Virus record (IMG/VR): IMGVR_UViG_3300048835_000020
Coordinates: 1-25,341 of that record
DNA from: a virus
Taxonomy: Duplodnaviria > Caudoviricetes
DNA length: 25,341 nucleotides
Strand: one strand, 5' to 3'
The notes beneath the pieces were generated by a model, which worked only from the letters and a program-made list of their open reading frames with translations, was not told where the DNA came from and did no database searches. The position numbers and the translations under genes were made by a program. Positions within the stretch are counted from its first letter, which is position 1; each line of letters starts with the position of its first letter. Shown in pieces: positions 1-25,341 of the stretch.

Positions 1-24
1 TGTCCGGATGCCCGGTGGGCGTCC

Positions 25-90
25 GGACAACGCTCAAGTTGTGCGGCGCGAAGCCGCAGGCGTAGCGTCCGAACGAACGGAGGGTTAGCA
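25..90 (-). mobile_element. attC-like integron cassette recombination site 1 (66 bp)
   Basis: Minus strand reads R'' TGCTAAC, 5-nt spacer CCTCC, L'' GTTCGTTC, 26-nt core, L' GCACAAC, 6-nt spacer TTGAGC, R' GTTGTCC. It is an imperfect palindrome with the extra C at L'' position 4. Confidence 0.8.
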
Positions 91-93
91 GGG

Positions 94-708
94 ATGCGGG
101 TATTAGTGGCATGCGAGTACAGCGGCAGAGTGCGGGATGCGTTCCGTGCGCTCGGGCATGAGGCGATGAGTTGCGACCTGTTGCCGACAGAGGTTGAAGG
201 GCCGCACCACATGGGCGACGTGGCGGAGTTGCTGCACATGGGATGGGACTTGATGATTGCACACCCGCCATGCACGCACCTGGCCGTAAGCGGTAGCCGC
301 TGGTTTAAGGACAAGGTGAAGGAACAGGCCGAAGCGCTGGCATTTGTGCAGACGCTGATGGATGCGCCAATCTCCATGATTGCGATTGAAAATCCGATAA
401 GCGTTATTTCAAGCCGCATTCGCAAACCTGACCAGATCATTCAGCCGTGGCAGTTCGGGCATGGGGAAACGAAAGCGACATGCCTGTGGCTGAAAGGACT
501 ACCGAAGCTGACGCCGACGAATGTGGTTGAAGGGCGCGAGGCGCGGGTGCATCGGATGCCGCCAAGCCCCGACCGATGGAAGGAGCGGAGCAGGACATAC
601 CAGGGCGTTGCTGATGCGATGGCGGCGCAATGGGGCGTGCCTGCTAACGACCAAATTCAGGGGGCCGAGCCGCTTGCGGCGAAGGCTCCCTCTGGAATGC
701 CGGGTTAG
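94..708 (+). CDS. Short phage-type DNA cytosine methyltransferase (cassette-borne)
   Basis: N-terminal SAM-binding-like RVLVACEYSG, catalytic DLMIAHPPC (motif IV PC) and IENP (motif VI-like). The last ~20 codons run through attC site 2. Confidence 0.75.
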   Translation: MRVLVACEYSGRVRDAFRALGHEAMSCDLLPTEVEGPHHMGDVAELLHMGWDLMIAHPPCTHLAVSGSRWFKDKVKEQAEALAFVQTLMDAPISMIAIENPISVISSRIRKPDQIIQPWQFGHGETKATCLWLKGLPKLTPTNVVEGREARVHRMPPSPDRWKERSRTYQGVADAMAAQWGVPANDQIQGAEPLAAKAPSGMPG

Positions 709-710
709 CC
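642..710 (-). mobile_element. attC-like site 2 (69 bp)
   Basis: Minus strand: R'' GGCTAAC, CCGGC, L'' ATTCCAGA, 29-nt core, L' CCTGAAT, TTGGTC, R' GTTAGCA. Confidence 0.85.
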
Positions 711-723
711 GGCAACTTTAACT

Positions 724-1119
724 ATGGAGACTGACATGAACAAAAAGCAGATTGACCAGATGGTGAACCGCTTCCTTGGTTGGAAGCTGCCAAAGGACTT
801 CGCCCCGGACGCTGGAATTTCGTTCAAGCCGACGGAGCCATACGAGGGCGACGAACTCGGCAATTCGTGGTGGCCGATTGGAACTAACCTGCTGACGGCA
901 GACCAGGCGCGGGCCATGATTTCGCACATGCTGGCCGATGTGGTTCCCGTGGAAGATTTCAGGGATGTGATTAAGTACGCAGACGAGCTTTGCGTCGCGG
1001 TGGATCGCGCAGCGGAGGACATCGGCGGAAGCAGGCCGACCAGAGAGATTCTGGCCGACCTCGGGCCGGCGACGGACAAGGCAATGAGGGCTATGGAGCA
1101 GTACGGACATGCCGGCTAA
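724..1119 (+). CDS. Hypothetical phage protein (cassette-borne)
   Basis: 131-aa ORF filling the space between attC 2 and attC 3. Its TAA stop lies within GGCTAAC. The real start may be the second Met, which follows GGAG. Confidence 0.75.
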   Translation: METDMNKKQIDQMVNRFLGWKLPKDFAPDAGISFKPTEPYEGDELGNSWWPIGTNLLTADQARAMISHMLADVVPVEDFRDVIKYADELCVAVDRAAEDIGGSRPTREILADLGPATDKAMRAMEQYGHAG

Positions 1120-1239
1120 CGTGCAAGGTAACAGGCTCGCCGCTGGTGGCGCGGCCAAAGAAGGAGACTAGCAATGAACAACGACAGCGCAGAAACGAAG
1201 GCGGATTGCGGCGAGTCCTCGTTGACCGGCGGGTTAGGC
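1114..1239 (-). mobile_element. attC-like site 3 (126 bp)
   Basis: Minus strand: R'' GCCTAAC, CCGCC, L'' GGTCAACG, stem AGGACTCGCCGC...GCGGCGAGCC, L' TGTTACC, TTGCAC, R' GTTAGCC, with a long variable loop. Confidence 0.85.
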
Positions 1240-1563
1240 TTGATGCCTACGCCGGACTGGTGGCATTACAAGATTAACGGCGAATGGGACGGCTTCAGCC
1301 GAGTTCGCCCACCGGATGACGCATTCGACGAAGGGACGTTAGTCCCACTTTACGCCAAAGAGCCAGCAAGCGTTGAGTCGGTAGCGGCTGGACTTACTTT
1401 CTGCTGCGGTAAAGAAGAAAAGCTTACGCTGGAAATTGCTGCACTTCGGAACGTCGTGCAATCGGCAATGCTTGCGGGATGTGTAGAGGTATTTTCCGCT
1501 TGGAACTACCACTTCCCGGACAATCAAATAGAGCCGTACAAGAAGACGCCTAACGTGAAGTAG
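1174..1563 (+). CDS. Hypothetical protein (cassette-borne)
   Basis: 129-aa ORF with a strong AAGGAG RBS located inside the attC 3 loop. It is visibly more AT-rich than the phage backbone. Confidence 0.7.
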   Translation: MNNDSAETKADCGESSLTGGLGLMPTPDWWHYKINGEWDGFSRVRPPDDAFDEGTLVPLYAKEPASVESVAAGLTFCCGKEEKLTLEIAALRNVVQSAMLAGCVEVFSAWNYHFPDNQIEPYKKTPNVK

Positions 1564-1580
1564 CGGACAAAACGTCAAGT
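1548..1580 (-). mobile_element. Putative attI-like or secondary insertion site heading the cassette array
   Basis: Minus strand ...GTTTTGTCCGCTACTTCAC-GTTAGGC. It has a GTTRRRY core complementary to the R'' of attC 3, but no upstream palindrome. Confidence 0.5.
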
Positions 1581-1596
1581 AAACGGAATATTGGAC

Positions 1597-1677
1597 ATGA
1601 CTACTCCGTCTTGGACTGCCGCAATGGCGCTCATGCTGAAATACCAGCGCATGCGCCTCACCCTGGAGGCAGCATGA
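1597..1677 (+). CDS. Possible 26-aa peptide or gene remnant (MTTPSWTAAMALMLKYQRMRLTLEAA)
   Basis: ATG at 1597; its TGA overlaps the next ATG (ATGA at 1674-1677). It is below the ORF-track cutoff. Confidence 0.35.
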   Translation: MTTPSWTAAMALMLKYQRMRLTLEAA

Positions 1678-1892
1678 CCCAGGCCGCCCTCCTCATCCTC
1701 TCCGCCGCCGCCATGTGGCTCGTCTCCGGCCGCAGCCGGCACGCCTGCCTCGGCTGGGCCTTGGGGCTGGCCAGCCAGCCGCTGTGGCTGTGGGAGACCT
1801 GGCAGGCGGCGCAATGGGGCATGTTCGCCTTGGCCGTGTTCTACACCGGCGCCTGGGCGCGCGGGCTGGCGAACCACTGGAGAGGCGCATGA
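1674..1892 (+). CDS. Small membrane protein (72 aa, about 3 TM, loosely PnuC-like phage family)
   Basis: GGAGG RBS, hydrophobic Trp-rich sequence (GWALGLASQPLW...QWGMF), and ATGA coupling to the next gene. Confidence 0.65.
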   Translation: MTQAALLILSAAAMWLVSGRSRHACLGWALGLASQPLWLWETWQAAQWGMFALAVFYTGAWARGLANHWRGA

Positions 1893-2158
1893 GCGACATC
1901 ACCCGCCAGCAGCTCTGTGCCGCGCTCGGGATCTCCGAATCCACCGTGCGCCGGCTGGAATTGGACGGCCTGCCCTACACCCCGGTCGGCCGCCGCGCGA
2001 AGAGGTACAATCTGGCCGAGGTCAAAGGCTGGCTGAGGGCGAATTGTCGATCTGGACTGACGAAGACGGGCGGCTGCACGTCGGCATCATGGCCGGCGGG
2101 CGCCGAATTCACCGCCGCCTGCCGGCGGGTGCATCTAAGGGTGCTGCCAAGCAGCTAG
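1889..2158 (+). CDS. xis: Excisionase / HTH DNA-binding protein
   Basis: MerR/Xis-like HTH (ITRQQLCAALGISESTVRRLELDGLP...RYNLAEVKGWL), directly upstream of and overlapping an integrase N-terminus. Confidence 0.75.
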   Translation: MSDITRQQLCAALGISESTVRRLELDGLPYTPVGRRAKRYNLAEVKGWLRANCRSGLTKTGGCTSASWPAGAEFTAACRRVHLRVLPSS

Positions 2159-2340
2159 AGGCAGATATGCGCGCCGCGCTCGGCCGCGCTCGCGTGCCAG
2201 TCATCCCAGGCGACCCGCCGCTCGCCGGCATCATGGAACTCTACCTCGATCACGCCGCCGGGCTGCGCAGCCCGGAGACCGCCCGCCACCACCGCTGCCA
2301 GCCGATCAGGCCGGCACGCCACTCCCGGCAGTCGGCGTAG
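2044..2340 (+). pseudogene. int: Truncated phage tyrosine integrase (N-terminal arm-binding part only)
   Basis: Arm-binding-like start (SIWTDEDGRLHVGIMAGGRRIHRRL...AKQLEA) followed by the start of a core-binding helix (YLDH...LRSPETARHH). It overlaps xis. There is no catalytic domain, and after ~2292 the frame is simply the antisense of Rz. Confidence 0.65.
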
Positions 2341-2747
2341 TTTTCGGCGACGGTTTCGAGGGCGGCAGCGTCCGCAACTCGTTCGGCGTCTCCAGCAGCC
2401 AGGCGGGCGGGGTCGGCGGGTTCGCCGGTCGCTGCTGCGTCGTGGAGCAGGCGCCAAGCGCCATCGAGATCGCAACGGCGAGCGGCAGGGACGATGGTTT
2501 CATAACGAACGACCTCCTTGATGATGGTGCGGGCCTTGGGGATGCGCTTCTCGCGCTCGGCGGACAGATCGGCGGCGAGGGTGTCGGCGGCGGTCTGGCG
2601 GCGCTGGATCTCCTCGGCGTAGGCCACGGCCTGGGCGTGCAGCCTGGCGGCCTCATGATCGCCGCGCAGACGCCAGCCGGACGCGGCGGAGAGGGCCAGG
2701 GCGGCGAACAGGCCGAGGAGGATCCAGGGATTTATGATTGACGGCAT
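2250..2747 (-). CDS. Rz: Inner-membrane spanin (Rz-like)
   Basis: Follows the endolysin. GGAGAGG RBS, N-terminal TM helix, Ala-rich coiled coil and two Cys; contains a nested lipoprotein gene. Confidence 0.8.
   Translation of the reverse strand: MPSIINPWILLGLFAALALSAASGWRLRGDHEAARLHAQAVAYAEEIQRRQTAADTLAADLSAEREKRIPKARTIIKEVVRYETIVPAARRCDLDGAWRLLHDAAATGEPADPARLAAGDAERVADAAALETVAENYADCREWRAGLIGWQRWWRAVSGLRSPAA
2306..2503 (-). CDS. Rz1: Outer-membrane spanin lipoprotein (Rz1-like), nested in Rz
   Basis: AAGGAGG RBS, signal peptide MKPSSLPLAVAISMALGA-C with lipobox, and a Pro-rich mature part (PPTPPAWLL), in an alternate frame inside Rz. Confidence 0.8.
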   Translation of the reverse strand: MKPSSLPLAVAISMALGACSTTQQRPANPPTPPAWLLETPNELRTLPPSKPSPKTTPTAGSGVPA

Positions 2748-3352
2748 ACGCCTCTCCCCCAATGCTCATATTTCGGTTGATGGCGGCGGACGATGCGCTC
2801 GGGGTAGCCGAGGTTTTCCGCGCAGTGCTTGACGTGGCGGCTCGCCCGGCCGCACGCGGAGTTCACCGCTTCCCTGTCCGCAGGGCTGGCGGCCAGGCGG
2901 GCCTCCTTGAGCCAGTGGCCGAGTCCGCCGTTGTAGCTGCGCAGGGTCGCCCACCAGCGGTTGCACTCGCCGCCGGCGATGGCGAGGCGGTCGTAGAGGT
3001 GGCGGTCGTAGGTGGCCAGGGCGCGCATGGCCCATGCCGGCGACAGCGTGTCGCAGCCCGGCGGGAGGTCAGAATATGCCCCGCAGATCCACCGCGCCGT
3101 CGCCGGCATGAACTGGGCCATGCCCGTTGCGCCGACGCGGCTGCGGGCGTCCGGCCGCCAGCCGCTCTCCTGGTGGATCTGCGCGGCCATGGTGGCGACG
3201 GGGGCATCGAGCCCCCACACCAGCCGGGCGCTGCGCGTGAGATCGCGGCGGTACTGCTCCTGGGCCGTTGCGCCGGACGACCACAGGCACAGGATCAGCA
3301 ACGCCCAGATGCAGAGCGCGACCGGCCAGGAGGGCTCCCAGTCGTCACGCAC
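2732..3352 (-). CDS. Endolysin, SLT lytic transglycosylase with N-terminal signal/TM segment
   Basis: AQIHQES (catalytic Glu), GATGMAQFMPAT and SYNGG motifs; hydrophobic N-terminus; lies between holin and spanins. Confidence 0.9.
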   Translation of the reverse strand: MRDDWEPSWPVALCIWALLILCLWSSGATAQEQYRRDLTRSARLVWGLDAPVATMAAQIHQESGWRPDARSRVGATGMAQFMPATARWICGAYSDLPPGCDTLSPAWAMRALATYDRHLYDRLAIAGGECNRWWATLRSYNGGLGHWLKEARLAASPADREAVNSACGRASRHVKHCAENLGYPERIVRRHQPKYEHWGRGVCRQS

Positions 3353-3623
3353 CGAGGCTCACCCCCAGCACGCAAGCGGCCACGATCAGCGCGCGTCGCT
3401 GCATGGCGAAGCAAAACCTGCTGTCGTTGTCGATTACGGAAAGGTCGTCCGGGCGCGCATAGTAGAAGATCGAGCGGTCGAGCCAGTAGCCGACCACGCC
3501 GCCGGCGGCGAGCAGCAGCAGCTTGTATGCGGTGACACCGATCTGCTGCGGCGCCAGCAGAGCCACCCCCAGGCAGAGGGCCAGCGCGACGTAGGCCCAG
3601 CCGTCCATGCGGAAGCGTTTCAT
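3345..3623 (-). CDS. Putative holin (2-3 TM)
   Basis: 92 aa with three hydrophobic segments, APQQ, GYWLDR.IF.YARP and RRALIV motifs; upstream of the endolysin. Confidence 0.85.
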   Translation of the reverse strand: MKRFRMDGWAYVALALCLGVALLAPQQIGVTAYKLLLLAAGGVVGYWLDRSIFYYARPDDLSVIDNDSRFCFAMQRRALIVAACVLGVSLGA

Positions 3624-3892
3624 CAGCTACCTCCTTTCATTTTGAGAATGCGCAAAAAACCCTCCCAGGCGGCGTAGCCGACCGCGGTCAGCGCGGTGAC
3701 GACGCCCCAGCCGCCGACCTGCGCCTTGACCTTGTCGCGGAACTCGGCCTTGCGGTTCTCGCGCTCGATCCACGCCTTGAAGGTCTGATGATGATCGGCA
3801 TGCTCTTCCGCCGACATGCCGCCGTGCATGGCGGCGGTCAGCGCTTCGATGTCTTCATCGGTGAGGGTGCGCGCCCGGCGTTCTCCGATCAT
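3623..3892 (-). CDS. Small membrane protein of the lysis module (antiholin/holin-like)
   Basis: 89 aa, GGAG RBS, a single C-terminal TM segment, coupled to the holin. Confidence 0.65.
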   Translation of the reverse strand: MIGERRARTLTDEDIEALTAAMHGGMSAEEHADHHQTFKAWIERENRKAEFRDKVKAQVGGWGVVTALTAVGYAAWEGFLRILKMKGGS

Positions 3893-3901
3893 CCTGGTCT
3901 C

Positions 3902-4171
3902 CTATGTCCGCAACTCCGGCGGCAGATGCCGCCCTTCGCGTTCCTTGCGGAAGGCGTTTTCGCAGTGATTCGGACCCTGTGGCAGGTAAAATAACAAGTC
4001 GATGAGCGCACGGTACGCCTTGTACGGATACCGGTGCCGCTGCCGCCAGCAGCGCGACGACATGGTTTCGTCGGCCCACGATTCCAGCGAGAGCGGGTTC
4101 AGCGCCACGTTAAGTAGCTGGTCGAGCGCAATAGCCAGTTGGTACAGGCCGTGCTTGATTTTTGTGTTCAC
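3902..4171 (-). CDS. Hypothetical phage protein (IALDQLLN...DETMSSR...HC type)
   Basis: GTG start overlaps the upstream stop (GTGA). The 89-aa protein carries a motif often seen between tail fibre and lysis genes. Confidence 0.75.
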   Translation of the reverse strand: MNTKIKHGLYQLAIALDQLLNVALNPLSLESWADETMSSRCWRQRHRYPYKAYRALIDLLFYLPQGPNHCENAFRKEREGRHLPPELRT

Positions 4172-4998
4172 GCTGCTGCCCCCTTGTCGATAAAAATCAT
4201 CCATGCGTGCGGATCGTCGCTGAATATATTGCCGCTGCAATCGGCGCAGCCGAAATACTTGCCCGCCTCGACGAACGGCGTGCTCTGCTGGATGATGCCG
4301 ACGCCTCGCGCCATGTACAGCTCGATGGCGTAGCTGTTGAAGTCCTTGTACGGCTGGTAATACACCCCGTCGGCCACCAGCGGCGGCGTGCAACGCACAG
4401 GTTCCCATCCTGGGCTGCGCGTGCCGTGGTACATGACAAGATGCACCACGTCCTGATACTCCTTGCCGAGGCCAGCACCCCACTTGCCGCCGCGCCGGCC
4501 GTAGGGCGGCGTGTAGCGCGGCAGGTGCTCGATCAGCCCGCCGCGGCTATAGGCATCCGAGCCGTTGTCCTTGTACGCCGTGCCGGGCGTTTTCTGCCGC
4601 CAGCAATTCATCTCGGCGGTGTGCACCGCGCCAATCTCCAGACCGCCAGGTGGAGACCAGACGAGGCCGACCGGCTTGCCTGCGTCGTCTCGATAGCCAA
4701 ATACCGTGTCGCATTTATACGGCGTGGTCGAGACAGTCCAGTCGCCCACCTCGATGACGCTCTTGTCGTCGCCCATGAACAGCACCGCGTTGGTCTGGTT
4801 GCGCCAAGCGCCGTCGATCATGTAATGCTTTGCCCACACGCAGTGCGCGCCAGGCCGTTGGACGTTCAGGAAAAGGCGGTAAAGCGGCTCATAACCCGGA
4901 TGATTGTGACGGAAGTCATAGCGCGCCGACGCGCCACCCCACTTGTTCGCCAGAGTGACGGTGGCTTCTTCGGGGAAGTAAGCGCGCAGGTCGATCAT
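4168..4998 (-). CDS. Hypothetical beta-rich, aromatic-rich protein
   Basis: About 276 aa, coupled by overlaps at both ends. Begins MIDLRAYFP and has ELYMARGVGII near the C-terminus. Confidence 0.7.
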   Translation of the reverse strand: MIDLRAYFPEEATVTLANKWGGASARYDFRHNHPGYEPLYRLFLNVQRPGAHCVWAKHYMIDGAWRNQTNAVLFMGDDKSVIEVGDWTVSTTPYKCDTVFGYRDDAGKPVGLVWSPPGGLEIGAVHTAEMNCWRQKTPGTAYKDNGSDAYSRGGLIEHLPRYTPPYGRRGGKWGAGLGKEYQDVVHLVMYHGTRSPGWEPVRCTPPLVADGVYYQPYKDFNSYAIELYMARGVGIIQQSTPFVEAGKYFGCADCSGNIFSDDPHAWMIFIDKGAAA

Positions 4999-5285
4999 CC
5001 CACCCACATCTCTTCGTCTGTGACCGGCGCTGTCAGAATCTCCGCTGCCCTCCCCGGCCCGATGATGGTCGCTGCTTCCAGCGCCTGCACGCCGGCGATG
5101 GTGTCGGGGCGTTCCGGGTCGACAAAAGTCGCCGCGGCGAGATCGTCGAGGTAAATCTTGATCTGCACGCTCGATTCGGCGGCGGTGTAGAGCGCCACCT
5201 TCTCGGCCGGCGTAAAGCGGTTGCGGAAGGCGAGGCGGGTCAGGAGGCGCTTTTGTTGGGTTTGATCGATGTGAATGATGGTCAT
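4995..5285 (-). CDS. Putative tail-fibre-associated / assembly protein
   Basis: 96 aa, ATGA overlap with the fibre gene, with LTRLAFRNRFT.AEK and GRAAEIL motifs typical of small post-fibre genes. Confidence 0.7.
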   Translation of the reverse strand: MTIIHIDQTQQKRLLTRLAFRNRFTPAEKVALYTAAESSVQIKIYLDDLAAATFVDPERPDTIAGVQALEAATIIGPGRAAEILTAPVTDEEMWVG

Positions 5286-6556
5286 TTGATCCTCACGTAA
5301 AAGCCCTGTGCGGCCTGCTTCTGGATGCCGACGTAGTTCGGCGTGCCAGCAAGATCGCCACCGAGGTCTACGTTGGCCTTGATCGCTCCGGAATAGTTGG
5401 CGAGCCACTTGGAATTGGCATGGGAAACGGCGTTGTAATCTGTGGCGGCACTGTGCGCAGATTTCGCATAGACCTGAAACGGACTCCACGTCGCTCCACT
5501 GTCGCCGCTATAAAGCGCGAGGTATCGGTTTCCGACCCCGCCGCAGGCCGCGACGATTTTGCCGGCACCGTCGGTGGATAATTGGGTGAATGCGTACCCA
5601 GCATTGGCAACGCCGACATAATCGGTGGCGAAGGTATCTATCGGCAGCACGCCCATGTACGTCCATACCCCGGTCGGATCGGTAGTCCGCCATACGTAAA
5701 GGGCATCGACCACAGCAACAAAATACGTGCCGTCGAAAATCAGATCGGTGATGATGGATGTAGCATCGAAGGTTATGCCGCTGCCGCTGGTGCGGTCAGT
5801 CCACGTCGCCGAAGGATCGGTGCAGGTGGCGAGCTTTCCCGCCGTAGCGCTGGCACTGCCACCCGCCGCCACGAACCAGTTCGACGCGCCGCCGAAGGCG
5901 ATGGCCTTCACCCCTCCACTGCCGGACGTGCCGCCCAGGCTCGGCGACGCCGCCACCGTCCAGGCGCCGGACGGATTCGCGTTGTTGATGGTGCTGCGTC
6001 CGCCTGCCGTTCCGGCGAGGTCGTGCAGCGCCACCCACCACGAATTGCCATAAGCGACGGCACTGCTTATCGGGTGGGTGGTGAAGGTGCCTCCGACCGC
6101 AGAGAACGTGCTGCCGTTGGCCGAATATTGATGCGCGGTGTTCGCCGCCACAGGCACGACGAGGTAGCTGGCGCCATTCACGGCGAAACGCTTGCCACAG
6201 GGAGTTGACGGTGTCCCGGTGCCGGTGACGTTTGACCAATTGACGAGATCGGTCGAATAATAAATGCCATTGTTCAAATTCGCCGAGACGGACACGTAGT
6301 TCGTGCCGATGCGATAGTAGGTCGTCCTTCTAGCATCGCCCGCAGCGGCTTTCAAGGACGTGGCGTCGATGCCAAAAACGCGCAATTGCGGCGCGTCGAC
6401 AATGACATCGGCGTAGTCCGCAGCGTAGGTCTTAATGCTGCCGGCGCGCAGATATTCACGGCCGCCTATGCTGGGGTTAGTGCGGGCGTCAGGCATGACG
6501 ACGAGGCCGCCGATCGGTACGCTGCCGCCACCGAAAAATTGAGAGAGGTTGCTCAT
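5282..6556 (-). CDS. Tail fibre / receptor-binding protein with beta-propeller-like repeats
   Basis: Starts MSNLSQFFGGG (ATGA overlap). G/S/T/A-rich, with repeated S.D..W / FDGTYFVAV blade-like motifs. Confidence 0.7.
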   Translation of the reverse strand: MSNLSQFFGGGSVPIGGLVVMPDARTNPSIGGREYLRAGSIKTYAADYADVIVDAPQLRVFGIDATSLKAAAGDARRTTYYRIGTNYVSVSANLNNGIYYSTDLVNWSNVTGTGTPSTPCGKRFAVNGASYLVVPVAANTAHQYSANGSTFSAVGGTFTTHPISSAVAYGNSWWVALHDLAGTAGGRSTINNANPSGAWTVAASPSLGGTSGSGGVKAIAFGGASNWFVAAGGSASATAGKLATCTDPSATWTDRTSGSGITFDATSIITDLIFDGTYFVAVVDALYVWRTTDPTGVWTYMGVLPIDTFATDYVGVANAGYAFTQLSTDGAGKIVAACGGVGNRYLALYSGDSGATWSPFQVYAKSAHSAATDYNAVSHANSKWLANYSGAIKANVDLGGDLAGTPNYVGIQKQAAQGFYVRIK

Positions 6557-7230
6557 AGGATCGTCCATCCTTTCGTTGCGTCAATGTAGGTAAGCGTAAA
6601 TGCGGCGTTGTTGTCCGAAACCGTCATATCCTCGGAGAGCCCCATGATCTTTTGGCTATTGCGTGCTACCGTGAGGTTGTAGGTAGCAAACGTCCCGGCG
6701 TAGTCGGCAACATGCACAACATCATTAGCAGAGGGCGAGGCGGGAAGCGTTAGCGTCCATGCGCCACCGGAGGTGTCGACCATGATCGCCTCGTTGGCAG
6801 CCGCGGTGTAGGTGGTGGTTTTAAGCAACCACGCTGGGCGACCGTTGCTGGTGATGATCTGCCAATTCGTCGAGTCCGCGCTCGGGTCGGTGGTGCCGCC
6901 GCCGGTCACTTTGCGGCGGTAGGTCTGACGGTCGGTCGGAGACCAGACGCAGTCGCCTTCGGTGTAGCTGGTGCCGGAGACCCATTCGTCGACGTTCGCG
7001 GCGGCCTGCGCCTGCAGCGCGGCGGCTTCGGCGGCGGCCTGGGCGGCCTCGGCATTCGTCTCGGCGGTCTCCGCGCCGGTCTTGGCGGTATTGACCTCGC
7101 CCGCCACGGTGTTGATCTCGGTGACGAGCGTCGGCAGCGCCTGGGTGAAGGCGAGCGCCTTGCTGTTATAACTCGACTGAGAATCCGTGAGGGGGTTCGG
7201 CGCGTCGGGCAGTGCGGAAATGGTAGTCAT
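6553..7230 (-). CDS. Tail fibre adaptor / proximal fibre protein
   Basis: N-terminal anchor, Ala coiled coil, a CBM5/12-like motif (WVSGTSYTEGDCV), and a C-terminal VDTSGGAWTLTLPASP...GW domain typical of fibre attachment domains. Confidence 0.7.
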   Translation of the reverse strand: MTTISALPDAPNPLTDSQSSYNSKALAFTQALPTLVTEINTVAGEVNTAKTGAETAETNAEAAQAAAEAAALQAQAAANVDEWVSGTSYTEGDCVWSPTDRQTYRRKVTGGGTTDPSADSTNWQIITSNGRPAWLLKTTTYTAAANEAIMVDTSGGAWTLTLPASPSANDVVHVADYAGTFATYNLTVARNSQKIMGLSEDMTVSDNNAAFTLTYIDATKGWTIL

Positions 7231-8276
7231 GTCGAGAGTCCTTCAACGGTGAGGCGGCATTCCGAAAACGAGGGGTAGGCGATGACGACGCCGAAGTCGG
7301 CGTAGAAACCGTAGATCAACAGCGAGTCGTAACCGTAGCGGTCGTCTCCGATCCAGACGACGGGCGTGGCGCGCACCCCGGCCAGCAGGCGGGCGACGGC
7401 GTCGACGCGGTGGCCGTCGAGCAGCACGTTATAGCGCGCGGTCTTGGCGTAGCCGCGCTCGGTGACGGTGGTGACGCCGTAGGCGTCGGTCGATTTGACA
7501 CTGTAGTCCTTGATGCCGATCTCCGGCGCGCGCAGGGTGTCGCCGATGGCGACGATGCGGCCGATGGCGAGCGTGCCGACGGCGGCATTTTCGCCCGCGT
7601 TGATGGTGATGGTGATCGCCCCGGTCGGCGGCAGGTCGTCCACCACCAGCGAGGTCTGCGGATCGAGCGGCATGAAAAAGTATTCCCACCAGCCCAGGCA
7701 CAGGCGGCGGTCTTCCATCTCGTAGGTCTCGTCGTAGATCGGGCCGCCGGAGTCGACTTCGACCTGGACGCTGGTGGCGACCAGATCGAGCAGCGCGAGG
7801 CCGTTGACGGTCTCGGCCGGGGTGAGCGTGACGACGATCGGCGACGGCGCACTGGTGATGGTGCCGACCGCCCGGTCGAAGCAGGCCCAGCGGTTCGTCG
7901 GGCCGATGTCGAGCCACCGGGTGCCGTCGTCCGTGGTCGGGTCGTGGCCGGTGTTGGCGCCCTGCACGCTCTGGTAGATGCGGTGCGTGGTGGCGGACAA
8001 CACGATGTCGTCGGCGGCGTAGGTGGTGCCGCCGGCATATGCCGAGTATGTCGTGCCGATGTTCTCCCACCAGGTCGGCGAGCTGGCCGGTGTGTTGCCG
8101 GTGTTCGAGTTCTGCAGCGAGCGCCAGGCGGTGATGACGCCGCCGACGGTGCCGGTCGAGCATTCGTCGTCCAGCGCGTAGGTCGTCCCGGCGTTGTAGG
8201 CGGCGGGCGGCGTCTCGACCACGCTGCTGGCGGTGAGCTGCGCGTCGGTGACGGCGATCGGGCCGAGGAATTTCAT
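7227..8276 (-). CDS. Distal tail (Dit-like) protein with carbohydrate-binding-like inserts
   Basis: 349 aa directly after the tape measure gene (ATGA overlap). Two Y..GTTYA.DD CBM-like repeats, GPTNRW.CFD and DYS.K.TDAYG motifs. Confidence 0.7.
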   Translation of the reverse strand: MKFLGPIAVTDAQLTASSVVETPPAAYNAGTTYALDDECSTGTVGGVITAWRSLQNSNTGNTPASSPTWWENIGTTYSAYAGGTTYAADDIVLSATTHRIYQSVQGANTGHDPTTDDGTRWLDIGPTNRWACFDRAVGTITSAPSPIVVTLTPAETVNGLALLDLVATSVQVEVDSGGPIYDETYEMEDRRLCLGWWEYFFMPLDPQTSLVVDDLPPTGAITITINAGENAAVGTLAIGRIVAIGDTLRAPEIGIKDYSVKSTDAYGVTTVTERGYAKTARYNVLLDGHRVDAVARLLAGVRATPVVWIGDDRYGYDSLLIYGFYADFGVVIAYPSFSECRLTVEGLST

Positions 8277-11200
8277 GCTGTCGTCCTCGTGTAGAGGCTG
8301 CGCCCGCCTCGGGCGGAGGAGTCGAGCACGTCCGCCGCCGTCCGGGCATGGTTGGCGATGGCGCTGTTCTCCGCGCTGTTCGCCTGGCGCAGCAGCGCGA
8401 CTTCCTGGCGCAGCAGCGCGCCTTCCGCACGCAGGGCGCGCAGCTCGGCGGCTATGTCGCCGCTGCCGAGCGCCTGGATCAGGGCGCGGTTGTCGGCGGC
8501 CGGGATGATGCGTTCTCCCTCGTGCACCAGGGCCAGTGTGTCGCGCGGGATGAAGCTGCTGCCAGCCGCGTAGGCCGGCACCTCCAGCCCGAAGGTCTGC
8601 GCGAGGCCCTGGACGGTGCGGTCGAGGCTGGCCAGGGTGCGGGCGGTGAGCAGCGCCTGCTCGACGGCGGTCGAGGCTTGCGATTTGCCCAGTTCGACCA
8701 CCGCCTGCGCGAGCGTGGGCAGTTGCCCGGCGGCGTCCTGGTTGCCGGCGCGGGCCTGCGCGGTGGCGATGGCGAATTCGGACTGCGCGCGGGCGAAGGT
8801 CTGCTCCGGCCCGAGGATGTCGCCGCGCAGGCGGCGCATGGTGTCCCAGATCGAATCGGCCACGCGCTGCCATCCGTCGCGCAGTTCCTTCTGCGCGCGG
8901 GCCTGTTCCTCGGCGGCGCGGCGGGCGGCTTCGGCGGCTTCGGCCTGCAACCGGGCGGCTTCCTCGGCGGCGCGGCGGGCGGCTTCGGCGGCTTCGGCCT
9001 GCAACCGGGCGGCTTCCTCGGCGGCGGCGCGGGCATCCTCGGCGGCCCATATCTGTTCCTTCAGCGAACGCAGCGCCTCGTCGGTGCCTTCCAGTTCCAG
9101 GGCACGACGGGCGGCGGTGGCGCCGGTCTCGTCGCCCTGCGCCTCCATGAGCTGAATCTCCAGCTCGCGCCGGGCGGCCATGTCCTGACGCCGCCAGACG
9201 GCGTTCTGCAGGTCGAGCTGGTCTTGGTCGGTGATCGAGGCGCGCACGTCCTGGCGCCGCATCTCCTTGGCCCAGTCTGGCCGGCCATAGGCCTCGGCCC
9301 ACTGGATCGACAGGCCGCGCATGGTGGCGGCCTGGGCGGCGGCGGCGTCGGCCTGGGCGGCGGCGGCGTCGGCCACCACGTCGAAGGCGGGGGCCAGCTT
9401 CAACAGGCCGGCGAACAACTCCTGCCCGGCTTCAGTCGTCAGGTCGAGCCCGTCGATGATGGCGCGGAAGGCATCATGCGTGTCCGGCATGCTCAAGCCG
9501 AGATCGCCGAAGGCTTCGGCGACGTTCTCCGTATGCGCGGCGAGGCGCTCGGCCTCGCTGTAGAATTCCTGGTAGTACGCGGCGAACTGCTGGCCGAAGG
9601 CTTCGCGCCCGCCGAAGGCGTCGGCGATGTCGGTGGCCAGCACGGCGGCGTCGAGGCTGAAATCCAGCGCCGCGCGGCCCATCAGGTCGAAGGCGTCGCG
9701 CACCGCGACGAGGTCGGAGATCAGCCGGGTGAAGGTATCGGCCAGCGATTCGCCGTCGCGGGAGAGCGCGGAGACGACCGTGTCGCCGCCAGCACCGCCG
9801 GCGTTGAGGTTGTTGATGTACGAATCCATGAACGTGCCGGACTGCGCCTGCACGATGGCTTCCCCCGCCGCCGTCTCGAAGGTGCCGATGAAGGCGCGGG
9901 CGAGCTCCTCGGCGCCCTCCACGCCGCGCACCGAGAGCAGCGTGGCGATGGCGGTGTAGGAATCCTCCAGCGAGCCGCTGAAGGCATCGGCGATCTCGTC
10001 TACCCAGCCGCCGATGGCGTCCGAGACGAGGCCAAGGCGCTTCTCGAAGTGCGCGCGCATGGCGGCCTCCGAGTAGTCCTCCATCTCGCCGGTGGTATAG
10101 CCGGCGATGCTCTGCTCGATGCGCTTGTTCTCGTCGCCCGTCAGCATGCCGCTGATGGCGTAGTCGCGCTGGGCGATGGGGGCGAAGGCGTCGCGCAGCT
10201 TGGCGACCTCGGCCTCGGTGTCGCCCATATGCTGCCCCGCGAAGCGCAGGTCGCCCCAGGGCGTTGCGAGCGGAATGCCCCAGTCCTTCGACCCCTGCGG
10301 GAACTGCGTCCACGCGGCGACGGGGGGCTTTTCCTTGCCGCCGAAGAGGTCGCCGCCGAAGAGGGAGAGCAGGCCGAGGCCGATGCCGATGTAGGGCAGC
10401 GCGGTGCCGAGGCCAGTCAGAGCGGCACCGCCGCCCCCCACAGCACCGCCGACTCCAAGCGCGGCGGCCTCTTCGAATATTCCTGGAACCAGGGCCGAGA
10501 GGCCGAGCGATTGGCCGGCGGCAGAGGTGGCAAAGTTGCCATACATCCCGCCGCCGCCAGTGAAGTTGTTCGCAAGCGAGAAGATGTTCCCCAGACCGCC
10601 GCCGCCGGCGCCGCCCTGCGTGTAGCCGAGCGCCTGACCAACGCTGCCCATCACCGGCTGCACCACCATCTGCACGGCGATCTTCAGCGCGGCGGTCTTG
10701 AGCGTGTTCTGCAGGGTCTTGACGAAGTTCTCGCCGAAGCCCTCGCCCGACTCGAAGCCGCGCATCAGGGCGTCGGTGAGGCTCTGCTCGATGTCGCGGG
10801 AGAAGTTCTCCCAGGCTTTGGCGGATTCTGCGGCGGCTTTCTTGTTGGCGTCGAGGATTTCGCGGCTCAGATAGCTGTCGCGCAGGCGGCGGCGCGCTTC
10901 GATCTCGCGGTCGATGCCGGCGACAACATCCTCCTGCCCATCAATGCCGGCGGCAATGGCGCGGCGCTCCTCCAGCCGGGAGATGATGAGGGATTCGATC
11001 TCCGACTTTGCCAGCCCGTAATAGCGGATTTCGTCCTCTGCCGCCTGCGCTTTTTTCTCTATCGAGGCGATTTCCTTTTCGCGTTCCCTCTGTGCGTTGT
11101 TCGCCGCCTTGGCCCATTCAGCATCAGCCGCCGCCGATGCCTTGACGGCATCCTGGTGGAACTTCTGCTGCGTCACCAGCAGTTCAACGGCGCGGCGATA

Positions 11201-12862
11201 GGCGTCGATGTCGCCCGTCTTGAGGTATTGCTTGTGCAGCGTGTCAAGGTCTTTCCAGAAGGACGAAGACAGGCCGGAATCCTGCGCGGTAAGCTTGTTC
11301 ATAAGCTCCGCGTATTCGTCCTTCACCGCCTTGATGCCGGCCTTCGCTTCTTTCGTCTTTTCGGTGAACTTGTCCATGACACCGGCTACGGCGGCGAGGT
11401 AGTCTTTCTGGTTCTGGCCGGTCTGCGCGGATTTTTCATACTGCGCGGTCAACTTCAGCAATTCCCGCTGCTTCTGCTCTTCCTTGGACAAATACTTGTC
11501 GCGTTCCTGCAGCAAGGCAATGCCGGCCTTTTCCTGCTCGTTGGCCCTGGCCTTGGCGGCGGCAGCATCGTCTTGCGCTTTCACCTGCGCCTTGAGCGCG
11601 GCCAGTTCGGCATCCTGTTCAGTAGTGCGATGCGCCGTGAAGAAGCCGCGCCCCTGGGCGGTTTCCAGTTCCTTGATGCGATCCTGCAAGGTCTGCTTGC
11701 GCCCGACGCCGAGCATCGCATCCCATGCGGATTTCGCCTCGCTGGCAACGCCCTTCCACAACTTTTCGATGTAGCCAAGGTTCTGTTCGATCTCTCCGGC
11801 GCGGCTGGTCAGCGCGTCCGCATAAGCCTTTTGCGCCAGCGCCGCCGCTTCCACCGTCATGCCCTGTTCTTCCAGCGCCTTGATCTGCCGGAAGATGGAT
11901 TCAGTAAGATGATTCGTCGTCTCGTTGAGCTTGAGCGAGGCGGCAACAGGCGCTTTGCCGAGTTCGGCGAACTGATCGACGGTTTCCTTCACAGCAACGC
12001 CGGCCACTTTCTGCATGCGCAGCGCGGCATCGGCAACGAGCTTGATGTTCTCGCCGGAAATCTTGCCGGTGCCGGCGGCAAGCGCGAGGGCTTCGGCGGC
12101 AGCGCCCTGCGTAGCCGCGCCGGTAGCCTTGATCTGCGACGCCATGCCGGCCAGGGCATTGGCAGACGTGCCGGCGGCATTGCCGGTGAGTATCAGTGAT
12201 TTGGCGTAGGCGTCCGCCTCTTTGCTGCCCTGGTAATAGGCCACGGCCAGGCCGCCAGCGGCGGCGGTCAACAGGGTATAGGGGTTGATGAGGCGGACAA
12301 GATAGCCGCCCATAGCCTTGGCCGCATTGCCGACGCCGCCAAACATGTCCTTCAGTTGCCCGCCCTGCTGCAGCAGAACGGTAAGCGGACGCTGGCCGGA
12401 TGCGAGGGAAGTGAATATGTCGGTGAATTGCGCCGGCACGCCACGCATGGCGAAGGCCATTTCCTTGGCGGACAGGCCGGTGCGGGCGTTGGCGCGGGCA
12501 AGGGCTTCGGCCTGCTGTTCGGCCAAGCGCAGGTCGCCGATCAGCCCGCGAAACTTGGCCGGATCGTAGCCGCGAATGCTGATGAGTTCTTCAAACTTTG
12601 CAGACCCGCCTTGTCCGAGGGAGCGCATTTCCGCCGTGGTGCGCTGGATGGCGCTGGCGATGCTGCGTTCGGCGCGCGTGAACTTCTCCGCCGCCTGTTC
12701 GCCGGCCTTGCCAGCGGCATCCATCCCCTGCCCAGCCTGCGCGCCGGCCTGCTGCACCTTCTGCGCCATCTGCGCGGCGGCATCGCCGACAGAGGCAATT
12801 TCCCGGCGTGCGTCTCCCGCGTTCGCTTCAATCTCAAGCTGGAGCTTGTGGTTATCGCTCAT
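8273..12862 (-). CDS. Tail length tape measure protein (lambda-like)
   Basis: 1529 aa, Ala-rich and helical, with the PAQFTDIFTSLASGQ.PLTVLLQQGGQLKDMFGG signature; follows the tail chaperones. Confidence 0.95.
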   Translation of the reverse strand: MSDNHKLQLEIEANAGDARREIASVGDAAAQMAQKVQQAGAQAGQGMDAAGKAGEQAAEKFTRAERSIASAIQRTTAEMRSLGQGGSAKFEELISIRGYDPAKFRGLIGDLRLAEQQAEALARANARTGLSAKEMAFAMRGVPAQFTDIFTSLASGQRPLTVLLQQGGQLKDMFGGVGNAAKAMGGYLVRLINPYTLLTAAAGGLAVAYYQGSKEADAYAKSLILTGNAAGTSANALAGMASQIKATGAATQGAAAEALALAAGTGKISGENIKLVADAALRMQKVAGVAVKETVDQFAELGKAPVAASLKLNETTNHLTESIFRQIKALEEQGMTVEAAALAQKAYADALTSRAGEIEQNLGYIEKLWKGVASEAKSAWDAMLGVGRKQTLQDRIKELETAQGRGFFTAHRTTEQDAELAALKAQVKAQDDAAAAKARANEQEKAGIALLQERDKYLSKEEQKQRELLKLTAQYEKSAQTGQNQKDYLAAVAGVMDKFTEKTKEAKAGIKAVKDEYAELMNKLTAQDSGLSSSFWKDLDTLHKQYLKTGDIDAYRRAVELLVTQQKFHQDAVKASAAADAEWAKAANNAQREREKEIASIEKKAQAAEDEIRYYGLAKSEIESLIISRLEERRAIAAGIDGQEDVVAGIDREIEARRRLRDSYLSREILDANKKAAAESAKAWENFSRDIEQSLTDALMRGFESGEGFGENFVKTLQNTLKTAALKIAVQMVVQPVMGSVGQALGYTQGGAGGGGLGNIFSLANNFTGGGGMYGNFATSAAGQSLGLSALVPGIFEEAAALGVGGAVGGGGAALTGLGTALPYIGIGLGLLSLFGGDLFGGKEKPPVAAWTQFPQGSKDWGIPLATPWGDLRFAGQHMGDTEAEVAKLRDAFAPIAQRDYAISGMLTGDENKRIEQSIAGYTTGEMEDYSEAAMRAHFEKRLGLVSDAIGGWVDEIADAFSGSLEDSYTAIATLLSVRGVEGAEELARAFIGTFETAAGEAIVQAQSGTFMDSYINNLNAGGAGGDTVVSALSRDGESLADTFTRLISDLVAVRDAFDLMGRAALDFSLDAAVLATDIADAFGGREAFGQQFAAYYQEFYSEAERLAAHTENVAEAFGDLGLSMPDTHDAFRAIIDGLDLTTEAGQELFAGLLKLAPAFDVVADAAAAQADAAAAQAATMRGLSIQWAEAYGRPDWAKEMRRQDVRASITDQDQLDLQNAVWRRQDMAARRELEIQLMEAQGDETGATAARRALELEGTDEALRSLKEQIWAAEDARAAAEEAARLQAEAAEAARRAAEEAARLQAEAAEAARRAAEEQARAQKELRDGWQRVADSIWDTMRRLRGDILGPEQTFARAQSEFAIATAQARAGNQDAAGQLPTLAQAVVELGKSQASTAVEQALLTARTLASLDRTVQGLAQTFGLEVPAYAAGSSFIPRDTLALVHEGERIIPAADNRALIQALGSGDIAAELRALRAEGALLRQEVALLRQANSAENSAIANHARTAADVLDSSARGGRSLYTRTTA
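8906..9026. repeat. Perfect 54-bp in-frame tandem repeat (~2.2 copies) in the tape measure gene
   Basis: Units start at 8906, 8960 and 9014; encodes AAEEAARLQAEAAEAARR. Confidence 0.9.
9328..9374. repeat. 21-bp in-frame tandem repeat (~2.2 copies) in the tape measure gene
   Basis: CGGCCTGGGCGGCGGCGGCGT twice; encodes ADAAAAQ. Confidence 0.8.
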
Positions 12863-12867
12863 CGCGT

Positions 12868-13155
12868 TCAGTCCTGGCGCATAGTCTCAAGCGCGGCGAT
12901 TTCCATTACGCGGATGTCCTCAAATACTTGCCACCAGTCTTCATTCTTGTACCCCTTGCGGTCGATCAGTTCAAAAACACTCTGGTAGATCAAGCCGGTT
13001 CTGCCACCCATCCCGGCGTGCCATTGCGTCATGAGTTGAGAAAAGATTTCATGCGCCGGCCAGTTTTCGGGCCAGACTTCCAGAACGGCGGCGTTGTAGT
13101 AACCGCCAAGATCGAAACCGCCGGCCCGGCTGCCTTCCTTCTTGAGCGCATACAA
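12868..13155 (-). CDS. Tail assembly chaperone, gpT-like part (DUF1799-like), likely made by frameshift
   Basis: EVWPENW...TQW...TGL.Y...IRVME.AL motif. It is in the -1 frame of the upstream gene and open from the slippery site. Confidence 0.85.
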   Translation of the reverse strand: MYALKKEGSRAGGFDLGGYYNAAVLEVWPENWPAHEIFSQLMTQWHAGMGGRTGLIYQSVFELIDRKGYKNEDWWQVFEDIRVMEIAALETMRQD

Positions 13156-13172
13156 GCCGGCGGCAGCCGCCT

Positions 13173-13559
13173 TCAGTTTCCCAGGCGACCCTCCAGCGCG
13201 GCGCTGCGGTACTTGTCCATGATTGCGGAAGCCGCAGCGGGCAACTCGTCGGCCAACTGGCGCAACGATTCAAGGGACAAGTCAACGTCCAGGTTCCACG
13301 CCGCGATGCACTTATGCAGGTAATCGGCGTTTTTGTCCCGCGTCTTCTCCATCAAATCTTTCATGGAGAATTCCTCGCCCTCGGCGCGCGGCGTCTGCCC
13401 GGCTTCCTTGTAGAGCGCGTCAATCAGTTCGCCGAATTCGCTGCGCGTTCGGTATTGATAGGTGATTTCGATGGTGCCGTCGCCGCCTTCCGGCATGGGA
13501 AAAGTGACGACAATAGGCTTGAACGTCTTCGGCCGTTGGCCGAGCTTGATGGTTGCCAT
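13173..13559 (-). CDS. Tail assembly chaperone (gpG-like)
   Basis: 128 aa from MATIKLG, ending EGRLGN; lies between the tail tube and tape measure genes. Confidence 0.9.
   Translation of the reverse strand: MATIKLGQRPKTFKPIVVTFPMPEGGDGTIEITYQYRTRSEFGELIDALYKEAGQTPRAEGEEFSMKDLMEKTRDKNADYLHKCIAAWNLDVDLSLESLRQLADELPAAASAIMDKYRSAALEGRLGN
13176..13182 (-). other. Programmed -1 ribosomal frameshift site G GGA AAC
   Basis: CTG GGA AAC TGA at the end of the gpG-like gene. The -1 frame continues K L K A A A A G L Y A L K into ORF 12868..13155. Confidence 0.85.
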
Positions 13560-13564
13560 TGATG

Positions 13565-13654
13565 GATTCCTCGCTTTTGATTCCTCGCTTGAAGGGGCGG
13601 GCCGGCGGCGCGAACGAGGAGCGCGCATTTCGGGCGTTGCCCTAGCCGGCCCGC
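13565..13654 (-). promoter_or_regulatory. Putative structured cis-regulatory RNA upstream of the tail chaperone
   Basis: A 10-bp perfect outer stem (13597-13606/13645-13654) encloses two hairpins. The loop CTCCTCG is complementary to a duplicated RBS-containing AAGCGAGGAATC. Confidence 0.55.
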
Positions 13655-13662
13655 TTGAACGC

Positions 13663-14310
13663 TTACGCTTCGTAGCTGATGGCGCGGCCGAGCAGCGAGA
13701 TCGCCGCCGAAACCGTGTTGGCCTGGTTGACGTTCAGGCTCGGCGCTTCGGACACGCTCATGTAGCCATAGCCGTAGGTGACAGAGCCGCCGGACAGAAC
13801 CATCTTGAAAGCCACCTTGGTCAAAGCGCGGCTGATGCCCAACATGGTTTTGTAGTTGGCGTTGGCCGGGTCATGGCCGAGCGTCAGCGAGATGCTGGTC
13901 GGGTTGAAGCCGGTCGGGACGTTGATGCTGTTGCGCCGGGCAATCGGGGAGATCGTGGTGAAGCGCGCATCGCCGCCCTGCGTGGCGATGGTCAATACCT
14001 GCGGTATCTCCGTCCACCCGCTGATCTTCTGCGCCGTGCCGGTGCCGGTGCCCGCGGCGTAAAAGTTGGTATCGACGGAATTCAGCCCTTCGATCTCGAA
14101 CGTGTCGGCGGTCAGTTGATCGACCTGAAACACGGTATCGGTGGCGTCTTCCCAGCCGGACGACAACAGGATTTCGTCCAGGTCGGAATAGCCGTGGGCA
14201 ACAGAGGTGGCGACGGCCGGATCGGCATTCGTCAGCGCCGTGATGGTCTTGGCGCTGGCAAACGTGGTGGAAAAGTAAAACTTGGAGCCTTCGGGGAAGA
14301 AGTAGCTCAT
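13663..14310 (-). CDS. Major tail tube protein
   Basis: 215 aa, AGGAG RBS, ALTNADPAVAT...SGW and WTEIPQV motifs; located after the tail terminator. Confidence 0.9.
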   Translation of the reverse strand: MSYFFPEGSKFYFSTTFASAKTITALTNADPAVATSVAHGYSDLDEILLSSGWEDATDTVFQVDQLTADTFEIEGLNSVDTNFYAAGTGTGTAQKISGWTEIPQVLTIATQGGDARFTTISPIARRNSINVPTGFNPTSISLTLGHDPANANYKTMLGISRALTKVAFKMVLSGGSVTYGYGYMSVSEAPSLNVNQANTVSAAISLLGRAISYEA

Positions 14311-14326
14311 TGCGGGTCTCCTAAAG

Positions 14327-14375
14327 AAAAAAACCCGCTTGCGGCGGGCGAAAAAAAAACCGCCCGAAGGCGGTT
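14327..14375 (-). terminator. Two tandem intrinsic terminator-like hairpins
   Basis: AACCGCC-TTCG-GGCGG followed by T9, then CCCGC-CGCAA-GCGGG followed by T7. Confidence 0.75.
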
Positions 14376-14393
14376 GCTTGCTCTCAGCCCGGC

Positions 14394-14750
14394 CTAGCGG
14401 CTAGACCAGATTGAAAAGTCCTGCATCGTCCCGTACCTGTCCAGGTCGGGTTCGTGGTTCGCTATCGGCGCACCTTCCGGCTTGCAGGCGAAGGCCGTCG
14501 ATGTGGTGAGGGCAGATTCAACTTGCAGGGCAAGCGCGGCGGCGGCCATGCGCGTGTCGGCCCAGCAATTCACTTGAAATAGTCCGTTCTGCTTGTCCGG
14601 TACGGCGCGGTCAATCGGCCTGATGACGCGCCCGCCGACCTGCTGGTAGGTGATATAGGGGCGCGCGGTCCCCCACGGCGCCACGTCGGGAAAGACGCGG
14701 TTTCCCACCAGCGCCTTCAGGGCGTCGAAGATGTCCGCTTCGACCGTCAT
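14394..14750 (-). CDS. Tail terminator / completion protein (DUF3168-like)
   Basis: RVFPDVAP...PYITYQQVGG...QVNCWA motifs; synteny. Confidence 0.85.
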   Translation of the reverse strand: MTVEADIFDALKALVGNRVFPDVAPWGTARPYITYQQVGGRVIRPIDRAVPDKQNGLFQVNCWADTRMAAAALALQVESALTTSTAFACKPEGAPIANHEPDLDRYGTMQDFSIWSSR

Positions 14751-15259
14751 ACATACCCCCGCGCCTTAATCGGCCCTTCATTCAGGTAGCGCATCAGTTC
14801 GGTTTCCATCGCGGCAACAGCATCGGGAAACTTGGCCATCGCCGGACGGACAAACGGACGGGCGGCGACATGGCGCGGCTGGGCGAGCGGCTTTTTCTTG
14901 TTCGTGCGCCACTTTCCATCCTTGCCCTTGTACGTCTGATAACGCTGCACATGCCCGTACTCGACAAGATGCCCATGCGGCGCCTTGATGTGATTCCAAC
15001 TGACGTGATAGGTGGCAAATCCCTTCCCGCTCTTGTCCTTGGAATAGACCTGATAGATGCTCCTGGACAGATTGCCGGAGACGACGCCGATGCGCGAAAC
15101 ATTCAGTTTCACGGCGTCATAGAGCACCTGGGCACCGGCCTGCGCCGCCGGCCGAACGGCCGCTTCTACATCGGTGGCGAGGGCGTCGAGCATGCGGCGG
15201 AAATCGGCTATCGACTTTTCCGGCGCGCGTAGGCCTATGGTGTTTTTCCCTCGGCTCAC
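14747..15259 (-). CDS. HK97 gp10-family neck/tail-completion protein
   Basis: SGNL.RSI, HLVEYG and ARPFVRPA motifs; GTG start overlapping the upstream stop. Confidence 0.85.
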   Translation of the reverse strand: MSRGKNTIGLRAPEKSIADFRRMLDALATDVEAAVRPAAQAGAQVLYDAVKLNVSRIGVVSGNLSRSIYQVYSKDKSGKGFATYHVSWNHIKAPHGHLVEYGHVQRYQTYKGKDGKWRTNKKKPLAQPRHVAARPFVRPAMAKFPDAVAAMETELMRYLNEGPIKARGYV

Positions 15260-15573
15260 TTCACCACCTCGCACACAAGGTCAACGTGCGTCTTGCGGGT
15301 TTCGTCCGGCAGCACCGCCTTGATGTCGAAGGCGGTAGAACCGTGCAGTACGCGCATGCCCGCCGTGACATCCGTTCTGCGACGGATGCGGATGCTGGCC
15401 TTGGCAACAGACACGTCGGCATCGCCCTTGATGGATTCCGCCCCGGTGTTGTAGCGGATGTTCGCCCACAGCGTCGCCACCGCGCTCCATGTCTGCACCG
15501 GCTGGCCGATGGCGTCCTGCCCGGCGGCGAGCTGCTGGATGGTGATGCGCTGGTTGAGGCGTCCGGCTTGCAT
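15256..15573 (-). CDS. Head-tail adaptor / head closure protein (SPP1 gp16-like)
   Basis: MQAGRLNQRITIQ...QDAIGQP..W..VATLWA motif. Confidence 0.9.
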   Translation of the reverse strand: MQAGRLNQRITIQQLAAGQDAIGQPVQTWSAVATLWANIRYNTGAESIKGDADVSVAKASIRIRRRTDVTAGMRVLHGSTAFDIKAVLPDETRKTHVDLVCEVVK

Positions 15574-15574
15574 G

Positions 15575-16141
15575 TCAGATCAGGTTCACGCGGTACGGCT
15601 CGATGAGCGAGTCGACAAATTCCAGCTTGGCGAAATTACCCTGCGCAACCGCTTCACGGCATGAATACCAGTGCCCGATTTGCAGCAGCATCCATTGCTT
15701 GATTTCCTGCGGCACGGCGGCGGCATTGCCGAAACCACAGGTGAATTCGATAGCGACGGCTTCCGCGTTGTCCCGCGTCGCCGGCCAGGTCTTGTCATAG
15801 GCCGGGGCAATCATGCCGAGAATGCCGCTCTTGAAAACGTCGTATTCGGTGCCGGCAAGCACTTGATCCGCGCCGTTTTCATCGATGTAATTGACGACGT
15901 CCACGCTCACCAGTTGCGGCAGCGGAAGGATGATTTCGGCGACGGGGAAGGCGTCCAGGGTATAGACCCACTCCTGCGTGACGAGCGCCCGCCCGGTGTG
16001 CTGCTCCGCCATGCGGCGCGCGGCAATGATGAGCGCGGTAATCAGCGTGTCATCATCGCTTACGTCAACGCGCAAGTGCAGTTTCGCTTCCGATAGCGTT
16101 ACCGGCTCCGTTGCCGGCGCGGTGGCGAGCGACAGGCCCAT
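15575..16141 (-). CDS. Head-tail connector protein (gp6 / phiE125 gp8-like)
   Basis: EPVTLSEAKLHLRVD...DD.LI..LI.AAR and VPQEIKQWMLL.IGHWY..RE motifs. Confidence 0.9.
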   Translation of the reverse strand: MGLSLATAPATEPVTLSEAKLHLRVDVSDDDTLITALIIAARRMAEQHTGRALVTQEWVYTLDAFPVAEIILPLPQLVSVDVVNYIDENGADQVLAGTEYDVFKSGILGMIAPAYDKTWPATRDNAEAVAIEFTCGFGNAAAVPQEIKQWMLLQIGHWYSCREAVAQGNFAKLEFVDSLIEPYRVNLI

Positions 16142-16142
16142 C

Positions 16143-16331
16143 TCAGGCGCGCGCCGCTTTCACGGCATCCGCGTTGTCATCGGCGAGGCCATCACGGACA
16201 AGTTCCTTTGCCGTTTGGGCATCGCATTCAAATACGGTATTGCATTGCAGCAGCACGCCTTCGCGCCAGTGGTCGCACAGGATGCGCACTTCGACGGCTT
16301 CCTTGCCGGCTTCGCTTTTCTGTCTTGCCAT
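16143..16331 (-). CDS. Small hypothetical protein after the capsid gene
   Basis: 62 aa with AGGAG RBS; fills the gap between capsid and connector. Confidence 0.7.
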   Translation of the reverse strand: MARQKSEAGKEAVEVRILCDHWREGVLLQCNTVFECDAQTAKELVRDGLADDNADAVKAARA

Positions 16332-16342
16332 TTCGATCTCCT

Positions 16343-16379
16343 AAAAATACCGCCCGGCTTCTGACCGGGCGGTGTTTTT
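16343..16379 (-). terminator. Intrinsic terminator downstream of the major capsid gene
   Basis: AAAAATACCGCCCGG-7 nt-CCGGGCGGTGTTTTT, a symmetric hairpin with A/T tails. Confidence 0.8.
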
Positions 16380-16392
16380 GCTTCTGGCTGGA

Positions 16393-17610
16393 TCAGGTCG
16401 CGCTGTTGGCGTAATACTTGACTGCCGCCGTATTGACCAGGTTGCCGCCGCTGCGCATCCACATCAGGAAACCGATCTGGCCGAGCTTAGCGTAAGCGGA
16501 ATCGCTGAAGCGGAAGAGCGTGGCGGACATCACGTCGCGGATGATGTACTTGGAGAAGTCGCCAAACAGGATCGACTTGGCGTTCGCGCTCATCGTGGCA
16601 ACGTCCTGGTTGATGGTGATGCCGTAGCCGAGCAGGCTGTCGGGCATGGCGCCGCCGAGGCCGTCGTATCCGGGCAGGAAGACAGGCCGGTTCTGGCTGT
16701 CCTTCAGCTTGCGGATGACCTTCAGCGAGGCATCATTCATCATGAAACGGCAGCGGCCGGAGCCACGGTAGGCCGGGTCGACCGAATGGATCAGGTCGAT
16801 CAGGTCTTCAAAGATGACTGTGGCCGTCTGGCCGGTGGTGCCGACCTTGCCCGAGGACGCGCCCGTTACCACGCCGCGCGGCTGGGCGGTACCCGTGCCG
16901 GTGGTGAAGTAGGTGTTGGTGGCGCGGCCAAGGCGCTCGACAAGACGCGCCCGGATGAAAGCCTCGATGTCGACCTGCGAGTCCTGAATCAACTCGAACG
17001 GCACGGCAACGATCTTGGACGAGAACTTGTACGCATTCACGGACACGGTGCCGAAGGTCGGATCAGCCCCCGTCGCGGTGGTGTTCTCCGCGATCAGCTC
17101 GCCGGTCTCCGAGGTGCCGTCCGTTGTCGGGAACGACAGCGGGTTGCCCATTTCCGTCTGAATGACGGTGGAGGCTTCGCGCATGCCGCCGAACGCTTTC
17201 AGTGACTCGATCAGCGTCTTGGCGACATCGGATTGCACCGAGTAGCCGCCTTCGGACGGGGTGGTGGTGCTCATGGTGGCGCGGATGCCGGCCCATTCTT
17301 CAGCCGACAGGGCGTTGTCGCCGCCGCGCAGCCACTTGGCAAAGAGCATCGCAGAAGGCGACTTCTTGTCGACAGCGGCCTTTTCGGCGGCTACGGCAGC
17401 GCCTTGCTGCATGGCGTCTTTGGCCATCTCGTCCAGCAGCGCCTGATGGCGGTTGATCTGGTTTTCCAGATCGGCGATTTCGGCCATTCCTTCGTCGTAC
17501 TTGGCCTGGAAATCGTTATTCCACTTGTCGCCGGGGTTGTCATTCAGCAGCTTGTGCAGTTCTTTGGCGCGGGTGCTGCGGCGTTCCCGCATGGCTTGGA
17601 TGCTCGTCAT
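16393..17610 (-). CDS. Major capsid protein, HK97 family
   Basis: 405 aa; N-terminal coiled-coil delta domain, EGGY, GTGTAQPRG, LKDSQNRP and FGDFSKY motifs. Confidence 0.95.
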   Translation of the reverse strand: MTSIQAMRERRSTRAKELHKLLNDNPGDKWNNDFQAKYDEGMAEIADLENQINRHQALLDEMAKDAMQQGAAVAAEKAAVDKKSPSAMLFAKWLRGGDNALSAEEWAGIRATMSTTTPSEGGYSVQSDVAKTLIESLKAFGGMREASTVIQTEMGNPLSFPTTDGTSETGELIAENTTATGADPTFGTVSVNAYKFSSKIVAVPFELIQDSQVDIEAFIRARLVERLGRATNTYFTTGTGTAQPRGVVTGASSGKVGTTGQTATVIFEDLIDLIHSVDPAYRGSGRCRFMMNDASLKVIRKLKDSQNRPVFLPGYDGLGGAMPDSLLGYGITINQDVATMSANAKSILFGDFSKYIIRDVMSATLFRFSDSAYAKLGQIGFLMWMRSGGNLVNTAAVKYYANSAT

Positions 17611-17633
17611 TGCTTGATCTCCTATCGAGAGCG

Positions 17634-17682
17634 AAAAAAAGCCGCCCGAAGGCGGCTTGAGGCTTGAGCGGGAACGCTCAAG
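17634..17682 (-). terminator. Hairpin pair / terminator-like element upstream of the capsid gene
   Basis: CTTGAGCG-TTCC-CGCTCAAG over the protease stop, then GCCGCC-TTCG-GGCGGC followed by T7. Confidence 0.7.
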
Positions 17683-18394
17683 TAGTGGCGACCAGCTTCA
17701 ACTGACGCATCAGATGGTCGGTGTTCGTGAATTGCAGCCCGGCAGAAACGGGCGGCACGTCTTCCTGTTTCGGCGCATGGGCGTAGGCGGCGAGGTTCCA
17801 TGCGGCACTCGCCTTCGGCGCGGCTTCGGCAATGCTGTCGGCAAAGCCATGCTCGACGGCTTCTTCCGCGTTGAACCAGGTCTCGGCGGACATCCATTCG
17901 CCAATCTGCTCGGGCGTCTGGCCGGTTTCCCGCGCGTAGGTCGCAATCAGTGAGCCGTCGACCTTTTCCAGCAGCGCGGCCATGTCCATGAGGTCGTCGG
18001 CGTTGCCGAAGGCCACTGTCCACGCCTTATGGATCATGTAGAACCCGCCCTCGGCAATCTGCACCTCATCAGCGGCGAGCGCCAGGTAGCTGGCGGCGCT
18101 GGCGGCGTAGCCGTCGATGTGGGCGACTATGCGGCTGCCGTGCTCGCGCACGGCCTGCTCCATCGCCCGCGCGGCGAACACGTCGCCGCCGGGGGAATTG
18201 ATGCGCAGGTGGATCGTCGGCGCGTCGATCCCCGCCAGCGCCTTGACGAAGGCCAGCGCGGAGACGCCGCCGAAGTAGTCGTCGGAGACGATGGTGTCGT
18301 AGACGTAGAGCGTGGCCTCCTCGGCGCCGGTTTTCTCGGCGCGAAAGAACCCGCGCCCACGGTTGTCGGCGAGCAGTTGCAGCAGCGGTTTCAT
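17678..18394 (-). CDS. ClpP-like head maturation protease
   Basis: INSPGGDVF, GYAASAAS (catalytic Ser), MIH, ETWF.AEEA and GFAD motifs. Confidence 0.93.
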   Translation of the reverse strand: MKPLLQLLADNRGRGFFRAEKTGAEEATLYVYDTIVSDDYFGGVSALAFVKALAGIDAPTIHLRINSPGGDVFAARAMEQAVREHGSRIVAHIDGYAASAASYLALAADEVQIAEGGFYMIHKAWTVAFGNADDLMDMAALLEKVDGSLIATYARETGQTPEQIGEWMSAETWFNAEEAVEHGFADSIAEAAPKASAAWNLAAYAHAPKQEDVPPVSAGLQFTNTDHLMRQLKLVATT

Positions 18395-18402
18395 GGTTTC
18401 TC

Positions 18403-18591
18403 CTAGATGATGCCCGTCATGAAGAGGGCGTCCTCTTCGCGGCGGCGAAGATGGTCATGCACTTGCTTGCGCGTGGGGCCGCGGCCCCAGGGCACCGGCG
18501 ACGTTCCGGCGCCAGGCTCTTCCTCGCCGAAATCGAATGCGGCGATGCTGAAGGCCGACTGGCTGAATGCGTTTTGATCGAAGGCGGCCAC
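18403..18591 (-). CDS. Small hypothetical protein (last gene of the portal-protease insert)
   Basis: GTG start abutting the upstream stop; FDQNAFSQSAFSIAAFDF periodic N-terminus and RRREEDALFM C-terminus. Confidence 0.65.
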   Translation of the reverse strand: MAAFDQNAFSQSAFSIAAFDFGEEEPGAGTSPVPWGRGPTRKQVHDHLRRREEDALFMTGII

Positions 18592-19263
18592 TTACGCCCC
18601 GCGCCAGAGGTTGCCGCTGGTGCCGTCGCCGAGCACGGCGGCGCTGTTGATCTTTTGCACGTCCACCGGGATGGTGGTGGCGTTGAGGGCATCGACCACG
18701 ACGGCAGCGAGATTCTCCGGCGACAATTCGGTAAAAGGCGTCCACTCGCCGATCATGGCCAGCTTCCCGCGCAAGTCGGCCTCGCCGATGAAGCTGAAGC
18801 TGCCGCTGCCGCCGAATGGCACGATCATTGCGAGGTTCGGCGTGCCGGTGAGACTCCAGCTTCCGGTGCCGTCCATGCCGATGGTCAGGCGCAGCACCAT
18901 GCCGTCGGCGCTCACGCTGACGACCGCAGCGGTGCCGGTCATGCTCACGACGACGGACAGGCCGCCGGTCTGCGACAGCGTCAGCGTGCCGTCGCCTTCC
19001 ATCGGGCCGCCCTTGAGCAGGTCGCCGGTCGGCGCGAAGTCGGCCACGCGGCGCAGCGCGGAAAGGCTGCCGGCGGTGAGCGGCGGGCAGAATGCCCGCA
19101 TGCCATAGCCGTCTGGCGTGGACGCATTGGCCGCATGCTCCGCGCCGACAAAGCGGTTCAGGCGGTCGCCCAGGCCTCGCGCGTAGACGTCGAGGCCGGG
19201 GGCGGCGCCGAAGTGCCGCGCCCGCACCATCGTCATGTAGCGGCCGTTCGGGTAGAGCGCCAT
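18592..19263 (-). CDS. Hypothetical G/A/T-rich protein, putative virion appendage
   Basis: 223 aa with beta-strand-like repeats, tightly packed in the operon. Confidence 0.7.
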   Translation of the reverse strand: MALYPNGRYMTMVRARHFGAAPGLDVYARGLGDRLNRFVGAEHAANASTPDGYGMRAFCPPLTAGSLSALRRVADFAPTGDLLKGGPMEGDGTLTLSQTGGLSVVVSMTGTAAVVSVSADGMVLRLTIGMDGTGSWSLTGTPNLAMIVPFGGSGSFSFIGEADLRGKLAMIGEWTPFTELSPENLAAVVVDALNATTIPVDVQKINSAAVLGDGTSGNLWRGA

Positions 19264-19264
19264 G

Positions 19265-20143
19265 TCAGCCCCAGACGGTTTCCAGCCCGCCGGCGAAGGT
19301 GGTCGAGGCGGCGGTGGCGGCGCCGGCGCCCCACAGCCACACGAGGCAGGCGCCGTCGTAGATGCGCGGCAGGCTCGGGATCTGGTTGAGCAGGTCCTTT
19401 TCCGTCATGAGTCCGGCCACCGACAGGGTGATCTGCGCGATGGGCCGCGCGAGGCACAGCGCGCCGGTGCCGGTGTTCGCGGCGCTGAAGGTCACGCTGG
19501 CGACGTTCTGCACGCCGGAGTCGCCCGAGGCGAGCGGCAGGAAGGGTCCGTAGTTGTTCGCGGCGACGCCGGAGTGCGAGATGTGCCCGGCGATGCCGGA
19601 GGCGGTCATGGCGACGGTGACGGGCAGGGTGTTGCCGGTGTTGGCGGACTGGTCGGTGTAGCTCAGGGCGATGTTCTGCGCGGTGGCGCCGGCGGCGGAG
19701 GTCTGCACCCAGTAGAGGCGGCAGCCGGCGCCGTTGGCATAGCGCAGGCTCGGCGTGCCGGTGAGGGTCTGCGCGCTGGAGGTGTTGTTGCTGATGCCGG
19801 GCCAGTAGCCTTGCAGGTCGACCAGCATCAGCGTGCCGGGGACGCCGGTGGCGGCGGTGCTCCAGGCGTTCATGTTGAGCAGATGCTTGATGTCGGTCGA
19901 GACGTTGCCGCCGTGCGGCATGCCGAATATCTGCGTGCCATTGCCGGTGGCTTCGTCGCAGGTTTTCCAGGCGAGCGCGGTGCCGGCCCAGGCGTTGGCG
20001 ATGGGCGAGCCGCCGAGCATGGAAAAGTCGTACCAGCGGCCGGCGGTGTAGGCGCTGCCGCCGGTGATCTTGTTGAAGTCGTAGCGCGTGATCTTCCCGG
20101 CGCTGATGGCGGCGACAAGCTGGTCGATTGATTGGATGGCCAT
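19265..20143 (-). CDS. Hypothetical putative virion protein, paralog B
   Basis: 292 aa from MAIQSIDQL; colinear motif similarity to 20146..21009. Confidence 0.75.
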   Translation of the reverse strand: MAIQSIDQLVAAISAGKITRYDFNKITGGSAYTAGRWYDFSMLGGSPIANAWAGTALAWKTCDEATGNGTQIFGMPHGGNVSTDIKHLLNMNAWSTAATGVPGTLMLVDLQGYWPGISNNTSSAQTLTGTPSLRYANGAGCRLYWVQTSAAGATAQNIALSYTDQSANTGNTLPVTVAMTASGIAGHISHSGVAANNYGPFLPLASGDSGVQNVASVTFSAANTGTGALCLARPIAQITLSVAGLMTEKDLLNQIPSLPRIYDGACLVWLWGAGAATAASTTFAGGLETVWG

Positions 20144-20145
20144 GA

Positions 20146-21009
20146 TTATCCCCAGGCGAAAGTGAAGTTGCCGAACCAGCTCACGGTGCGCGAGGTGCCG
20201 GAGCCGATGCGGTCGAACCAGCCGAGCCAGGCGCCGTCGAGCACGCGCGGGCAATGGAAGCCGGCCTTGCTGTAGAACTCCTTTTCCACGGCGACGTTGT
20301 TGTCGCCCGTCAGGCATGTGCCGAGGATGCGCACCAGATACGCGCAGATCAGGCCGGAGGGCGGCGTGGTGAAGGTGATGGAATCCAGACTGCGGATGCC
20401 GGCGGAGGCTTCGGCCAGCGCGACGGTGAGCGGCCCCACGTCGGCGGCGGCGGCGGCGCGCACCCCGGAGCAGACGAGGTTCTGCCCGGTAAGCGGGACG
20501 TTCTGCGTGACGCTCTTGCTGGTCCCGTTCGTGTCGGTGTAGTTGATGACGGCCACGCCGCTGGCGACGGCCGGAGCGATGTGGTTCACCAGCACCAGTT
20601 GCACGCCCTCCCCGTCCGCGTAGCGCGGCAGGGGCTGCGTGTTATCCATGAACTGCTCGTCGGTGGAATCGCCGTCGATCATGGGGTAATAGCCGAGCAG
20701 GTCGAATATGACGATGGAGCCGGCGCCGTTGAATGTCGATTGCGAAGACCGGAAGGTGGCGGAGGTCAGGTGGCGGTGCTGGCCGCTGGCCACGCCGGGG
20801 AAGTAGATCGCATCATTTTTCTGCGCGACACAGGGCGTGAATTCCAGCGCGGTGCCGACGCGGGCGTCGTAAGGCGGCTGCCCGGCAGAGAACGACGGGT
20901 CAGCCCAGTGCAGTCCGTGCGCGGTGCCGGCGGCCTTGTAGAAGCGCTGCATGTGACAGCGGCCTTCGTCGAAGGCGGCCTGCAGGTCGCTAAGACTCTG
21001 TATCGGCAT
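20146..21009 (-). CDS. Hypothetical putative virion protein, paralog A
   Basis: 287 aa from MPIQSLSDL; colinear motif similarity to 19265..20143. Confidence 0.75.
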   Translation of the reverse strand: MPIQSLSDLQAAFDEGRCHMQRFYKAAGTAHGLHWADPSFSAGQPPYDARVGTALEFTPCVAQKNDAIYFPGVASGQHRHLTSATFRSSQSTFNGAGSIVIFDLLGYYPMIDGDSTDEQFMDNTQPLPRYADGEGVQLVLVNHIAPAVASGVAVINYTDTNGTSKSVTQNVPLTGQNLVCSGVRAAAAADVGPLTVALAEASAGIRSLDSITFTTPPSGLICAYLVRILGTCLTGDNNVAVEKEFYSKAGFHCPRVLDGAWLGWFDRIGSGTSRTVSWFGNFTFAWG

Positions 21010-21118
21010 TGTCGAAAACCTCTACGACGCCGTCCGGGTGGTCGGGACAAGCCGGTTCCGGTTCGCCTTCGACCATCGGCCCCAGCTCGCGCCCGCAGTG
21101 TGCGCAGCGGTATTCCAC
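20990..21118 (-). CDS. 42-aa zinc-ribbon-like microprotein (not in the ORF track)
   Basis: GTG one base after the upstream TGA. MEYRCAHCGRELGPMVEGEPEPACPDHPDGVVEVFDNADTES has CxxC...CxxH, and it overlaps the next start. Confidence 0.7.
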   Translation of the reverse strand: MEYRCAHCGRELGPMVEGEPEPACPDHPDGVVEVFDNADTES

Positions 21119-21119
21119 A

Positions 21120-21560
21120 TCAGTCGACCGTGCCCGTCAGCGCGCCGGCGTTGAACAGCGGCGTGATGCCGGACGAGACGGCGCGCGAGGCGGACAGCGC
21201 GCCGGAGTAGAGGATGGCGGTGGCGCCCGCTGACTCCAGCCCGACGCTGAAGTGGGTGATGGTCTCCGATCCGGCGGTGCATTCGCCGAACTGCACCGTG
21301 GCGGCGTTCGTGACCTGGTTGCCGGAGACCGTCCAGCCGGCGCCGCTGCGCGCAACGGCGACGCGGGCGTATCCGGTGTAGGTGGCTTCGCTGGTGGCCT
21401 GAGTGCCCGCCTCGCCGGGGTCGGCGGTGTGCAGGGCGACGTAGAAGCTGCCGGCGGCGGCGGAGTTCTGCAGCCCGGCGGCATCGCCGACGTTGGCCCA
21501 GTCGGCGTTGTTGAACAGCAGGTTGAGCAGTGCGGTTTCGCTGGCGTTTGACATTGACAT
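21120..21560 (-). CDS. Putative virion structural protein (fibre/appendage base type)
   Basis: 146 aa, AGGAG RBS, YVALHTADPGEAG...E.TY.GYARVAV motif recurrent in phage structural modules. Confidence 0.7.
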   Translation of the reverse strand: MSMSNASETALLNLLFNNADWANVGDAAGLQNSAAAGSFYVALHTADPGEAGTQATSEATYTGYARVAVARSGAGWTVSGNQVTNAATVQFGECTAGSETITHFSVGLESAGATAILYSGALSASRAVSSGITPLFNAGALTGTVD

Positions 21561-21572
21561 GGTGGCGGGCTC

Positions 21573-23261
21573 CTATGCGTCCTTCTCGGTCTGCGTGCTG
21601 CGCATGATGTTGCCTTGCGCGTCGCGCTGCACTTCTGCGCTGGTGACGCGATCAGGCAGGCTGGTGATGGCGACTTCCTTGATCTCGGCCGGCTGCACGT
21701 CATTGACGATATTCACGCTCGGCGCGGCGACGCTCACCACAGGCGCAGGAATCGTCGCCTCGAAATGGGCGTCCACGTTCGGCGCGGCAACGTTGATGAC
21801 GGGCGACTCGGCGGCGGCGACATTGACCACGGGCGCTTCTTGCGCGGGCACGTCGTTATGCACGTCCACTTGCACCTTGGGCTGTTCGACCAGGGTATCG
21901 CCGCCGTTGATGTTGATCTCCGGCGCGCCGAAGTTGTAAACAGGCGCGGGCGCGGCGGCGACGGCCTCCTTGTGCAGTTCTGCGGAACGCACGCTGGCGG
22001 CGGCGCGAATCTTGCTGGACAGTACCTGCGGGTCTTTTTCCGGGTCTGCCGGCGCTTCCGGCTTCAGCAGGTCATCACCACCGTCTATCGGCGGCAGGTT
22101 TTCCAGCCTGCGGATTTCGTTGATGGTCATCCAGCCAGGTTCGCCAGCGCGGCCGGCGGCGATGCGGTAGCCTTCGTTGCGGCTCTTGTAGTCGCCGCGT
22201 TCCAGTCCAGCCGTGTTGAATTCGACGTAGTACCGTTCCCGGTTCGGCCATACCTTGCGGTTGATTTCCTGCTCGAATTTCACAAGATGCCGCTGCAGGG
22301 TGTATTTGACGAAGCCGATGCTCATCTGTTCGACGCCGCTGCCCCAGCTCGTCGTCTTGTCGGTATGCCCGATCATGTGCGGCGGCACACCGAACACGCG
22401 GGCGATGTCTTCGACCTGGAATCGGCGGGTATCGAGTAGCTGCGCGTCCTCGGCGTTCATGGTCAGTTCGTGAACCTTCGCCCCGCCCACCATGAGCGCG
22501 GGAAGGTGGGCGTTTTCCACGCCGCCATGCCGATCCTTCCACGTATTGCGGATCATGTCCTGCTGTTCCGGCGTCACTTTGCCGGGCACTTCAAGCGCGA
22601 AGTCGGGCCGGGCGCCATTCTTGAAGAAGGAGGCGGAAAACTCGTCCGCAGCCAGGGCCACGCCCGCCGAGTTGCGCAAGGCGTGACGAATCTGGCTCAT
22701 GCCGGCAAGGCCATCGAAGCCGGGGCCGGGAATGTGCAGCATGTCGTCCTGGTCTATGCCGATGACGCCGCCGTCGTCTTCCTGATAGAAGTAAACAAGG
22801 CGCCCATTCAGCTTTTGCGTGGTGATGCGCGATTTGTGCAGCGGCTCGAACCCGACGATGCGATCCGACAGTCTCGATGCGCGCAGGATGCGGGCATAGG
22901 CATCGCCAAGCAGCAGCTTGGATGCCGTCAGGTATTCCCAGAAGGTGCCCGCGCCCCAGCATGGGTGCGGCTGTTCGTTCAGCATCCACCATATTTCATG
23001 ATCCGCGCGCTCGCGCCCGTCCTGTGTCCGGCGATAAACCGGAAGCGGAAGGCTGGCAATCGAGCCGCCGACAAGGTTGACGCAGGCGTACACCGCAGAC
23101 ACTCGCATGGCGGTCTGTTCGGTGACGGCCACGCCGGCCGATGACATGCCGCCGGTGAGCCATTCAAATAGTTCGGTGCCCTTGCGGATGTCGGGCATGG
23201 AGAGGGATTCGCCTTCGGCCTTCGGGCGAAACGCGGCCTTCAGCCGCTCCATCAGGCTCAT
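21573..23261 (-). CDS. Portal protein, HK97 family, with C-terminal extension
   Basis: SAVYACV..., F.NGARP, DAQLL.TRRFQ.EDIAR.FGVPP and MT.NEIR..ENLPP..GGD motifs, then ~160 extra residues. Confidence 0.95.
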   Translation of the reverse strand: MSLMERLKAAFRPKAEGESLSMPDIRKGTELFEWLTGGMSSAGVAVTEQTAMRVSAVYACVNLVGGSIASLPLPVYRRTQDGRERADHEIWWMLNEQPHPCWGAGTFWEYLTASKLLLGDAYARILRASRLSDRIVGFEPLHKSRITTQKLNGRLVYFYQEDDGGVIGIDQDDMLHIPGPGFDGLAGMSQIRHALRNSAGVALAADEFSASFFKNGARPDFALEVPGKVTPEQQDMIRNTWKDRHGGVENAHLPALMVGGAKVHELTMNAEDAQLLDTRRFQVEDIARVFGVPPHMIGHTDKTTSWGSGVEQMSIGFVKYTLQRHLVKFEQEINRKVWPNRERYYVEFNTAGLERGDYKSRNEGYRIAAGRAGEPGWMTINEIRRLENLPPIDGGDDLLKPEAPADPEKDPQVLSSKIRAAASVRSAELHKEAVAAAPAPVYNFGAPEININGGDTLVEQPKVQVDVHNDVPAQEAPVVNVAAAESPVINVAAPNVDAHFEATIPAPVVSVAAPSVNIVNDVQPAEIKEVAITSLPDRVTSAEVQRDAQGNIMRSTQTEKDA

Positions 23262-24916
23262 AGCAGAATCACCCCGGCAACTGACTGCGATTCGGGATTG
23301 AGCGCCATCAGGGACGTGGCATTGAACAGCGCCATGAGCGGATCAATCTTCGCGTACCCGGCCGCCTGCTTGGTGATGGCAATGGCGTTGCCCTTTGGCT
23401 CTACCTTCGCGTTTCCGACTGACCACGCCATCATTTTTGAGCCTCCATGAATGAATCCGCCTTCGGCGAGCCTGCGTTCAGCGGTCTTGATCGCGCCGAC
23501 CATCTTCCAGCCCTGCGGAATGCCAATGATCTTGTCCTTGGGGATGCCGGCGGCCTCTAGTGCGTCGAGGATGCCGCCGATTGCGTAGGGGTCGACGCCG
23601 ATCTTGTCGAGCAGGCCGGCGTCTTCAATGCGCCGGCAAATATCGACCACGCCCACGATGTCGTCACCCATGGCGCGCACGATTGTCAAATCGCCGTCCT
23701 TCTCGAAGTCGACAAATCGCGCAGCCTCGGATTTCCTGCGTTCCATGACCGAGGGGTGCGCCCAGGCGTGGCCCCAATGCAGCCATTCGCCGGTTGCGGC
23801 GTCGCGCCCCAGCACGGCCAGGCCAAGCAGGTCATCCAGCCCGCCGCCATCAATCCCGATGTCGATAACGTCGCAGCGGGCGAGGATGGCGTCCAGGGTG
23901 ATGTCGGGCCGCGCCTGACTTTCCCAGAATTCCGCGCCCGCCCACCTGTCCGATTTGAGAGCAAGACCAATCTCAATGTTGAGGTGCTTGGACAGATAGC
24001 CGATCAGGCTTTCCTGTCCGGTTTCCTCGGCCTTGGCGAGTTCGCGCACCAGGAATTCTTCGGATACCGAGGCGCCCAAATTCGGATTGGTGATGTAGAA
24101 GTTCTCCGGCCGCTTGTGTTCACCGGCCTTCACCATCGCATCAGGAAATTCGTACAGTACCGGCAGGAATTGCCGATCCTTGACCAGCCCGTCCCGCACC
24201 TTGCGGGCGTACAGGAGCTTGTCCCGGAAGACGCCAGCGGGCGCGTCGTCCGATTGGGTGCTCAGGTATATGACAAAGCCCTCGGGCCTGCTGGCAAGCC
24301 CGCCACAGGCTTCCCGCAGCATGTTTTCGGCATTCGGCCGCTTGCCGAAGAGCCAGAGTTCGTCAATCAGGATGCCGGTAGCCTTCTTGCCGCCGACCGT
24401 CTCGCTGTCAGCCGCCACCACCTTGAGCGTGGAATTGGTCTCACGGTGCGTAATGGTGCGAATGTGATCCTGCACCATGAACAAGGCGGACAGTTCTTCG
24501 TCCGCCCGCACCATGTCACGAGCCGGGTAGAAGGAGTTGTTGGCAATCTCTACCGTGGGCGCGAGAATCAGGTATTCGGCCGATTGCCGCCAGTTCCGAA
24601 TCAGCGCCGTCAACATGATGGCAGCGGCGGTCGTGCTCTTGCTATTCTTCTTGCTGATGAGCAAGAAAAATTCCGTAATCAGCCGCTTCCCGATCTCAGG
24701 GTTAAGCGACCCGAATACATGCGATACGAAATCCGTGATCCATTCCCGGCTGGCGTCCGCCATTGCCGGAGAACCTGGAGCATCGACTATCCGCAGTTCC
24801 CGGAACACGCGCATGGCGTCTTCCGCCTCAACCGGAAACAGCGGCGAAAACGGTATCAGCGACTCGCGCCGCCGTACCCTGCCCTCCCAATCAGGACAGG
24901 AAGTATCCCAATCCAT
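23258..24916 (-). CDS. terL: Terminase large subunit
   Basis: Walker A-like LLISKKNSKST, Walker B LIDELW, STQ coupling motif, and nuclease GIDGGGLDDL and KIDP motifs. Confidence 0.95.
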   Translation of the reverse strand: MDWDTSCPDWEGRVRRRESLIPFSPLFPVEAEDAMRVFRELRIVDAPGSPAMADASREWITDFVSHVFGSLNPEIGKRLITEFFLLISKKNSKSTTAAAIMLTALIRNWRQSAEYLILAPTVEIANNSFYPARDMVRADEELSALFMVQDHIRTITHRETNSTLKVVAADSETVGGKKATGILIDELWLFGKRPNAENMLREACGGLASRPEGFVIYLSTQSDDAPAGVFRDKLLYARKVRDGLVKDRQFLPVLYEFPDAMVKAGEHKRPENFYITNPNLGASVSEEFLVRELAKAEETGQESLIGYLSKHLNIEIGLALKSDRWAGAEFWESQARPDITLDAILARCDVIDIGIDGGGLDDLLGLAVLGRDAATGEWLHWGHAWAHPSVMERRKSEAARFVDFEKDGDLTIVRAMGDDIVGVVDICRRIEDAGLLDKIGVDPYAIGGILDALEAAGIPKDKIIGIPQGWKMVGAIKTAERRLAEGGFIHGGSKMMAWSVGNAKVEPKGNAIAITKQAAGYAKIDPLMALFNATSLMALNPESQSVAGVILL

Positions 24917-24920
24917 ACGG

Positions 24921-25247
24921 CTACTTGTTGTTTACAACCAGCTTCGGTGCCGCAGCAGGAGAAAACTTGCCCTTCGCTACCTTCCCGGCAGCGGCTTGCC
25001 GGGCTTCCTTCTTGCCGCTCTCGCCAATACGCGGGTGGATGTAGGGCATCAGCGCCTTGGCAGCATCCAGCCGCGCCTTGCCATCCATCGAAGTGTCGTT
25101 CATGACCGAGAACAGGAAGGCTTTAGGATCTTCATGCGCGCCAATCACCGTCATCTCGATGGGCGGATTCGGCTTTCGCCCCGCACCAGGACGAGCGCCG
25201 CCAGTATTCGGACGCTTTCCGCCACTTCTACCCTTAACTCCGGCCAT
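24921..25247 (-). CDS. terS: Terminase small subunit
   Basis: GRSGG.RP..GGARPGAGRKP N-terminus, AAKALMPYIH motif, AGGAG RBS, upstream of terL. Confidence 0.85.
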   Translation of the reverse strand: MAGVKGRSGGKRPNTGGARPGAGRKPNPPIEMTVIGAHEDPKAFLFSVMNDTSMDGKARLDAAKALMPYIHPRIGESGKKEARQAAAGKVAKGKFSPAAAPKLVVNNK

Positions 25248-25284
25248 TTGATGATTCTCCTAGTGCAACGTGATTGATTTAATA

Positions 25285-25341
25285 GGGGAATTTTTTCCGC
25301 GCATGGGATACCGCGCGGTTACCGGATTGAAAAGCTCCAGA
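25285..25341. other. Candidate cos (packaging) region
   Basis: Non-coding sequence upstream of terS, with palindrome ACCGCGCGGT (25310-25319) and an A6/T6 tract. The position matches cos sites of HK97-like phages. Confidence 0.4.

Follow-up and report, generated by a model that had tools for sequence, protein, structure and literature searches.

Organization of the locus

The stretch of DNA analysed here (the window) is a phage contig of 25,341 bases in which the terminase, portal, head, tail, and lysis genes all lie on the minus strand. A second contig, L001 (G001), matches it at both ends, over 2,380 nt at 99.96% identity and over 2,994 nt at 100% identity, and if both contigs derive from one phage they join into a closed temperate-phage circle of 42,115 bp. 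The gene order is lambdoid, with a replication gene, a repressor pair, an exonuclease, the array described below, an excisionase, and an integrase fragment, and this content and order support the placement of the array in the early region by a first-pass annotation of the same DNA. The array and its right flank contain the following features:

1..30, no strand: partial unit, the right portion of a 33-bp gene-less palindromic unit with complementary ends (L001 5891-5923); the window begins within the array
25..90, minus (bottom strand plus): attC site 1, crossover between 30 and 31; found by covariance model (CM) and rule-based scan
31..647, no strand: cassette A, 617 bp, hairpin 1 plus the methyltransferase gene body; complementary ends, metagenome contig breakpoints
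94..708, plus: DNA methyltransferase-like gene (phrog_757), 204 aa; the next hairpin supplies the last 20 codons and the stop
642..710, minus: attC site 2, crossover between 647 and 648; found by CM with and without filters and by DNA folding
648..1119, no strand: cassette B, 472 bp; complementary ends, and one contig match stops at 1121
736..1119, plus: cassette B gene, 127 aa, no known family, with a TAA stop that runs up to the crossover
1114..1239, minus: attC site 3, long; within its loop the next gene has its ribosome-binding site and its ATG (1174); found by CM
1120..1553, no strand: cassette C, 434 bp, adjoining the attI-like site; complementary ends
1174..1563, plus: cassette C gene, 129 aa, no known family; begins inside hairpin 3 and ends inside the attI-like site
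1548..1590, minus: attI-like, putative entry site, where crossover would fall between 1553 and 1554; another attI-like copy starts at 1571
1597..1892, plus: two small genes, in the slot that holds intI in relatives
1889..2158, plus: excisionase-like helix-turn-helix gene (phrog_66; PF12728 below cut-off), the anchor for finding relatives
2044..2340, plus: phage tyrosine integrase fragment, the N-terminal 83 codons with the catalytic part missing, 90% identical to the intact integrase of relative L085

L001 carries the array on for another 5.3 kb upstream of the window, and the full array comprises 15 hairpins (14 CM matches and one rule-scan match), one partial element, and one terminal half-site, giving 16 units. 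At L001 5745-5923 (window 1-30) there are two 33-bp palindromic units that lack genes, and the DNA separating them repeats, as its reverse complement, the left arm of the hairpin before; this arrangement may be a template-switch or wrong-strand product. Elsewhere in the window, the portal and head-protease genes are separated by several long genes that match no PHROG (18592-21282), and a 1,529-aa gene at 8273-12862 is opposed on the other strand by an open frame of 1,283 aa; these are likely a tape measure gene and its GC-driven shadow frame.

The attC sites

Three attC sites had been proposed in the window, and a CM built from bacterial attC sites (27 chromosomal sites and one class 1 site) matches all three, with scores of 35.0 bits at 25-90, 42.4 bits at 642-710, and 33.1 bits at 1114-1239, each with its bottom strand on plus; with the filters turned off two of the three are listed, the long third site being the one missing. 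The rule-based scan places them at 29-86, 646-706, and 1118-1235, with the top strand on minus in every case, and adds a weak one at 17024-17125; when positions 1-1600 were dinucleotide-shuffled 100 times, the mean was 0.08 matches and the maximum two. An Rfam scan of window positions 1-2500 gave no match. The R'' AAC and R' GTT cores, the 5- and 6-nt spacers, and the L boxes are all present, and the order on the plus strand (AAC, 6 nt, stem with an extra G, 5 nt, GTT) is the layout of the published bottom strand of attC aadA7. The assignment of the bottom strand to plus follows from the unpaired, extra-helical alignment columns and from the CM orientation.

Covariation provides further support, as 91.8% of the cells in an 18-site alignment are paired against 70.7% after shuffling (reached in none of 500 shuffles) and at most 55.1% in slid controls, and both sides are altered at 10 of 14 pairs. 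One site in the array is degenerate (L001 5084), two of its hairpins are identical to each other (L001 602 and 4174), and some are 83-88% identical to chromosomal attC sites. With three clustered sites in the window, 14 CM matches and one rule-scan match in L001, and no intI nearby, the locus falls within the definition of a CALIN, that is, at least two clustered attC sites without intI.

Cassettes and their genes

The six end motifs and the 617-, 472-, and 434-bp unit lengths of the first-pass annotation are reproduced exactly, and its claim that each unit has mutually complementary ends holds: on circularization, pairing of the R boxes beyond GTT rises from 0, 3, and 2 to 6, 8, and 4 pairs. 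Over all 16 units, complementarity holds at 88 of the 96 end positions, where 48.3 are expected, a value reached in none of 100,000 permutations. IntI is reported to recombine folded bottom strands, so that the orientation of a cassette is fixed (PMC5027507), and at this locus it would cut the folded plus strand at AA|C, such that each cassette would consist of a hairpin followed by a gene.

The methyltransferase-like gene of cassette A has relatives at 79 or more other phage loci, and at 78 of 79 no attC site abuts the gene; because nearly all of these loci lack one, we regard it as an ordinary phage gene that has become a cassette in some lineages. The remaining locus, L074 (5970-6600), has an 84% identical methyltransferase with an attC site at its 3′ end and a decayed core alone at its 5′ end, and is a candidate for the birth or decay of a cassette, while at L020, also among these loci, a weak attC call lies 235 nt upstream. 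In 26 isolated-phage records the matches are to the methyltransferase and to nothing else from the array. The cassette B protein has no PHROG or Pfam match and no Atlas match of 0.9 or more, and its relatives occur in arrays L082 and L152; a search with the cassette C protein gave no other locus with genomic context. Two of the three window reading frames overlap hairpins, a point absent from the first-pass annotation. In one upstream cassette (L001 2451-3058) both genes, one of them of helix-turn-helix type and the other phrog_15793, occupy the canonical strand and are preceded by a palindromic stretch; they look like a self-regulated pair of the toxin-antitoxin type; a related unit is present in L098, with ends that differ yet stay complementary.

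An attI-like site at the end of the array

The sites between the last cassette and intI in relatives have a common motif, and a profile built from 38 of them ranks positions 1571 (13.7 bits) and 1552 (10.1 bits) first and second among 513 AAC positions, with the next at 4.1 bits. The terminal site, which the first-pass annotation had not described as attI-like, sits where relatives carry attI and intI. The leave-one-out median for the training sites is about 17 bits; both scores are lower than this, in the weak part of the range, and the site may have decayed. An exact search for the terminal site recovered the same phage and one chance match in viral contigs, and none in metagenomes. New cassettes would be predicted to enter at 1553/1554, which is the promoter-distal end of the array.

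A different array end is seen in L085 (1036-1296), where the array stops within the start of a resident gene and the last cassette provides the start codon. There is no attI likeness at this point (-18 bits on the attI profile), and it looks like an insertion at a secondary site.

Gene polarity and translation starts within hairpins

All three window genes lie on the attC bottom strand (plus), opposite to textbook cassettes, which the first-pass annotation did not remark upon, and by inspection of open reading frames 13 of the 14 gene-bearing units of the array are reversed in this way, the exception being L001 2451-3058. As controls, a class 1 integron and phage TJE1 are canonical by the same approach and MW202573 is reversed; in the last, a published phage CALIN (L245, 2069-3738), there are five CM matches in which the bottom strand is the coding strand. 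Among relatives found through the excisionase, 13 of 50 phage loci contain attC matches, and all 49 CM matches have the same polarity and lie upstream of xis. Gene-strand calls upstream of intI, made with a rough longest-ORF rule from which undecided calls were dropped and including near-identical loci, such that the counts are not independent, are 64 reversed and 21 canonical in viral loci, and 30 reversed and 107 canonical in genomes. The attC sites themselves are opposite to intI in both the viral and the genomic set, with nearly all upstream sites across 109 intI loci following this rule.

The reversed polarity is accompanied by a difference in the hairpins. A ribosome-binding site and an ATG are present in 18 of the 49 long hairpins from reversed arrays, and all 18 starts are in frame with the next gene, whereas 1 of 37 long hairpins in canonical arrays has such a start and none (0/37) has one in frame. 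Window attC site 3 is one of the hairpins with an in-frame start in its loop, and the right arm of attC site 1 bears GGAGG just upstream of the methyltransferase start.

A Pc promoter reading from attI into this array would be antisense to the cassette genes. The gene order suggests instead that the whole array would be transcribed from the phage early-left promoter, with a transcript covering the cassettes, then intI where it is present, and then xis; read-through of this kind would select for reversed genes and for translation starts within hairpins. If the replication origin is lambda-like, which we take to be so for this phage, the same polarity would also place the bottom strands on the template for the lagging strand and favor their folding. 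That position is reported to favor folding of attC bottom strands (PMC5371416).

Exchange of cassettes and hairpins

Comparison with related phages, which the first-pass annotation had proposed as a check, shows cassettes whose neighbors change at the AA|C crossover. L143-L145 all contain the phosphoesterase cassette of L001 in other surroundings, and between L144 and L145 the sequence diverges precisely at AA|C at either end of it; L001 unit 1 recurs in L107 and L159. Whole cassettes are common only to phage loci, and none was found in the canonical genome loci among the 80 tested. Among the metagenome contig matches listed, those in all four runs begin at window position 29 with unrelated DNA before it, those in three of the four stop at 649, and in one run a match stops at 1121. 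Upstream cassettes break likewise in metagenome contigs, and some copies have no more than one difference over 330-440 bases; near-identical copies beside other neighbors indicate recent movement. Neither a circle nor a joint that cleanly deletes a single cassette was present among the public metagenome contig matches listed. For the cassette C protein, 6 of 11 relatives were examined, and all six have different tails after the crossover codons, one of them being 99% identical.

Hairpins also change partners near GTT, with one gene body carrying different hairpins in different phages. A single hairpin is found on different genes in the window (25-90), L101 (7744-7809), and L138 (10977-11034), and one gene is found with different hairpins when L001 units 1 and 9 are compared with L107, L144, and L145. 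These exchanges are not explained by AA|C crossovers alone. The unit ends remain complementary, yet they vary between homologous cassettes.

Integrases in the phage and its relatives

The statement of the first-pass annotation that IntI is absent is borne out, as both a PF00589 profile search of G000 and G001 and tblastn with a phage IntI were null. The phage's own integrase was considered as the cassette enzyme and rejected, since it is an ordinary prophage integrase, not an IntI, that is truncated here, with the intact L085 copy adjoining a tRNA-like attachment site; relatives reach about 50 bits with the integron-integrase model, for which the cut-off is 265. In the window the fragment abuts the lysis genes and the attachment site seen in L085 is missing, and unaided integration may be beyond this phage.

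Of 50 excisionase relatives, four (L093, L098, L101, and L107) encode a complete IntI in the position that precedes xis. The three tested, those of L098, L101, and L107, score 466-473 bits against the same cut-off of 265, and the L098 IntI is 58% identical to IntI1 over its length. Ten of the 13 array-bearing relatives have no intI in the DNA examined around each locus. In L138, two further attC-like sites lie downstream of intI (10594-11034), possibly a second array.

To place these enzymes we compared 29 viral and at least 80 genomic IntI relatives, a sample retrieved with a single phage IntI and biased towards that query. A tree restricted to loci with at least two strand calls and a majority (42 rows and two references, with seven rows containing stops or truncations left out) separates 16 reversed-array IntIs from 27 canonical-array ones, IntI1 included, by a branch with 99/98 support. 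A larger quick tree of 102 rows requires four changes, as three single-unit calls fell among its canonical rows. Five of the 16 reversed-array IntIs come from bacterial assemblies, and a phage-type integrase lies just downstream in all four that were checked, suggesting that these loci are likely prophages. Judged by identity, none of the nine isolated-phage records with an IntI-like match is a member of the phage clade, and Rctr41k lies outside it. A LexA-box pattern upstream of intI is too sparse in both groups compared to be informative.

Proposed origin and operation of the array

Taken from sequence comparison, the window is probably the attI-proximal end of a phage integron array with its genes on the attC bottom strand, for which IntI is likely borrowed from a co-resident phage or from the host. 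The proposal that a phage lacking intI contains integron-style cassettes is supported by the CM matches, the complementary ends, the shared cassettes with differing neighbors, and the closed genome, which has no tyrosine recombinase domain; its second part, that a host probably provides the IntI, needs qualifying, because 4 of the 50 related phage loci encode an IntI of their own, of the clade associated with reversed arrays, and the source need not be a host chromosome. Nor are the cassettes just bacterial units that the phage has captured, for the genes are reversed and of phage type and the hairpins bear translation starts. We suggest that intI was lost by this lineage rather than never present.

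The principal alternative is that a host chromosomal IntI alone built and shuffles the array, that the first cassette entered at a secondary site of the attG type, and that intI was never present, which would alter the source of the enzyme and the history of the array and leave the mechanism unchanged. IntI is reported to insert cassettes at minimal GWT sites (10.1101/2022.09.11.507474), and five of six attC sites tested from other phages were recombined by IntI1 (PMC9892861); the L085 array end and the resemblance of some hairpins to chromosomal attC sites are consistent with such an origin. We nevertheless consider it unlikely, as the terminal site is attI-like and is placed where relatives have attI and intI, and whole cassettes were shared with none of the canonical loci among the genome loci tested. 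Less likely again is the suggestion that the hairpins are of attC origin and that shuffling now proceeds by phage homologous or microhomology recombination, or by replication slippage, and not by IntI. The exchange of hairpins relative to gene bodies near GTT, the two identical hairpins in L001, and the exonuclease gene upstream of the array would all fit this, and small cassettes have been reported to excise without integrase (PMC5371416), but the breakpoints fall at a three-base AAC between unlike hairpins, and the complementarity of unit ends that differ between homologous cassettes fits passage through a circle. Least probable of all is that the array is an inert relic of a single capture from a bacterial integron, its hairpins merely spacers or translation signals, since, for all the missing intI, the truncated phage integrase, and the degenerate site, the gene polarity is opposite to that of bacterial arrays and near-identical cassettes lie beside other neighbors in public metagenomes.

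Returning to the reading of the window as part of a phage integron array, we tentatively extend it, at somewhat less than even odds, to temperate phages of Proteobacteria as a group, which might run an integron system of their own, with an IntI clade, a pool of reversed phage-gene cassettes, and exchanged hairpins that provide starts and tails, and which integrase-less phages would use in trans. If so, cassettes would be seen as they are born from non-cassette genes, as the methyltransferase relatives without abutting attC sites illustrate. The array makes the origin of gene cassettes testable, the same phage genes being found both as cassettes and as plain genes. It also points to a site-specific way in which some of the mosaicism of phage genomes could arise, within the accessory region that separates the recombination genes from xis/int, and suggests that integron logic can be rewired, with the enzyme family and sites kept, the gene polarity opposite, and a phage promoter used for expression. 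Its cassettes form a pool of small mobile phage genes of unassigned function that is open to screening for roles in counter-defense or host takeover.

Comparison with known systems

The closest published counterparts are the phage CALINs of Qi et al. (2023; PMC9892861), which are attC clusters without intI and often include a DNA methyltransferase cassette, as here. Those arrays have 2-4 sites, whereas the present one has 15 hairpins and an attI-like site, and its relatives include phages that encode IntIs of the phage clade. Gene polarity is absent from the main text of that paper, and the TJE1 array is canonical and MW202573 reversed by our analysis. Integrase-less phage arrays have thus already been published; for the reversed polarity and the phage IntI clade, our literature search, in which subscription journals were barely covered, found no description, and the available text of PMC13323075 and 10.64898/2026.03.17.712381 adds nothing on either.

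The SALINs and attG insertions of Loot et al. (10.1101/2022.09.11.507474) similarly involve IntI acting in trans on DNA without intI, although those are single cassettes at minimal sites rather than a long ordered array with an attI-like head. In the inverted-integrase integrons of Treponema (PMC4889954), intI and the cassette genes run in the same direction, as they do in this phage lineage; across the 109 intI loci, however, upstream attC sites lie nearly all on the strand opposite to intI. The array shares its attC architecture and extra-helical bases with class 1 and betaproteobacterial chromosomal integrons (PMC4889954, PMC5027507), and the relatives' loci also have in common with them an intI opposite to the attC top strand and an attI just upstream of intI. 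It differs from them in that the bottom strand encodes the genes, which read in the direction of attI and intI and would place the newest cassette last in the transcript, and in that the hairpins precede the genes and can bear their start codons.
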